Origin: an uncultured delta proteobacterium
GTDB lineage: Bacteria; Myxococcota_A; Polyangia; Polyangiales; B10-G4
Reading direction: 5' to 3'
Assembly: GCA_963727445.1 (NCBI GenBank)
Contig: CAVSGI010000020.1
Location: 704,001 to 768,000, forward strand
Length of the DNA stretch: 64,000 bases
Below are positions 1 through 64,000 of this stretch, piece by piece. The notes below the pieces were generated by a model, which was given only the letters and a program-made list of their open reading frames with translations, had not been told where the DNA came from and did no database searches. The position numbers and the translations under genes are program-made. Each line of letters begins with the position of its first letter. Within the stretch, counting starts at the first letter, position 1.

Positions 1-1046
1 GGTGCCCTCGCCGCGACCTCCATCGCAGCCGATATCGGCGCGGCGCTCGAGGCCGCGCGGCAGGTGTTCGCGCCCAAGAGGTACGACTGCCTCGGTTGCG
101 CGTGTGCTTCCCCGCGATCGCCGCGAACGCGTTCGCAGAGGCGCGTCCGAGCGAGGCGGGCGATCCCGATCTCTGCCCGACCGAGGGCCCCGAGGTGCGC
201 GAAGGATGGCCGGCGCTCGCCGGGGACTACCGCGTGGTGCGCTACCAGGCCCCTGTCGCGGTCTGCGCGCTCAACAGCGGGGCCGTGGCGACCGCGCTGG
301 CGGAGCGCGCGCCCGAGGGGCTGTCGATCGTCGGAACGATGCACACGGAGAACCTCGGCATCGAGCGCGTGATCAGGAACGTGCTCGACGATCCCCACAT
401 CCGTTTCCTCGTCGTCTGCGGCGAAGACACGCAGAAGGCCGTCGGGCATCTCCCCGGTCAGTCCATTTCGCGCTCGGCGCGAACGGGATCGACGAAGGCA
501 TGCGGATCGTCGGTGCGCAGGGGAAGCGGCCCGTGCTCAAGAACGTCGCGCGCGAGGACGTCGAGGCGTTCCGCGCGCGCGTGACGCTGGTCGACGCCAT
601 CGGCGTCACGGAGCTCGAGCGCCTCCTGGAGATCGTCGGTGACTGTGCGGCGCGCGATCCCGGACCCGCCCCGGCGCACGCGACCTCTTCCAGCGTCGCG
701 CACGTCGAGACGCGCGCGCCCTCGCGCCTCGTGCGTGACCCGGCGGGCTTCCTGGTCGTGTACCCCGATACGCGGCGGGAGCGACTCGTCGTCGAGCACT
801 ACACGAACGCCGGCGTCCTCGACGTGGTGCTCGCGGGGCGTGCGCCTGCCGATCTCTACGCCGAGATTCATCGCTCGCGGGCTCTTGTCGCGCCTCGACC
901 ACGCGGCATATCTGGGACGCGAGCTCGCCCGCGCGGAGAGCTCGCTCGAAACCGGTGAGCCCTTCGTCCAGGACCGCGCGGCGGGCGAAGAGGACCCGTC
1001 GCACGCCGCGGATGAAGGTGCGCCCCCGTGCGGGTGTGGCACCTAG
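1..1046 (+). CDS. MtrA-like (tetrahydromethanopterin S-methyltransferase subunit A family) domain fused to a DUF4346-like C-terminal domain; 5' partial, frameshifted
   Basis: GTMHTENLGIERVIRNVLDDPHIRFLVVCGED..GHLPGQS (MtrA signature); continues in other frames as NGIDEGMRIVGAQGKRP.. and DPAGFLVVY..LSRLDHAAYLGRELARAE (DUF4346-like); frame changes near 100, 465 and 870. Confidence 0.75.
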
Positions 1047-1237
1047 TGTGCCGAGTGAGATGAAACGAGGCTGGCAGACATCACGGCGCTCGCCAGCACT
1101 TTCGTCGCCCTCGTCGGGCGGCGCGAGCGGTACGGGGACGCGTGCGCGTCGAGCATCGACGTCAGGCCACGGGCGCCGGCGTGGTGACCCGCGAGCCCCT
1201 CGGTGACGTCTCGGGGCTCGCGCCTCAGGCTGGTGGG

Positions 1238-1949
1238 ATGTCGTCGGCGCTGGGGCTCCTCTGCGTTCTCTCGCTGACCGCGTGTGCGACCACCTCCTCG
1301 GCGACCCGTCGCGAGCCGCAGGCCCCTGCCGCCGCTGCCGATCCCGATGCCGATGCCATTCCGAGCGCCGACGACCTCTGCCCTGACCATCCGGAGGACC
1401 GGGACGGCTTCGAAGATGCGGACGGCTGCCCCGATTTCGACAACGACCGGGACCGCATCGTGGACGCCGAGGACGTGTGTCCGAACGACGCGGAGACCTA
1501 CAACGGGACCGACGACGACGACGGCTGCCCGGACCACACCGCGGTTCAGGTTCGAGGCGAGCCGCCCATCGTCGAGCGGATCTACTTCCGGGCGGAGTCC
1601 GCCGAGATCCCTGCCACGAGCGAGCCCATCCTCGACTACGTTGCCGCCGCCCTCGACGCCGACCCCGACATCACGACGGTCGCGATCGTCGGCCATGCCA
1701 GCGCCGACGAGCACCCGCCGGCGACCCTCGGACGAAAGCGCGCGCGGGCCGTGCTCGACGCGCTCGTCGCCCGCGGCGTCGCCGAAGCGCGGCTCACGGT
1801 CCTGAACGCGGCCGCCCCGCGACCCCATGGGCAATCCGGCGACCCCCGAAGGCCGAGCGCGCAACCGACGCGCGACCTTCCACATCCTGCGACGCCACGG
1901 GCAGGAGGTGAGTCGCTGGGACGGCACGCGCGTCGTGCCAGCGGAGTAG
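1238..1949 (+). CDS. OmpA-family lipoprotein with thrombospondin type-3-like Ca-binding repeats (frameshift near 1820-1855)
   Basis: Lipobox LTAC; DLCPDHPEDRDGFEDADGCPD repeats; ERIYF..IVGHAS..LGRKRARAV OmpA motifs; ARNRRATF C-terminal motif lies in a shifted frame ending TAG at 1947-1949. Confidence 0.7.
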
Positions 1950-2559
1950 TGCATCGGTGCGCATGTCCGATGCGCTCGGTGTTCGACTCGTCGAGGATTT
2001 GCGCCGCTGCCGAGGCGTCGCGGGCGCTGTGCTCCGGCGGTGGGCGCGCACCGATGAGTCGCGCCCCGTCGTTGATGCACAGCGTCTGGCCGTCGGAGGA
2101 AAAGACACCTCGAGCGTGGTGTTCCCTTCGAGGGCCGAAAGGTAAACCATGGCAGGCGAACCGAAGCGCCACAGCGGGGAGGCCGCGTCGTCCGGTCCTA
2201 TGAGCCGGGGAGAGCTGGGCGTTCTGCTACGCCGATGAAGACGTGCTCGAAGAGCTCCCCGCGCTATCGGGCGAGGCTGCGCCGAGGCACTTCGGGCCTC
2301 GCTGACGCGCATTCCGCGGCTCAGACGCGTCGCGGCCTGGAGACGATGCCGACGCCGGCCCGGCGTGCCCACGCTCTCCGAGCGTCGCCTCCACAGCGCG
2401 CCAATCGTGGACCGCCTCGGCCACGAGCTCCTGCATCGCACTCGTCGCATCCGCTTCGGCGCGCGCATCACGGCACTTCTCGATGAACCGCTCGAGATAA
2501 ACCCCACGAACCGAGGGGTAACACGCCGTCTCGCGGGCGGACCTGGGGTGCCCTTTTGG

Positions 2560-3182
2560 GGACTGAGGCCCGAGCGATTCCACGGGAAGTCGCCGCCGCT
2601 CGCACCTGATCCGGAAGACCGCGAGGACGAGTCCCGTGAGTGCACCGAAGTCACGTCCCGAGGTGGATGGCCCATACGGCGCCAATCTCACTGGGATCGC
2701 GACTTGCCGCCGCATCGATTGAGAGGCCGTGGACCCACGGATCGGGCCTCAGCAGGGCGGCCACGCCGAGTACGCTCGCGAGGAAGGGGGATGCGAGAAG
2801 CGGCCACAGAAGATGGAGAGCAAGGCGCGAATAGGGGAGTTGTGGCATGCGTCTGGAAGGGTTGTTGGCCACGAGCAGCACCAGGCCCACGACGAGCCCT
2901 GCGGTCCAGCCCGCCATCAACGCGAGCTTCGCTACCTGCGGAAAAAAGGAAGCGGCCCGCACACCCTTGATGACGCGAAAGTAGTCGTGGCTGAAGGAGT
3001 ACGTCGCCGCGTGGTGAAGCAGTCCGTAGACGCTCGCCGCACCGGTGACGCCGAAGAGAAAGGCGTACTCCTTCAGTCGCCTGGGGTTCCGCGGGTTCCG
3101 GATCGGATCGATGGCACCCAGCAGCCCCGAAGACCGAGAGGCCGAACGCGACGCGAAGCGGAAAAGTCGGGTCGTCCACCAC
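2560..3182 (-). pseudogene. Frameshifted or degraded multi-pass membrane protein
   Basis: Hydrophobic segments spread over three frames (TFPLRVAFGLSVFG / EYAFLFGVTGAASVYGLLHH..AGWTAGLVVGLVLLVAN / FGALTGLVLAVF); ends are approximate. Confidence 0.4.
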
Positions 3183-3482
3183 GGGGCCAGTCGCCAGCGC
3201 GATGCCACAGTCGTGGCCCAGCTCGCTTGCCTCGAATGGAAAGCGCTCGGGCTCGATCGCGTCTGTTCCGGGATGGACAGAGTGACGCGGCGGCGCGGTC
3301 GTGTTCGCCAGATTGGCGGGGTGACGAACGTCGCGTGTAGCGCTCGGTCATTTCTGCAAATAAACGATACAAACAAATGCAATTGATCGCTTGAGCCGGG
3401 TGCTGAACGTGTCATCAGTGGAGAATGACGGAATTCCCCAGCGAGCCCGCGTCATCTGATCGTCCACGAGCAGCTTCTCGGG

Positions 3483-4556
3483 ATGGCGAAAGCCCAGTCC
3501 GAGCTGGACCACGCGCAGCTCGAATGGATCGTGGAAGGAGAGGCGCTCGCGCTTCATCGGCGATTCGGATACGCATCCTATCGGGAATATTTAGGGCGAT
3601 TGTTCGGGTGGTCTCCACACACTGCCGAGGAGCGTCTGCGGACCGCCAAGAACCTCGTGGAGCTGCCCCTGCTGCGCGAGGCCCCCTCGGCGATGGCGGC
3701 GCTGAAAGAGGCCAAGCGCCTGGCGACCAAGGAGGTCGGACACAGCCTCAGTGACGACGAGCTGGTGGAGCTCCTCTGTCGGCGTTTCACCGGCGGGCCG
3801 AACGATGAAGGAAGGAGCCCCTATCAGGTCGTCATCCACCGATGCCCCGAATGCCAGGTCGTCACCCAGCAAGCGGGGCCGGAGGAGATCGTTCTCGACG
3901 ACGCGGCGGCGGCTCGTGCCCACTACAACGCGCAAATCGTCGACCTACGTCACACCGATGCCGTTCGCTCCCACGTGGGAGGTGACCGGGCGCGGGATCG
4001 CTCCCACGTGGGAGGTGGCGCGGCAGAGGATCGCTCCCACGTGGGAGCGGAACCCACTCGCTCCCGTGCGCTTCAGACCATCCCACCCGCGGTCCGACGG
4101 AAGGTGTTGGCGCGCCATCGCGGAAAGTGCGCGGCGCCCGGCTGCGAGTGCAGCGTTTACCTCGAGCTACACCACCTGGACCTCGTGTCCGAGGGCGGCA
4201 CGCACGACCCGGAGCGGCTCCTTCCGCTCTGCTTCTCCCATCACCGGGCGTTTCACGAGGGCCGGCTGCTCATCGGGGGGAGGGCGAGCTCCGGTTTCTC
4301 CTTCCGACACGCCGATGGCGCTCCCTATGGAGGTTGCCCATCACCGAGAGCACAGGACGCGTTCAGCGCCGTCCATCGCGCGCTGGTGAAGATGGGCTTC
4401 AGGGATCGCGAAGCCCGCGCCGTGTTGGAACGGTGTCGCGAGACGACGAGTGACGAGACCGTGGAAGGCCTGCTGCGAACGGCGCTCTCTCGGATGGAGG
4501 TTCCCGGTGTTTGCGAAGCGGAGGTGATGTATCTGCCGGTTCGGGGGACGGGGTAG
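3483..4556 (+). CDS. HNH endonuclease-domain protein (DUF222-like N-terminus, RuvA C-terminal-like tail)
   Basis: IPPAVRRKVLARHRGKCAAPGC..LELHHL..GGTHDPERLLPLCFSHHRAFHEG HNH motif; ALVKMGFRDREAR tail. Confidence 0.8.
   Translation: MAKAQSELDHAQLEWIVEGEALALHRRFGYASYREYLGRLFGWSPHTAEERLRTAKNLVELPLLREAPSAMAALKEAKRLATKEVGHSLSDDELVELLCRRFTGGPNDEGRSPYQVVIHRCPECQVVTQQAGPEEIVLDDAAAARAHYNAQIVDLRHTDAVRSHVGGDRARDRSHVGGGAAEDRSHVGAEPTRSRALQTIPPAVRRKVLARHRGKCAAPGCECSVYLELHHLDLVSEGGTHDPERLLPLCFSHHRAFHEGRLLIGGRASSGFSFRHADGAPYGGCPSPRAQDAFSAVHRALVKMGFRDREARAVLERCRETTSDETVEGLLRTALSRMEVPGVCEAEVMYLPVRGTG
3968..4049. repeat. Three copies of the 14-bp palindrome CTCCCACGTGGGAG at 33-bp period inside the HNH gene
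   Basis: Copies at 3968, 4001 and 4034, each encoding SHVG. Confidence 0.9.
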
Positions 4557-4658
4557 GCTCGCAGGGCCCGAGAACGAGGAGCTCCGAATGCTGGTCGTAT
4601 TTGTCGCGAAAGTCAGGGGGCGTCTAGCGCATGCGATTGTGAGTCCTAGACTCGCCGC

Positions 4659-5217
4659 ATGGGACTTTTGACCTTCAGCATCAACGTCACCCTGGACGGC
4701 TGCGTCGACCACCAGGAGGGAATCGCCGACGACGAGACGCACGCCTTCTTCACCCGCCTCATGGATGAGAGCGGGGCGATGCTGTGGGGGCGGGTCACCT
4801 ACGAGATGATGGAGAGCTACTGGCCGGCGGTCGCCCGCGGCGACGCGGAGGCGCCACCCGCGATGCGCGAGTGGGCGGTCAAGCTCGAGGCGAAGCCGAA
4901 GTACGTGGTGTCGTCGACGCGCGAGGAATTCCCGTGGACCAACACTCACCACATTGCCGGCGATCTGCGCGAGGGCGTGCAGAAGCTCAAGGACGCGACC
5001 CCGGCCGGCGTCCTCCTCGGAAGCGGCAAGCTCGCGACCGAGCTCGACCGACTCGATCTGATCGACGAGTACAGCTTCCTCGTCCATCCCCGGATCGTCG
5101 GCCACGGCCCGACGCTCTACCAGGGCGGGCTGCCCAGCACGCGGACAGCTCGAGCTGCTCTCGGCGAAGCCGCTTCAGAACGGCGCGGTCGCCATGCACT
5201 ACCGGCGCGCGCGGTGA
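4659..5217 (+). CDS. Dihydrofolate reductase / RibD C-terminal family protein (frameshift near 5145)
   Basis: FSINVTLDGC, MLWGRVTYEMM, KPKYVVSST, GSGKLA..LIDEY..VHPRIVGHG; C-terminus LELLSAKPLQNGAVAMHYRR in a shifted frame. Confidence 0.85.
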
Positions 5218-5228
5218 GTCCGCAGTCG

Positions 5229-5699
5229 CTACTTGCCCCAGAAATCGGCGATCGCGCGCTCGATGCGCTTCCGTTCGAACTCGAACTCGGGATCTTCGAC
5301 GAGGAGGGAGAGGAACTCGCAGACGGCGTGGCGCTGTGCCGCGGATAGCAGCCCGTACTGCTTCATCCGGTACTCGTCGAGGTCGATGAGTGGAAAGACG
5401 ACGCAGTGAAAGATCGTCCCCTCGAGCTCGGCGACTAGATATGCGGGGAGGTGGAAGCGCATGCCCTCGGCGTCGAAGAAGCTCAGGCTGCTGCTGCAGC
5501 GCTCGAGGTCCTTCGCGGGGATCGCGGACCAACGGTCCTTCTCGTCCGCTTCTCGGTACGCCTCGACCGTTTCTCTCGTCTCGTAGTCGTCGAGCCCCTG
5601 CGCCTGTCGAAGCCCGATCCCATCGCCCAGGCGAACATCAGCAAACGCCGATCGGACGAGCTCCACCACCCGCTCTCGCTCCGCATCCATCTCAGTCAT
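5229..5699 (-). CDS. Hypothetical protein (DUF6714-like)
   Basis: VRSAFADVRLGDGIGLRQAQGLDDY..SLSFFDAEGMRFHLPAYL pattern. Confidence 0.6.
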   Translation of the reverse strand: MTEMDAERERVVELVRSAFADVRLGDGIGLRQAQGLDDYETRETVEAYREADEKDRWSAIPAKDLERCSSSLSFFDAEGMRFHLPAYLVAELEGTIFHCVVFPLIDLDEYRMKQYGLLSAAQRHAVCEFLSLLVEDPEFEFERKRIERAIADFWGK

Positions 5700-5853
5700 C
5701 GGATTCGTGGCAAACGACTTCGATGTCGTGCCCGTCCGGGCCAACCACGAAGGCCGCATAGTATCTGCCGCTGTAGTTGCGCGACGACTTGGTCAAACAC
5801 GATGCCCAAGACGCGAAGACGGCGCCTCATGCTCTTGCGTGGGCGCCGCCTCT

Positions 5854-5929
5854 TGGCTCCGGATGCTGGACTCGAACCAGCGACAAATCGGTTAACAGCC
5901 GATCGCTCTACCAACTGAGCTAATCCGGA
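5854..5929 (-). tRNA. tRNA-Asn (GTT)
   Basis: Reverse complement TCCGGATTAGCTCAGTTGGTAGAGCGATCGGCTGTTAACCGATTTGTCGCTGGTTCGAGTCCAGCATCCGGAGCCA: 76 nt, D and T loops, anticodon GTT, encoded CCA. Confidence 0.97.
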
Positions 5930-5942
5930 AAATGGACTGCGG

Positions 5943-5970
5943 AAGTTAGCCTTGGATGGCGGGATGTCAA
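5943..5970 (-). promoter_or_regulatory. Sigma70-type promoter of tRNA-Asn
   Basis: Minus strand TTGACA (5970-5965) - 16 nt - TAACTT (5948-5943), 13 nt before the tRNA 5' end. Confidence 0.7.
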
Positions 5971-6066
5971 GGATGGGACAGGGGGGCGAAACCAGCGGGA
6001 ATTTCGGGGTGCTTGGCGCGCGCGAGGCGCGGCGCGCTGGCCCGGCGACGGGGGGGCGGTCGCGAC

Positions 6067-6333
6067 TCGGAGGGTTGGGGGCGACGATGGGGGTTGTGAC
6101 CGCATGGCGGTCACAAGTCGGAGGGTTGGGGGCGACGATGGGAGTTGTGACCGCATGGCGGTCACAAGTCGGAGGGTTGGGGGCGACGATGGGAGTTGTG
6201 ACCGCATGGCGGTCACAAGTCGGGGGTTGGGGGCGACGATGGGGGTTGTGACCGCATGGCGGTCGTAAGTCGGGGGGTTGGGGGCGACGCTGGGAGTTGT
6301 GACCGCATGGGGGTCAATGGGAGATGTGACCGC
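6067..6333. repeat. Tandem array of about five 51-bp units, each with the hairpin TTGTGACCGC-ATG-GCGGTCACAA
   Basis: Units start at 6067, 6118, 6169, 6220 and 6270; perfect palindromes at 6094, 6145 and 6196; the last two are degenerate. Confidence 0.9.
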
Positions 6334-6441
6334 CTGCGCTGGGGCTGACGCTTCGGGGGGCCGAGAGCCCCCGCGGAGTGGCGCCTCGAGTAGCCTCTCA
6401 GGCGTCGAAATCATGCGCGTTTCGGCCCGCTGCTTGGAGGC

Positions 6442-7983
6442 ATGGACCTTGTAACGTCGGCCCATGTGGCCTCCCACCTCCCCACCTCCCTGACCCTGCT
6501 GCTCCTGCTGCTTCTGGCCGGCTGCGGGATTGATGAGGGCCGCGACAGCGCGGTGGTGCGGGACGAAGGGCCGGACCTCCTCTACCGCGACTTCATCGAC
6601 GGCAAGATGGACGGGGCGGGTCATCCCATCGGCGCGACCGTCTTCGAAGGCGAGAGCGATTGCGCGCCCGGCACCGGATGGCCGGCGCAGGACCACCTCG
6701 AGCTCGACAGCCGCCTCGATGACCCCGGCCGCGCCTGTGAAGGCGAGACGCCCGAGCTCGGTCGCGGCCCCTACGTCGTGAACCTTCGCGCGGCGCTCAC
6801 GACCGCTTGCGACGACGGCGAGTGCGGGCCGCTCCTCGAGGCTCGCGCGATTGGCGCCTCGGGCGAGGTGCTGGGAAGCGCCTCCTTCGAGAGCGCGGAC
6901 TTCGAGGAGGCGCTCTCGTATCAGAACCTGCCGCTCCAGTTCCGCCTGCAGCAGCCCCAAACGGTGCGCATCGAAGTCGACTTCGACGGCTCCGGCGCCG
7001 TGATGCTCGACTACGTCGAGGTCTTCCGCCAGGGGCGCCAGCTGGTGCTCTCACCGCCCTCGGGCGTGCTCGAGCCGGGCAGCGATCTCCGCATCGAAAT
7101 CGTCGACCCGCCCGACAACCACGCGCTCCAGGTGCGCTGCGACGACGTCCCGCTCGACGACACCTTCTCGGCGATGCTCGCCGACGGAAGCGCGCGCGAG
7201 GAGCTCACCGACTTCCGCCGCATCCTGACGGTGCCCACCGATCAGCTCCTCGCCGCGTGCGCCGAGGCGACGCAGGTCGTGGTGGAGCTGCGCGCCGGCA
7301 CCTATACGGCCGCGACCAGCGAGCTCCGCTATACCTCCGAGCCCACGCCCTGCGCCTACGAGGGCGACGGCGAGACGAAGGTGCTGATCACGGGCTTCGT
7401 TCCGTTCCCGGCCGGCGCCGATCAAGCGAACAGCTCGATGGAGGGCGTGCTCGCCTTCGACCCGCTCTCGGTGCCCGAAGCCAGCGTCATGAAGATGATC
7501 ATCCCGGTGGAGTTCATGTCCGCGCCCGGCCTCGTCGAGGACGCCATCGCCCGCTGCGCGCCGGACGTGGTGGTGGGCTTCGGTCAGGGGCGCAATCGCG
7601 TCGACCTCGAGCGCACGGGCTACAACCGCCGCGACACCTCCGACGTCGCCGGCGGCTTCCCCGACAACCGCGGCCTGGTCGTCGAGCCCGCCCCCATCCG
7701 CGACGACGGCCCCGACGTCTTCTCGAGCGAGCTGCCCATCGACGAGATTGAGGCCGACCTGGTCGCGGCCGGCATCAGCGTCGGCCAGAGCGACGATCCG
7801 GGACGCTACGTCTGTAACGATCACCTCTACACCGTCGGCACGGGCACCGACGCCGAGCACCTGACCACCGGCTTCGTCCACATGCCCTACATGCGCTACG
7901 TCGACGCGCAGAGCCGCCAAGAGCTCGCGACCGTCGTCGAGACGGTGGTGCGCCGCACCGCCGAAGCACACGTCAGCCGCTGA
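6442..7983 (+). CDS. Lipoprotein with C-terminal pyroglutamyl-peptidase I (C15) domain
   Basis: LLLLLAGC lipobox; VLITGFVPF, VDLERTG (Glu), DPGRYVCN (Cys), GFVHMP (His); start may be GTG 6466. Confidence 0.8.
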   Translation: MDLVTSAHVASHLPTSLTLLLLLLLAGCGIDEGRDSAVVRDEGPDLLYRDFIDGKMDGAGHPIGATVFEGESDCAPGTGWPAQDHLELDSRLDDPGRACEGETPELGRGPYVVNLRAALTTACDDGECGPLLEARAIGASGEVLGSASFESADFEEALSYQNLPLQFRLQQPQTVRIEVDFDGSGAVMLDYVEVFRQGRQLVLSPPSGVLEPGSDLRIEIVDPPDNHALQVRCDDVPLDDTFSAMLADGSAREELTDFRRILTVPTDQLLAACAEATQVVVELRAGTYTAATSELRYTSEPTPCAYEGDGETKVLITGFVPFPAGADQANSSMEGVLAFDPLSVPEASVMKMIIPVEFMSAPGLVEDAIARCAPDVVVGFGQGRNRVDLERTGYNRRDTSDVAGGFPDNRGLVVEPAPIRDDGPDVFSSELPIDEIEADLVAAGISVGQSDDPGRYVCNDHLYTVGTGTDAEHLTTGFVHMPYMRYVDAQSRQELATVVETVVRRTAEAHVSR

Positions 7984-7984
7984 C

Positions 7985-8983
7985 TCACACGAAGGCCGCG
8001 ACGCGCTCGAGGACGAAATACATCGAAGCGGCGCCCATCACGTAGACCGCGAAGAGCCGCGCGCGGGCGACGTCCGGCGCGCGGAGCGCCCGCGCGGACA
8101 CGAGCGTGAGCAGCAGCACCGCGCCGACGAAGAGGAGCTGGCCGACCTCCACGCCGACGTTGAAGGCGAAGAGCGCGGTCAGCGCGTCGTCGCGCGGCAG
8201 GCCGACGTCGGCGAGGGCGCCCGCGAAGCCGAGGCCGTGGACCAGGCCGAAGCCGCCCGCGACCACGCCCGGGTAGCGCCGGGTCAGCGTGGGGGGCGCG
8301 CCGCTCATGGTGAGCTCCACGGCCAAGAGCAGGATCGACAGCGCGATGATCGCCTCGGCGGCGCCCGTCGCGATGGGGACGAAGCCGAGGGTCGCGAGGC
8401 CGAGGGTCGCCGAGTGGCCGACGGTGAAAGAGGTGATGGTCAGGATCAGGGCGCGCCGCCGATGGCGCAGGAGCAGCAACAGCCCGAGGACGAAGAGCAG
8501 GTGGTCGATCCCCGTCAGGATGTGCTCGACGCCGAGGGCGGCGTACGCCGCGAAGACCGAGCCCCCGAGGCGCGCGCCGTCTTCGAGGCGCACGGTCGGG
8601 GTGGCGCTGTCGAGGATGGCGAGCTCGGTCTCGCCGTTTTCGTGGACGACGCGGAGCGACATGGAGAGGTCGGGGCCGATGCCGCTCGCGCCGAGCTCGC
8701 CGACCAGCGGAGAGGGGCAGTGCGCGACGAAGCGCCGGTCGAAGCCGCGGGTGCCTTCCTCCCATGTGGGCGGAGACGTCTCCTCGCATCCTTCGGGGAG
8801 CACGGCCTCCACCGCCTCGGCCCGCTCGCGGCTGCCGCTCACGCGCAAGAGCACGTCCCAGTCGCCGTCCGCGCGCGCCTCGAGTTGCAGCACCCCGAAG
8901 CCCACGGGATGCGCTGACGCGAGGGAAGGCAGGGCGAGCCACGCGAGGGCGAAGGCCGCGGCGAACCCGCGAACACGACTCAT
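7985..8983 (-). CDS. HupE/UreJ family membrane protein
   Basis: Signal peptide ..ASAH; LGVEHILTGIDHLLFV, FTVGHSATL, FGLVHGLGFA, FNVGVEVGQ. Confidence 0.9.
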   Translation of the reverse strand: MSRVRGFAAAFALAWLALPSLASAHPVGFGVLQLEARADGDWDVLLRVSGSRERAEAVEAVLPEGCEETSPPTWEEGTRGFDRRFVAHCPSPLVGELGASGIGPDLSMSLRVVHENGETELAILDSATPTVRLEDGARLGGSVFAAYAALGVEHILTGIDHLLFVLGLLLLLRHRRRALILTITSFTVGHSATLGLATLGFVPIATGAAEAIIALSILLLAVELTMSGAPPTLTRRYPGVVAGGFGLVHGLGFAGALADVGLPRDDALTALFAFNVGVEVGQLLFVGAVLLLTLVSARALRAPDVARARLFAVYVMGAASMYFVLERVAAFV

Positions 8984-9837
8984 CGCTCGTCTCCCTCGAC
9001 GGAATACTCCGCGACGATCTCCGCGATCGCGGCGTCGGCCGCCTCGCCGCGCGCCTGCTCCAGCCATCCGCGAAGGGCCACCTCGCGCACCTCCGACAGC
9101 GGGCGCATGCGCGCTGCCTCCCGCGCCGTCACTCGCACTGCGGAAAGACCGTAGCTGTTCTCGAAGGGGCCGGCCCACTCGCCTTCGGGGGCGGCGGTCA
9201 CGTCGGCCGCGAAGTCGACGCCCATCCGCGCGGCGATCTGTGCTTCGGTGGAGAGCGCGAAGGTGCGGCCCGCGATGAAGGGATTGCCGAGCGTCGCGCC
9301 GCTTTCAGGATCCGCCGCGAGCGCCGCCATCACGGCCGCGGCGTCGGCGGAGAGCGCATCGCCGTGCGCGTCACGGCTCAAAAAGACGTGCTCGAAGGCG
9401 ACCCGGGCAGGCGCGCGAAACTCGTCCGCGTGCGCCTCGATGAACGCGCGCAGCTCGTCGTCGCTCGGCTCGGGGACCTCGGCCGCGCCCTGCAGCACGA
9501 ACTCCATCTTCTGCACGAGCCGCCGGCGCACGATGGTGTCGCCGCGATCGAGCCCCAGCCGCAGCGCTTCACGATAGAGCGCTTCGTCCCGAACATAGCG
9601 GTCGACGAGCGCATCGAGCGCCTCGCCTTCGACGCGCTCGCCGAGGCGGCGGTACTGATCGGCCGCGAGGGCCTCGCGGAGGTGCTCCGTGACGACGATG
9701 GGCGCGCGGGTCTCTCCCTCGGGCGCGGGCCGGAGCACGCGCTGCCCCACGAAGAGGAGGACGCCGAGGACCACGAAGTGCAGGAGCGGCTCGCGGAGGA
9801 GCGAGCGGCGCGCGGGCGTCGGGTCGGCGTCGGCCAT
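8980..9837 (-). CDS. PpiC/parvulin-type peptidyl-prolyl isomerase domain protein
   Basis: LLREPLLHF, EALYREALRLGLDRGDTIVRRRLVQKM, WAGPFENSYG; stop overlaps the HupE start (ATGA). Confidence 0.85.
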   Translation of the reverse strand: MADADPTPARRSLLREPLLHFVVLGVLLFVGQRVLRPAPEGETRAPIVVTEHLREALAADQYRRLGERVEGEALDALVDRYVRDEALYREALRLGLDRGDTIVRRRLVQKMEFVLQGAAEVPEPSDDELRAFIEAHADEFRAPARVAFEHVFLSRDAHGDALSADAAAVMAALAADPESGATLGNPFIAGRTFALSTEAQIAARMGVDFAADVTAAPEGEWAGPFENSYGLSAVRVTAREAARMRPLSEVREVALRGWLEQARGEAADAAIAEIVAEYSVEGDER

Positions 9838-9864
9838 GGACGCCCGGAGCTTAGCGAACTTGCC

Positions 9865-10506
9865 TCAGAGCTCGAAGCGACCGCCGAAGCGAAGGAGGAT
9901 GGCCCCGGACCAGCGCGCGGGGGCGACGTCGTCGGATACGGCCCACAGGCCCCGGCCGCGCAGGACGATGCCGGCGAAGAGGCCCTCCTGCCGGGATTCG
10001 AAGACGTGGTCGATGGCGAGGCTGGCCACGCCGCCGAAGACGAAGGAGTCGTGCGCGTCGTAGCCGTCGCCGATGGCCGCCTCTTCCGGCGGGCAGTCGT
10101 TGGGGCAGCGCGAGTCGTAGGAGGCGTCGCTCATGCCGACGGTGGGGCCGACGTCGAGGGTGAGGACCTCCGAGTCGAGGAAGGAGAAGCGCTTTTCGAG
10201 CGTCGGCGAGAACGAGAAATTGAAGAAGCCCGGGCTGCCTTCGCCCTTGATGTCGAAGGCCCAGCCGAAGCCCAGACCGAGGCCCCAACCGTCCGGATTG
10301 GTGAAGCTCAGGCCGAGGGAGGTCGCGACGCCCGCGCGGCTGTCGATGCCGGTGGGTCCGCCGGGCGCGCCGCCGATGCGTGCGCCGTACGCAACGTCGA
10401 GACCCATGAACCAATCGTCCTGGGCGGCGGCGTGACCGGGTGCGACCACCACGGCGAGGACGATCAGGGCGAGGGCGGCGAGCACCTTTTCGGCGTGGTG
10501 CATCAT
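9865..10506 (-). CDS. Exported hypothetical protein, possible outer-membrane beta-barrel
   Basis: Signal peptide AAAQ; alternating beta pattern; C-terminal LRFGGRFEL. Confidence 0.6.
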   Translation of the reverse strand: MMHHAEKVLAALALIVLAVVVAPGHAAAQDDWFMGLDVAYGARIGGAPGGPTGIDSRAGVATSLGLSFTNPDGWGLGLGFGWAFDIKGEGSPGFFNFSFSPTLEKRFSFLDSEVLTLDVGPTVGMSDASYDSRCPNDCPPEEAAIGDGYDAHDSFVFGGVASLAIDHVFESRQEGLFAGIVLRGRGLWAVSDDVAPARWSGAILLRFGGRFEL

Positions 10507-11438
10507 CGGACGAATGCTCCGAGGCTCAGGGTCACGAGACCTTCGATCCCCTCGTCGTCGACGCGCTCGATGGCGCCGGCGCTGAGGCGGATCTCGGCGC
10601 CCGCGGAGGAGGAGAAGTAGAGACGCACCGGCATGTTCCAGCGCGCGTAGAAACCGGGGGAGGCGTCCTGGCGGAAGCTCGCGCCCATCTCGGGTAGCAG
10701 CAGCGACAAGAGCGTCGGCACGCCCCACGCCGTCCCCTCGACGCGGTTTTCGAGCTCGAGGGCGGCGCCCACGAGGGCCACGTCGCCCGTGCCCTGCTGG
10801 GAGAGGTTCGTGAGGTAGTCGCCGCGAACGACGAGGCGATTGCGATCGCCGAAGAAGAACGTCTCCCAGAGCTTCGTGCTGCTCGAGCCGTAGCGATCCT
10901 CGCCGCGCGCGAAGAGCGACATGCCGATGGAGCCGGTCGCCCCGACCAGGGCGCCCCCGCCGCCTCCCAGCGTGCCGGCGCTACCGAGGACGGAGACGTG
11001 AAAGAAGAGCCCTTCGCTGTCGTCGCCGTCGTCATCCCGCTCGGGGTGCGCGCCGAAGTAGCCCGAGAGCGCCTGGAGCTCGGGGTCGTAGCGCATCGCT
11101 TCGACCTCTTCCTCGAAGCCGTCTCTCGTGGTGGGCCAGCTTGAGACGTCGCCGATGTCGGCGTCGAGCTCCATCCGATAGCCGTAGCCCGGGCACGCCG
11201 GCGGCTGGCAGACCTCGCGCGTGGCGACGGCGGCGCAGCGCATGCCCGAACAGACGGAGACCGCGACCTGGTCGGGCTGCCAGGCCACGTCGTCTTCGAG
11301 GAGCACCGCGGGTCGGTCGTGGTCGAGCGCCATCGATCGCGCGCGGCGCGGGTGCGGCGCTTGCGCCGCCGCCGTGCTCACCCACAAGACGAAGAGCATC
11401 GAGAGCCCCGAAGCCATCCCCAAGCGATCCACGGCCAT
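10503..11438 (-). CDS. Exported hypothetical protein, possible beta-barrel C-terminus
   Basis: Signal peptide, GC3-biased codons, ends VTLSLGAFVR; stop coupled to the next ATG. Confidence 0.6.
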   Translation of the reverse strand: MAVDRLGMASGLSMLFVLWVSTAAAQAPHPRRARSMALDHDRPAVLLEDDVAWQPDQVAVSVCSGMRCAAVATREVCQPPACPGYGYRMELDADIGDVSSWPTTRDGFEEEVEAMRYDPELQALSGYFGAHPERDDDGDDSEGLFFHVSVLGSAGTLGGGGGALVGATGSIGMSLFARGEDRYGSSSTKLWETFFFGDRNRLVVRGDYLTNLSQQGTGDVALVGAALELENRVEGTAWGVPTLLSLLLPEMGASFRQDASPGFYARWNMPVRLYFSSSAGAEIRLSAGAIERVDDEGIEGLVTLSLGAFVR

Positions 11439-11527
11439 GAGAGACGGCCCACCTCCGCCAAGGTTCTGGCGGCCGCGCAGATTTTCGTATCTCGCCGAAA
11501 ACGGAGCGAACCTCTACCCTTTTGCCC

Positions 11528-12061
11528 ATGCGCATCCAGAGCGAATCGGTCGTCACCCATCCGCGCGAGGCCGTCTACGGCGCGTATCGGGATCGCCTCC
11601 CGGAGATCGCGGAGTACATCCCCGACGTGAAAGAGATCCGTGCCGAGTCCCGTGAGGAAAAGGACGGCGAGCTCCACATCCACAACGTGTGGGTCGGTGA
11701 CCGGGAGATCCCCACCTTCGCGCGCGCGTTCCTCAAGCCCGAGATGCTCGAGTGGGACGACTACGCCCGCTGGTCCGACGAGGACAGCGCCGTGCGCTGG
11801 GAGCTCAAGCTCCGCGTCTTCCGGGACAGCATGACCTGCAGCGGCATCAACACCTTCGTCACCCACCGAGAGGACGCGACCAAGGTCGTGATCGACGGCG
11901 ATCTCGACATCGACCTGAAATCGATCCCTGGCGTCCCCAAGATGCTGGCGAAAGGGCTCAAGCCGCGGGTGGAGAAGTTCATCATTTCGCTGATCACCCC
12001 GAATCTGGAGCAGATGAACGTCAGCCTGCAGCGTTACCTCGACGATCACGCGAAGTCGTGA
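11528..12061 (+). CDS. SRPBCC/START-like lipid-binding protein (DUF2505-like)
   Basis: Strong codon bias; [33 protein letters not shown] pattern. Confidence 0.6.
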
Positions 12062-12078
12062 TGCGGTAGACTTCCCGC

Positions 12079-12744
12079 GTGGAGGAGGTGCTCAGATTTC
12101 TCGAGCTCTGCGCGGCCGAGCTCGACGCGGTCGACGCGAAGCTCGAGATCGGGGGCGAGGACCCCGACGATCCGCACTTCGTGTGGCACCTGACCGAGGA
12201 CGGTTTTCGGCTCGTGGTTCGCTTCGACGATCCGCCGCCGGACCCGGAGGCGGCGCGAGACAAGCTCGCGCGCTTCGCAGCCACCTTCGACGAGATCCCG
12301 CGCGAGGCCCGGCTTCGGCTGCCGCGGGCGGCCGTCCCCTCGGTGCGCGAGCAGCTCCACGAGCTCCTCGCCGCGCTCAAGGCGCGCGCGGGTGCGGAGC
12401 GGGCGGTGGTGATCGACGATTCGAGCCCCGTGATCTTCGGCGACTCCGAAGAGACACCGGCGGACGTCTCCGCGGACGCCGCTGCGCGCCTCGACGCGGC
12501 CATGGAGGCCGTACAGGCGCACGGTCCCGAGCGCCGCTGCATCCGCGACGGCGACCCGCCGCACCTGAGCCGACCCTTCGCCGCCACCTACCGGGTGGTG
12601 CTCGTGTTCAAGGCGCCCTTTTCCGAGATCCGCGCCGACGGGCACCTCGTCCGGGCGCTGCCCGTCATCGAGAAGAAGACCCTGGCCCTGCCACCCCTCG
12701 ACCCGAAGGGCGGGGCCAAGGTGAGGCTCCTTCGCCCGAGCTGA
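12079..12744 (+). CDS. Hypothetical protein
   Basis: Clean GC3-biased ORF between the SRPBCC gene and asnS. Confidence 0.65.
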
Positions 12745-12767
12745 GCTTCGTGCTACCAAGCCTCGCC

Positions 12768-14171
<1,404 letters not shown>

Positions 14172-14176
14172 GCGCG

Positions 14177-14995
14177 ATGCCGCGTCTCGAAGTCGATGGC
14201 CAGACGATCGACTACGCGGACCAGGCGGGCCAGGACCCTGCGCTCGTCCTGATCCACAGCTCGGGCCTGAACAACCGGCAGTGGGGTGCGCTGCGCCTGG
14301 GCTTCGCGGGGGACAACCGCATCCTCGCGCCGAACCTCCTCGGTTACGGAGCGACCGGGCCGTGGCCCGGCGCGGCGCCCTTCACCATGGACGACGACGT
14401 CGCGGTGGTGCGTGCGGTGGTGGAGCTCGCCGAGACGCCGGTGGTGCTGGTCGGCCACAGCTACGGCGGCTACCTCGCGATGCGCGTGGGGCTGGCGCTC
14501 CCCGAGCGCGTTCGCGCCATCGTCGTGCACGAGCCCGTCATCTGGGGCGTGCTGCACGACGTTGGAGACGACGAGGTCATCGCCGAGATCGAGCGCGCCA
14601 ACGCGGACGGGCTCTTCCTGTCGGAGGAGCTGGGCGGCAAGGAGCAGTGGTGGCGTCGCTTCGTCGAGATCTGGGGCGGCGAAGGCGCGTGGGACGCGCT
14701 GCCGGTCGAACGTCGAAAGGCGTTTCTCGCCGTGGGGCCGAAGGTGTTTCGCGAGGTGCGCGAGCTCTTCCTCGATCGCACGCCGATCCGAACCTGGGCC
14801 GGGCTCAGCATGCCCTTGACGATCAGCGTCGGCGCCGGGACCCAGCCGCTGGAGGTCGACGCGTGCCGTGCGGTGAGCGATGCGCTCCCGGGCGCGCGCC
14901 TGCTCGACGTTCCAGGTGGTCACATGGCGCCGCTCACCGCTCCGGCTCCATTCTGCCGGCTTCTCGAGGACGCGATCGCGCGAGTAGAGACGTAG
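14177..14995 (+). CDS. Alpha/beta fold hydrolase
   Basis: LVLIHSSG, APNLLGYG, GHSYGG nucleophile elbow, GGHMAP. Confidence 0.9.
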   Translation: MPRLEVDGQTIDYADQAGQDPALVLIHSSGLNNRQWGALRLGFAGDNRILAPNLLGYGATGPWPGAAPFTMDDDVAVVRAVVELAETPVVLVGHSYGGYLAMRVGLALPERVRAIVVHEPVIWGVLHDVGDDEVIAEIERANADGLFLSEELGGKEQWWRRFVEIWGGEGAWDALPVERRKAFLAVGPKVFREVRELFLDRTPIRTWAGLSMPLTISVGAGTQPLEVDACRAVSDALPGARLLDVPGGHMAPLTAPAPFCRLLEDAIARVET

Positions 14996-15013
14996 CGGAG
15001 TAGGATCGCCGCC

Positions 15014-16480
15014 ATGGAGCGCGAGAGGTGGCTCGAGGCCGGATGGACGCGCGTGGTCACCGTCGTGGTCTCGCTCCTCGTCGTCTGGTCCGGCGAATTC
15101 CTCGTCGCGCTGGTCGGCGGAGGGCGGCTCACGAAGATCGACTTCGTCGTCGGGATCGCGGCGGCGGTCGTGTCGCTGGCGATGCTGGCCGCAGTATCGG
15201 GGCGGAAGCTCTCGCGCCGTCACTGGGTCGTCGTCGGCTTCACTTACATGCTCTCGCTGATGCTCTTGGCGGCCATCGGTCGCTACGACGTCACGCCCGT
15301 CGTCGGTCGGGGATGGGCTCCCGTCACCATCCTCATCGTCGTCTTCCCGGTGATGTTTCCAGCCACGCCCTGGACCGCGGCGCTCTTCGGCCTGTCGAGC
15401 CTCGTGGTGGACGTGATCGTCGCCCGGCTGTCGCAGCAGCTGCCGGGGGATCTCTCGATCCTCATCGGGCGCTACCACGGATTTCTTCTGGGGACGCTGC
15501 TCTCGGTGGCGCTCGCCTACATCGTTCACCGCCTGGGGCAGACCGAGCTCGAAGCCAAGAGCCTCGGTAGCTACACGCTCGTCGAGAAGCTGGGTGAAGG
15601 CGGAATGGGCGAGGTGTGGCGCGCCAGGCACGCGTTCCTCAAGCGGGGTGCCGCCGTCAAGCTCATCAGCCCCAAGCGCATTCGGGACTCGCATTCGCGT
15701 GAGGCCTATCGCCAGCGCTTCGAGCGCGAGGTGCAGTCCATCTCGCGGCTCCGCTCTCCCTACACGGTGGAGATCTTCGACTACGGCCAGCGGGAGGACG
15801 GTGTCCTTTGGTACGCGATGGAGCTCGTCGACGGGGTCGACCTGGTGGAGCTCACGTTTCGCAATCGGCCGCTGCCGGTCGAGCGCGCGATCTTCATCCT
15901 GCAGCAGGTCTGCTACTCGCTCCAGGAGGCGCACGAGCACGGGCTCGTCCATCGGGACGTCAAACCCAACAACGTGATGGTCGGCCGCATGGGGGTCGAG
16001 TACGACTTCGTGAAGGTGCTCGACTTCGGTCTGGTCAAGACGCAGCGCGAAGAGGACCTCACGGTCACCCACCAGGGGGCGACTCCCGGGACGCCTGGCT
16101 TCATGGCGCCTGAACAGATCCTGACGCCCACCCGGGTCGACGCGCGCGCCGACGTGTACGGCGTCGGCTGCCTCGCATACTTCATGGTGACCGGGCGTCT
16201 CGTCTTCGAAGCCGACGATTGGGAGCGGGTGAAGTCGATGCACGTGCACGAGCCGGTGTCGCCGCCATCGTCGCGCACCGAGTTCGACGTGCCTGCCGAG
16301 ATGGACGCGCTGATCCTCAAGTGCCTCGCGAAGGCGCCCGACCACCGCTACCAGACCATCGCCGAGGTGGCGCAGGCGCTCGGCGAAGTGCCCACCGAGG
16401 AGTCGTGGACGCGCCAGCGCGCCCGCTCCGCCTGGGAGGCCCACCCCTTCAAGAGCGGGGATTGGACCCAGACCGACTGA
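15014..16480 (+). CDS. Membrane-anchored Ser/Thr protein kinase (N-terminal TM helices)
   Basis: LGEGGMGEVW, AAVKLI, HRDVKPNN, KVLDFGL, GTPGFMAPE. Confidence 0.93.
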   Translation: MERERWLEAGWTRVVTVVVSLLVVWSGEFLVALVGGGRLTKIDFVVGIAAAVVSLAMLAAVSGRKLSRRHWVVVGFTYMLSLMLLAAIGRYDVTPVVGRGWAPVTILIVVFPVMFPATPWTAALFGLSSLVVDVIVARLSQQLPGDLSILIGRYHGFLLGTLLSVALAYIVHRLGQTELEAKSLGSYTLVEKLGEGGMGEVWRARHAFLKRGAAVKLISPKRIRDSHSREAYRQRFEREVQSISRLRSPYTVEIFDYGQREDGVLWYAMELVDGVDLVELTFRNRPLPVERAIFILQQVCYSLQEAHEHGLVHRDVKPNNVMVGRMGVEYDFVKVLDFGLVKTQREEDLTVTHQGATPGTPGFMAPEQILTPTRVDARADVYGVGCLAYFMVTGRLVFEADDWERVKSMHVHEPVSPPSSRTEFDVPAEMDALILKCLAKAPDHRYQTIAEVAQALGEVPTEESWTRQRARSAWEAHPFKSGDWTQTD

Positions 16481-16541
16481 CCCGAGCACGCGCGACGCGA
16501 CGCGTCAAAAGCTCAAACTTCTCGCGGACTCACATCTCGCC

Positions 16542-16593
16542 TTGACCCACGGCGACAACCCACGTATTTGGTCCTACCAGTTGGTAGGACCAA
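16542..16593 (+). promoter_or_regulatory. Promoter overlapped by a double FadR/GntR-type operator
   Basis: TTGACC(16542)-17 nt-TATTTG(16565); inverted repeat with perfect 12-bp arms TTGGTCCTACCA-GT-TGGTAGGACCAA (16568-16593), i.e. two TGGT-N3-ACCA boxes. Confidence 0.75.
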
Positions 16594-17660
16594 TGGGAAT
16601 TCGAGGGTTCATCGCGACGCTCCTGCTCGTCGCCATCGGCTGCGCGGCCGATGAGCCGCCGCCCGGCATCGACGAAAAGGGCCCGTTCAACGTCGGCTAC
16701 CGCCGCTTCGAGATCGACTACGAGCCGGCCGGGCAGGGGATCACCCGCACCATCCCCATCAACATCTGGTACCCGACCAACGACAGCGAGGGGATGCGCG
16801 TCACCTACGCAGGTCTCTTCATCGACGACGAGTCCTGGATGGACGCGAGCCTCGCGCCGCCCGTCGATCCTTCCGGCTATCCGGTGCACGTCTATTCGCA
16901 CGGCCATCGCGGCTTCGGTGGGACGAGCGCCACGCTCATGCGTCACTTCGCCTCCCACGGGTGGGTCGCGGTCGCGCCCGACCACATCGGCAACACCTTC
17001 GGCGACTTCATCGATCCACGGCCGACCAACATCTACTTCCTCCGCTCGATGGACATCAGCGCCGCCCTCGACGCGGTGGAGAATCTTCCCTCCGACGATC
17101 CCCTCGCCGGCAAGCTCCGCACCGAGCGCGTGCTGATGAGCGGGCACAGCTTCGGCACCGAGACCACCTGGGCCTCGGCAGGTGCGACCTACGACGTCGC
17201 GCGCATTCGCGAGCGCTGTGACGCCGGGGAGATTGAGTGCACCGACGTCGAGCTCGCCGCCTTCGAGGCGGGCGTGCGCGATCCGCGCGTGGTCGCCGCC
17301 ATCGGGATGGCGGGCTCGATCAAGAAGGACTGGTGCGGGGACGACGGATGGATGTCGGTGGACATCCCGTTCTTTTCGATGAGCGGCAGCCTCGACCCGG
17401 TCGGCGCGGACGAGCAGTTCGCCATGGTCTCGGGGATGGACTTCACCTGGATCGACATCGAGGGCGGCTGTCATCAGACCTTCGCCCTCGGCGGCTGCGA
17501 CGACCTCTCCGACGAGCTGGGCTTTCCCATCGTGAACGAGTACGCCCTGGCTTTCGGCCTGCACCACGTCCTCGGCGACGAGACCCCGGACGTGATGAGC
17601 GCGCTCGACGGAAGCCGCGAGGTCTCTCCCCTGGTCACCTTCATGAGAAAGGAGCCGTGA
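16593..17660 (+). CDS. Lipoprotein alpha/beta hydrolase (dienelactone hydrolase/PAF-AH-like)
   Basis: AIGC lipobox; IWYP, VYSHGH, SHGWVAVAPDHIGN, GHSFG. Confidence 0.85.
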   Translation: MGIRGFIATLLLVAIGCAADEPPPGIDEKGPFNVGYRRFEIDYEPAGQGITRTIPINIWYPTNDSEGMRVTYAGLFIDDESWMDASLAPPVDPSGYPVHVYSHGHRGFGGTSATLMRHFASHGWVAVAPDHIGNTFGDFIDPRPTNIYFLRSMDISAALDAVENLPSDDPLAGKLRTERVLMSGHSFGTETTWASAGATYDVARIRERCDAGEIECTDVELAAFEAGVRDPRVVAAIGMAGSIKKDWCGDDGWMSVDIPFFSMSGSLDPVGADEQFAMVSGMDFTWIDIEGGCHQTFALGGCDDLSDELGFPIVNEYALAFGLHHVLGDETPDVMSALDGSREVSPLVTFMRKEP

Positions 17661-17664
17661 GGCG

Positions 17665-19305
17665 ATGAAACGACTCCTCTACACGGCGCTGCTCCTGTTC
17701 CTCGGCGCCTGCGCCAACGAGAGCGGGGGGCCGGCGGGCGCACCGCCGGAGAACGACGAGACGCCCCCGCTGCCCGCGGCTCCCGCGGTGGACGCCGCCA
17801 TGGCCAACGTGCCGCGGCTGACCGGCGCGCAATACGAAAACGTGATCCACGACGTCTTCGGCGAGGACATCGTCGCTCCCTCGGCGCTCGAGCCGGACGT
17901 TCGCACCGAGGGGCTCGTGGCCATCGGCGCGGCGCAGACCTCGATCAGCCCGCGCGGCGTCGAGCAGTACGAGAGCGCCGCCTTCGCCGTCGCCGAGCAG
18001 GTCTTCGCGGAGGATCGCGCGGCGGGGGTCACCGGGTGCACGCCCTCCGGCAGCCGTGACGACGCCTGCGCCGAAGCCTTTCTTCGCGAGACGGGTCAGA
18101 GGCTCTGGCGCCGCCCTCTCACCGATGAAGAGGCCGCGGAGGTCGTGAGCGTGGCGGGAGCGGCCGCCGACGTGCTCGGCGATTTCTACGAAGGTCTCAG
18201 CTTCGGTCTCGCCGCGCTCCTCGAGTCGCCCTACTTCGTGTTCCGCGTCGAGCTCGGCGAGCCCGACGGCGGTGACCTCGCCTACACGGACTACGAGATG
18301 GCGTCGCGCCTGTCGTTCTTCCTCTGGAACACGACGCCCGACGACGCGCTCCTCGACGCGGCCGCGGCGGGACGGCTCACCGAGGACGAGACGCTCCTCG
18401 CCGAGGTGGACCGCATGCTCGCCGACGACAAGGCGCGGCAGGGTCTGCGCGCCTTCATCACCGACATCTGGGAGCTCGACCGACTCGACGATCTGGTCAA
18501 GGACCCGACCATCTTCACCCAGGCGAGCCCCGAGCTCGGACCCTACGCGCGCGAGGAGACGCTCCGCGTCGTCGAGCATCTGGCCTTCGAGGAGGACGCG
18601 GACTTCCGCCGCATCTTCACCCTCGACTACACCTTCGCGAACCCCAAGCTCGCCGCGCTCTACATGGTCCCCGCCGCGGAGCCCGAGGGCTTCCACCAGG
18701 TGATCTTCCCTCCCGAGAGCCCCCGCCGGGGTCTGCTCGGTCACGCGAGCTTCCTCGCCCTCAACGCCCACGCGACCTCTTCGTCGGCGACGCTTCGCGG
18801 CAAGTTCGTGCGGGTCACCCTGTTGTGCGAAGAGATCCTGCCGCCCCCGGTGAACGTGGACACGTCCCTGCCCGAGCCCAGCGGCGAGACGCTCACCCTG
18901 CGCGAGCGCGTTCAGGAGCACCTGACCGACCCCTTCTGCGCTGGCTGCCATCGTCCCCTCGACACCATCGGCCTGGGCCTCGAGCAGTTCGACGGCATCG
19001 GGCGATTCCGGACCTCCGATCACGGCGGGCTCATCGATCCGAGCGGCGAGCTCGACGGGCAATACTTCGCCGACGCCATCGAGCTCGGGCAGCGCCTCGC
19101 GGACGACCCGCGGGTGCCCACCTGCCTCGCCGAGAACATGTACCGCTACGCCACACGGCGCGCGATCACCGACGGCGAAGCCGACAACCTCGCCTGGGTG
19201 AACGACTACTTCTCGGAGGCCGGCTACCGCATCGAGGCGCTGATGCGCGCCATCGTGATGAGCCCCGGTTTCCGCCGTGCCACGCCCCCCGCGGAGGTGG
19301 AGTGA
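17665..19305 (+). CDS. DUF1592/DUF1588/DUF1595/DUF1585-type lipoprotein with a CxxCH heme motif
   Basis: RLTGAQYENVIHD, YEMASRLSFFLWNTTPD, RRGLLGHASFL, RGKFVR, CAGCH..GLGLEQFDGIGRFR. Confidence 0.9.
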   Translation: MKRLLYTALLLFLGACANESGGPAGAPPENDETPPLPAAPAVDAAMANVPRLTGAQYENVIHDVFGEDIVAPSALEPDVRTEGLVAIGAAQTSISPRGVEQYESAAFAVAEQVFAEDRAAGVTGCTPSGSRDDACAEAFLRETGQRLWRRPLTDEEAAEVVSVAGAAADVLGDFYEGLSFGLAALLESPYFVFRVELGEPDGGDLAYTDYEMASRLSFFLWNTTPDDALLDAAAAGRLTEDETLLAEVDRMLADDKARQGLRAFITDIWELDRLDDLVKDPTIFTQASPELGPYAREETLRVVEHLAFEEDADFRRIFTLDYTFANPKLAALYMVPAAEPEGFHQVIFPPESPRRGLLGHASFLALNAHATSSSATLRGKFVRVTLLCEEILPPPVNVDTSLPEPSGETLTLRERVQEHLTDPFCAGCHRPLDTIGLGLEQFDGIGRFRTSDHGGLIDPSGELDGQYFADAIELGQRLADDPRVPTCLAENMYRYATRRAITDGEADNLAWVNDYFSEAGYRIEALMRAIVMSPGFRRATPPAEVE

Positions 19306-20645
19306 TGACCCTCATCAAGAAGAAGCCGACGCTTCATCGGCGCACGATGCTCCGCGGCATGGTGGGCGGCTCCGCGGTCGCGGTGGGCCTGCCGCTGCTG
19401 AACATCTTTCTGAACGACCACGGCACTGCCATGGCCGACGGTGACGGGCTGCCCCGTCGCTTCGGGCTCTGGTACTGGGGCAACGGGGTGATCCCGCGGC
19501 GCTGGGTTCCGGATGGCGAAGGCCAGGGCTGGGAGCCCTCGGAGGAGCTCGAGCCGTTGCGCGCGCTTCGCGACAAGATCACGGTCGTCAGCGGCATGGG
19601 TGTCCTCGTGCCCAACGACATCGCGCACAAGTCGGGGCCGGCGGGGCTGTTGACCGGACGACCGGGCGTGCGCCGCGGAGACACGAGCCGCTTCGACGGA
19701 CCGACCCTGGACCAGGTGATCGCCGAGGCGGTCGGTGGTGAGACGCGCTTCCGTTCGCTCGAGGTCGGCATACAGCGCAGCGACGACGCGCTGTCCTTCA
19801 GCGGCGTCGACCAGCCCAACCCGCCGGAGCACTCGCCCCGCGGGCTCTACGAACGCATCTTCGGCACCGGCTTCCGCGTTCCTGGCGAGGACGGCATCGT
19901 CGATCCGCGCCTGGGTCTTCGCCGCAGCGTCCTCGACGTCGTCGGCGATCACGCCACGCGCCTGTCGTCGCGCCTCGGCGCCGAGGATCGGGCGCGCCTC
20001 GACCAGCATTTCACCGGCATCCGCGAGCTCGAGACCCGCATCCAGCGCCTCGAAGAGGACCCGCCGATGCTCGCCGCCTGCGCGCACCCCGACGAGCCCC
20101 TGGCCGACTATCCGGACATCGAGGGCCGCCCGCAGATGGACGAGATCAACGCCGTGATGAGCCAGCTCACCGCGATGGCCCTCGCCTGCGACCAGACGCG
20201 CGTCTTCAGCGTCCAGTACTCGCGCTCGCTGAACAACATCCTCTTCGGCGACGCGACCTCGGGCCATCACCAGCTCACCCACGACGAGCCGGGCGAGCAG
20301 CCGCAGGTGCATCAGATCGTGATCCAGATCGTGCGCAGCTACGGCGCGCTCCTCTCGGCGCTCGACGCGATCCCGGAAGGGAGCGGCACGCTCCTCGATC
20401 ACACGGTGGTGATGGGCACGACCGACACCTCCCTCGGCAAGTCGCACTCCATCAAGAACTACCCGATCCTCCTCGGCGGATCGCTCGGCGGCTATCTGAA
20501 GACCGGCTTCCACTACAAGAGCCGGACCGACGAGAACGCGAGCAAGGTGGTGCTGACGCTGCTCCAGGGCATGGGGCTCTTCCTCGAGGACTGGGGCGCC
20601 GAAGGCGGCTACGTCTCGAGCGGTCTCGGAGCGATCGAGTCATGA
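19305..20645 (+). CDS. DUF1552 domain protein (Tat-like N-terminus)
   Basis: LHRRTMLRG..GLPLL, RRSVLDVV, RLDQHFTGIRELE, MALACDQTRV, HHQLTH. Confidence 0.9.
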   Translation: MTLIKKKPTLHRRTMLRGMVGGSAVAVGLPLLNIFLNDHGTAMADGDGLPRRFGLWYWGNGVIPRRWVPDGEGQGWEPSEELEPLRALRDKITVVSGMGVLVPNDIAHKSGPAGLLTGRPGVRRGDTSRFDGPTLDQVIAEAVGGETRFRSLEVGIQRSDDALSFSGVDQPNPPEHSPRGLYERIFGTGFRVPGEDGIVDPRLGLRRSVLDVVGDHATRLSSRLGAEDRARLDQHFTGIRELETRIQRLEEDPPMLAACAHPDEPLADYPDIEGRPQMDEINAVMSQLTAMALACDQTRVFSVQYSRSLNNILFGDATSGHHQLTHDEPGEQPQVHQIVIQIVRSYGALLSALDAIPEGSGTLLDHTVVMGTTDTSLGKSHSIKNYPILLGGSLGGYLKTGFHYKSRTDENASKVVLTLLQGMGLFLEDWGAEGGYVSSGLGAIES

Positions 20646-21515
20646 GGGCGCTCTTCACCCTCGCGCTCGCCCTGTTCGTGGGCAGCTTCGTCGCCGGCTG
20701 TCAGGGCGGTGAGGTCTATTCCCCGGACGAGAGCAGCCCCAGCCGATGCGAAGGGGATGTGCGCTACTTCGTGGTGCGCGAGCTGACCTTCGAGGTCGAA
20801 GAGGAGCCGGGGATCTCTGCGGGCATGAACCTCGACGGCATCACCAGTGACGACACCGACCCCCGCGGCTGCCGCAAGAACGACTACACGAGCCCCCATG
20901 GACAGGAGGGCATCGACAACCAGCTTGGTTTCCTGGTGCCCCTCGTCGAGCAGACGCTGGGCAACGTCATCACCGGCACGGTGCAGTCGTCAATCAACGA
21001 GGGCTCGCTCCTCGTGGTGATCGGCCTGACCGGCCTCGACGGCGGGCCCCAGGACGACTGCGTGGGGCTGAGCGTGGAGCGCGGCGGCGGCACGCCCCTC
21101 ATCGGCACCGACGGGTACATCGAGCCCTGGCAGACCTTCGAGCTCCAGGGCGAGGGAGGGCGCAACTACGCGCCCGACGTCCAGATGTCGGAGGACATCC
21201 TCTTGTCCGGCCCCTTCCAGTTCCAACTCGACCTGACCATTCAGGGCAACGACTTCCACTTCGAGATGAAGAACAGCTGGGCGCGGCTGGACATGAACGC
21301 CGACGGCGACGTGATCAGCGGCGAGATCGCCGGCGGCATCGACGTCCCGGCGCTCTCCAACACGCTCATGAACGTCGAGGCGGGGGACTTCGCGACGCTG
21401 GTCGTTCCGCTGCTGCGCTCCGAGGCGGACCTGGCGCCCAACGAAGACGGGCGCTGCCAGCAGAATCTCCACGGCCTTCCGCTTCACCGCGGTCCCGGGG
21501 TTCGTCTTTCGATGA
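20642..21515 (+). CDS. Hypothetical lipoprotein (frameshift near 21464)
   Basis: VAGC lipobox; GMNLDG..GIDNQL; the shifted frame reads ISTAFRFTAVPGFVFR* and its TGA overlaps the ATG at 21512. Confidence 0.7.
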
Positions 21516-22270
21516 CCCCGCCGCCGGACGGTAGCGCGCCGGCCGGGGAGGTCGTGCGCCCGGTCCCCGACTCGGTGCTGGAGCACATCCTGGCCCGCAT
21601 CCTGGACGGGACCTACGGCAGTGGCGCCCGCTTGCCGGCGGAGCGCCAATGGACCGACCAGCTCGGCGCCAGCCGGGTCTCGGTGCGCGGCGCGCTCTCG
21701 CGTCTCGCCGAGTGGGGGGTGATCGACATCCGGCGCGGCAGCGGTGCGGTGGTGCGGCCGCGCGCCGAGTGGCGCCTCGACGTGCTGCCGGCGTACCTGC
21801 GTCACGGCGCGACGGCGGACGGGATCTTCGCCGTGGGGCAGGCCATGATGGATCTCCTCGAGGTGCGTCGCCTCCTGCTCGTGCACATGGTGGGCAAGGT
21901 CGCCGAGCGCATCGGTCCCGGGACGCTGGACGCGGCGCGCGTGGCGCTGAAGCGTGCGGCCGATGCGCGGGACGATCCGGCGCGCTTCGCCGAGCTCGAC
22001 GTCGACATGATTCGCACGGTGCTCGACTCCTGTGGGATGACCGCGCCGCTCTGGGTCCTCAACGTGTTTTCCGACGCGTACCTGCGCGCGACGCGCGAGG
22101 TGCCGCCTTCGGTGGTCGCGCCTCCGAACTACCTCGAGGCCTATACGGAGGTCTTCGACCTTCTCGAAGCAGGCAAGACGGACGAAGCGCGCAAGAAGCT
22201 CGGCGACTACCTCGAGGCCCTCGACGTCATCATCATGAGCGCCGCGGCGGCGATGGCCGCGTCTCTCTGA
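21512..22270 (+). CDS. GntR family, FadR-subfamily transcriptional regulator
   Basis: RILDGTYGSGARLPAERQWTDQLGASRVSVRGALSRLAEWGVIDIRRGSG wHTH; FCD-like helical C-terminus. Confidence 0.9.
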   Translation: MTPPPDGSAPAGEVVRPVPDSVLEHILARILDGTYGSGARLPAERQWTDQLGASRVSVRGALSRLAEWGVIDIRRGSGAVVRPRAEWRLDVLPAYLRHGATADGIFAVGQAMMDLLEVRRLLLVHMVGKVAERIGPGTLDAARVALKRAADARDDPARFAELDVDMIRTVLDSCGMTAPLWVLNVFSDAYLRATREVPPSVVAPPNYLEAYTEVFDLLEAGKTDEARKKLGDYLEALDVIIMSAAAAMAASL

Positions 22271-22380
22271 ACGCTCGCCGCCCGAAGTCGAAGGAAAGCG
22301 CCCCGTGGCCAGGCCCTTGCCCCATCCTCGTCGAGCCATGGTAGAAGGGCGGTCCCATTTCGACCAAGGAGAACCGCTCG

Positions 22381-22899
22381 ATGGCCAACCCGACCGCGAC
22401 CTTCGACACGAGCGCCGGCACGTTCAAGGCAGAGATCTATCTCGACAAGATGCCGATCACCGCGAAGAACTTCCTCGATCTCGCCAAGAGCGGGTTCTAC
22501 GACGGACTGCACTTCCACCGCGTGATCAACAACTTCATGCTGCAGTTCGGCTGCCCGCACTCGAAGGATCCGAAGAGCTCGCGCGCCGGGACCGGCGGCC
22601 CTCCTCACGGCACGATCCAGGACGAGCATCCGGCGGACTTCAAGATGTCCAACGAGCCGATGACCATGTCGATGGCGAACACCGGCCGGCCCAACAGCGG
22701 CGGCTCGCAGTTCTTCATCAACACCAAGCACAACGACTACCTCGACTGGTTCTCACCGGGCCCGTCCAAGCATCCCGTCTTCGGCAAGGTGATCGAAGGC
22801 GAGGACGTGATCCGCAACATCGAGTCGACCCCCACCGATGCCCGGGACAACCCCGTGACGCCGGTGCAGGTCCGCCACATCACGGTCGACGGCTACTGA
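22381..22899 (+). CDS. Cyclophilin-type peptidyl-prolyl cis-trans isomerase
   Basis: [36 protein letters not shown]. Confidence 0.95.
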
Positions 22900-23726
22900 C
22901 CCCGAGCAGAGCGGCGAGGGCCGGTAGCGCCTCGCCGCTCCTGGCCTCGAGCCGGACGTCGGCGAGCTCTTCGCCGCGCGCGGAGCCGAGGTTCACGATG
23001 GCGACTGGCACGCCGCGCTCGTGGGCGCGGCGAAGGAACCGATAGCCCGAGAAGACGGCGAGGCTCGAGCCGACGATGAGGAGCGCCTCGGCGTCGTCGA
23101 AGAGTCGCCAGGCCTCGTCGACGACTTCGCGCCGGCAGTTCTCGCCGAAGAAGACGACGTCGGGCTTGAGCACGCCGCCGCAGAATCTCGCAGCCGGCGA
23201 CTCTGAAGGAGCGCAGGCGCTCGCCTTCGAGCTCGGCGTCTCCGTCGGGGGCGAGCTCGGCGTGGATCTTCGCCCAGCCCGGATTGAGGCCGGAGAGGCG
23301 CGCCTGGAGCGCGGCGCGTGGGCTCACGGCGTCGCAGCCGAGGCAGCGGACGCGCTCGAGGGCGCCGTGGAGCTCGACCACGTGATCGCTGCCGGCGCGG
23401 TGATGGAGCCTGTCGACGTTCTGGGTGATCACCCCGTTGATGCTTCCGCCGCGCTCGAGCGCCGCGAGGGCGTGATGGCCGGCGTTGGGCTCGGCGCCGG
23501 AAAAGCGTCCCCATCCGACGAGGGCGCGCGCCCAGTATCGCTGTCGCGCTTCGGCGCTCTTCACGAAGGCGCGGTATTGGACGGGATTGCGCGCGCGGCG
23601 GCGCGTCTCGGGGCCGCGGTAGTCGGGGATGCCGCTCTCGGTGCTCACGCCCGCGCCGGTGAGGACGACGAAGCGCTTGCCAGCGAGGAGCGAAGCGACG
23701 GGGCCGATGTCGGGGGGCGACTGCAC
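22880..23726 (-). CDS. NAD-dependent protein deacylase (sirtuin, SIRT4-like class); frameshift near 23185
   Basis: [49 protein letters not shown]. Confidence 0.9.
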
Positions 23727-23778
23727 GCGGACACTCGTTAATTGGGCTCGGCGGGCGCGGCGTCAACGGCCGTGCGCT

Positions 23779-24906
23779 TCAGAGGTCCCGGACGGCGAGG
23801 AGCGCCTGGCGCGTCAGCTCTCCGATGCGCGCCGTGCGCGCGCGATGCCAGCGGGTCGAGACGGCGACCAGGTAGCGGCGCCCGGTCGTGAGGTCCGTGA
23901 CGAGGCCGTGATCGAGGGCGTCGTCGCCGGGGACGGTGCCGGTCTTGTTGAGCACGTCCACCGGGCCGAGGGCGGCCTCGGCACCGGCGGCGATGCGCGA
24001 ATGCGACGCGCGGAGCGCCTCGTGCACCACCTCGACGTCCTCGTCGGAGATCGCGAAGCGTTCTTCTTCGGGGAGCTCGTGATGGAGGGTGATGCGGCGC
24101 ATCACGCTGAGCAGATCGTACAGGGTCGTGCAATTGCCCGCTTCGGGACAGATGGGGTAGAGGTGCGGCGCGTCGCGCGCGGGGATGTTGCCGTCACGCC
24201 GACCCTCGTGAAAGTGGATCTCGGGCGAGTGGCGCAGGGCCAGATCTTCGACGCCATCGGGGCGGGTGTATCGCCGCTGCATGAAGGTGTGACGCAGGCC
24301 CCAGCGGGGGAGGATGTTCTCGTTGAGGTTCTGCATGCCGGCGATCAGCACCGTCCTGTTGTAGGCGGTGTTGTTGCTGATGCGGATGGCGCGGTCGATG
24401 ATCTGCGACGCGGGGCCGTGGTAGGGGCCGTCGAGGTCTTCGAAGCTCAGCGTGGCGCGACTGTCGACCCCGCGGGCGTTCAGCACCTCGAGCGCAGCCA
24501 CAGCGGTGATCACCTTGACGGTCGAGGCCGGCCAGTACCGATCCTGCGAAGGAACGACGCCGGTTTCGCCGAGGCTGTACCAGTCGAACTGGGTGGGCGC
24601 GTCGTCCATCTCGCGGCCGATCAGCACGAAGGACTCCGCGGGCGGTTCGTAGCCCGCGGCTTCGAAGGCTGCGGCGAGGGTCTCGGTGTCGAAGGTGGAG
24701 GCCGCCGCCGCGGGGATGGGCGGCGGGGGAATGCTCATCCACTCCGACGCGCCCTCTTCGTCTGCGGAGATGGGGGTGTCGGGGAGGGTGGCCGCGGGGG
24801 GCGCCGCCGCGTGGCCGTGGCCCTCGGTCGCCGCACCCCAGGCCGACCAGGCGAAGCCGGCGAAGAGAGCGAGCGCTTTGAAGGTGTCGAGACGGACCAC
24901 CGCCAT
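23779..24906 (-). CDS. Serine hydrolase, class A beta-lactamase/PBP-like fold
   Basis: YWPASTVK (SxxK), ISNNTAYN, NKTG. Confidence 0.8.
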   Translation of the reverse strand: MAVVRLDTFKALALFAGFAWSAWGAATEGHGHAAAPPAATLPDTPISADEEGASEWMSIPPPPIPAAAASTFDTETLAAAFEAAGYEPPAESFVLIGREMDDAPTQFDWYSLGETGVVPSQDRYWPASTVKVITAVAALEVLNARGVDSRATLSFEDLDGPYHGPASQIIDRAIRISNNTAYNRTVLIAGMQNLNENILPRWGLRHTFMQRRYTRPDGVEDLALRHSPEIHFHEGRRDGNIPARDAPHLYPICPEAGNCTTLYDLLSVMRRITLHHELPEEERFAISDEDVEVVHEALRASHSRIAAGAEAALGPVDVLNKTGTVPGDDALDHGLVTDLTTGRRYLVAVSTRWHRARTARIGELTRQALLAVRDL

Positions 24907-24951
24907 GGAATTTAGCCAACATTTGGCCGCGCGCCGTAGATTCCCGCAGGA

Positions 24952-25984
24952 CTAACGTACAAAAGCCCGAAGGGTGCGGGCTTCGAGGGCGCTTCGACGC
25001 TGGCGAACGGCATCCGCCAGGCCGAGCTGGGAGGCGGCGCGCACCTGGTTGTGGGTGCTCCGGGTGGCGAAGCGCGCGGGGTCCCAACCGAAATAGCTCT
25101 CGTTCAGCGCGTCGGCGCAGAAGCGCGCGGCGAGCTCGAGGGAGATGGTCTCGAAGCCGGGCACCAGGCTCGCGACCTCGCTTTCGGTGACGAACTCTCT
25201 GGCCGTCTCGGCGTAGCCACGAATGGCGGCATCGAAGATCGTCTCGTCGACCTCGCCGGGGGACTCTTCGCCCGCGGGGTTGCACCAGCTGCGCAGCGCG
25301 TCGCCGAGCTCGATGGCGAGAGTGCTCTTCGCCATCGTATCGAGGTCGACGAGGGCGACGGCATCGCTCAGGTCGTCGGTGAAGAGCACGTTCGAGAATC
25401 TTGAGATCGCCGTGGATGATGCGCAGGGGCAGCTCTCCGATCGCCGGCAGCGCCTCTGCGTGCGCGAGGATGCGCTCGGCGATCGGCGCGACGCGGGCGC
25501 GCTCGGGGTGGTTCGGATGCTCGCGCAGGGCGCGCTCGAGGGTAGCCAGATGCTTCGGCGTGTCGTGCGCGCCTGGCCGCGCGAAGTGAAAGGTGTGTTC
25601 GAAGTCGAGCAGGGCCTGGTGAAAGCGGCCGACCAGGCGTGCTGCGGCGCCGGCGACGGCCGGGGCGCCCACCTTCTCGACGGTGCGGCCCTCGACCCAG
25701 CTCAGCACGCGATGCACCGCGCCGTCCGCGTCCACCCAGGCGCGGCCGTCTCGGGTGCGCACCAGCCGCGGTGTGACCAGCCCGCGTTCGGCGAGTCGGT
25801 CGGTGATGGCCTCGATGTCGAGGTTCACCTCGCCCGTGAAGATGGGGTGCAGGCGTTGGAGGACGTAGCGCCCATCCTGGGCCTCGATCGAAAACGTTCG
25901 GTTGATCAGCCCGATGGCGACGGGTGTTACGTTTGCGTCCTCGAAGCCGTACGCCGCGAGGACCGCGCTCGGGATGTCTTCCAA
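24952..25984 (-). CDS. Aminoglycoside phosphotransferase-family (N-acetylhexosamine kinase-like) kinase; frameshift near 25398
   Basis: GLINRTF, YVLQRLHPIF, IIHGDLK(ISN)VLF, VDLDTM, ELGDALRSWCN. Confidence 0.85.
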
Positions 25985-26014
25985 GGGGCGTGAGGCTAGC
26001 AGATGGGAGACGGG

Positions 26015-27659
26015 ATGACGTTGAGTCAGGTGAGGACGAAGAAGAAGGTGCCGGTCGCGCGGTGGAGCGATCTCGAAGACCGCCAGCCCACCTACGCCCT
26101 CGTCGCCGACGTCGACCTGGTGGTGGTGCGGTGGGACGACGAGGTCTCGGTGTTCTATGGCCGCTGCCTCCATCGCGGTGCGCTCATGGCTGACGGGCAC
26201 GTCGAAGGGAAGAACCTCATCTGCGGCGTGCACGGGTGGGACTACCGGATGGACTCGGGCGTCAGCGAATACAACAACGCCGAGGCGCTGCGGAAGTTCA
26301 GCACCTGGATCGATCGGAAGCTCGACCAGGTGATGGTCGACGAGGAGGAGGTGCGCGCCTTCGGCGATGAACACCCCCAGCCCTTCGATCGCGCTGCCTA
26401 TCAGGGCCTCTACGCGGACACCGGAAGCACGCCCGCCGAGCCGCATACCCATCACATCCATCAGCTGGCGAAGGAGGGCCTGTCGAAGGTCGGTCACCAC
26501 GGTCCGGTCTCGGCGATGGGGGTGTCGCGCACCGAGCTGCCGAGCTGGGATGGGCTTCAGAATCCTCACGGCGCAGCTCTCGCGCAAGCCGCTCTTGGAC
26601 GACGACGAGGTGGGCACGGAGCTCGTCATCGGCCCGAACGCCAACAAGCCCCTGACGATGAAGATCCCGCTCTTCGTGAGCGACATGAGCTACGGCGCCC
26701 TCAGCGAGGAGGCGAAGGTGGCGCTGGCGATGGGTGCCGAGCTCGCCGGCACGGGCATCTGTTCCGGCGAGGGCGGGATGTTGCCCGAGGAGCAGGCGGC
26801 GAACAGCCGCTACCTCTACGAGCTGGCGTCGGCGAAGTTCGGCTTCTCCCTCGACAAGGTTCAGAAGTGCCAGGCCTTTCACTTCAAGGCCGGGCAGGGC
26901 GCCAAGACCGGGACCGGCGGACACCTGCCCGGCGAGAAGGTGAGCGAGAAGATCGCCGCGGTCCGCGAGGTGCTCGTGGGACAGCCCGCCATCAGCCCCG
27001 CGCGTTTCGTCGATCTCGACACGCCGAACGACTTCCGCCGCGTCGCGGACCAGGTGCGGGAGGTGACGGGCGGCGTCCCCATCGGGTTCAAGATGAGCGC
27101 CCAGCACATCGAAGCGGACATCGACTTCGCGCTCGACGTCGGCTGTGACTACATCATCCTCGACGGCCGCGGGGGCGCGACCGGGGCGGCGCCGAACATC
27201 TTCAAGAACAACATCAGCGTGCCCACCATGCCGGCCCTCGCGCGCGCTCGGCATCACCTCGACGCACGCAAGGCCTCCGGGGTGACGTTGATCGTGACGG
27301 GTGGCCTCCGCACGGAGAGCGACTTCGTCAAAGCGATGGCGCTCGGGGCCGATGGCGTCGCCATCGCCAACAGCGCGCTTCAGGCGATCGGCTGCCTGGG
27401 GATGCGCGCCTGCCACACCAACAACTGCCCCGTCGGCATCGCCAGCCAGAAGCCGCACCTGAGGGCGAGGCTCGACATCGAGCGCTCGGCGAAACAGCTG
27501 GCGCGCTATCTGACGGCGACGGTAGAGCTGATGCAGGTGCTCGCGAGGGCGTGTGGCCACGCTCATCTGAGCAAGCTCGCGCCGGACGACCTCACCACGT
27601 GGGATCGCAATCTCGCCTATCTGACCGGCGTCCGATACGCCGGGGTGGTGCCGCTGTGA
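26015..27659 (+). CDS. Rieske [2Fe-2S] domain fused to an FMN-binding glutamate synthase-family domain; frameshift near 26555
   Basis: CLHRG..CGVHGW Rieske motif; SDMSYGALS, GQGAKTGTGGHLP, CLGMRACHTNNCPVG. Confidence 0.9.
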
Positions 27660-27803
27660 GCGCGCCACTGTCGCCCGAGCCGCTCGAGTGGATGAGCTGC
27701 GGGATGGAGATGAAGGGGAGCAGGGCGCGCAGATCGCCGCGTTCCTGGTCTCGGCTCTGGACGCGGCGCGGGGCCTTCTGATCTGAGGTAGCATCGCGCC
27801 TTC

Positions 27804-29504
27804 ATGTTCGAGCGCGACGAAGACGGGGACGAAGTGTTGCAGATCACGGCGCGTGGTCGCGACGTCTTGAACGACAGCCTGATCAACCGGGGGACTGCCT
27901 TTACCCACGCGGAGCGCGACGCGCTCGAGATCACCGGACTGTTGCCGACCGCGGTGAGCACCATCGAGCTCCAGGTGCGCCGGGCGCACGCGTCCATCTG
28001 CCGGAAGGAGGATCGCCTCGAGCGCTACATCGGTCTCGAGGCTCTCGCCGGACGGAACGCGGTGCTCTACTACCGCACGGTCCTCGACCACGTGGAGGAG
28101 TTCCTCCCGGTGGTCTACACCCCCACCGTCGGCGAAGCCTGCCAGCGCTTCAGTCAGATCTTTCGGCGCGGCCGCGGCGTGTGGATCACCCCCGAGCATC
28201 GCGGACGCATCAAGGACGTCCTCGACAATCACAAGACCACCGAAGGCATCCGCCTCATCTGCGTGACGGATAACGAGCGCATCCTCGGCCTCGGTGACCA
28301 GGGCGCGGGCGGCATGGGCATCCCGGTCGGCAAGCTCAGCCTCTACGTCGTCGGCGCGGGCTTTCACCCGGCGTCGACGCTCCCCGTCAGCCTGGACGTG
28401 GGCACCGACAACCAGGAGCTCCTCGACGATCCGCTCTACGTCGGCTACCGGCACGCGCGTCTTCGGGGCGTGGAGTACGCGTCTCTCGTCGAGGAGTTCG
28501 TCGAAGCGGTGCGAGACGTCTTTCCGAAGGCGCTCCTGCAGTGGGAGGACTTCAAGAAGAAGAACGCCTTCGACAACCTCGACAAGTACGTGGACCGCTT
28601 GCTCTCTTTCAATGACGACATCCAGGGCACGGCGGGGGTCGCGCTCGCCGGGATCGTCGCCGCGGCGCGGATCACGGGGATCCCGCTCTCCGATCAGCGC
28701 GTGGTCATCGCCGGTGCGGGCGCGGCCGGCATCGGGATCGGGCGGCTGATCCGTGCAGAGATGGGGCGGGCAGGGCTGACGGGGGACGACCTCGTCTCCC
28801 GGGTGGGCCTCCTCGACAGCCGCGGCTTCCTGACCGACGGGCGCGAGTATCGCGACGCCTACAAGAAGGAGATGGCATGGCCCGCGGCGCTCGCGGAGTC
28901 CTTTGGTCTGCCGAGCGATGGCTCGGTGGAGCTCGCGCAGGCGGTCGATGCGCTTCGCCCGACGGTGCTCATCGGCACCACCGGCCTGCCGGGGACCTTC
29001 GGCGAGGAGGCCCTGCGCAACATGGCCAAGCACACCGCGCGGCCGGTGGTCTTCCCCTACTCGAATCCCACCGCGAATGCGGAGGCGACGCCGGAGCAGA
29101 TCCTCGAATGGACTGGCGGCAAGGCCATCGTCGCCAGCGGCAGCCCTTTCGCGCCGGTCGAATACGAAGGGCGAACCATCCACATCGGACAGGGCAACAA
29201 CGTCTACATCTTCCCGGGCGTGGGCCTGGGCGCCGTGATCAGCGGCGCGAAGAAGGTCACCAACGAGATGTTCGCGGTTGCCGCGGAGACCCTCGCTTCG
29301 ATGGTGAGCCAAGAGGATCTGGACCGCGGGGCGGTGTACCCCGGCTTGACCAAGCTACGCGCGATCAGCCGCGAGATCGCCATCGCCGTGGGCATGGAAG
29401 CGATCGAAGAAGGCGACGCCCCCACACGTTCGCGCGAAGAGCTGGCGAAGGCCATCGACGACGCCATGTGGTACCCGCGGTACGCGAAGCTCGACTTCGG
29501 GTGA
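27804..29504 (+). CDS. maeA: NAD-dependent malic enzyme
   Basis: NRGTAF, VYTPTVGEAC, VTDNERILGLGDQG, QWEDF, FNDDIQGT, GAGAAG, GQGNNVYIFPG. Confidence 0.95.
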   Translation: MFERDEDGDEVLQITARGRDVLNDSLINRGTAFTHAERDALEITGLLPTAVSTIELQVRRAHASICRKEDRLERYIGLEALAGRNAVLYYRTVLDHVEEFLPVVYTPTVGEACQRFSQIFRRGRGVWITPEHRGRIKDVLDNHKTTEGIRLICVTDNERILGLGDQGAGGMGIPVGKLSLYVVGAGFHPASTLPVSLDVGTDNQELLDDPLYVGYRHARLRGVEYASLVEEFVEAVRDVFPKALLQWEDFKKKNAFDNLDKYVDRLLSFNDDIQGTAGVALAGIVAAARITGIPLSDQRVVIAGAGAAGIGIGRLIRAEMGRAGLTGDDLVSRVGLLDSRGFLTDGREYRDAYKKEMAWPAALAESFGLPSDGSVELAQAVDALRPTVLIGTTGLPGTFGEEALRNMAKHTARPVVFPYSNPTANAEATPEQILEWTGGKAIVASGSPFAPVEYEGRTIHIGQGNNVYIFPGVGLGAVISGAKKVTNEMFAVAAETLASMVSQEDLDRGAVYPGLTKLRAISREIAIAVGMEAIEEGDAPTRSREELAKAIDDAMWYPRYAKLDFG

Positions 29505-29614
29505 GGCTTTCCGACCCGGACCAAAGTCCGACATCGACCTACACCGCTTCCCCTCCTTCTACTTCGGAGCCGCATGTGATTCACTGACCATCCGGCCGGC
29601 AGCCGCAACACCAC

Positions 29615-31339
29615 ATGAGTTCGGGCCCACCAAGTAGCACTCCGGGAAGCCATCTCAGCCTCGTCCCAGAAGAACCGGGGGCGAGAGTTGGCGAGATTTC
29701 GACTCGGGTCCTGTGGTGCTCAGCCAAGTATGTCGAGGACCATTTTGGAGTGGAGGCGCTCGAGGAATTGAGTGCCGACGCAGGCATCGATTCCAAGGCC
29801 ATCGACGATGGATCGACGTGGATTCGGATGGAGCAGGCGAGTCACTTCCTCGCTGGCGTACGCGAGTTGGTGGGGAACGACAACGCGTTCAGGCAGTCAT
29901 GCGTTCATCGGGCGAAGGACGCATTTGGTCCGCTTCGCTTCGTTCTCCCCGCCACCACTCCGCGCACCATCATGAAGATGGCAGCTAAGACCATGCGGTT
30001 GGTGACGACCGTTGGCTCTGTGGAGATCATCGACGAGCATCGCAATGGGATCCGGACGAAGTACACGAGCACCGTCCCCGAGCACGAGACCCGTCTGATG
30101 TGCATGTCGAGGATGGCCACCTCGGCGTCAATCCCCACCTGGTTCGGGCTTCCAACGGCCACGGTCAAGGAACACTCCTGCATTGCTCGCGGGGACGAGG
30201 CATGTGTCTACGACTACAGCTTCTACACCCGTGGGCGGTGGCTGCCGCCCGTTGTCGGCGCGCTCGTAGGCCTCGCGATGGCGTATGCACTGGTCCTCGT
30301 CGGTCTCGTGCTTCCCGCCTTGTGGGTGTGTCTTCCTCTGATGTTTGCGCTCGTCGGCGCGGTGTACGAGGCCCGGTTCACGTACACCACTAATCTCTCT
30401 CACGGTGAGCAGATTCAGGCGGCGCTACGCGAAACCGCCGAGAACGAGGCCGATGCGCGACGCGAGCTGCTTGCTCTTCATCAGCGCCAGCGCGAGTGGG
30501 CTCGGATGATGGAGCAGCAGGTTCGGGAGCGAACATCCACGCTTCAGCAGGTGCTCGATACGGTGCGGAAATTGAGTGAGGAACGCGGCACTCACATACG
30601 AAGCGTGTCTCACGATCTTCGCAATCCATTGTCGATTCTGCGCGCCAATCACGAATTCTTCGCGGAGCTGCCCGTCTCGGGGGAGCTCGAAGAGGCCGCG
30701 GCCGAGGCGATCAAGGATGGCAAAGAGGCGGTAGAGCGAATGGAGCAGATGATCATTGCGCTCATCGACTCGCTCGCCCACGAGTCGAACATGGTCAGGG
30801 TCACTCCTTCTCGGTTAGACATTGCGCCGCTCGTCAATCGCCTCCGCACTCGGGCGCGTGCGTTGGTGTTCGGTCGCGATATCAGGGTCAGTGCCTTCAA
30901 GACGCGGGAGGCTCCCCTATTCATCGAAACGGATCGGCTCATCTTCGAGCGCGTCATCGACAATCTGTTGACCAACGCCGCGAAGTACACGGATCAGGGC
31001 AGCATCGTCATCGAGTTCGATGGGAGTCCCGGTTTCTTGACCATCAAGGTGTCCGACACCGGGCGTGGGATCTCCTCGGAGCGGATCCCGAAGATATTCC
31101 GAGCCCGATCTGTCAGGGACGGAGATGACACCAGGAGCTTGGGGATAGGCCTGTCCGTGGTCACCGCCTTGATGGCCCAGGTGGGAGGGCGAATCGAGGT
31201 GATGTCCAAGCCCGGAAGCGGTACGACCTTCTGGGTGCACTTTCCCGAAGTCCTGCCGCCGGAAGCGGTCGGCGACGACCGGCGCGATCCAAATGACCGG
31301 TTGCGAGACGTGGTGACGATACGTAGCCTCTCTGGCTGA
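29615..31339 (+). CDS. Sensor histidine kinase with N-terminal V4R/H-NOX-like domain and two TM helices
   Basis: EHSCIARGDEACVY (V4R-like), SHDLRNPL H-box, NLLTNAAKYT, DTGRGI, GIGL, GSGTTF. Confidence 0.88.
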   Translation: MSSGPPSSTPGSHLSLVPEEPGARVGEISTRVLWCSAKYVEDHFGVEALEELSADAGIDSKAIDDGSTWIRMEQASHFLAGVRELVGNDNAFRQSCVHRAKDAFGPLRFVLPATTPRTIMKMAAKTMRLVTTVGSVEIIDEHRNGIRTKYTSTVPEHETRLMCMSRMATSASIPTWFGLPTATVKEHSCIARGDEACVYDYSFYTRGRWLPPVVGALVGLAMAYALVLVGLVLPALWVCLPLMFALVGAVYEARFTYTTNLSHGEQIQAALRETAENEADARRELLALHQRQREWARMMEQQVRERTSTLQQVLDTVRKLSEERGTHIRSVSHDLRNPLSILRANHEFFAELPVSGELEEAAAEAIKDGKEAVERMEQMIIALIDSLAHESNMVRVTPSRLDIAPLVNRLRTRARALVFGRDIRVSAFKTREAPLFIETDRLIFERVIDNLLTNAAKYTDQGSIVIEFDGSPGFLTIKVSDTGRGISSERIPKIFRARSVRDGDDTRSLGIGLSVVTALMAQVGGRIEVMSKPGSGTTFWVHFPEVLPPEAVGDDRRDPNDRLRDVVTIRSLSG

Positions 31340-31367
31340 CAATTCGAGTTGGGGGGAAGGCCAATTC

Positions 31368-33101
31368 ATGACCACACCCTCAACCGACGAGTTGCGCGTC
31401 GTAGACGTATTTCTCCGTTACCTGATCGCGGAAGGCGCCCGCGTTATTTTCGGCGTTCCCGGCGGCCTGCTTCATCCGTTCTTCGAGGCGGTCGAAGCGG
31501 ATGATCATCTGCGCCTCGTCGTGTCCAAGCACGAGCAGGGCGCGGCATTCATGGCCGACGGATATGCCCGGCTCAGTGGCAAGCTCGCCGTTTGCGCGGG
31601 TACGTCGGGTCCGGGCGCGACGAATCTGCTCACCGGCGTTGCCTGCGCGTTCTCGGATGGCGTTCCCATGTTGGTCGTCACGGGACAAGCATCGAGCGTT
31701 TCCCAGGGCCGAGGGGCCGCGCAGGAGACCTACCGGGAGGACATCGATATCGTCGAGATGTTTCGTCCGGTGACCAAGTACTCCACGATGGTCACGTCCG
31801 CTGGCAACCTCAGTCACCATCTGCGGCGCGCACTGCGACTCGCTCTGACCGGTCGTCCCGGGCCGGTGCACCTCAATGTTCCCGTGGACCTGTGGGGCCT
31901 GTCCCTCTCCGAGGAGTGGTTCGACCCGCAAACGTATCGCCCTTTGTCTCATTCGTTCGATCGCCGCGCGGTGGGAGAAGCGGCGAGTCTTCTGCTGAAG
32001 GCTGAGCGCCCGGCGATTCTCGCGGGAGCTGGTGTGGGCGTGGCCGATGCACGTGACCATCTTCGGGAGCTGGCTGAGCTCCTTCCTGCTCGCGTTGCCA
32101 CCTCGCCTCGAGGGAAGGGGATGCTCTCTGAAACTCACCCGCTTTCGCTCGGCGTGCTGGGATTCGCTGGACATCGGGCGGCGAAGGAAACGCTCTTGGG
32201 AGACGAAGTCGATGTCCTGCTCACCGTTGGCGCGTCACTCAACGAGACCACGACGTTCAACTGGGACAAGTCGTTGAAGCCGCGGAACAAGCTCATCCAG
32301 CTGGACATCGACGCGGATCGAATCGGCCGGAACTACCCCGTGGATGTCGCACTGGTCGGCGACGCCCAAACGATCCTGGTCGAGCTCATGTATCACGTAC
32401 ATCGCCTCATCAGGGAAGGGATGCCCGCCCAATCGACTTGGAGAGGAGCGCCGCCACTCGCTCGTGGTCACGAGCGCTTCGACAACTTCGAGCACAGGGT
32501 CTCGAATTCATCGCCAGTCACACCTCAGAGGTGGCGTGCCGACCTCCAGGAAGCCCTGCCTGACAATGCGGTGGTCTTCTCCGATATCGGCGGGCACATG
32601 CTCTTCAACCTGCACCATCTCATCATCTCGGAGCAGCAGCGATTCGTCCTGAACCTGGGTTTTGGATCCATGGGACACGGAACCGTCGCCCCGATCGGCG
32701 CGGCGATGGTCTTGAAAGAACGTCCGGTCATCGCCGTCATCGGGGACGCTTGCTTCACGATGAACGGCATGGAGCTCATCACCGCCGTCGAATACGACGC
32801 CCCCGTGGTGTGGATCGTGGAAAACAACCAGATGCACGGGATCACCTGGTTCGGGAGTCAGATGGTCGGGCGCCGCCAACCCCTGCAGTCCGTCCGATAC
32901 ACGCACGCGGTCGAGATCGCGGGAATCGCTCGGGCGATGGGCCTCCGGTCCTGGGTGGTGGACGGCCCGTCTCAGATTCAGGAAATTCTTCCGGAGGCGC
33001 TACAGCAAGCGCCCTCTCTCATCGAGGTGCGTGTGGATGCGTCTATCGCCCCGCCCTTGGGCGACCGCGCCAAGACAATCTCAGGCTTCACAAAGCGCTA
33101 A
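31368..33101 (+). CDS. Thiamine-diphosphate-dependent enzyme (acetolactate synthase large-subunit superfamily)
   Basis: IFGVPGG, KHEQGAAFMADGYAR, TSGPGATN, GPVHLNVP, GDACFTMNGMEL..NN ThDP motif. Confidence 0.92.
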   Translation: MTTPSTDELRVVDVFLRYLIAEGARVIFGVPGGLLHPFFEAVEADDHLRLVVSKHEQGAAFMADGYARLSGKLAVCAGTSGPGATNLLTGVACAFSDGVPMLVVTGQASSVSQGRGAAQETYREDIDIVEMFRPVTKYSTMVTSAGNLSHHLRRALRLALTGRPGPVHLNVPVDLWGLSLSEEWFDPQTYRPLSHSFDRRAVGEAASLLLKAERPAILAGAGVGVADARDHLRELAELLPARVATSPRGKGMLSETHPLSLGVLGFAGHRAAKETLLGDEVDVLLTVGASLNETTTFNWDKSLKPRNKLIQLDIDADRIGRNYPVDVALVGDAQTILVELMYHVHRLIREGMPAQSTWRGAPPLARGHERFDNFEHRVSNSSPVTPQRWRADLQEALPDNAVVFSDIGGHMLFNLHHLIISEQQRFVLNLGFGSMGHGTVAPIGAAMVLKERPVIAVIGDACFTMNGMELITAVEYDAPVVWIVENNQMHGITWFGSQMVGRRQPLQSVRYTHAVEIAGIARAMGLRSWVVDGPSQIQEILPEALQQAPSLIEVRVDASIAPPLGDRAKTISGFTKR

Positions 33102-34318
33102 ATAACCGATCTCGATTCGGGAACAAGCGAATCTGCTGAGTCTGCGTTTCTCGGGAAGATTGGTGCTCGGGAGCTACGCGGCTTGTCGGAGTTCCGGACA
33201 TCGTCCGGGAGGCCACGGGGAAACGGCGTCGAGCCAGACGGAGACGGCGAAGCAGAGATCCACGATATCGCGGTGTTGATGGTTGCGCGTGACGTTGGCG
33301 TGGAGGTCGCACCACATTCGTTCGATCAGGTTTTCATCGGGGCAGTAGGGCGGCAGGAAGTGAAGCTGAATGCGAGGAAGTTCTCGCAGCGCTGCGATCG
33401 TCTCGCGGCTCTTGTGTATTCCGTAGTTGTCGAGGATGACGTGGATGCATACGAGCATCGCGGTAGTGTTCGTCGAGCCTGCGCATCATGGCGATGAACA
33501 AGCTGCTGTTCTTGACGCCGTCGCCGACCCACAGGACCGTCCCGTCGCGAGCGTCGAGTGTGCCGGCGATGTAGGCCTTCTCGTTTTTTCCCGGCGTGAC
33601 GAGGCGTTTCTGCTCGCCGGAGAGCATCCAGTCGAGACCGACCTTGGGGTTGAGATGGATGTCCACCTCGTCCTTGTAGACTGCGACCTCGTCGTCGGGA
33701 AGTTCGTCCAGGAGCGTTCGGATCTTCTTGAGCCGCCGCCTGCGCTGGCGCTCGGACAGTGGGCACTGCACCGTGGGCTTGGGCCGCCCCCGCCGTGCTC
33801 CGATTCGCCGCAAGATCCTGCTCATGCTGCTGAGGCTCGACGCGCAGCCCCGTCTGCTCCTCGCACACGAGGATCAACACCTCGCGCGTCCACGTCGGCC
33901 GAGGGTGTCCATAGTCCCAGGGCGACTGCTGCAGAAGGCTCTGCACCGTGAGCACGTAGGAAGTCGGGATCGGCGGCGGTCCGTTGTCTCGCCGGCCGTC
34001 CAGCAATTCGTTCTCGACCACCCTCCACGAAGCGCTTCAGCACCCGACTCACCGTCGACGCCGCAACTCCGACCGCCTCACGCATTGCGGCTCGCCTCTT
34101 GCCTCGCACCGCCAGTGCCACGATTTGGGCACGCCGGAACAGATCGACATCACGGGACTTTCCCGCCCACCTCAAAAGGCGCCTTGCGCGCTGCCGGGAC
34201 CAGCGCGGTACATTCTCCATGTGGGTCTCCTTTCTCGTGATCTCTCGACAAGCTCACGATCGATTGGAGGCCCACGAACTTCAACCCACCACGATCCCGA
34301 ATCGTGGTCGGCTATTTA
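33099..34318 (-). mobile_element. IS630-family insertion sequence with TA duplication
   Basis: Terminal inverted repeats TAAATAACCGATCTCGATTCGGGA (33099-33122) and reverse complement TAAATAGCCGACCACGATTCGGGA (34295-34318), 21/24 identical; reconstructed target CTAG. Confidence 0.92.
33174..34220 (-). CDS. IS630 transposase, split over several frames
   Basis: HTH (GVAASTVSRVLKRF), WTREVL, YKDEVDIHLNP, VILDNYGIHKS, FLPPYCPDENLIERMW (DDE). Confidence 0.9.
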
Positions 34319-35125
34319 GCCCCTTGAACGCGCCGATCGGGGTGTGGTTCTACGAGGGGGGCCGACGTACATGGACTTCTCGAGTGGCAGCCCTTGCAGC
34401 GGAGGCGGTCGAAGTAGTGACGCTTCGTGTGCGTGCGCCCAAATCATGAGGTCGAAGAGCTTGATGACGATCATCGGGCATTGCTGTGGAGAGAATCCGA
34501 GGTCCAAGAGGATGGCGTTCAAGTACAGGGCGCCGTTTGCTCTGAGCTTGGAGGAATCCAGTGCAGCGACGAGCTCTTCGATTCGTCTGAAGTGCTCGCC
34601 ATCGAGCCCGCTCGATTCCACCGCGGTTCGCATCATCGGGATGCGCTCGTCTGCGTCCCGGCCGCCGCTCTTTCCGGGCACGCCGAACCCAGCAATCCGT
34701 TGACCAGATCGTCGCTGTGCGTCGATCCACCTCAGCATTCCATCGACCCCGCCGTTGTCTCGGGAGGCCCGCGCGAGTTCCTGGCAGACGAGCGCCGCCG
34801 CATCGGCGGGAGCCGGTCCAACGAAAGCGCCAGGCAGGCTGGCCGTGCACGCGGCGACTCCGGCCCAGGCGGAGCCATAGCTGGCAACGAGCCATGCGAC
34901 CTTCAGCGGCCAATTTCGCGGGTCACCTGCGATGCAGGCGACGCCCAGCTCATCGATTAGGTGAGCCTGTTCGCGGTCCAGTCGTGGTCCGCGGATGCTG
35001 ATGGAATAGGCGCTCCAGAATCCCGCGCCTCCCATGAGATCTTTCCCGACAGAAAGCCCTCGAACGGAGTTGTCGCCGAAGCCGGCGAAGCCTACGTCGG
35101 TCTCGACGGTCAGCTCATCGCTCAT
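34316..35125 (-). CDS. Citrate synthase / citryl-CoA lyase-like protein
   Basis: VRGLSVGKDLMG, DPRNWP, IAGFG..DERI pattern of the citrate-synthase fold; catalytic His motifs not evident. Confidence 0.6.
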   Translation of the reverse strand: MSDELTVETDVGFAGFGDNSVRGLSVGKDLMGGAGFWSAYSISIRGPRLDREQAHLIDELGVACIAGDPRNWPLKVAWLVASYGSAWAGVAACTASLPGAFVGPAPADAAALVCQELARASRDNGGVDGMLRWIDAQRRSGQRIAGFGVPGKSGGRDADERIPMMRTAVESSGLDGEHFRRIEELVAALDSSKLRANGALYLNAILLDLGFSPQQCPMIVIKLFDLMIWAHAHEASLLRPPPLQGLPLEKSMYVGPPRRTTPRSARSRG

Positions 35126-35792
35126 GGGCGACACCGGGTGGGACGAATCGTGGAAGGTTGATGGGGTAGGAGTTCAAATCTCCCCGCTCATGTCTGAGCG
35201 CCTCGCTCAGGGCGAGCGGAAGGCGGCAGGCGGTGAAGGCCGCCTCGATTTGCCACTCATGACGGAGACCTGCGTACCAAAGACACACAAGCGTTGCTGC
35301 GCTGGAGTCGACCTCGAGACTCAAAGCCGCCGGGCATGCATCGGCTCCCCGTAGCGCCACGCGAAGGCGTTCGACGCGGGCATCATCTTGGTCGCTCGAG
35401 CGAGCACCACAGGCGGGCAAGGAGTCCTGACTTCCTCCGTCTCTCAGCCACTTCAGGAGTGGTGCCATCCTCGAGAGCTCACTGCGGATTTGCTCGGCTA
35501 GCCCGATGGCCGCGACCGAGGTGACGCCTGCGGTTCGTGCACCGTAGCGTTTGGCGAGCATCGCGGCGTGCACAGGTGCGCTCGTTACGTGGGTTGCCGC
35601 GACGAAATGGGCGACGATACGAAAACACCGTGCTTCCTCTTCCGCGGGCGCCCGTCCCAGCAAGGCCAAGAGAAGCGTTTCGTCAAAGCCGTAGTGAAGG
35701 GCAAGGTCGGTTTCGAGGGAATAGCCGTGGAGGAAGTGCTCCCCGTTCTCGACGGCGCAGGCCCGGGCTTCGAGAACGTCGGGCGTCTTCAT
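35115..35792 (-). CDS. Second, divergent citrate synthase-like protein
   Basis: LHGYSLETDLALHYGFDETLLLALLGRAP N-terminus; RLPLALSEA; overlaps the start of its partner. Confidence 0.5.
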   Translation of the reverse strand: MKTPDVLEARACAVENGEHFLHGYSLETDLALHYGFDETLLLALLGRAPAEEEARCFRIVAHFVAATHVTSAPVHAAMLAKRYGARTAGVTSVAAIGLAEQIRSELSRMAPLLKWLRDGGSQDSLPACGARSSDQDDARVERLRVALRGADACPAALSLEVDSSAATLVCLWYAGLRHEWQIEAAFTACRLPLALSEALRHERGDLNSYPINLPRFVPPGVAHER

Positions 35793-35825
35793 GTCATCGA
35801 TCGGTGAGCGGACTTCTGTCATTGC

Positions 35826-37874
35826 TCAAGGCGTGTACCAGATCGGGCTGCTCCACGCCCGCTCTTGGACGGTCTTGGCGCGGTTGGGGTCGCAGCAGGC
35901 CCACAAGGGGTCGCCTTCGCTCATCGCGGAGCAGTCGACGCCGAGGGAGTTGCAGCGGTACTGGCTCCAACGGCAGGTGGGGTTCTCGACGACGCGGGCG
36001 TAGTAGAAGGCGGCCTGGGCGGGGTCGAAGTCGGGGTCGGTCCAGACGGTGCACAGGGAGTCGGCGCCGGCGCCGCTGGGGGTGCAGGTGGCGGTGTCGA
36101 CGGTGGCGCCGTTGTCGGGGTCTCCGCCGACCTCGTAGACCTCCTCGTGTGTGACGCCGGCCGCGTCGATCCAACCCTTCACGATCTGGATGCGCTGGAG
36201 CTGTACGCCCATCGGGTCGCGCATGGCCGAGACGACGAACTTCGGCGCGGCGTCGGCCGGGTCGCGCGAGAGCTCTCCGCCCATCGGCACGCCGCCGGCG
36301 TAACCCTCCGAGACCAGCATCGGATCGCTGCACAGATCGTCGGCGTAGCCGAAACCGCCGAAGAAGCGCAGGACGATACGCGTGCCGCTGGTGGCGTAGG
36401 ACTCGCGCGCCCTCAGGTTGTCGAAGATCGATTCGCGACTGTTCTCCTCCGCCCAGACGACGGCGAGCCCGCCCGGCGAGGCGGTGAAGCCGCGGACGAG
36501 GATGTTGCCCGTCGTGCCCAGCGCCTCCTCGGGGTCGTCGTCACTGTTTCCCTGGTAGCCCTGCCAGCTCGCCTCGTCGGTGCTGCCGGCGCTGCCGTTG
36601 TGCGAATCGGTGCTGCCGATGAAGCCGAACTGGAACGGATTTTCGCCGACGCGCGCCTGCTCCGCGAGGCCGTTGCGCAGCGCTCCCCGCACGAAGTCCC
36701 CCGGGTCGACGCAGCCGCCGAGGAAACCGAGCCCGCCGCCGTTGCTGCAGAGGTCCGTGCAGTCCGGGTCGTCGCCGGGGCCGCCGGTGCACATGTCCCG
36801 GTGGATCATCTCGAAGCTGCAGAGCTCGTCCTCGCTCGCGAGAGGGTCGTCGACGCGGATGAAGCACTCGCTCGAACCCTTGTGTTGATAGAGCTCGACG
36901 ATGGGCTCCATCGCGGCGCGCCGGGCGGCGAGCGCGGCGTCGTAGGGCTCGTGCAGAACCGTCTCGGGAACGAACATCAGGCTCGCGCCCAGGTTGGAGT
37001 TGTGCGGGATGATCACCGCCTCGCACTCGTCGCTTGCGTCCATGCAGGTGTGATCGAGCGCGTCCCAGAGCTTCTCCGGGTAGGACGCCTCCACGTAGCT
37101 CGTCGGGACCGTCGGGACGGTGCGGCTGCGGAAGATCACGTTGCGGTGGATGTTCGAGCCAGCCGGCGCGCCGGTCCACTCGTAGCCGACGAAGGAGGTG
37201 AAAGAGCAGTCGCTCGTTCGATCGTAGGCCTCCTCGGCGGCATCCATGATCTCGTTCCAGCTGTCGGCGAGGGCTGCGGCGCAGGTCGCCGGATCGGCGC
37301 GACAGAGGGGCGCGCGGAGCGGCGGGTTGGTGAGGAAGGGGGTGGTGATGGGACCGAAGTCGCCGATCACCGCGTCGCCCGCGCGGTAGGCGACGCAGGT
37401 GCTGCTGTCGTAGGCCTCGGTGCCAGGCGTCCAGCACAGCGGCGTTTCGGCGAGGAACTCCGAGTGCTCGGTCACCGCGGCGAAGTCGAGGGGCCGGTCG
37501 AGGGTCGCGGTGCGCGTCGCGTTCCCCGCGCTGTCGTAGGGCGGCAGGTCGAGGGGACCGCCCTTGGCGTAGCGGTAGACGTCGCGCGGCCGGACGCGCA
37601 CGTCGAAGGTCACGGCGTCGAAGGAGAGCGACGTGTGCACGTGGAGGTCGCCGAAGAGCGGGCGCTTGAGCGGGTCCCGGTCTGCGCAGGCCTCGCGATC
37701 GTCCGGGCGCATCACCACCAGCGGCCCGGTGTCGGCTGGTCCGGTGTCCACCGCCGAGTCCATCGCCGAGTCCGCGCCAGAGTCGACCGCCGCGTCCACG
37801 GTGGCGTCGTCGCCACAGCCGAAGAGGCCGCCGGCACAGAGGCTCAGCACGAACAAGCGAAGCGGGGAGCGCAT
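35826..37874 (-). CDS. DUF3604 family (PHP-like metallo-hydrolase) lipoprotein
   Basis: LFGDLHVHTSLSFDA, LDFAAVTEHSE, GYEWT, HRNVIF, IPHNSN, GSTDSH, YATSGTRI, QERAWSSPIWY. Confidence 0.92.
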   Translation of the reverse strand: MRSPLRLFVLSLCAGGLFGCGDDATVDAAVDSGADSAMDSAVDTGPADTGPLVVMRPDDREACADRDPLKRPLFGDLHVHTSLSFDAVTFDVRVRPRDVYRYAKGGPLDLPPYDSAGNATRTATLDRPLDFAAVTEHSEFLAETPLCWTPGTEAYDSSTCVAYRAGDAVIGDFGPITTPFLTNPPLRAPLCRADPATCAAALADSWNEIMDAAEEAYDRTSDCSFTSFVGYEWTGAPAGSNIHRNVIFRSRTVPTVPTSYVEASYPEKLWDALDHTCMDASDECEAVIIPHNSNLGASLMFVPETVLHEPYDAALAARRAAMEPIVELYQHKGSSECFIRVDDPLASEDELCSFEMIHRDMCTGGPGDDPDCTDLCSNGGGLGFLGGCVDPGDFVRGALRNGLAEQARVGENPFQFGFIGSTDSHNGSAGSTDEASWQGYQGNSDDDPEEALGTTGNILVRGFTASPGGLAVVWAEENSRESIFDNLRARESYATSGTRIVLRFFGGFGYADDLCSDPMLVSEGYAGGVPMGGELSRDPADAAPKFVVSAMRDPMGVQLQRIQIVKGWIDAAGVTHEEVYEVGGDPDNGATVDTATCTPSGAGADSLCTVWTDPDFDPAQAAFYYARVVENPTCRWSQYRCNSLGVDCSAMSEGDPLWACCDPNRAKTVQERAWSSPIWYTP

Positions 37875-37888
37875 GAAGCGCGCCCAGT

Positions 37889-38626
37889 CTAACGCGGACC
37901 CTCCGTCGCCGCACCCTCATCGACGTCCTCGGCTGCTTCTGCGGGCGCTTCTTCGGCCTCCTCTTCGGCCTCCTCTTCGGGCGCTTCACCCACGTCGGAT
38001 GGCCCTGCCGTGAGGGCGCGAAAACGGCGGACGAACTCGCCGAAGATCACTGGCCCGGCGTCCACCGCGTATTCGTTCTCGCAGCTCTTCACCACCAGGT
38101 CACGCGCGCTGGCCACCGAATCGAGGCGCGACAAGGGGATGCGACCCTGGATCGCCTCCTGTACGCCGAGCGCGGTCATGCCGCCCTCGTGCTGGGCGTC
38201 GTCCACCGGCTGCGCTTGGCCGTCTCCGACGAAGGCGAGCTCGTCGCATCCCACCCACTGCGGTTGCGCGTGCGAGGCGCGCAGCGAGGCCACGACCACG
38301 TCGCGGTCGAGCGCAGGCAGGCCGACCAGCTCGACCACGTGGTTGCCCGTTCCGTCGACAGGCAGCAGCGCGATCACACGGACGGCGCCGGTGCGGCTCG
38401 GCCGTTCCTCCACCCTTCCGCGTCGCGGGATGTCTTCCACTCGGGCGAGAGACGCGCGGGGCGCCCAGGTCCCATCGATCGACTCGCTCTCCTCCTCGGC
38501 GATGTCGTCCTCGTCGCCGGAGGAGCTCGCTTCCTCCTCGTCGCGTGCGCCGCCCCGCCCCGCGGGCGCCCCACACCCGTGGGCGAGCAAGAGCGCGACA
38601 GAAGCGATGGCGAGGAAGATTTTCAC
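37889..38626 (-). CDS. Hypothetical lipoprotein with acidic tail
   Basis: GTG start overlapping the upstream stop; LLLAHGC lipobox. Confidence 0.6.
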   Translation of the reverse strand: MKIFLAIASVALLLAHGCGAPAGRGGARDEEEASSSGDEDDIAEEESESIDGTWAPRASLARVEDIPRRGRVEERPSRTGAVRVIALLPVDGTGNHVVELVGLPALDRDVVVASLRASHAQPQWVGCDELAFVGDGQAQPVDDAQHEGGMTALGVQEAIQGRIPLSRLDSVASARDLVVKSCENEYAVDAGPVIFGEFVRRFRALTAGPSDVGEAPEEEAEEEAEEAPAEAAEDVDEGAATEGPR

Positions 38627-39327
38627 TCTCGGGATCCCTCTTCGTCGGGGGTGTTCGAGAAGGAGAAGGGGTAGCGGACGTGTACCATGCCTCCGCCTTC
38701 GGGTGCAGGGAGCTCGAGGGTGTAGAGGGTCTCGGACACGCACTCGTCGAGGATGTCGTGACGCAACGTGCTGTCGTCGTCGATCGCCGTGCGCTCCACC
38801 GCGCCGCCCGCGTCGGGTTCACCCTCGATGTCGAACTCCACGACCAGCCGCCCCTCGAGGCTCTGGTCGTCCTGGAGCGCGAGCTCGTAGCACTCGGCGA
38901 TCAGTGGCGATACGGCCCGCACGGCGTCGCGGATGTACTGCGGATCGAGGGAGCCCCGCGGGACCTCTTCGCCGTTGACCGCCGAGCCGCCGGTCTCCAC
39001 CGGGCTCCGCTGGCCTTCGGCGAGCTCGCGCGCCTCTTCCGCTTCCCGACGCTCGCGCGCGCGCTGGATGCGGCGCCGCAGCTCCTCGGCGAGGGCGCGG
39101 ACCTCGGGGTCGTTGGCGTGCACGCGCGGATCGACCGTCTCCTCGGCGTCGGGCTCGGCATCGGTCGCGCCCGCGTCGGGCCCGGACCCACTCACCGTCT
39201 CGGCTCCGTTTCCGGCGCCGCCGGCCGCCTGCGACGGCGATGACCCGTCCGAAGCCGCCATCCAAATCGCGATCGCGAGGACGCAGAGGACCCCCACTCC
39301 GATCCCCAGCCATGGTCCGCGTCGCAT
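38623..39327 (-). CDS. AgmX/PglI C-terminal (TonB-C-like) domain membrane protein
   Basis: N-terminal TM; IRDAVRAVSPLIAECYELAL..LEGRLVVEF..CV..P.P.GGG..VRYPFSF. Confidence 0.8.
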   Translation of the reverse strand: MRRGPWLGIGVGVLCVLAIAIWMAASDGSSPSQAAGGAGNGAETVSGSGPDAGATDAEPDAEETVDPRVHANDPEVRALAEELRRRIQRARERREAEEARELAEGQRSPVETGGSAVNGEEVPRGSLDPQYIRDAVRAVSPLIAECYELALQDDQSLEGRLVVEFDIEGEPDAGGAVERTAIDDDSTLRHDILDECVSETLYTLELPAPEGGGMVHVRYPFSFSNTPDEEGSRE

Positions 39328-39411
39328 CCGCGCATGCTCCCCGAAGCTTCGCGGGTGGGCAACCTCGGGCTCGGGGGTGACGACGCTCGGAGGCCGGGCT
39401 ATAGGGGCGTC

Positions 39412-40302
<891 letters not shown>

Positions 40303-40330
40303 GGGCCCCCGAGCTGCTAGGCTCTCGGGC

Positions 40331-41221
40331 ATGGACGCTCGACGACGCCCCTGGCTCCTCGCCGCCGCCTTGATTGCCAGCGGTTGCTCTTCGAACGACC
40401 CCGAGCCCTGCACGGACGCCTGTGAAGAGCTGAGCTTCGACGTCATCGTCTCGCACGAGGGGAGCGAGGTGACCATCACCGATGGCGCCACCATACCGTG
40501 GGAGTACGGCTTTCAAGGCGGCACCATGATCCGGCCGCAAATCGTCGTCGCCGACGGCGCCATGGCGGGCGAGCTCGTCGAGGTGACGCTGAGCCACGAC
40601 GCGGACCCCGCCGATCCGGACACTCTGGGGCAGGCGGCGGACTTCCCCACGTTCACGGTGAGCGAGCACCTGCGCGAGGAGGAGGGGCGGCTCGTGGCCG
40701 GGCCCTTCGATGATCAGATCGGCTGGACCGAGTTGAACGGCACGCATTTCATCCTCGGGCTACAGGCCCGCGCGGAGACCGCGGCTGGGACCTTCAGCGC
40801 TGCCGTGACCGTGTCCAACGCAGAAGGCCCGTGTGATGCCTTCATCCCGAGCGATGCCAGCGGCTGTGTGTACGCCGACATTCCCGGTGTGGTGACCGTG
40901 ACGAGCATCGATGACCCCGCGGCCGGCGAGCCCACATGCACAGGTGGACGAGCGGTGACGCTCGCCTTCACGGCGGAAGACCTCGACGCGGCTCAGAGCT
41001 GTGCGGACGCCCTCCCGTTCGGCGAGAGCGTCGAACGGAGCGTCACCTTGCGCCTCGCCGACGGACGGTATCCCCCCGATGGGTGCCTCGCCGACCTCGG
41101 CGTCACCCTCGGCGCGACCTTCGACGCTGAGCTCAGCCTCATCTCGAACGGAACGTGCACGCCCGCCAACTTCACCTGGGCGATGCCGGACCTCGCGGCG
41201 TGCGAGGCGGCCTGCATGTAG
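40331..41221 (+). CDS. Hypothetical lipoprotein
   Basis: LIASGC lipobox; YGFQGG motif; Cys-containing C-terminal domain. Confidence 0.65.
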   Translation: MDARRRPWLLAAALIASGCSSNDPEPCTDACEELSFDVIVSHEGSEVTITDGATIPWEYGFQGGTMIRPQIVVADGAMAGELVEVTLSHDADPADPDTLGQAADFPTFTVSEHLREEEGRLVAGPFDDQIGWTELNGTHFILGLQARAETAAGTFSAAVTVSNAEGPCDAFIPSDASGCVYADIPGVVTVTSIDDPAAGEPTCTGGRAVTLAFTAEDLDAAQSCADALPFGESVERSVTLRLADGRYPPDGCLADLGVTLGATFDAELSLISNGTCTPANFTWAMPDLAACEAACM

Positions 41222-41233
41222 CGCGCGCGGCTG

Positions 41234-42813
41234 TCAGACACACTCACCGACCATGGTCGAGCTGGCCCCGACGCAGGTCTCCCCGCTCCGGCAGTCGGCG
41301 GTCGTGAGGCAGCCCGGGAAGCACACCGTAGAGCCGCCGGTGCCGATCCCCGCCGTGCTGGGATCCCAACATCCGTCGCCCGAGAGGCACTGGCTCGCGT
41401 CGGTGCAGGTCTTGACGCAGAAGGTGGTGTCCGCGCCCGTCACCGAGGCGCAGAGCGCACCGGTACCGCAGACGTCGGACGGAATCCCCGGCGCACCGCA
41501 GTCGAAGAGGGTGCAGTGGTTGCCGCTCCCGAAATCGCGACACTGCCCGGCGCCGTAGGGCGAGTAGCAGGTGCTCTCGTCGGTGCAGGAGGCGCCGATG
41601 TTCGGAGTGCGGACGGCGTTGTAGTTGCCGGGAATGCACCCGCCGTTGGTGGTTCCCGCGCTGCCGACCCCATCCCAGAAGCAGGTGTAGCCGCTGCGGC
41701 ACCCGAGCGCGCCCGAGAAGCGGCTCGTGCTCACGTTCCGGCCGACCTCACAGGGCGCCACGCACAGAGCGATCCCGAGGCCCCGGCTCTGGCACACGCC
41801 GGAGCCCGCGCAGGTCACCCCGGGGACGTCGCAGCCGAAGCGTGTGCAGTAGCCTCCCGGCCAGCCGCCGGCCGAGCCGAGATCCTGGATGCAGTCGCCG
41901 TTTCGCTCGCACTCGAAATCGTTGTCGCAGGTGTCGCCAGCCTCGGCGCCGCTGGTGCCGTTGTGCTCACACCGCGCGGTGACGGCGTTGCAGCGGGCGC
42001 TGGTGCTGGCGTCGTAGACGAGGCGGTCGCCACTTGGATTGCTCATCGCGTCATAAGGGTCGATGTACCCGTTGCCGTTCGTGTCGTCGCGGATGACGCG
42101 GCACTCGGTGTCGCTCATGCATCCGGGGACGCATCCCTGAGTGGTGAGCCCGCACTCGTAGTCGGCCCGGCAGGGGTTGGTGGTGAGTGACGGGGTGCAG
42201 CTCCGCGCACACAACCCCACGGTGACGCCACGGGTGTCGGTTCCAGCGTCGAGGCAGACCGCGCAGGCCAGGCCGCCGCAGGACATCTCGTCGTTGGGGT
42301 CGCAGCCGCCCATGTCGACCGCGGCTGCGTTGCTGCAATAGCCGTCGACCCAGCTGGTCGTGGGCACGCTCGTGCCGCCCCCCGGAAGTCCGGTGATCGG
42401 GTCGTCGCTGCCGCCGAGGCTGCCGGAGAATTCGTCGATGCAAAGCGGGCTGCTGAGGCAACCGCGGGTGGGGTCACAGGGCTGGCCGACGTCGCAGCCC
42501 GGCGGGAGGGTGGTGTCGGGGCGGGAGGAATCCGGAATGGACGAATCGGGCACGCTCGAATCGGGCACGCTCGAATCGGGCACGCGCGAATCGGGCACGC
42601 GCGAGTCGGGCACGCTGCTGTCGGGCACGCGCGAGTCGGGCACGCGCAGTCGGGCACGCCGCTGTCCGGCGGCGACGTGTCGCCCATGGAGCCGTCGATG
42701 GGCAGGCTGGTGTCCGCGCCCGAGTCCGCGACGGTGCGACGTCGCGACTCGCCACAGCCGACGACGGAAATTGAGACCACCACGGCGGTGGCGGAAAAGA
42801 TCATCCAGCGCAC
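41234..42813 (-). CDS. Cys-rich lipoprotein with PDS(S/R)V linker repeats; frameshift near 42645
   Basis: SD GGAGG, GTG start, VVGC lipobox; many C-x-x-D-x-x-C and GGYC modules. Confidence 0.75.
42528..42668 (-). repeat. 15-bp coding tandem repeat (PDSxV pentapeptide, about 9 copies)
   Basis: GAATCGGGCACGCTC-type units on the plus strand. Confidence 0.8.
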
Positions 42814-42906
42814 GTCCCCCTCCTGTGCCTGGAGTGTTAGCACATCGGGCGCATCTGTCCCGGGGCGGCTCGGTAGCAGTGGAGCGACCGGACTGACAGC
42901 GTTTGG

Positions 42907-43695
42907 TCAGAGAGCGGCGCAGCTATCGGGCGCGGCCTCGAGCGGCGCCAGAGTGAAGCCGTTGTCGGCCTCCGAGACCTCGGTGTCGCTGTTCTGGCTC
43001 GCCGCGACGCGCGACCGAACGTCCACGAAGGGGATGTCGTCGCCGTAGACCTCCACGTCGATCGACAGCTCGGCGTCGCCGTGGATCACGCCGCTGTCGG
43101 GGTCGACGCTACCGGAGAGCCAGAGCCGGGCACGCGCCCCGAGATAGACCTCCCAACCGTCGAGGTCGATGGTCACGCCCACCTCTCCGTCGTCGTCGTC
43201 GTCGATCACGCGCGGGTCGTCTCCTTCGGTGGGGAGCGCGTCGAGCAGGGGATCGTCGAGGGCGACTCCGAGCTCGAGGGCGCCGGTCTCGGTGGAGACG
43301 AGAAGGCGTCCTTCGTCGTCGCGGCTCAGGATCGCAGCGAGGATCACCGGCGGCCGCGCACGCACCGTCTCGTCCGACACCTCGGGCACGTGCCCGTCGG
43401 CCTCGGGCAGCTCGACGTGGCATGGCCTCACGGACAAGGAGGTCCCTGCCTCGCCGATCGTCGGAACGAGGTAGCCGTCGATGCGGCTGTCGTAGGTCGT
43501 GGTCTCGCCCGCCGGGTCCCGCGTGACGACGTGAGAGGACAGGGTCAGCGCGTAGGCAGGAGCGAGAGCGGCGCTTTCGGGCGCGGGACCTTCGTCGGCC
43601 TTGCCGCCCGAACCATCGCTGGACGCGAGGGGCCCCTCCATCGCGCATCCGGCGAGGGCGATCAGAAGGACGCACAGCGTTCGAAGGCGGGGCAC
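42907..43695 (-). CDS. Hypothetical lipoprotein (GKAD motif)
   Basis: LAGC lipobox, GGKADE, LPTEGDDPRVIDDDDDGEVGVT. Confidence 0.7.
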   Translation of the reverse strand: MPRLRTLCVLLIALAGCAMEGPLASSDGSGGKADEGPAPESAALAPAYALTLSSHVVTRDPAGETTTYDSRIDGYLVPTIGEAGTSLSVRPCHVELPEADGHVPEVSDETVRARPPVILAAILSRDDEGRLLVSTETGALELGVALDDPLLDALPTEGDDPRVIDDDDDGEVGVTIDLDGWEVYLGARARLWLSGSVDPDSGVIHGDAELSIDVEVYGDDIPFVDVRSRVAASQNSDTEVSEADNGFTLAPLEAAPDSCAAL

Positions 43696-43893
43696 GTCCC
43701 CGAACGGTGCACTCCACGTGCCACGAGAGAAGACGCGGGATCGGCTAGCGATCGGGCCCCCCGACCCCGCTTTTGGAAGCTCGACTAGCCACTTTGGTGG
43801 CACCGATAGACCCCTGTTTGCAGGAGAAACGACCGATCGGGGCGCTGGCACGGAGCGCTGCTCTACGCACTGTCGGATTCAGGGAGAACGATC

Positions 43894-45523
43894 ATGAAGC
43901 GTTTCACCAAGCTCACCTCCATGCTGGCCCTCGCGGGCCTCTTCGGCTGTGCGAACAACGTCGCCGGGCCGGGCAGCGAGCCCGATTTGACCAAGGCCGA
44001 TCCGCTCAAGGCCGACTCGAGCGCCGAGGCGCTCTTCCTCGACTTCACTTTCAGCGGCGAGCTGGTCACCGACAGCCACTACAACCCGAGCGGGCAGGTG
44101 GAGGACCAGCTCCTCTACACCATCGGGCAGCTCAACGGAGAGAACTCCGTGTCGCGCCTCGACAGCGTGACCCTCTCGAACGTCGAGACCTCGCAGACCG
44201 AAGACGGCCGCACGCGCATCACCTACGACGCGCGCATTCCAGTGGCCTGGGGTCATCGCGACAACATCCCCACGTCCTACGACTTCAAGCTTCCCGTCGA
44301 CATGAGCGCGCAGAGCGCCTTCATGGACAAGTACCTGCACACCTGCACCGAGCCCGGCGCGCACGACGTCTCCGCTGGCATCTACTGGTACTACTACCGC
44401 CCGAACCACTACAGCTGCAGCCTCGACCAGACGGATGTCATGACCGTCACCGCCGACGTGGGCCCGAGCCCCATCCAGACGACCGGGAAGTTCCCCGAGT
44501 ACGACAAGGTCTGGGAGGACAACGCCCTCGAGGTGGTCGCGGTCTTCGGCAAGTACGAGGACGGAGCCACGAGCAGCTCCGACGCCGGCATCAGCGGCTA
44601 CAACACCTTCCTTCGCGGAGATCGCCAGCCAGCTCTCGGCGTACGAGGTCACCACCATCCCGGAGACGGTCCCGAGCAATCCAGGAGTGGACGTCCCCGA
44701 GGTCACCTTCGAGGCGACGCTTCCCGACGGCCGGTACATCAGGGTCTTCGCGATGCTCATCGACAGTGTCCGCAGCGCGGGCCAGGACTTCAACGAGCGC
44801 TACGCGCAGCTCACCCCCACCGCGGATCTCATCGCCTACAACGGCCACTCGGGCCTCGGCGCCAACATCCGCGCGCTCGCCAGCAAGGGTGACTGGGCCA
44901 CCGGGCAGTACGCCGTCGTCTTCATGAACGGCTGCGACACCTACGCCTACGTGGACGACGCGCTGTGGACCGCGCACGCGCAGATCAACCCCGACGACGA
45001 TGTCGGCACCAAGTACCTCGACATCGTGATGAACGCGATGCCCAGCTTCTTCAGCAACATGCCCTACGCGACCCTCGCGCTGGTCAAGGGACTGACGGAC
45101 ATCGACAGCCCGCGCACCTACGAGCAGATCTTCGCGGACATCTCCTCGAGCCAGGTGGTCCTCGTCTCGGGCGAGCAGGACAACACCTTCGTGCCTGGTG
45201 GCGGCGGCGGTGGCGAGGATCCGCCCCCCGCTGGCTGGGAAGGCATGAACGAGGGCGGCCCCGTCGCGCGCAACGAAGAGCAGCGCTTCGAGACGCCGGT
45301 TCTGCCGGCGGGCAACTATCGCTTCGAGATGACGGGCAGCGGCGACGCGGACCTCTACGTTCGCATCGGCAACGACCCGACCGTCTCGGAATACGATTGC
45401 CGCCCCTACAAGTCCTCCGCCAACGAGACCTGCGACGTGGAGCTTCCGGCGAACGCCGCCATCCACGTGATGGTCCGGGGCTACACGGACGCGGAGTACC
45501 AACTCAGCGGCTCATCTCTTTGA
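43894..45523 (+). CDS. Lipoprotein with C-terminal PPC (pre-peptidase C) domain; frameshift near 44620
   Basis: LFGC lipobox; YNGHSGLG..FMNGCDT (His/Cys pair); GSGDADLYVR..YDCRPY PPC motif. Confidence 0.8.
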
Positions 45524-45566
45524 GTCGCCATCACGCCGGTCTCGGCCGGCGCTTGATTCCTGCCTG

Positions 45567-45590
45567 ACCAACCAACCAACCAACCAACCC
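45567..45590. repeat. (ACCA)5 microsatellite
   Basis: accaaccaaccaaccaaccaaccc in an intergenic region. Confidence 0.7.
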
Positions 45591-45606
45591 ACGCTTAGAT
45601 TGTGGC

Positions 45607-45640
45607 GGAGGCCCCCTCTCGAGGGGGCCTTCGTCGTTTG
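45607..45640 (+). terminator. Putative intrinsic terminator hairpin
   Basis: AGGCCCCCT-CTCG-AGGGGGCCT stem followed by TCGTCGTTT. Confidence 0.55.
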
Positions 45641-45673
45641 TCATCCACGCGTCGTCGGATATGCTCCTCGCTC

Positions 45674-47069
45674 GTGAGCGACCCCGACTACGACCTGGTG
45701 GTGATCGGCTCCGGCCCCGCCGGTGAGAAAGGGGCCGTCCAGGCCGCGTACTTCGGCAAGAAGGTGCTCGTCATCGAGCGCGAGCCCGCGCCGGGCGGCG
45801 CCGCGGTCCACACCGGGACCCTGCCGAGCAAGACCCTCCGCGAAGCGGCGATCTATCTATCGGGTCACCGCGCCCGTGCGCTCTACGGCATCGCGGTCGA
45901 TCTCGAGGCGTCGGCCACCCTGCCGATGCTGATGCAGCGCAAGGACGCGATCGCCGAAGCGGAGGTCACGCGCATCAACGAAAACCTCCGCCGCCACGAC
46001 GTCTCGTACCTCCGCGGTCACGCGCGCTTCGTCGACGCGAACACCGTGGCGGTGGAGACCGCCTCGGGCGAGAAGCGCGTCACCGGTCGCTACTTCCTGA
46101 TCGCGACTGGGAGCGTCCCGCGCCGCCCCGACGGTATCGATTTCGACGACGATCAGATCCACGACAGCGACGAGATCCTGACCATCGAGCGGCTCCCGAA
46201 GTCGATGACCATTCTCGGCGCGGGCGTCATCGGCTCCGAGTACGCCTGCATGTTTGCGGCGCTGGGCGTCGAGGTGACGCTGGTGGATGCGCGGGACGAG
46301 ATCCTGCCGTTTCTCGATCACGAGATCGTCGACCGGTTGCGTGATGCGATGGAGCACCTCGGGATCGACGTTCGACTCGGGACCAGGTGGGGCGCCATCG
46401 AGCGCTCGGGCAACGAGGTCGTGGTGGAGCTCGACGGTGGGACGCGCGTCTCCCATCAAGAATCTGCTCTTCGCGGCCGGACGCGTCGGCAACACGGCGA
46501 GCCTGGGTCTCGAAAACGCGGGCCTCGAGCCGACACCGCGGGGCTACCTGGACGTGGACGAGGCGTACAGGACCAAGGTGCCCCACATCCTCGGTGCGGG
46601 GGACGTGATCGGCTTTCCCGCGCTCGCCTCCACGTCGATGGAGCAGGGCCGCGTGGCCGTCTGCCGCGCCTTCGACTTCAGCTACAAGAAGTCCGTCGCC
46701 GAGCTCCTGCCCTACGGCATCTACACCATCCCCGAGGTCAGCGCCCTCGGCTACACCGAGCGTACTGCGAGTGAAGCCGGAATGGACGTCGTCGTGGGCC
46801 GCGCCCTCTACTGCGACAACGCGCGCGGCGCGATCACCGGCGACCGGGAAGGGATGACCAAGTTGGTGGTCGAGCGGGACACCCGCCGCGTGGTCGGCGT
46901 GCACGTGATCGGCGAGCGCGCGAGCGAGCTGGTTCACATCGGTCAGGCCGTGATGCAGCTCGGTGGGCGCGTCGACGTCTTCATCGACATGGTCTTCAAC
47001 TTCCCGACCCTCGCCGAGAGCTACAAGTACGCCGCGTACGAATGCCTCGGCCAGCTCGGGCCCGAGTGA
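45674..47069 (+). CDS. sthA: Soluble pyridine nucleotide transhydrogenase; frameshift near 46450
   Basis: IGSGPAG, HTGTLPSKTLRE, GAGVIGSEYA, GDVIGFPALASTSMEQGR, GIYTIPE, FNFPTLAESYK. Confidence 0.92.
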
Positions 47070-47770
47070 GCTACCCCGCGGATCTGTACGCCGCGGTGCA
47101 CGTGGGCACGCCGGGCGACATCGCGTTCTATCGGCGCGTCACCGATGGCGCGGGCTCGGTGCTCGAGCTCGGGTGCGGCTACGGGCGCGTCCTTTCGTCC
47201 CTCGATGCGAGCGTGCGCGTGGGCGTGGATCTGGACCCGGCCCTCCTCGCGATGGCGCGCGCCCGCATGGGCGGGCAGAGCGTGCTGGTCGAGGGCGACC
47301 TCCGGACGGTCGACGTCGGCGCACGCTTCGATGCGGTGATCGCGCCTTACTCCACGCTCTATTGCCTCGAGACGGAGGCGGACCTGGGCCGCGCGCTCGA
47401 GCGGGCGCGCGCTCACCTCCTGGGCGACGGCATCTTCGCCTTCGACGTCTGGTACGCGGACGACTTTCACGAAAACGCCGACCCGAACGTGCCGGCCAGC
47501 TACGAGCCCGTCGCCGAAGTGGAGGTCGACGGGATCCCCTACGTCGTCGAGGAACGCTCCGAATGGGACCGGGACGCCCAGACGCTCGTGGTGGACTACC
47601 GGCACACCTCCGCTGCCGGCGAGGTCCGCCACGGGCGCATCGTCCACCGATACGCGCTCGAGCCGCAGCTCACGCGGCTGCTCGCCGAGGCGAAGCTCCG
47701 GATCGTCGAGTCCGGGCGGATCGAGACCGAGGCCGGCGAGAGCCTCGCCTTCGTTACGGCGCCTGCCTGA
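47066..47770 (+). CDS. Class I SAM-dependent methyltransferase
   Basis: VLELGCGYGR, GVDLD, EGDLR..FDAVIAP. Confidence 0.88.
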   Translation: MSYPADLYAAVHVGTPGDIAFYRRVTDGAGSVLELGCGYGRVLSSLDASVRVGVDLDPALLAMARARMGGQSVLVEGDLRTVDVGARFDAVIAPYSTLYCLETEADLGRALERARAHLLGDGIFAFDVWYADDFHENADPNVPASYEPVAEVEVDGIPYVVEERSEWDRDAQTLVVDYRHTSAAGEVRHGRIVHRYALEPQLTRLLAEAKLRIVESGRIETEAGESLAFVTAPA

Positions 47771-47791
47771 AGGCACGGGGCGCCGCTCGGA

Positions 47792-49131
47792 TCAGGCGAG
47801 GCGCTCCATCACCGCGCCCGCCCCCAGCCCGCCTGCGGCGCAGATGCCGAGGAGCGCCGTCGTCGCGTCGCGCTTCCAGAGCTCGTTGGCCATGGTGAGC
47901 ACCATCCGGGCGCCGGTCGCGCCGAAGGGATGGCCGATCGCCACCGAGCCGCCGTGCACGTTCAACCGCGCCGGGATCGATCTCGCCGATGGCCGAGGAC
48001 CGTCCCAGCCATTCGTCGGCGAAGGCCTTGCTCCCCAGCATGTAGAGAATCGAGAGGACCTGCGCCGCGAAGGCTTCGTGCATGTCCACCAAGTCGGCGT
48101 CGGCGAGGGTCATGCCGGCGCGCTCGAGGGCCTGGGGCATGGCGAGCGCCGGACCCATCAAGAGCTGGTCGGCGGGATCGACGCCTGTGTAGGCCCAGCT
48201 CCGAAAGGCGGCGAGGGGCTGGTAGCCGAGGGAGCGAGCCTTCTCTTCGCTCATGAGCACGACCGCGGCGGCGCCGTCGGTCAGGGGGCTCGCGTTGCCG
48301 GCGGTGACCGTCCCATCCTTGGCGAAGACCGGCCTCAGGCGGGCCAGCTTCTCGAGGCTGGTGTCGCCGCGGACCAGGCCGTCGGTGTGGATCAGGTTGC
48401 CCTCGGGCGTGGTGACCGAGGCCACCTCGTCGTTCGAAGCGCCCGGACTCGATGGCCGCGGCGGCGCGCTGATGGCTCCGCAGCGCGAACTCGTCCTGGG
48501 CCTGCCGGCTCACCCCGTTGCGCTTCGCCATGCGCTCGGCCGCTTCGCCCATTACCTCGCCCGTGGTGCGCTCGGCGATCTTCGGACGCTTCGGCAGGAT
48601 CTCGCTCAGCGGCATGAGCTGAGAGAGCACGCCGACGTAGTCCATCGGCGAAGCGCCCTTGAGCGCGAGCGGCGCGAGGGTGTGCACCACCTTCTGCGGG
48701 AGCTTGATCTCGGCGTTGCTGGTCGAGTCGCTGCCGCCGGCGATGGCCACGTCGTACTCGCCGCGCTCGATGGCGGCCGCCGCGAGGGTCACCGCCTGCA
48801 GGCCGCTCGCGCAGGCACGCGTGCAGGTCATACCCTCCACCGACGGCGGCAGGGACAGGTCGAGCGCGATCTCGCGGGCGATGTTCGGGGCCATCCCCGG
48901 GAAGATCACGCCGCCCCAGACGATGGCGTCGAGCTCGTCGCGGTCCAGGGACAGTCGGTCGATCGCCGCTTCTGCCGCCGCGTCCGCCAACGCGATCGAG
49001 TCCATCGTCGTGAAGTGGGTGAAGGCCTTCAGAAAGGGCGTCCGGGCGCCGCCGACGATGACCGCGCGCCGTCCGTTCTTCTTCGCCTTGGCCTTGGCCT
49101 TCTTGCTCTTCTTGGTCGTCTTTTGCGCCAC
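47792..49131 (-). CDS. Acetyl-CoA C-acyltransferase (thiolase, FadI-like); two frameshifts
   Basis: GARTPF, RACASG, VTAGNASPLTDGA, MHEAFAAQ, NVHGGSVAIGHPFGATG, GICAAGG. Confidence 0.9.
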
Positions 49132-49142
49132 GTTCGTTTCCT

Positions 49143-50575
49143 TCAGCGTCCTACCAGCGCGCCGCCGCAGACGCGGAGCACGTTGCCCGTGAGCCCGTCG
49201 GCGCCAGGCGTCGACAAGAACGTGATCGCCTGCCCCACGTCTTCGGGCAGGCCGCCCTGACCCAGCGCGCTCATGCGCCGGGCCCCTTCACGGATCATCA
49301 CCGGGATCGCCGCGGTGAGGCGGGTCTCGATGAAGCCGGGGGCGATGGCGTTGACGGTGATGCCCTTCTTCGCCGTCTTCGCCGACAGGTACTCCACCGC
49401 GCCGACCAGGCCGGACTTGCTCGCCGCGTAGTTCGTCTGGCCGACGTTGCCCGCGATGCCAGCGATGGACGACAAGAGCACGATGCGCCCTTCGCGGTGG
49501 ACGACGCCCTGATCCAAGAGGGCGTTCGTGATGTCGATGACCGCGCCCAGGTTGATGTCGATCGCCTGGTCCCAGGCGCTGCGCTTCATCTTGCGAAGGG
49601 TCTTGTCGCGGGTGACGCCGGCGTTGTGGACGACGATGTCCACGCCGCCATGGCCTCCTTCAGCTCTCCCGCGATCCGCGCGGGGGCGTCCGCGGCGCTG
49701 ACGTCCGCGAGGAGCACCGAGCCGCCTATGCTCCGCGCGACCTTGCTGACTGGACCGTCGTCTTCGGGGCGGTCGAGGCAGACCACGTGCGCGCCTTCGG
49801 CCGCCATGATCTCGGCGGTGGCCGCGCCGATCCCGCGCGCCGCGCCCGTGACCAGCGCCACCTTCCCGGCGAGCACGCGCGAGAGCGGGTGCTTTTGCGC
49901 AGCCTTCGCGCGCGCCGTCACCGAGAGTGGCTGACAGGTCACGAAGGCCGAACGCGGCGAGAGCAGGAAGCGGAGCACCGGGGCTACTCGATCTTCTGCG
50001 CCGGACTCGACCCACACCAGGTTCGCGGTGGAGCCGCTCTTGCCGATCTCCTTCGCCACGCTCCGGGTGAAGCCCTCGAGAGCGGCGCGCGCGGCGGCGC
50101 TGGAAGCGTCCTTCGCTTCGCTCACGGGTCGCCCGAGAACCACCACCTTCGCCGAACGCGAGAGCGTGCCGATCCATGGATGGAAGAAGTCGTAGAGCGC
50201 GCCGAGGTCCTTCGGGGTCAGGGCGCCCGTTGCGTCGAAGATCATCGCGTCGCAGCGCATGCCCTCCGGCGCCGGGCCGAGAGGGATCACCGTCGCGGGC
50301 CGGCCGAAAGCCTCACCGGGACCGCGGAAGGGGACGCCGAGCTCGTCGTCGCCGACGACCACTGGGTTGCCCCCGGCGCGAGCGATGGTGTCGGCGAGCA
50401 GGGCGGTGAGCTGGCCCGCGCCGCCGACGACCACGCGCCGATCGAAGAGCGGCCGCTCCTCGTAGGCGCCGGCCGCGCGCCGGAGCTTCTCCGGCATGGG
50501 GATGGGCAGGCCTGCGCTCTTGATGAGCGCGCGGGCACGCGGGTTCTGTCCGAGGTCCAAGAGGAAGTCGCTCAT
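49143..50575 (-). CDS. High-molecular-weight 3-oxoacyl-ACP/CoA reductase (FabG4-like); frameshift near 49650
   Basis: ALEGFTRSVAKEIG, VALVTGAARGIG, HNAGVTRDKTL, GQTNYAASK, NAIAPGFIET. Confidence 0.9.
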
Positions 50576-51475
50576 CGTGAAGCTCCGTGAATTGCCGACC
50601 AGATACGCCGGGCCGGACTTGGCGTCGCCAACGTAGACGTCGTGGCCTTCGAGGTAGAGCCCGACCGTCGCCGGAAGAACCAGCGGCCGGGTGAAGCGAC
50701 AGTCCCAGCTGCGGATCGCGCGCGCGTCGCCCGCGTAGACGTTCTTCACGATCCCTTCCCAGGCGCGGCTCATCGTCCCGAAGCCGTGCAGGATCACGTT
50801 GCGGAAGCCCGACGCGCGTGCCGCTCCCCCGATCCAGTGAATCGGGTTGAAGTCGCCGGTGAGCTTCGCGAAGTCTAGGCCGGCCTTGGGGCCGAGGCGG
50901 AAGCGCGCGACCTCACGCGCAGTCTCGGGGACGCGCGGCCGCTCCTTCTTCTTGGTCTTCGGTGCGCCGTCCTTCTTGCGCGAAAGCGGTACGATGGCGA
51001 AGAGGTCGGCGACGATCATGTCGGGGCGCGCGGAAGTGCCGGTGACGATGCGGGTCTGCATCACGGCGCGCCGGCCGTCGTCGTCGATGGACTCGAGGCG
51101 GGCGCTCACGTGAAGCGCCTCGCCCATCGGGAGGTCCTCGTTGATCACTACGCGACAGCCGCCGTTGAGCGCCTTGGACAGCGGGTAGGGCACGCCGTCG
51201 AGGGCGCGTGGCGCGAGAGCGAAGCCCCATTGCGGGAACAGATGGGCGGGGACGATCTTCTTGTAGCTCGCCGGGTCCCCTCCGACGTGACGCACGAAGG
51301 TGCGCACCAGATCGGGGGAGCGCGGGGGCAGGACGAGGCGATGCTCCGGGCCCGGGACCGGCGGGCTCGCCTTGGCCCCGTCGCCCAGGCGCTGCTTGAC
51401 CATGGCCAGGGCACCCTCGCCCAGGCCCTTGAGGACCGGTCCTTGGTGGAGGATGTAGCGAGCCGATACGCCCAT
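50572..51475 (-). CDS. MaoC/HtdX-like (R)-specific enoyl hydratase/dehydratase
   Basis: FAKLTGDFNPIH..ILHG hydratase motif, FTRPLVLP; reads in frame into the reductase in this assembly. Confidence 0.85.
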
Positions 51476-51715
51476 GCGGGACCCCCTCGTCGAAAGCGTT
51501 GGGCTGTCTACCATTCGGTAGGGAGCCGGGCAATCAGGGGATGCGGGGAAGGGGGGTTGTGGACTCCGCCGTACACCCGAGTGTGAAACTGAGTTCTCGT
51601 CCGTGCGCCGATGGCACTCTTTGGTCCAGTCGGCGTCAAGAGATCATGAGCTTTTTCGGCTGGTATGGCGGTTGCTCAGTACTCAGCTGCATCTGAGGGA
51701 AGGGTGAGCACGACG

Positions 51716-52345
51716 ATGAAAAAGATTCTCTGGCTTTCGTTGGTAGGCGTTCTGTGCAGTTCGACGACCGGCTGTATGTTCGACTACATCGACCGCCTGA
51801 CCAACCACGACAGCACCACCGATACGACCTATTCGGACCCCTACGCCTCTGACTATTCGGACCCCTACAGCTACGACATGAGGACTCTGGAGATCGACCA
51901 GGGCTACCTCGCGGGGGCGATGGGCGACTACCGCGACTTCACCGCCGAGACCTACGAGGCCACCGGCTATGCCTATGGCACCGACAGCACCACCGTCGAG
52001 CTCAACGCGGGCGACGGCTACTGGGTCATGGCGCGCCTCGACATCACGGGTGACCTCACGGCCCTCGAGCCCGGCACCCACCTCGAGTTCGACGACTCGT
52101 CCTACGACTGGAGTGGGAGCAGCGACCCGAGCTACACCGGCGACGTCGTGAGCTACGTCAACGTGACCGGCTGCTCGGGGCCGAGCCAGGGCGACTGGCG
52201 CTTCGACCAGGGCTCCACCACGGTCACCATGGACGTCGAGCAGGGCGTCACCGAAGCCGACCGCCAGGTCTACTTCGAGGCCACCTACGACAACGGCGGC
52301 GAGCCCCAGACCGTCAACGGCTCCTTCGGCTACACGGTCTACTGA
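51716..52345 (+). CDS. Hypothetical acidic, Tyr-rich lipoprotein
   Basis: MKK..TTGC lipoprotein signal, strong codon bias. Confidence 0.7.
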   Translation: MKKILWLSLVGVLCSSTTGCMFDYIDRLTNHDSTTDTTYSDPYASDYSDPYSYDMRTLEIDQGYLAGAMGDYRDFTAETYEATGYAYGTDSTTVELNAGDGYWVMARLDITGDLTALEPGTHLEFDDSSYDWSGSSDPSYTGDVVSYVNVTGCSGPSQGDWRFDQGSTTVTMDVEQGVTEADRQVYFEATYDNGGEPQTVNGSFGYTVY

Positions 52346-52420
52346 GCCAGCCGGCGGCCTGGTCGCCGATCGACAGACGACGGGCGTGCCTCTCCGGAGG
52401 CGCGCCCGTTTTGCATTCGG

Positions 52421-53308
52421 TCAGACGTGACCGCTCGCGAGGATCGCGGCGCCCACGATGCCGGCGTCCGGGCCGAGCTCGGCGGCAGCGAGACGGGTGG
52501 TGGTGAAGGCGCGGCTCAGCGCCAGCTTGCGAAAGCGATCGAGCGCGCGCGATTCCATCCGCCCGAAGCTCGTCCCGATGGCCCCGCCGATCACGATGAC
52601 GTCGGGGTTGATCGCGTGGGCGATCTGCGCGGCGGCGGCGCCGATCGCGTCCGCCGCTTCGTCGACGAGGCGCTGGCAGGTGCCGTCGCCCCCGCGTGCG
52701 CGGGTGAAGACCTCGCGTCCTTCGAGGTCGGCGGCGCGTCGAAACGCCCAGCCCGACGCGTAGGCCTCGAGGCAACCTTCTGCGCCACAGGCGCAGCGTC
52801 GCCCGCGGTCCCGGACCTTGATGTGGCCGAAGGTCGCCGCCATCGAGCCCGCGCCGTGAAAGATGCGGCCGTCGATCACAAGGCCGCCGCCCACGCCCGT
52901 GCCGAGGATGAGCCCGGCGACGGTCGCGACGCCGCGCCCCGCACCCACGCGGGCTTCGGCGAGCGTGGCGGCGTTGCCGTCGTTGTCGGCGACCACCGGC
53001 CGCTTCAAGCGCGAAGCGAGCTCCGCCGGGATGTCCGTGCCGTCCCAGCCCGGCATGGTGTCCGTGGTCTCGAGCACGAAACCGGCCGCGCTGACCAGGC
53101 CGCAGGACGCGACGCCCACCGTCGTCTTGGAGCGCTTCCCATCAGCGATGCGCAGGGCCAGGGAAGCGGCGGCGTCGAGAACCGCGCGCTTCGACCGCGG
53201 CGTCGCCGTCCGCGCGCGGGCCTCGATGGCGCCGCTCTTCGGGTCGACGAGACCGCCCTTGATGCTCGTTGCCCCGATGTCGATCCCGATGCGCTGGCCT
53301 CGGGGCAT
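52421..53308 (-). CDS. ROK family sugar kinase
   Basis: IGIDIGAT, DNDGNAATLAE, LGTGVGGG, GH..CACGAEGCLEAYASG. Confidence 0.93.
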   Translation of the reverse strand: MPRGQRIGIDIGATSIKGGLVDPKSGAIEARARTATPRSKRAVLDAAASLALRIADGKRSKTTVGVASCGLVSAAGFVLETTDTMPGWDGTDIPAELASRLKRPVVADNDGNAATLAEARVGAGRGVATVAGLILGTGVGGGLVIDGRIFHGAGSMAATFGHIKVRDRGRRCACGAEGCLEAYASGWAFRRAADLEGREVFTRARGGDGTCQRLVDEAADAIGAAAAQIAHAINPDVIVIGGAIGTSFGRMESRALDRFRKLALSRAFTTTRLAAAELGPDAGIVGAAILASGHV

Positions 53309-53324
53309 GACGAGACTCCGCGGC

Positions 53325-55184
53325 TCAGAACCCGGAGCAGGGCGAGATGCGGCACTCCGCCGGCGGCAGGTTCGTCGCCGGGGGACACTCGGAGCCGATG
53401 CCGAGGTCGGGCGCCCAGGTCCAGTCGTCGAGGGCGATCTCGCCGACCTCGGCGCCGTTGCCGCAGAGGTCGTAGGCGACGACGCTCCCGAAGCGGATCA
53501 TGCGCGCGGTCTGGCGGTACCAGGTCCCGAACTGTCCGGCGAAGACCTCGGCCTCGAAGCTCAGCGCCGAGCTGTTCGTGGTCGACACGGTCAGGAGCTC
53601 GGACTCGCTCGTCCCGTAGCGCTCGCCGATGCTCTCCGAGCGGGTGAGCGACTCGCCGAAGGCCTGCGTCTGACTCCAGGAGTTGGAGTGGCTGTAGCCG
53701 TTGGCCTCGGCGTAGGTCTGCGCGATGCCCCACTGATAGCCGCGGGCGCGAGAGAGCGCGCGCTGCTCCTGCTCGGTGAGCCCCGAGGTCTCGCCGAAGC
53801 CGCTGGTGGAGCTCATGCTGCCGCCGCCGGTCATCCCGTCGCGCATGCGGGTGCCGTCCACCCAGCCGCGCTTGCCCTGGGCGGTCACCGACACCGAGCC
53901 GTTGGCGACCAGAGGGATGCCGGCCATGCCGCCGGCGGTGACCGAGCCGCCGACCTCGCCGAGGTAGTCCTCGACAGTCTCGGTCTGCACGTTCCAGCCC
54001 CACTCCTCGGCGGCGGTCTCCGAGAAGTTCACGCTGGTGGCGCGCGAGCGTCCGTCGGTGCGCGAGAACATGTCGGTCGCCGACTCTGTCTGCGACATCG
54101 TCGTCGCGTCGGTCTGCGTGACCATCATGGACGCGGTTTCCTCTTCGCTCATGGTCGCCGAGGTGTTGTAGGTCTGCTCGTAGGCGGAGCCGTAGTTGCG
54201 CTCCCAGCCGCGGCTGATCTGCCGCTGGATCTGGCGGGTGCGCGTCTCCGAGGTGGTCTCGGTGTAGCTCACGTGCACACCGCCGGGGCCGCCCGGGATG
54301 CAGGCCGAGACCGGCTCGGGCTCGTAGAGCTCCGCGATCTGCATCGGCCCACGAAAGTAGACCTGCAAGGGGCTGCGGACCATGAAGTTGTGCCGGATCT
54401 CCCGGCGAATCCCGTCGGTGCCCTCGGCGACGACGCTGATCGAGGCCCGATAGCCGTCGACGTTCGGTGGCACCGGGCCCCAGCGCGTCAACACGGAGTG
54501 CTCGAGCTGGCCGGGCTCGGTCACGAAGCGGAGGTTGGTGGTCGCTTCCTGCACGTCTCCGTCGATCATCAGCCCTTCGCTGAAGGCGTACTGGAAGTTG
54601 AAGGGCTCGAAGCCGATGGCCCGCACGCGCACCGCGTAGGGGATCACGTGCAGCGCGTTGAGCGTCGGAAAGCGGCAGTCGGCGATCCAGGTGTCACCGA
54701 CGGCGACGAAGTCCTGGATGATCAGCGACGGCAGCACCGTGAAGGTCAGCGGCATGCGCTGGTCTTCGGGCTGCGGGTAGCTCTCGCCGTCGAAGGTCTG
54801 GTTGATGGCGTAGACGTCGCCCTCGAAGGTGCCGATCTTGTCGCCGCCTGCGATGAAGGGGACGCGGTAGGCGCCGAAGGACTCCCAGCGGATGGTGTCT
54901 GAGCCGCCCTGGAAGGGGATGGCGAGGTCGACCGGTACCGCTGGGCTGCCGTCGTCGGGGGTGAAGGTGCCTTCGAAGACCACGTCCACCCAGCCGTCGG
55001 CTGGATCGATGAAGCCGCTCCCGAAGAGCTCGACGGGGTCACCCACCTCGGCGGTGCGGGTGGAGATGTCCTGGATGAGCGGGGTGGGGACGGCGATCGG
55101 CCCGGGTGTGGGGTCCGACACCGCGCATCCAGCGACGGCGAGGGCGAAGGGGAGGATCGGCCATGCGCGCTCGAGAAAAGACAT
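53325..55184 (-). CDS. Lipoprotein with Ig/IPT-like N-terminus and a long Ser/Thr-rich putative beta-hairpin (aerolysin/ETX-like)
   Basis: VAGC lipobox; GDPVELFGSGF; GGSVTAGGMAGIPLVANGSVSVTAQ hairpin tip; ORF is clear, function inferred. Confidence 0.6.
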   Translation of the reverse strand: MSFLERAWPILPFALAVAGCAVSDPTPGPIAVPTPLIQDISTRTAEVGDPVELFGSGFIDPADGWVDVVFEGTFTPDDGSPAVPVDLAIPFQGGSDTIRWESFGAYRVPFIAGGDKIGTFEGDVYAINQTFDGESYPQPEDQRMPLTFTVLPSLIIQDFVAVGDTWIADCRFPTLNALHVIPYAVRVRAIGFEPFNFQYAFSEGLMIDGDVQEATTNLRFVTEPGQLEHSVLTRWGPVPPNVDGYRASISVVAEGTDGIRREIRHNFMVRSPLQVYFRGPMQIAELYEPEPVSACIPGGPGGVHVSYTETTSETRTRQIQRQISRGWERNYGSAYEQTYNTSATMSEEETASMMVTQTDATTMSQTESATDMFSRTDGRSRATSVNFSETAAEEWGWNVQTETVEDYLGEVGGSVTAGGMAGIPLVANGSVSVTAQGKRGWVDGTRMRDGMTGGGSMSSTSGFGETSGLTEQEQRALSRARGYQWGIAQTYAEANGYSHSNSWSQTQAFGESLTRSESIGERYGTSESELLTVSTTNSSALSFEAEVFAGQFGTWYRQTARMIRFGSVVAYDLCGNGAEVGEIALDDWTWAPDLGIGSECPPATNLPPAECRISPCSGF

Positions 55185-55355
55185 CACCAATTACGGAGCT
55201 CAGCTTAGCACGAGCATTCGAGAAGACGTAGTGGGGGCCGTTTGGACTCGATCCTGGCATGACACACGACGCCCCATTGTCGCGGCATCGGGCGAGATCT
55301 GAACCAGGTCGACGAAACCATCAACTCTCGGCGTTTGGTTGGCTATAGCTCGGTC

Positions 55356-57182
55356 ATGGCGAACGAAGAGTCGAAGGGGGGCCCGCCTGCCGAGCTCGCG
55401 ATCGATCCAGCACAGCGGTACGACCAGCTCGGTCTGCTCGGCGAAGGGGGCATGGGCGAGGTCCACGCATGCCGTGACCGGGTGATCGGACGCGTCATCG
55501 CGCAGAAGGCGATCCGCAAGCTGCCTGGCGGGCGAACGCCACGCACCGAGGCGCGCGAGCAGTTTCTGCGCGAGGCGCGGGTGCAGGGGCAGCTCGAGCA
55601 CCCGGTCGTCGTGCCGGTCTACGACGTCGGACGCGCGCCGGACGAACGGCTCTTCTTCACGATGAAGCGGGTGGCGGGTCAGACACTCGGCGAGGTGATC
55701 GAGGCGCTCCGCGCCGGCGACACCGAGACGACGCGTCGCTTCGGGCGTCATCGGCTGCTCGCCGCATTCCAGCGCGTGTGTGAGTGCATCGACTACGCGC
55801 ACGCGCGCGGCGTCGTACACCGCGATCTGAAGCCGGCGAACGTGATGTTCGGCGACTTCGGTGAGGTCTACGTGCTCGACTGGGGCGTCGCGCGCATGCT
55901 CGGGAGACGCCCTCCGACGGGATGGTCGAGGTGGGGCCTACCGGAGACGCCGAGCGGGATCGGTGGCACTCCCGGTTACATGCCGCCTGAGCAGCTCGCG
56001 GAGGTCGCCGCCGTCGACGGGCGCGCCGACGTGTATGCGCTCGGGGCGATCCTCTTCGAGATCCTCACGCTGGAGCCGCTGCATGCGACGCGCAATTCGG
56101 CGGAGCTCGTCGCATCGACACAGCGCGGCGCGGAGGCGCGCGCCAGCGTGCGCTACCCGGACCGGGACGTTCCACCCGAGCTCGAAGCGATCTGCGTGCG
56201 GGCGACGGCACTCGCGCCCGACGACCGGTACCAGACGGTGCGCGAGCTATCCGAGGACCTGGAGCGCTTCCTCGAAGGACACCGCGACCTCGAGCTGCGG
56301 CGGGAAATCGCGGCGGGTCACGTCGTCGAGGCGCGTGCACAGGCCGATGTCGCGCTCTCCGAGGAAGGCGGTTCGATCGAGGCCCGGCGCCGCGCGCTCG
56401 TCGAGCTCGGGCGCGCGCTCGCGCTTCATCCGGAGTCGCCGGAAGCGACGCGCGTGCTCGCGGAGCTGCTCGCCACGCCGCCGCGCACGGTGCCACCAGA
56501 GGCGCAAGCCGCCTTGCGGGACGAGGAGATCGAGCAGAGCAGGGCGGCTGGACGGCTCGCGGGCTGGACTTTTCTGGGGATGGGCGCGAGCGCGCTCGTG
56601 CTCACGCAGATCGCGGAGGTGCACGGGGTGGTGGTCCCGCTCCTGTTCTTCCTGCCCTCGCTGCTCGCGTCGGCGTTGGGCTTCTACAGCGTGCGCCGGC
56701 CGTCGGACCTGAGCGGCCTCAGCATCATCGTCTGCGCCGGCGTGGCCATGGCGACCACATCGGCCATTCTAGGACCGCTCGTCCTGACGCCGATCCTCGC
56801 CATCGCGCTCGGGATCATCTCGATGAACGTGGGGCGCCTGTCGAGATACCGCCCGCTCTCGCTCACCATCGCGTGCCTCGTCGTCGCCGTCCCCGCGCTC
56901 CTCGAAATCGCGGGCCTGCTCCCGAGCTCGTATCGAAACGTCGACGGGAGCTGGCTCATCGTCTCGAAGATCGCCACCGTGCCGAGCGACCGCATCTACC
57001 CCTTTGGCCTGCTGGTGATGTGCATCGGCGCGCTCATCGTCTCGAGCCTCTTCGTCTGGCGAATGGCCGACCGCATGGCCGCGTTGCGACGGCAGCTGCA
57101 GCTGCACGCCTGGCACCTCGGCCATCTGGCGCCCGAAGAGGCCCGCGGCCCGACGTCTGCGCCACCCCCGGCGCGTCGATAA
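55356..57182 (+). CDS. Ser/Thr protein kinase with C-terminal TM helices
   Basis: LGEGGMGEV, HRDLKPANVM, VLDWGVA, GTPGYMPPE. Confidence 0.93.
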   Translation: MANEESKGGPPAELAIDPAQRYDQLGLLGEGGMGEVHACRDRVIGRVIAQKAIRKLPGGRTPRTEAREQFLREARVQGQLEHPVVVPVYDVGRAPDERLFFTMKRVAGQTLGEVIEALRAGDTETTRRFGRHRLLAAFQRVCECIDYAHARGVVHRDLKPANVMFGDFGEVYVLDWGVARMLGRRPPTGWSRWGLPETPSGIGGTPGYMPPEQLAEVAAVDGRADVYALGAILFEILTLEPLHATRNSAELVASTQRGAEARASVRYPDRDVPPELEAICVRATALAPDDRYQTVRELSEDLERFLEGHRDLELRREIAAGHVVEARAQADVALSEEGGSIEARRRALVELGRALALHPESPEATRVLAELLATPPRTVPPEAQAALRDEEIEQSRAAGRLAGWTFLGMGASALVLTQIAEVHGVVVPLLFFLPSLLASALGFYSVRRPSDLSGLSIIVCAGVAMATTSAILGPLVLTPILAIALGIISMNVGRLSRYRPLSLTIACLVVAVPALLEIAGLLPSSYRNVDGSWLIVSKIATVPSDRIYPFGLLVMCIGALIVSSLFVWRMADRMAALRRQLQLHAWHLGHLAPEEARGPTSAPPPARR

Positions 57183-57287
57183 CGGCGCTCCGACCCCGCC
57201 CGCTCGACCGGTCTTTTGCGTCCACGGCGCGATCTTTGGCGCCGCTCGGTACATCTTTCGGTGGGGCTTTGTGCGACGGTGGAGTGG

Positions 57288-59222
57288 ATGGCTACCAGCT
57301 CTTCGTTCGTCCGCTTCGTCGCGTGCTTCGTGGGCGCATTCGCGCTCGTTTCATGCGTCATGTCCCCGGACGCGGACCCGGCCGGGCCGCCGTCGGCGCC
57401 GGATTCCGTCGTGGCCAGTGGAGGCATCGTGGCGGACCCCGCGCTCATCGCGGCGATCACGGCTGAACCGGGTCCGCCGCCCATCTCCGGCGGGACGCTG
57501 CTCGTCACGCGCGACGGGCGCTTCGCAGTGATGAGCGATCCAGCGCTCGATACGATCTTCGTCGTCGACCTCGAGGCCTTGGAGGGCACGGCGATCGAGC
57601 TCGCCCCAGACGACGAGCCCGGGCGCCTCGTCGAGGACGACGCCGGACGCGTACACGTGGTCTTGCGCCGAGGCGGCGCCATCGTCACGGTCGATCCGGC
57701 GCGCGCGTCCATGGTCGCCCGCCGCGACGTCTGCTCCGCGCCTCGAGGGATCGCGTGGCGCGCCGAGGACGACGCGCTGGTGGTGGCCTGCGCGGGGGGT
57801 GAGCTCGTGTTCCTGCCGGCCTCGGGGGGCGAGGCGACGAGCCAGGTCGTGCTCGACGACGACCTCCGCGACGTCGTCCTCGACGGTGAGCGCATTCTCG
57901 TCTCCCGCTTTCGGGCGGCCGAGATCCTCGCGCTCGACTCCGACGGGACGCTGCGCGAGCGAATCCCCCTCACCACGATCGAGCTCCCGCTCTCCGACCG
58001 AACACCCGACTACTTCGAGCCGCCCCGCCGGATCCCGCACGTCGCCTGGCGCATGGTGGCCGCCGAGGGGGGAGCGCTGGTGCTCCATCAACGCGAGAGC
58101 ACTACGGTGCTCGAGACCGAGAGCGCGCTCGGGGGATATGGTGGCCCGAGCGTGTCGGCCCCCACCGATTGCACGGGCGAGCAGCGGGTCACGACCGTCG
58201 CGACCTTCGTCGGGGACCGCGCCGAGATCGGGGCCAGCCTCGATCTCGTCCTGGGCGTCGACGTCGCGCTCTCTGCGAACGGAGAGGAGCTCGTGGTGGC
58301 CACGCCCGCGAACGCCTATGCGCGGTCCGGGGGGCCCGACGCCCGGTCCGGCATGCTCGGTGGAGTCGCGACGTATGACGCGCTCACCGTTCACGCACCG
58401 AACGATTCACCGGATCCCCTCGCTTCGGAGGGGATCTGCGCGACTCGCACAACCACCGAGACGCCCGTGGACGGCGCGCCGACCGCGGTGGCCTTCGGTC
58501 CCGACGGCCGGCTCTTCATCCAGTCCCACGCCCCGGCGATGCTCACCATCGTCGGCGGGGGTGCGACGATGGACGTTCGCCTCGCGAACGACGCTCCGGC
58601 GATCGGCGAGGCCATTTTCCATGCGCGCACGGGCTCGGGCTTCGCCTGCGCCTCGTGCCACCCCGAGGGCGGCGACGACGGACACGTATGGGACTTCAGC
58701 TTCATCGGCCTCCGGCGTACGCAGTCGCTTCGCGGAGGGGTGCTCGGGACGGCGCCCTTTCACTGGGACGGGGAGTTCACCGACTTCGGCTCGCTCGCGC
58801 ACGACGTCTTCGAGGACCGCATGGCGGGCGGCGAGCTCGCCGCCTACGAGGTGTATGGCCTGGCTGGCTGGCTCGAGGGCATCCCGGCCCTGCCGCCGAT
58901 TCGCGCGGCGGGGGTGACGGATGAGGCCGTGCTCCGCGGTCGGGCGCTCTTCTACTCGCCCGAGCTTCTGTGCGCGAACTGTCACGCCGGCGGGTTGCTC
59001 ACGAACAACCGGAGCGTGGTGGCGGGGACCGGTGATTATTTCCAGGTTCCTTCGCTCCTCGGCGTGGCCCACCGCGCTCCGTTCATGCACGACGGCTGCG
59101 CTCCCACCCTCCGCGCCCGCTTCACCGACCCCGGATGTGGCGGCGGGGACCGCCATGGCCGCACGAGCGGTCTCACCGAAGGCGACATCGACGACCTCGT
59201 CGCGTTCCTCGAAACGCTCTGA
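57288..59222 (+). CDS. Beta-propeller (YncE-like) plus di-heme cytochrome c (peroxidase-like) lipoprotein
   Basis: ALVSC lipobox; propeller repeats; CASCH..RRTQSLRG..APFHWDG; CANCH..VPSLLGV..APFMHDG. Confidence 0.85.
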   Translation: MATSSSFVRFVACFVGAFALVSCVMSPDADPAGPPSAPDSVVASGGIVADPALIAAITAEPGPPPISGGTLLVTRDGRFAVMSDPALDTIFVVDLEALEGTAIELAPDDEPGRLVEDDAGRVHVVLRRGGAIVTVDPARASMVARRDVCSAPRGIAWRAEDDALVVACAGGELVFLPASGGEATSQVVLDDDLRDVVLDGERILVSRFRAAEILALDSDGTLRERIPLTTIELPLSDRTPDYFEPPRRIPHVAWRMVAAEGGALVLHQRESTTVLETESALGGYGGPSVSAPTDCTGEQRVTTVATFVGDRAEIGASLDLVLGVDVALSANGEELVVATPANAYARSGGPDARSGMLGGVATYDALTVHAPNDSPDPLASEGICATRTTTETPVDGAPTAVAFGPDGRLFIQSHAPAMLTIVGGGATMDVRLANDAPAIGEAIFHARTGSGFACASCHPEGGDDGHVWDFSFIGLRRTQSLRGGVLGTAPFHWDGEFTDFGSLAHDVFEDRMAGGELAAYEVYGLAGWLEGIPALPPIRAAGVTDEAVLRGRALFYSPELLCANCHAGGLLTNNRSVVAGTGDYFQVPSLLGVAHRAPFMHDGCAPTLRARFTDPGCGGGDRHGRTSGLTEGDIDDLVAFLETL

Positions 59223-59239
59223 GCCGTCGGCGGCGTCCG

Positions 59240-59751
59240 TTACGTCCCCTCAGTCACACCTCCGAGTGTCCGCGCGAGTCGCCGGCACGCTGCGGAGTCT
59301 TCGTCGGACGGCAACGCACACTCCTCTGGCGGCTGACAGAAGCAGCAGTTGGCTGTCTCGCTGCGCGTGTACTCCCCACCGGTCCACGAATAGTGATTCC
59401 ACGTCATCTCCATCCCCGCGCATCCGAGCGAGCGCCGCGCACCCCGTTCAGCCTGTGAGCCTCGGCCACCGCCTGCCGCCTGGCCTGCGCGGAGCACGGG
59501 TGTTCGTGGGCATCGGAGAGAGCCTCTGGTGGCGCAGTCTCGGCTGGGGACGGCGTCGTCGCCTCTGCCTCGGCTCGCTGGTCGACCGAGGACGGCGCGG
59601 GGCGGCTCGTCTCTGCCGCGGATGCCTGGGTCTGCCCGCCGGTCTGCACCTCGGTCCGCTGCGCGGGAGTCGGCCGTTCATCGCGCGGGCTGCTCGATGC
59701 ACAAGCCCAGCAGAGGACGAGGCCAAAGAGTGCGTATCGTGGAAGCATCAC
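59240..59751 (-). CDS. Small hypothetical lipoprotein, frameshifted
   Basis: LVLCWAC signal, low-complexity linker, Cys-rich end in a second frame. Confidence 0.35.
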
Positions 59752-59847
59752 GGGAGCAGAACCCGACTGGGGGCCCCATGATTCCGCTGCGCGGACGAGC
59801 GAGGCACGTTGCCGGATCGCGGTCGGCTATATAGAGTCGCCGGCCCG

Positions 59848-60261
59848 ATGGCATTTTCGAGCGACATCCGAGTTCGATTCGGGGACGAGGACCATGCGGG
59901 GATCGTCTACTACCCCCGCTTCTTCGACTTCTTCCACCAGGCCTTCGAGGACTTCTTCGCGGACAACGGTGTCCCCTACAAGGAGGTCCTCGACGTCGAC
60001 AACTGCGGCTGGCCGTCGGTGCATGCGGAGGCGGACTTCGTCAGCCCGGCGCGCTTCGGAGACACGCTCACCGTCGAGGTCGAGGTCACCCGCATCGGGG
60101 ACAAGTCGGCCACCTTCGCCTTTCGAGGCGTGAACCGCGCCCAGGACCGGCTGGTGCTGAAGGGCTCGGTGACCTGCGTCTGCATCCGCATGGACACCTT
60201 CGAATCGCAGCCCATCCCGGACAAGTATCGGGCCATGTTCGAAAAGCACCTGGCGGGCTGA
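59848..60261 (+). CDS. Acyl-CoA thioesterase (4-HBT/YbgC hotdog family)
   Basis: VRFGDEDHAGIVYYPRFF, ADFVSPARFGD. Confidence 0.9.
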   Translation: MAFSSDIRVRFGDEDHAGIVYYPRFFDFFHQAFEDFFADNGVPYKEVLDVDNCGWPSVHAEADFVSPARFGDTLTVEVEVTRIGDKSATFAFRGVNRAQDRLVLKGSVTCVCIRMDTFESQPIPDKYRAMFEKHLAG

Positions 60262-60330
60262 GGCCTGTCGCGTGAGAGCGCGCCGCTTTGTCCCCGACCT
60301 CTGCCTGGCCTACGATCAGCCCGAGCCCTC

Positions 60331-62142
60331 ATGAAGGCCCTGATCAAGGTCGGCTACGGCTGCAACGACCACTGCTCGTTCTGCCACACGTTGGACGTCC
60401 GGCACGTCGACGGCGAGGCGCGCGAGATCCACGAAAAGATCGAGCGGGCCAAGACGCTCGGACACTCGATGGTGGTGCTCTCCGGCGGCGAGCCCACGAT
60501 CCGCCCCGAGCTGCTCGCTTGGGCTGATCACGTCGTGCGCCTCGACATGGACTTCGGCCTGGTCACCAACGGCCGGATGCTGAGTTACGGCGAGCTCACC
60601 GAGAAGCTCCTCGCGCGGCGGCTGAAGTACGTCTATCTCTCGCTCCACGGCGGGACGGCGAAGATCCACGACCTGATGGTGCGCTCCGAGGCCTTCGACG
60701 AGACCTATGGGGCGCTCGATAACCTCTCGGGACGCGGGCTCGACCTCACCGTCAACTGCGTCATCACCAAGCACAACGTCGACCACCTGAAGGGTGTGGT
60801 CGATGCCGTGCTGAAGTATCCGGACCTCGGGCTGAACTTCTCGATGGTGGAACCGAAGGGCGGCGGCGACGCGCTCTTCGAGCATCTGATGCCGCGGATC
60901 TCCTACGTCGCCGACAAGGTCCGCGAGGCGATCCGTTACGGCGACGCCGAGGTCGCGTCGCGAGGCGCCGTGGGGCCGCGCTTCAGCCACGGCGCGATCC
61001 CACTGTGCCTGATGCCCGGCGACGAGCGTCGGTACAGCGATCTGAAGAGCCACCGCTTCGCCGCCATGACCGAGATCGGAGAGCCCGATTTCTATCCGGT
61101 GGACGATCTCAACAAGGTGCAGCCGCGCGACAAGTGTCGCGGATGCTCGCTCAGTGGCGCATGTCCCGGTCTCTACAAGGGGTACGTCGAGGTTTTCGGA
61201 GACGACGAGGTGAAGCCGGTCTTCGACCGCCCGCGGAGCAACTCCTTCAACTACGTCTTCGAGGCGCGCGTCGCGCCCCGTCCCGATGGTGCATGCCCGC
61301 TCTACGCCGATGGAATCACTCCGTGGGATCGCGGCCGCCACCTCTTCGTCGAGCACGCGGGTCGCATCGGGCGCTACGTCGCACGCACGCGCGACTTCTC
61401 CGACGTCGAGATCGCCGAGCTCAAACACGACCTCGGGCAGATCTACGCCGATGTCTCGCGCAAGCCCGCGCCGGACGATTTCGCCAAGGACCTGGTGCAG
61501 CTCGAGCGGAGCGAACGCTGTGACGGATGCGAGCTGCGAGAGCGCTGCACCGGGATGTTCACGCCGCGCATGGAGGACGTCTTCACCCGCGACGATGCGC
61601 GCGTGCGCGCTCTGATCGGGACGCTCGAGGGGACTGTGCTGGACGTGGGATGCGGGGAGGGGCCGTACGAGGACGTGCTCGAACCGCGCGCCCGCTCGGG
61701 CGCCATCGAGTACGTGGGCCTCGAGCCGGACGCGGGGCGCGTGACCGCGCTCAGGGCGCGGAGGCCCTGGGCGACCATCGAGGAGGGGCGCGCCGAGGAC
61801 CTGAACGGGAGCCACGAGGCTCGCTTCCTGCACGTGCTCGTGCTCCGGAGCTGGAACCACCTCGAAGATCCCGAGCGCGCCCTCGATCGCATCGCCGCGA
61901 GCCTCGCGCCTGGAGGCACGCTCACCGTGGTCGACAACGTCGCCTTCGGCCTCGCCCGCTCAGCCGAAAAGACGCGCCGCGCCGAGTCCTCGCGCGCAGG
62001 CTTCGAGCACTACCGCAACGACGACGCCAGCGATGCGCACCGCCGCATCGCCGCGCGAGGCTTCACGCTCATCGAGCGCCACGACGTCGCCCCCGGCACC
62101 AGCAACCAGTGGCTCCTTCGCTACGCCAAGGGGACGGTCTAA
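60331..62142 (+). CDS. Radical SAM enzyme (HxsC-like) fused to a class I SAM methyltransferase
   Basis: CNDHCSFC, LSGGEPT, TNG, SLHG; IPLCLM; CRGCSLSGACPG and CDGCELRERCTG; VLDVGCGEG, GLEPD. Confidence 0.85.
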   Translation: MKALIKVGYGCNDHCSFCHTLDVRHVDGEAREIHEKIERAKTLGHSMVVLSGGEPTIRPELLAWADHVVRLDMDFGLVTNGRMLSYGELTEKLLARRLKYVYLSLHGGTAKIHDLMVRSEAFDETYGALDNLSGRGLDLTVNCVITKHNVDHLKGVVDAVLKYPDLGLNFSMVEPKGGGDALFEHLMPRISYVADKVREAIRYGDAEVASRGAVGPRFSHGAIPLCLMPGDERRYSDLKSHRFAAMTEIGEPDFYPVDDLNKVQPRDKCRGCSLSGACPGLYKGYVEVFGDDEVKPVFDRPRSNSFNYVFEARVAPRPDGACPLYADGITPWDRGRHLFVEHAGRIGRYVARTRDFSDVEIAELKHDLGQIYADVSRKPAPDDFAKDLVQLERSERCDGCELRERCTGMFTPRMEDVFTRDDARVRALIGTLEGTVLDVGCGEGPYEDVLEPRARSGAIEYVGLEPDAGRVTALRARRPWATIEEGRAEDLNGSHEARFLHVLVLRSWNHLEDPERALDRIAASLAPGGTLTVVDNVAFGLARSAEKTRRAESSRAGFEHYRNDDASDAHRRIAARGFTLIERHDVAPGTSNQWLLRYAKGTV

Positions 62143-62520
62143 ACTTTTCAACTTTCCGTGAGCGGGCCGTTCGACCGCTACGGCAAGGGGACGGTCTAGA
62201 CTTTTCAACTTTCTGTGAGCGGGCGGTTCGACCGCTACGGCAAGGGGACGGTCTAGACTTTTCAACTTTCTGTGAGCGGGCGGTTCGACCGCTACGGCAA
62301 GGGGACCGGCAAGGGGACGGTCTAGACTTTTCAACTTTCTGTGAGCGGGCGGTTCGAGGCGAGAAAGTTGAAAAGTGTAGACCGTCCCCGTCAGAGGCGC
62401 CGTCCCCGTCAGAGGCGCCGTCAGAGGCGGGAAAGTTGAAAAGTGTAGACCGTCCCGTCCCCGTCAGAGGCGCCGTCAGAGGCGGGAAAGTTGAAAAGTG
62501 TAGACCGTCCCCGTCAGAGG
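62119..62520. repeat. REP-like cluster: four direct and three inverted copies of GGGGACGGTCTANACTTTTCAACTTTC
   Basis: Direct cores at 62130, 62187, 62244, 62313 (57-bp period for the first three); inverted cores at 62363, 62431, 62486. Confidence 0.9.
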
Positions 62521-62969
62521 CCGACCTTCATGCCGGCGGCGTCGAGCTGCTTGCGGACGCGGGTGGCCTGGGCGGCGTCCGAGATGGCGACGGCCGAGAA
62601 GGCGGTCGCCATCACGGCGGCCGGGACGCTGGCGAGGCCGAGGAGGCTGAAGATGCCGTGGGCCACGGCGTAGAGCTGCCAACCGGCCGCGCAGAAGAAG
62701 GCCAGGCCGGCGATCACGGTGCCGCCCACCGCGGCCCAGGTCCGTGCGCGGTAGGTCATCAGCGCGAGGATCAGGAGCGCGGCGGCGAAGTTCAGATGCA
62801 CGATGGGGACGAGCTCGAGAAGCTCCCGGGTGAAGCGGGTGGTGAAGAGTTGGATGGAAGTGAAGGCCAGGAGCGCGCTGGTGACGCCGAGCAGCGCCGC
62901 CGCCACCTTCACCTTCCAGGTCCCCGCCGCCTTCGAGACGTCGATCTGGTCGAACGCTTCCACCACCAC
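62514..62969 (-). CDS. Small four-helix membrane protein
   Basis: Four hydrophobic segments; GC3 bias; start among three tandem GTG codons. Confidence 0.6.
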   Translation of the reverse strand: MVVEAFDQIDVSKAAGTWKVKVAAALLGVTSALLAFTSIQLFTTRFTRELLELVPIVHLNFAAALLILALMTYRARTWAAVGGTVIAGLAFFCAAGWQLYAVAHGIFSLLGLASVPAAVMATAFSAVAISDAAQATRVRKQLDAAGMKVGL

Positions 62970-63008
62970 CCGCCGGATAGCATGGGGTGGGCTCCGGTGC
63001 CTGTCGGC

Positions 63009-63037
63009 GTGACACCTCCGGCGAGCGGAGATACTCT
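63009..63037 (+). promoter_or_regulatory. Putative sigma70 promoter of Hxs precursor 1 (leaderless)
   Basis: GTGACA(63009)-17 nt-TACTCT(63032), then 6 nt to GTG 63044. Confidence 0.55.
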
Positions 63038-63043
63038 TCGTTC

Positions 63044-63355
63044 GTGGCCGACGGGGACAAAGGCGACGAGCTTCCCTCCTTCCGCGCCGAGGCCGGGGAT
63101 CGGCTGGTGGGCGAGCAGAAGCAGATCTCCGATCGGGCACGGGAGAACGCGGACAAGAACGTCGGCGGCTCGCCGCCCTCGGATCTGGTGCAGCGGGGTG
63201 GCCAGCACTGCTCCCATGCCTCCCATGGGTCGCATGGCTCCCACGGGTCGCACGGCTCCCACGGGTCGCACGGCTCCCACGGGTCGCACGGCTCCCATGG
63301 CTCCCACGGGTCGCACGGCTCCCATGGGTCCCACGGCTCCCACGGGTCCTGGTAG
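63044..63355 (+). CDS. hxsA: His-Xaa-Ser repeat precursor peptide 1 (HxsA-like): HCS-HAS-(HGS)14-W
   Basis: 103 aa; leader aligns with precursor 2; 16 HxS triplets at 63206-63349. Confidence 0.85.
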   Translation: MADGDKGDELPSFRAEAGDRLVGEQKQISDRARENADKNVGGSPPSDLVQRGGQHCSHASHGSHGSHGSHGSHGSHGSHGSHGSHGSHGSHGSHGSHGSHGSW

Positions 63356-63384
63356 CTATCGGCCCACCGCCCCCCCACCCCTCC

Positions 63385-63413
63385 GTGACAGCCCTCACGA
63401 GCCGGGTTAGACT
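63385..63413 (+). promoter_or_regulatory. Putative sigma70 promoter of Hxs precursor 2 (leaderless)
   Basis: GTGACA(63385)-17 nt-TAGACT(63408), then 8 nt to ATG 63422. Confidence 0.6.
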
Positions 63414-63421
63414 ACCGTCTC

Positions 63422-63715
63422 ATGGCCGACGATGAGAGCAGCCAGGACGAGGGCGCAGAGGAAGAGGTCCCTTCCTTCAAGGCCGAGGCCGCGGATCGGT
63501 TGGTGGCGGAGCAGAAGGACATCTCCGAGCGAGCGCTCGAAAACGCCGATGATGGCGGCTTCGCAGGCGATGGTGGCCAGCGTGGAGCGCAGCACTGCTC
63601 CCATGGGTCCCACGGCTCGCACGGGTCTCACGGCTCGCATGGATCCCACGGCTCGCACGGGTCTCACGGCTCGCACGGGTCCCACGGCTCGCACGGGTCC
63701 CACGGCTCCTGGTAG
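63422..63715 (+). CDS. hxsA: His-Xaa-Ser repeat precursor peptide 2 (HxsA-like): HCS-(HGS)12-W
   Basis: 97 aa; acidic leader; 13 HxS triplets at 63593-63709. Confidence 0.88.
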   Translation: MADDESSQDEGAEEEVPSFKAEAADRLVAEQKDISERALENADDGGFAGDGGQRGAQHCSHGSHGSHGSHGSHGSHGSHGSHGSHGSHGSHGSHGSW

Positions 63716-63770
63716 CGTGCCCGCTTGGTCGGGTAGGCTCAGGCCCCACCCGCTACCCCCTCGGTGAACC

Positions 63771-64000
63771 TTGAAGCTTCCCGGAATTCCCGAAGAGCTC
63801 GCCGGCGCGGACCTCGAGCAAGGCTCCGTGCACGTCGTCGTCGATGACACGGTCTATCCCCTCGAAGCGATCTACGGCGCGAGCTTCGTCTTCATCGACC
63901 GCGCTTACGTCTTCGTCGATCGGCCGACCGCAGGCAAGTATCGCATCGTCCTCACGCCGAAGAAGGGCGGGGTCGACGAGGAAGGCATGAAGGCGCTCGT
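63771..64000 (+). CDS. hxsD: His-Xaa-Ser system protein HxsD-like, 3' partial (absent from the ORF track)
   Basis: Manual translation from TTG: MKLPGIPEELAGADLEQGSVHVVVDDTVYPLEAIYGASFVFIDRAYVFVDRPTAGKYRIVLTPKK..; the YPLEAIYGASFVFIDRAYVF motif resembles HxsD. Confidence 0.75.
   Translation, partial: MKLPGIPEELAGADLEQGSVHVVVDDTVYPLEAIYGASFVFIDRAYVFVDRPTAGKYRIVLTPKKGGVDEEGMKAL

Follow-up and report, generated by a model that had tools for sequence, protein, structure and literature searches.

A gene in the window analysed here, a stretch of 64,000 nucleotides of DNA taken as a whole, joins a radical SAM domain, two cysteine modules and a class I methyltransferase (MTase), and lies close to two genes for peptides built of HGS repeats. 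This arrangement raises the question of whether the fused protein belongs to the HxS-peptide system beside it and, if it does, what it may do to the peptide. A preliminary description had proposed a bifunctional tailoring enzyme that could modify and methylate the HGS core, for instance by N-methylation of histidine.

A three-domain fusion conserved among its relatives

The fusion gene (60331..62142, + strand) begins with ATG and encodes 603 amino acids: an HxsC-type radical SAM barrel (residues 1 to 298; 60331..61224), a middle domain (residues 299 to 420; 61225..61590) and a class I SAM-dependent MTase domain (residues 421 to 603; 61591..62142). All the motifs first described were located in this single frame, namely CNDHCSFC (residue 11, 60361-60384), IPLC (residue 223, 60997-61008), the first CxxC-x5-C-x-G copy CRGCSLSGACPG (residue 269, 61135-61170), the second copy CDGCELRERCTG (residue 397, 61519-61554) and VLDVGCGEG (residue 436, 61636-61662). 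The same frame has a GGEP motif at residue 52. The barrel thus carries CxxxCxxC, GGE and a first Cys set, C226 with C269/C272/C278; the middle domain carries SNSF, GQxYxD and DDF motifs and a second Cys set, C322 with C397/C400/C406; and the MTase domain carries DxGxG, RSxNH, EHxRN and NQW.

Residues 6 to 158 match Pfam Radical_SAM (PF04055; 74.8 bits, cut-off 29.5), and this score above gathering, the CxxxCxxC and GGE motifs and a partial barrel place the N-terminal domain in the radical SAM superfamily. Residues 432 to 582 match Methyltransf_23 (PF13489; 47.8 bits, cut-off 27), which together with the DxGxG motif and a Rossmann fold places the C-terminal domain among the class I SAM MTases. 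The best NCBIfam families are HxsC4 (NF038332; 96.8 bits against a cut-off of 500) and HxsC (TIGR03977; 72.8 against 267.9). As judged by these cut-offs, the fusion is a relative of HxsC and HxsC4 rather than a member of either, and no NCBIfam family covers it or its C-terminal half.

A homologue search with the fusion returned 959 proteins, and among the 120 matches listed nearly all are full-length, with 59-86% identity and both domains. We aligned 119 of these 120 (partial row P0019 was left out). All eleven motif cysteines are invariant in the 119 aligned close homologues (C11/C15/C18, C226/C269/C272/C278 and C322/C397/C400/C406), as are G440, G442, E559 and H560. The 119 sequences keep both halves, which bears out the expectation that relatives would retain the fusion and rules out an assembly artefact or a chance fusion. 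Three homologues of 1055-1137 amino acids (P0135, P0163 and P0250) carry the MTase unit fused into larger proteins. In a plasmid collection no record covered 80% of the fusion query. Among sequencing runs, none of RNA was listed as containing the gene, and contigs from three small-share DNA runs covered it patchily, none spanning it whole.

The AlphaFold model of the fusion has a pLDDT of 91 and a pTM of 0.89. Its barrel matches SkfB, viperin and SuiB at Z 18-19 (SkfB: Z 19.3, rmsd 3.0, 240 residues aligned). The MTase domain matches many class I MTases at Z 16-18, a fold likeness that does not separate O-, N- and C-methyltransferases. The ESM Atlas gave generic MTase clusters only, under 0.9, and PADLOC gave only generic viperin and MTase matches. 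Across 131 distant rows, residues G440, G442, P466, R506, N509, H510, H560 and W594 of the MTase are 95-100% conserved (G440 100%, G442 99%), and D438 is at 95%. The best PDB sequence matches of the domain are 3bus (RebM) and 6uv6 (named an O-methyltransferase), whose HH motif aligns with N509-H510; we take the histidine aligned with H510 to be the catalytic base of RebM.

Two related cysteine modules, one of which travels with the methyltransferase

Each module consists of one upstream cysteine (C226 or C322) and a CxxC-x5-C-x-G motif, and either set would suffice for a four-cysteine site that presumably binds metal. HxsC-type enzymes had been said to end in such a module. This agrees with a canonical HxsC from another genome, which scores over the family cut-off (378 bits), ends PLC...CxxC-x5-C-x-G and aligns with residues 11 to 282 of the fusion, Cys module included (24% identity, E 3e-11). 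The two modules had also been called duplicated. In a profile comparison by hhalign, the two Cys regions align over ~31 columns with P 63.9 and E 6.6e-5, against P 0.2-0.3 for two control pairs; on this comparison the modules are related beyond chance, but only over that stretch. The two related CxxC-x5-C-x-G copies therefore stand, but duplication of a full domain is ruled out, since the last ~30 residues alone match between the modules. In the second module, CxxC-x5/6-C is kept in 57 of 68 aligned rows.

The middle domain, which holds the second Cys module, is in every case joined to the MTase and travels with it rather than with the barrel. A model of this domain (127 residues, pLDDT 86.6) had no Foldseek match at E 0.001, and the best Z among 48,161 chains was 2.4. 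These searches linked the domain to neither a RiPP recognition element nor a SPASM fold, a result that shows neither a new nor a different fold.

Locus and genome context

Downstream of the fusion gene, on the same strand, lie two hxsA4 precursor genes, both over the NF038313 cut-off of 55. The first (63044..63355, + strand; 88.1 bits) encodes a leader followed by HCS-HAS-(HGS)14-W, and the second (63422..63715, + strand; 97 amino acids, 92.4 bits) a leader followed by HCS-(HGS)12-W. The GTG start of the first at 63044 is a reading from sequence, the ORF caller placing the start at 62987; the distance of ~0.9 kb originally given between fusion and precursors fits this likely GTG start. Both precursors are ~100 amino acids long, with a repeat-driven Collagen hit as the only Pfam match, and they are the only HGS-repeat precursor genes found in the assembly.

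Next comes an hxsD-type gene (156 amino acids), whose 5' part occupies 63771..64000 (+ strand; TIGR03976, 44.7 bits, under the cut-off of 50). Past the 90 positions of the TIGR03976 model, HxsD proteins of this subtype continue into a C-terminal extension marked by an almost invariant DPLGIAxSWEEK motif. Directly past the window end lie an hxsD-like gene (NF038315, 72.2 bits, cut-off 41) and then hxsB (TIGR03978, 550.3 bits, cut-off 370). The gene order is thus fusion, hxsA4 twice, hxsD, hxsD-like and hxsB, with no hxsC after hxsB; hxsB and an HxS-repeat gene share one locus, as the canonical definition of HXS requires. A predicted complex of the fusion with HxsD scored 0.01, with controls not folded, and speaks neither for nor against such a complex.

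No gene over the HxsC (TIGR03977) cut-off was found anywhere in the genome, which is 85.6% complete. The true HxsC4 is a separate gene (624 bits) that lies downstream, ~20 kb past the end of the fusion gene, and the genome has about ten HxsC-type domains, most of them ending in the same Cys module as the fusion barrel. These radical SAM domains are scattered (G000:C20:786427-830851 and C10, C13 and C15, loci L328-L335) and include a fusion with a B12-type radical SAM domain, a twin-barrel protein and a divergent pair.

Between the fusion and the first precursor lie an opposite-strand membrane-protein frame (62514-62981), with no homologue in 106 fusion loci, and a cluster of palindromic intergenic repeats (62130..62512, unstranded) that is not specific to the system. 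In the cluster a ~27-bp element recurs seven times, four times in forward and three times in inverted orientation. Genome-wide this element has 174 matches in 55 clusters, the reversed control having 0, and we presume it to resemble a REP/BIME-type intergenic repeat. Directly upstream of the fusion is a 4HBT-type thioesterase gene (59848-60261), which is ruled out as a member of the system because homologues occur near the fusion in only 14 of the 106 loci, all close relatives. Further upstream, 57216-59222 encodes a 668-residue protein, putatively secreted, that has a pair of CxxCH motifs close to the C terminus and weakly resembles the di-haem MbnH/MauG proteins. In 12 loci elsewhere (L004:9333-9878 and 11 others) a ~175-residue protein with a twin-arginine-like N terminus lies beside the system.

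The methyltransferase co-occurs with hxsB and HGS repeats

We examined 301 genomes drawn evenly from across the phylum, among which related genomes are not independent. The C-terminal half of the fusion occurs in 74 of the 301 (as a single match in 73 of these 74), hxsB in 112 and HGS repeats in 125. Every one of the 74 carriers has hxsB together with four or more HGS repeat matches, and none of the 189 genomes without hxsB carries the MTase. The MTase is optional within the system, because 38 of the 112 hxsB genomes are without it.

In a GTDB set of 39 loci, 32 are close orthologues, from myxobacterial and related records; hxsB is present in 20 of these 32 and an HxS precursor in 14, several of the others ending at contig edges. 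Four full-length close loci (L006, L015, L016 and L022) lack any hxs gene up to 10 kb away. Carriers of the gene include two cultured species, Plesiocystis pacifica (L024) and Paraliomyxa miuraensis (L005). At the level of the phylum, an hxs core gene is nearby in 18 of 75 loci, and any hxs or HxsC-type gene in 36. The proposal that the fusion is part of an HxS-peptide system holds up in this neighbourhood check, above all in the 74 carriers and the 20 of 32 loci with hxsB, and the fusion very probably belongs to the HGS-repeat system. Sampling outside the phylum drew on a library at 50% identity, five distant genomes and metagenome loci. Very long precursors, with 49, 49 and 37 HxS repeats, occur in L203, L204 and L123, respectively.

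The radical SAM barrel is dispensable across the family

The 75 loci matching the C-terminal half, our own included, were classed by script and by eye. In 28 the barrel is intact, 25 have a barrel without CxxxCxxC, 20 encode standalone MTases, one is a fusion to a B12-type radical SAM domain and one is cut by a contig end. The radical SAM motif or the whole barrel is therefore absent in 45 of the 75, and the 25 barrels without CxxxCxxC mostly keep their C-terminal cysteines. We count at least seven changes between the intact and non-intact states on the MTase tree, a quick tree with two long rows. In all five standalone genomes tested a barrel orthologue is absent (full-length matches at 32% identity or less). 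Another HxsC-type radical SAM gene directly adjoins 16 of the 20 standalone genes and lies 6 kb from one more, and three have no HxsC-type gene in the fetched DNA. The library at 50% identity has the same spread of architectures.

The radical SAM half is thus dispensable across the family. An HxsC-like radical SAM domain is indeed fused to an MTase here, as first described, but bifunctionality is not obligate for the family, since the motif or barrel is missing in those 45 loci. The distribution across genomes suggests that the MTase half is the essential part of the fusion.

The methyltransferase accompanies one type of precursor tail

Precursors beside an MTase-negative hxsB mostly end HGQW, and those in MTase-positive loci end HGSW. 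Three matches ending in TGG instead of a stop (in G216, G068 and G062) were left out of the tail count. The (HGS)n-W-stop tail (HGS-HGS-W-stop) occurs in 77 of the 301 genomes, 72 of which have the MTase; the HG(Q)W-stop tail (HGS-HxQ-W-stop) occurs in 29, of which one has it. This sole HGQW carrier, G299 (L147, L148 and L050), contains both system subtypes and two hxsB genes: an HGQW precursor with its own hxsB and, elsewhere, an HGSW precursor with the second hxsB and a standalone MTase. In the HxsB tree, the hxsB adjoining this HGQW precursor groups within the HGQW clade.

Five HGSW genomes (G284, G223, G293, G098 and G152; 82-98% complete) are without the MTase. A profile search with the middle domain found the MTase in none of 40 MTase-negative genomes and detected seven of eight positive controls. 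The same profile found it in none of the five distant genomes, two of which have an HGAW tail, in a search run without a positive control. Among 79 metagenome loci the MTase is present in 6 of the 54 with an HGSW tail and in none of the remainder (17 with other tails, 8 with unread tails), an underpowered contrast (455 kb versus 105 kb of DNA). A 92-row HxsB tree has three tail changes and two independent pairs, both concordant (sign test, p 0.5). The link between tail and MTase is thus phylogenetically thin, as it rests on two to three independent evolutionary changes. The HGSW and HGQW subtypes also differ in their HxsC paralogues, the MTase being one of several differences.

Proposed role and alternative explanations

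From gene context, HxsB, HxsD, the HxsD-like protein and the roughly ten HxsC-type radical SAM domains would act on the HxsA4 peptide. The middle domain and MTase form, as their architecture shows, the conserved working unit, which would methylate its acceptor from SAM in an ordinary SN2 reaction. Residue conservation and the match to O-methyltransferases in alignment point to His510 or Glu559/His560 as the base. The tail correlation suggests the C-terminal Ser-Trp end as the likeliest acceptor, at the terminal carboxylate, the hydroxyl of the last Ser or the Trp. The fused barrel, intact in this lineage, probably carries out one of the radical modifications; across the family it may be at least a docking or peptide-binding scaffold, which can decay or yield to a neighbouring HxsC paralogue.

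That the enzyme methylates the HxsA4 precursor we consider probable. That it does so at the C-terminal end is a tentative proposal. Taken together, we offer, at a little under even confidence, the reading that the fusion is an accessory tailoring enzyme of an expanded myxobacterial HXS system, which may also serve in phage defence, and that it methylates by SN2 the Ser-Trp end of precursors ending in (HGS)n-Trp. A more elaborate version seems quite unlikely to us: a novel iron-sulfur- or zinc-capped peptide MTase that docks on an HxsC barrel, be it fused, dead or supplied by the adjacent gene, reads the C-terminal Ser-Trp of a poly-cyclised HGS peptide and joins radical with SAM chemistry in a one-carbon addition. 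If true, it would give a tractable route to the +C/-4H change of the HXS anti-phage effector and would mark out, in roughly one in four of the genomes sampled from this phylum, a RiPP class that has gone unstudied. We favour methylation of the Ser-Trp end over methylation of His or Ser along the repeat, followed by action on another substrate and then by coupled one-carbon chemistry.

Repeated N-methylation of His, or O-methylation of Ser, along an HGS core whose same residues the barrel prepares is unlikely but survives best. The C-terminal half co-occurs strictly with HGS repeats, the repeat offers no reactive side chains but those of His and Ser, all 119 close homologues in the alignment (out of 120 listed among 959 matches) retain an intact barrel, and the tail correlation may reflect lineage history. 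However, this MTase is absent from 28 of the 29 HGQW genomes, whose repeats are the same. Because HGS repeats occur with both tail types, the enzyme is more likely to act on the Ser-Trp end than on His within the repeat, and the N-methylation of histidine first suggested is accordingly less favoured. The barrel is also lost or decayed in 45 of 75 loci, and, as a weak point, the accessible part of a 2024 review of RiPP MTases has no histidine example (PMC11285071).

Within the system, the MTase could instead have a target apart from HxsA4, for instance a partner protein, a fragment that is released or a small co-substrate. Its closest structures are small-molecule MTases, and the searches with the middle domain turned up no peptide-recognition fold, but the MTase tracks a one-residue feature of the precursor and no conserved small-molecule pathway gene accompanies it, the thioesterase neighbour being present in only 14 of 106 loci. 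We hold such a target to be improbable.

We rate lower still a coupled chemistry like that of C10P/C10Q, in which the barrel would form a SAM-derived radical adduct that the MTase fold resolves by intramolecular SN2 into a one-carbon bridge. The main text of the HXS study reports that E. coli HxsA is modified by +C/-4H at SHRSS (PMC13128918), equal to +CH2 minus 6H and so to an added carbon. The C10P/C10Q precedent, in the part of that report available, uses a catalytic His (PMC6050322), and most loci have the MTase either joined to a barrel or next to one. However, C10P is HemN-like and the fusion barrel is not, the DxGxG SAM motif of the MTase is intact, and 25 loci have it fused to dead barrels, most without another radical SAM paralogue in the fetched DNA. 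E. coli, moreover, reaches +8 Da with no system-encoded MTase in the main text (PMC13128918). That the fusion gene is unrelated to the HxS system and merely nearby would fit the opposite-strand frame and repeats separating it from hxsA4 here and the 39 of 75 loci without any hxs-type neighbour, but its barrel is an HxsC homologue, and the co-occurrence counts (0 of 189 hxsB-negative genomes, 74 of 74 carriers with hxsB and HGS repeats) have already largely refuted this reading, which we regard as most improbable.

Significance and comparison with known systems

As the preliminary description had supposed, the fusion appears to be an undescribed part of the Hxs system: in a literature search that covers few subscription journals, neither this fusion nor HGS-repeat systems turned up. 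The fusion is genuine and conserved and is linked to the HGS-repeat system, a myxobacterial relative of HXS that has gone unstudied, and we claim no new chemistry for it. Methylation of the Ser-Trp end would add an SN2-type enzyme with a short, synthesisable substrate to HXS, a system of unsolved chemistry. The natural standalone forms of ~300 amino acids, such as L047:9045-9992, may be assayable without the radical SAM barrel, and the Ser/Gln tail switch offers a ready-made negative control. Repeated decay of the barrel with the fusion persisting would clearly illustrate how a radical SAM fold can be retained as a scaffold. If the reaction is plain methylation the meaning is moderate, one more tailoring enzyme in a myxobacterial system of unknown function.

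Canonical HXS is described, in the main text of its one experimental report, as an anti-phage system of HxsD, HxsB, HxsC and HxsA that blocks phage DNA entry, with HxsC forming a complex with HxsD and more than 99.8% of systems having four genes (PMC13128918). The effector gains +8 Da by a mechanism given there as unsolved, reconstitution having failed, and that text mentions none of 'methyltransferase', 'Myxococc' or 'HxsC4' (PMC13128918). The order of genes at our locus departs from the one described there, and the substrate here is a ~100-residue (HGS)n-W peptide without a peptidoglycan-binding domain. Like HxsC (TIGR03977), the fusion barrel ends PLC...CxxC-x5-C-x-G and occurs with hxsB, hxsD and an HxS-repeat substrate. 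Unlike HxsC, the fusion has no ~100-residue N-terminal extension and adds a second Cys domain and an MTase, and the genome holds about ten paralogous domains, of which the fusion barrel is one. The nearest subsystem is that of HxsC4/HxsA4 (NF038332, NF038313): both precursors score over the HxsA4 cut-off and HxsC4 is the best-scoring family for the barrel, although at 96.8 bits against 500.

Among peptide MTases, LahSB, as covered in the accessible part of the review, shares the class I fold (6uak; Z 16.1, rmsd 3.8, 185 aligned) and acts on a peptide C terminus, the role we propose for the fusion as a works-like hypothesis (PMC11285071). The likeness is at 17% identity and tied with many other MTases, and LahSB has neither a Cys domain nor a radical SAM fusion. 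C10P/C10Q, so far as the available part of that report describes them, likewise bring a radical SAM enzyme and an MTase fold with a conserved His into one pathway (PMC6050322). They are, however, separate proteins with a HemN-like radical SAM partner and a small-molecule substrate, whereas the barrel of the fusion is HxsC-type and dispensable.

Follow-up and report, generated by a model that had tools for sequence, protein, structure and literature searches.

The locus described here is best read, with a probability that we put at about 80%, as belonging to a Polyangia-type myxobacterium and encoding, in rearranged order, a peptide maturation system of the HxsA4 type (His-Xaa-Ser, HXS family), a reading drawn from sequence comparison. 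The window, by which we mean the whole stretch of 64,000 nucleotides that was analysed (C20:704001-768000), and the DNA just beyond it carry, in order, a thioesterase-like gene, a gene for a radical SAM/methyltransferase fusion, two tandem HxsA4 precursor genes, and the genes for HxsD and HxsB, with HxsC4 encoded 16.5 kb downstream. In total, the host genome contains two HxsA4 genes and one gene each for HxsB, HxsD, and HxsC4. The HxsA4 kind is already catalogued in NCBIfam and is common in the order, and the locus is a routine member of it; what is new here is the companionship of the fusion gene with the Hxs set.

Both precursor genes lie on the forward strand, the first at 63044..63355 (103 amino acids) and the second at 63422..63715 (97 amino acids), and their products score 87.2 and 92.4 bits, respectively, against the HxsA4 model NF038313 (cut-off 55). 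Because both exceed this cut-off, as exactly two proteins of the host genome do and none in 14 control genomes does, the genes do not represent chance or low-complexity noise. Pfam returned a single match for them, to the low-complexity Collagen family, and the canonical HxsA model was absent from their NCBIfam matches at E <= 0.01. Precursor 1, for which the GTG at 63044 was taken as the start because the N terminus then resembles those of its relatives, consists of a 54-residue acidic leader (pI 4.66) followed by HCS-HAS-(HGS)14-W, and precursor 2 consists of a 57-residue acidic leader (pI 4.05) followed by HCS-(HGS)12-W. With the junction HCS taken as the first unit, a regular-expression count gives 16 units for precursor 1 (HCS, HAS, and 14 HGS) and 13 for precursor 2 (HCS and 12 HGS), each series closed by a single Trp and a stop codon; the core His residues of both precursors all stand in an S-H-G-S context. 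The two proteins are identical at 37 of 59 positions over leader and junction (63%; BLASTP E 1e-14), and the shared 29-codon leader block comprises 14 identical codons, 7 synonymous differences, and 8 residue changes. Third-position GC (0.86 in precursor 1 and 0.80 in precursor 2) is similar to that of the neighbouring genes. A preliminary description of this DNA, made from the letters alone, had already recognised two HxsA-type ORFs whose common leader precedes unbroken runs of 16 and 13 HxS units, each closed by Trp, and the ORF list, BLASTP, the regular-expression count, and the NF038313 scores all bear this out.

Other features ascribed to the precursors fared unevenly when relatives were compared. 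Across the order, 31 distinct precursors (the host's two included) share the leader motif L-P-S/T-F ... E..I/V.S/A.RA, in keeping with the expectation that the leader would be conserved among orthologues. The proposed QRGxQ junction shrinks to an invariant Q-H-C-S-H, the QRG giving way in relatives to LLAQ, IPAQ, or FFGQ. The cores had also been called unusually long; they are not, because 12 to 16 units are the norm among the order's precursors (29 of 31), with 12 units found in 2 precursors, 13 in 8, 14 in 7, 15 in 9, 16 in 3, and single precursors with 18 and with at least 28 units. Shorter cores also occur in nature, some relatives having just 4-5 units.

An HxsD-like gene starts with TTG at 63771, 55 nucleotides after the precursor 2 stop codon (which ends at 63715), exactly as first reported. 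Its 5' part occupies 63771..64000 on the forward strand, and the full gene, encoding 156 amino acids, ends 241 nucleotides past the window end. Against TIGR03976, an HxsD model designed for the canonical system, the protein scores 44.7 bits (curated cut-off 50; E 1.3e-11) and aligns over 87 of 90 profile positions; this is the single match in the host genome, none of the 14 control genomes has one, and the protein is 48-63% identical to orthologues preceding hxsB in closer relatives. An attempt to name its fold failed: the structural model (mean pLDDT 76.9) had no Foldseek match in the PDB at E <= 0.001, the best being an RNA polymerase subunit-like chain (3.2e-3; TM 0.36-0.47), and the best result of a wide search with VIA (Z 7.1, rmsd 3.6, 84 aligned) fell in the range of common arrangements; neither search yielded a match identifying an adaptor-type or leader-binding fold.

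Shortly beyond the window, hxsD is followed by hxsB (C20:768348-769952), whose product is an equivalog-level match to TIGR03978 (550 bits, cut-off 370; positions 4-466 of 466), and HxsC4 (C20:786427-787464, with the profile match at C20:786433-787440) scores 624 bits against NF038332 (cut-off 500); both are single copy in the genome. The preliminary description had proposed looking for hxsB and hxsC downstream. The former is there and a second radical SAM gene does exist, but it encodes HxsC4 rather than HxsC and lies 16.5 kb beyond hxsB; for HxsC proper (TIGR03977, cut-off 267.9), the genome yields 23 matches, of which HxsC4 itself is the highest, at 89.8 bits. A predicted complex of HxsC4 with HxsD scored 0.53 (individual runs 0.53, 0.60, and 0.43; best of three controls 0.00), with contacts that agreed to at least 65% between runs and a partner pLDDT of at least 72. 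Of 157 solved complexes, 116 reach the mark applied to such scores, as do 2 of 215 mismatched pairs, and scores at or under 0.60 are found for just 18 of the 157 solved complexes and for both mismatches that passed; the prediction therefore lends weak support, and no more, to a pairing of HxsC4 with HxsD.

The gene missed by the preliminary description is the upstream fusion (60331..62142, forward strand, 603 amino acids), which we count as part of the set. Pfam places a Radical_SAM domain at residues 6-158 and a class I methyltransferase domain (Methyltransf_23/11/25) at residues 432-582, and the best NCBIfam match is to HxsC4, at 96.8 bits against a cut-off of 500. HxsB, HxsC4, and the fusion each contain CX3CX2C together with at least one CX2CX5C auxiliary-cluster motif, the fusion having one of the former and two of the latter. 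The order was sampled with 201 genomes, the unpublished G122 among them, and 63 of these carry a homologue of the fusion. Among the 62 fusion-bearing genomes other than G122, 60 also encode HxsB; the fusion gene lies within 25 kb of hxsB in 33 (within 5 kb in 21 of these) and on a different contig in 27. It sits directly 5' of A4-D-B in locus L115 and directly 5' of D-B-A4-C4 in L069 and L077, and 20 of 80 genomes with HxsB have no fusion homologue. By these comparisons the fusion is a conserved and frequent, not an obligate, companion of hxsD-hxsB in the order. Just upstream, a gene for a 4HBT-type thioesterase-like protein (59809..60261, forward strand, 150 amino acids; Pfam 4HBT_2, 65.4 bits) has orthologues of 54-64% identity adjoining the fusion gene in three of four relatives' loci (L115, L116, and L118) and none in a set of 20 hand-picked relatives' loci; it is a possible accessory gene.

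The Hxs components travel together across the order even where they are dispersed. HxsA4, HxsB, and HxsC4 pass their cut-offs in 74, 79, and 54 of the 201 genomes, respectively, and in 50 all three do; HxsB is present in 72 of the 74 HxsA4 genomes and HxsA4 in 51 of the 54 HxsC4 genomes, and HxsC4 is below its cut-off or missing in 23 of the 74 HxsA4 genomes. With G122 set aside, HxsA4 lies within 1.5 kb of HxsC4 in 28 of 53 HxsC4 genomes and at 1.5-25 kb in 5, the host among them. The commonest layout of the catalogued variant is D-B-A4-C4, and compact orders of this kind, with or without the fusion gene in front, are found in six loci (L043, L045, L046, L051, L069, and L077). The host differs from this variant in its A4-A4-D-B arrangement with HxsC4 16.5 kb away, in its duplicated precursor (also seen in L049 and L050), and in an HxsD that falls 5 bits under the cut-off; it agrees with it in that precursors, HxsB, and HxsC4 pass their cut-offs and that leader, junction, 12-16 units, and Trp match those of relatives. 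A host-like order (thioesterase, fusion, A4, D, and B, with C4 on another contig) recurs in L115. The same-genus genome G013 (590 contigs, 86% complete) has HxsD followed directly by HxsA4, an order that differs from the host's, and HxsC4 on another contig; HxsB was not found in this 86% complete assembly. Hxs components may thus be scattered in a genome, and one that is missing at a given locus need not be missing from the system.

This pattern bears on one alternative, namely, that the peptides remain unmodified and serve as cytoplasmic His-rich metal buffers while the nearby radical SAM genes act on some other substrate. Such a role would suit precursors in which no signal peptide or membrane segment was found, and in 4 of 20 picked loci (L042, L047, L048, and L056) the HxsA4 gene is an orphan in that its surroundings lack Hxs enzyme genes within 10 kb. 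However, the genomes with orphan HxsA4 genes carry HxsB and HxsC4 elsewhere, the co-occurrence of HxsA4 with HxsB and HxsC4 is tight and their proximity frequent, and metal buffering would account neither for the leader's conservation nor for the invariance of the QHCSH junction. We regard this alternative as very improbable and keep to an HxsA4-type maturation system.

Comparison with the canonical HXS system is informative on both likenesses and differences. In the excerpted text of Li et al. (Nat Commun 2026, PMC13128918), canonical HXS is an antiphage system that blocks phage DNA entry; E. coli HxsA undergoes N-terminal processing and gains 8 Da (+C, -4H) on SHRSS, an S-H-x-S motif; and function requires both the HxS repeats and the S-H-x-S context. 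The same excerpts place 99.7% of systems in Pseudomonadota, with 27.2% of Klebsiella genomes carrying one, give the gene order as D-B-C-A in 99.6%, and state that the reaction has not been reconstituted and that HxsA is insoluble when overexpressed alone. The statement in the preliminary description that the product was uncharacterised is accordingly outdated for the canonical system, as far as these excerpts go, and still fits the HxsA4 branch, for which our literature search found no paper naming HxsA4 or HxsC4. The host shares with canonical HXS an equivalog-level HxsB, an HxsD-like protein, His-x-Ser repeats in S-H-x-S context, and an overall plan in which a small adaptor accompanies two radical SAM enzymes. 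It differs in belonging to the Myxococcota, in having HxsC4 for HxsC, in its additional fusion enzyme, and in its A4-A4-D-B order with a distant C4. The target differs as well: a peptide of about 100 residues with an acidic leader and 13-16 near-identical HGS units stands in place of a 214-residue HxsA that carries a peptidoglycan-binding domain as well as an export signal, both of which HxsA4 lacks. Precursors of a further HxsA4-type group (L081, L086, and L109) resemble the host's in their HGS/HxS units, in ending with GSW or GQW, and in adjoining HxsD and HxsB, but they have a basic N terminus and a hydrophobic signal-like segment, and in tblastn searches with the fusion these loci gave weak matches (64-119 bits) to the radical SAM half and none to the methyltransferase half.

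Whether the host locus also serves in antiphage defence, with a matured His-repeat peptide hindering phage DNA entry, must be weighed against these differences. The strength of the HxsB match to the canonical enzyme and the S-H-G-S setting of all core His residues, which is the context needed by canonical HXS, speak for it. Yet a peptide with neither a peptidoglycan-binding domain nor an export signal is an awkward fit, and the HGS units are not rich in basic residues, unlike the HxsA repeats as the excerpts describe them. A defence search of 18 neighbouring proteins (PADLOC 2.0.0, whose library predates HXS) returned generic kinase and viperin-like radical SAM similarities only, the flanking genes look housekeeping-like, and no integrase or transposase family match was found among the proteins scanned. 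Moreover, the system is near-universal in some families (in f11, HxsA4 in 9/9 genomes, HxsB in 9/9, and HxsC4 in 8/9; in f22, HxsB in 26/32), against the 27.2% quoted for Klebsiella. Such near-universal presence is more in line with long vertical retention than with a patchily distributed defence island, which is suggestive and not decisive. A defence function is therefore possible but doubtful in our judgment.

The preliminary description had suggested an analogy with triceptides. On such a reading, each H-x-S would be closed to a His-to-Ser cyclophane (-2 Da each) and a poly-macrocyclic or metal-chelating product secreted. On general chemical grounds, a poly-His core would bind Ni, Cu, or Zn. 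The host set and the triceptide maturases XyeB and YhhB, together with HtkB and HaaB, have in common SPASM-type radical SAM enzymes that work on short motifs repeated in a leader-guided peptide, and the layout of leader and repeat core is similar. In the excerpted text of PMC11499958, HtkB and HaaB cross-link His C2 to a side-chain carbon. In contrast, the motif here is His-Gly-Ser, the sole measured Hxs modification is +8 Da rather than -2 Da (PMC13128918, in excerpt), and no exporter or protease gene was found within the annotated flanks, nor a signal peptide in the precursors. HxsB scores 61 bits against YhhB (NF041707, cut-off 445) and 47.6 bits against XyeB (TIGR04496, cut-off 450), below its 94-104 bits against thioether-forming maturases (CcpM, QhpD, and PapB, 100-104), all of these being far under the respective cut-offs. 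Such scores reflect a shared core, and by sequence HxsB is no closer to cyclophane-forming than to thioether-forming maturases; the triceptide analogy is therefore without sequence support, and we consider it improbable.

Within an HxsA4-type maturation system, the leader would recruit the enzymes, and HxsB, together with HxsC4 bound to HxsD, would install covalent modifications centred on His and Ser. By analogy with E. coli, the modification may resemble the one on the S-H-R-S-S motif of HxsA (+8 Da), possibly repeated along 12-15 identical S-H-G-S sites, and the fusion enzyme may add a lineage-specific tailoring step; the leader would probably be removed. That the leader is cleaved off and the product exported is assumed from E. 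coli, because no signal peptide, membrane segment, protease, or exporter was found; protease and exporter genes, which the preliminary description had proposed looking for, were searched for within the annotated flanks. As to the product, we give somewhat less than even odds to a cell-physiological role as a polyvalent array of modified His, linked to metal or pH, place a barrier to phage or DNA entry like that of HXS second, and regard the release of small units from a scaffold as a long shot, with the remaining weight on something else. A bolder and on balance unlikely proposal is that the Polyangia HxsA4 set is a vertically retained five-gene pathway (fusion, HxsD, HxsB, HxsA4, and HxsC4), not a defence island, that iterates over 12-16 identical S-H-G-S sites to make one of two products: a methylated poly-His polymer carrying the same modification throughout, or, once cleaved, at least a dozen copies of a single small His-derived unit from every precursor. 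If true, unit release would give bacteria a counterpart to multi-core precursors, and the narrow range of 12-16 units in slippage-prone DNA would reflect selection on product length or yield.

HXS-family chemistry is unsolved, and the HxsA4 precursors offer a simpler substrate that is short and soluble-looking. With a core made of 13-16 copies of one tripeptide, any site-specific modification should be visible as a mass ladder with regular steps, and the enzymes to co-express for the HxsA4 branch, including a fusion absent from the canonical system, are now defined.

Several observations concern expression and the wider surroundings. A sigma-70-like promoter match lies just 5' of precursor 2 (63386..63414, forward strand; GTGACA-17-TAGACT, agreeing at 9 of 12 positions); this is a match to consensus and no more, the sole one in 4.3 kb, where shuffled sequence gave a mean of 0.2. 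A search of the precursor and hxsC4 regions with a sigma-54 consensus gave no match near the precursors, and total counts stayed at chance level (5 where 4.06 were expected, and 3 where 3.96 were). None of 24 sequencing runs contained at least half of the stretch's sampled words, the best being a DNA run at 0.23, with RNA runs at 0.06. A low-GC stretch after hxsB (C20:770000-775500) contains an ORF of 1170 amino acids with a weak MtsC-like match and others with no family match. HxsC4 is encoded behind a histidine kinase and a sigma-54 activator, and a single one-mismatch sigma-54 site, in total counts at chance, lies about 45 nucleotides before the kinase gene. A pairing of kinase and activator with HxsC4 was rejected: among nine other unlinked HxsC4 loci, an activator homologue stood beside HxsC4 in none and a weak kinase match near it in one. 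Downstream of hxsC4, a gene for a 157-residue protein recurs once, beside the orphan HxsA4 gene in L042.

The twin precursors in this window belong to a catalogued family, named by NCBIfam and widespread in its order. Both pass the curated model named "His-Xaa-Ser repeat protein HxsA4" (NF038313, cut-off 55) with scores of 87.2 and 92.4 bits, and their sole Pfam match is to the low-complexity Collagen family. Precursor 1 (63044-63355, GTG start, 103 aa) has a 54-aa leader and the core HCS-HAS-(HGS)14-W, giving 16 uninterrupted HxS units and one Trp; precursor 2 (63422-63715, ATG start, 97 aa) has a 57-aa leader and the core HCS-(HGS)12-W, giving 13 uninterrupted units and, again, one Trp. Both leaders are acidic (pI 4.66 and 4.05), and BLASTP found 37 of 59 residues in common over leader and junction (E 1e-14). 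Within a 29-codon leader block common to both genes, 14 codons are unchanged, 7 show synonymous differences, and 8 encode different residues. The repeat DNA has a period of 18 nt with mixed codons, and third-position GC (0.86 and 0.80) is similar to that of the flanking genes. The preliminary description of twin HxS-repeat precursors with a common leader, followed 55 nt on by an HxsD-like ORF, was thus accurate by ORFs, BLASTP, and unit counts.

Precursors were compared across 39 relatives' loci and the locus here (L023, from the unpublished genome G122, was left out); of these loci, L041-L060 were hand-picked from the HxsA4 match table with long contigs favored. The 43 precursor ORFs in these 40 loci reduced to 31 distinct precursors, carrying 12 (2 precursors), 13 (8), 14 (7), 15 (9), 16 (3), 18 (1), or at least 28 units (1, ending at a contig edge in L040, a locus of family f16). 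Because of these counts, 16 and 13 units are typical of the order, and the cores are not unusually long as had been proposed. Tandem pairs also occur elsewhere (e.g., 13 and 18 units in loci L049 and L050), and metagenomic relatives have the same leader with only four units. The leader motif recurs across the order, as had been anticipated, in the form L-P-S/T-F followed by E..I/V.S/A.RA, and so do Q-H-C-S-H at the junction and the closing Trp. The suggestion that QRGxQ marks cleavage fared less well, since QRG is present here but is not conserved ahead of the junction in relatives, whereas Q-H-C-S-H is. A second A4-like subtype (L052, L058, L060, and L061-L064) has a leader that is longer and different, and an H-G-Q-W ending; it follows divergent HxsD and HxsB genes (33-46% identity) and precedes two other radical SAM genes, not HxsC4. 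Both subtypes are found in one genome, on separate contigs. In f16, the open frames that match A4 are long (140-277 aa) and contain several repeat blocks "with neighbours in the frame."

The enzyme genes are dispersed over contig CAVSGI010000020.1 (C20) of the 9.47-Mb genome (27 contigs), of which the window covers C20:704001-768000. The HxsD-like gene (TTG start, 156 aa), which starts 55 nt after the precursor 2 stop and extends past the window end, matched TIGR03976 over 87 of 90 positions, but its 44.7 bits (E 1.3e-11) fall 5 bits below the cut-off. The next gene is hxsB (C20:768348-769952; TIGR03978, 550 bits, cut-off 370), and hxsC4 (C20:786427-787464; NF038332 "radical SAM protein HxsC4," 624 bits, cut-off 500) lies 16.5 kb beyond it, so that the second radical SAM gene sought downstream was located. 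Genome-wide, no ORF reached the cut-off for HxsC (top score, 89.8 bits versus 267.9). The genome has two copies of A4 and one each of HxsB, HxsD, and HxsC4. The HxsD model (mean pLDDT 76.9) shows an alpha/beta domain and a long helix, and structure searches with it found no informative match. Complex prediction weakly supports an HxsC4-HxsD association, with a score of 0.53 (runs of 0.53, 0.60, and 0.43) against 0.00 for the best of 3 controls, at least 65% contact agreement among runs, and partner pLDDT of at least 72. Of 157 solved complexes in the benchmark, 116 reached the mark, as did 2 of 215 mismatched pairs; passing scores of 0.60 or less came from only 18 of the 157 solved complexes and from both of these mismatches.

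In a profile survey of 201 genomes of the order, counting G122, the cut-off was passed by HxsA4 in 74, HxsB in 79, and HxsC4 in 54. HxsB was present in 72 of the 74 A4 genomes and A4 in 51 of the 54 C4 genomes, with all three in 50. In some families of the order nearly every genome has the set; in f11, for example, A4 and HxsB occur in 9/9 genomes and C4 in 8/9. The same leader was found in public records titled Polyangiales, Polyangiaceae, Sandaracinaceae, Sandaracinus, or Myxococcota. No paper naming HxsA4 or HxsC4 was found in the literature searched; the supplements of PMC13128918 may list nonproteobacterial HxsA hits.

Upstream of the precursors, a 603-aa ORF (60331-62142) fuses a Radical_SAM domain (residues 6-158) to a class I methyltransferase (432-582; Pfam), and on genomic distribution it is a probable fifth component of the HxsA4 set. 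Among NCBIfam models, HxsC4 matches it best, with a score of only 96.8 bits. It contains one CX3CX2C and two CX2CX5C motifs; HxsB and HxsC4 likewise retain CX3CX2C and at least one CX2CX5C auxiliary-cluster motif. At E <= 1e-80, 63 of the 201 genomes have a homologue, 11 of these matches being to the methyltransferase half only, all within one family. Excluding G122, HxsB is present in 60 of the 62 genomes with a homologue. The homologue and hxsB share a contig and are at most 25 kb apart in 33 (21 within 5 kb, 28 within 10 kb); in 27 the homologue is on another contig, mostly in fragmented assemblies. Of 80 HxsB genomes, 20 have no homologue. Two loci from named Myxococcota records, L069 and L077, show the compact run fusion-D-B-A4-C4. 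In a protein atlas, the fusion falls into two generically named clusters (94 and 58 members), composed mostly of Myxococcota proteins. In f16 genomes, only the methyltransferase half is found, as a separate gene adjoining hxsB. A 4HBT-type thioesterase gene (59809-60261) stands beside the fusion gene in 3 of 4 closer relatives' loci examined.

Split and permuted HxsA4 layouts are normal in this order, based on a survey of 20 hand-picked loci (20 kb each) and on L115, a locus of genome G023. D-B-A4-C4 was contiguous in 4 of the 20 and almost contiguous in one more. A4(-A4)-C4 lacking both D and B, D-B-A4 lacking C4, and the divergent GQW-ending subtype with two other radical SAM genes were each seen in 3, and in 4 no Hxs enzyme gene lay within 10 kb of A4. 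Two showed other layouts, namely D-A4 and then a gene for the methyltransferase half, with C4 8 kb off (L041), and A4 adjoining a different radical SAM gene (L054). Among the 53 genomes other than G122 with HxsC4 above the cut-off, A4 and C4 were within 1.5 kb in 28, 1.5-25 kb apart in 5 (including the genome here, at 19 kb), 2 Mb apart on one contig in 1, and on different contigs in 17; A4 was not listed in 2. The precursor-before-hxsD order recurs in L115, which runs thioesterase, radical SAM/methyltransferase, A4 (13 units), HxsD, and HxsB, with enzymes 64-74% identical to those here and C4 on another contig. Compared with L115, the locus here has a duplicated precursor and ~0.9 kb inserted before the precursors. 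Since the fusion gene and A4 are only ~40 nt apart in L115, this stretch looks like an insertion. It holds two tandem repeat arrays (62119-62306, 57-bp unit, 3.3 copies, 96% matches, overlapping the fusion gene 3' end; and 62382-62511, 55-bp unit, 2.0 copies, 100% matches) and, in antisense, a small membrane-protein gene (62514-62981, minus strand, ~155 aa, four hydrophobic segments), for which there was no NCBIfam, Pfam, or PADLOC match and no tblastn match in 20 relatives' loci. A longer upstream reading of this ORF (294 aa), overlapping precursor 1 in antisense, is probably spurious. The locus here is one more member of the catalogued family, its precursor duplicated and its layout permuted and split.

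The sole experimental anchor for the mechanism of the HxsA4 set is the canonical HXS antiphage system (PMC13128918). There, HxsB, HxsC, and HxsD are all needed if the 214-aa HxsA is to be processed at its N terminus and to accumulate in the periplasm; HxsC and HxsD come together in pull-downs; and a +8 Da shift, which the authors interpret as +C/-4H, was localized to S-H-R-S-S, in which the His and both flanking Ser residues are essential. The paper places HXS in 27.2% of Klebsiella genomes. As in canonical HxsA, the His residues of HxsA4 stand in an S-H-x-S context, every His of both cores being in S-H-G-S, here repeated 12-15 times. Because this context matches the canonical modification site, we infer that the conserved leader may recruit the enzymes, that HxsB, and HxsC4 with HxsD, may modify core His/Ser sites, possibly iteratively, and that the fusion enzyme could contribute a methylation-type step, with leader removal probable. 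No sequence evidence backs the proposed analogy to triceptide cyclophanes: the HxsB scores against cyclophane synthases are below those against thioether-forming maturases, and all are far below cut-offs.

Unlike canonical HxsA, neither HxsA4 precursor has a signal peptide, membrane segment, or peptidoglycan-binding domain (both sequences, Pfam), and the units are not enriched in basic residues. The protease and exporter genes sought in the next window were not found within the annotated flanks, and PADLOC, with a library that predates HXS, found no defense neighbors at the locus. Together with near-universality, these features argue against a simple transfer of the E. coli model. This near-universality, next to the 27.2% of Klebsiella genomes with canonical HXS, is at least as compatible with a retained physiological function as with a defense island, which is only a lean, since related genomes are not independent. 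The main value of the system is practical, in that it offers a simple repeat substrate and a defined five-gene enzyme set for working out Hxs chemistry.

In the stretch C20:783549-787934 (1550-5935 of locus L020), hxsC4 directly follows genes for a HAMP histidine kinase and a sigma-54-dependent response regulator, with a sigma-54-like site (one mismatch) ~45 nt before the kinase gene; a 157-aa protein without a family match stands after hxsC4. Among nine other unlinked C4 loci, none had a sigma-54 activator homologue beside C4, and one had a weak kinase match nearby. The region after hxsB, C20:770000-775500 (4000-9500 of locus L003), may be acquired DNA between hxsB and hxsC4. Its GC is 61-67% in 500-nt windows versus 68.8% over C20:750001-805000, and it carries a 1170-aa ORF weakly matching the MYXO-CTERM cohesion protein MtsC (49.8 bits, cut-off 350) and ORFs with low third-position GC and no family match. 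The surrounding 88 kb (C20:764000-852000) is unusually dense in radical SAM genes. The HxsC model matched 23 times in the genome (E <= 0.001), and 11 of those matches fall here, among them a divergent pair (794084-796007) and ORFs of large size (658-1018 aa). Most relatives likewise have extra radical SAM paralogues (25-33% identity) on the flanks of their A4 loci.
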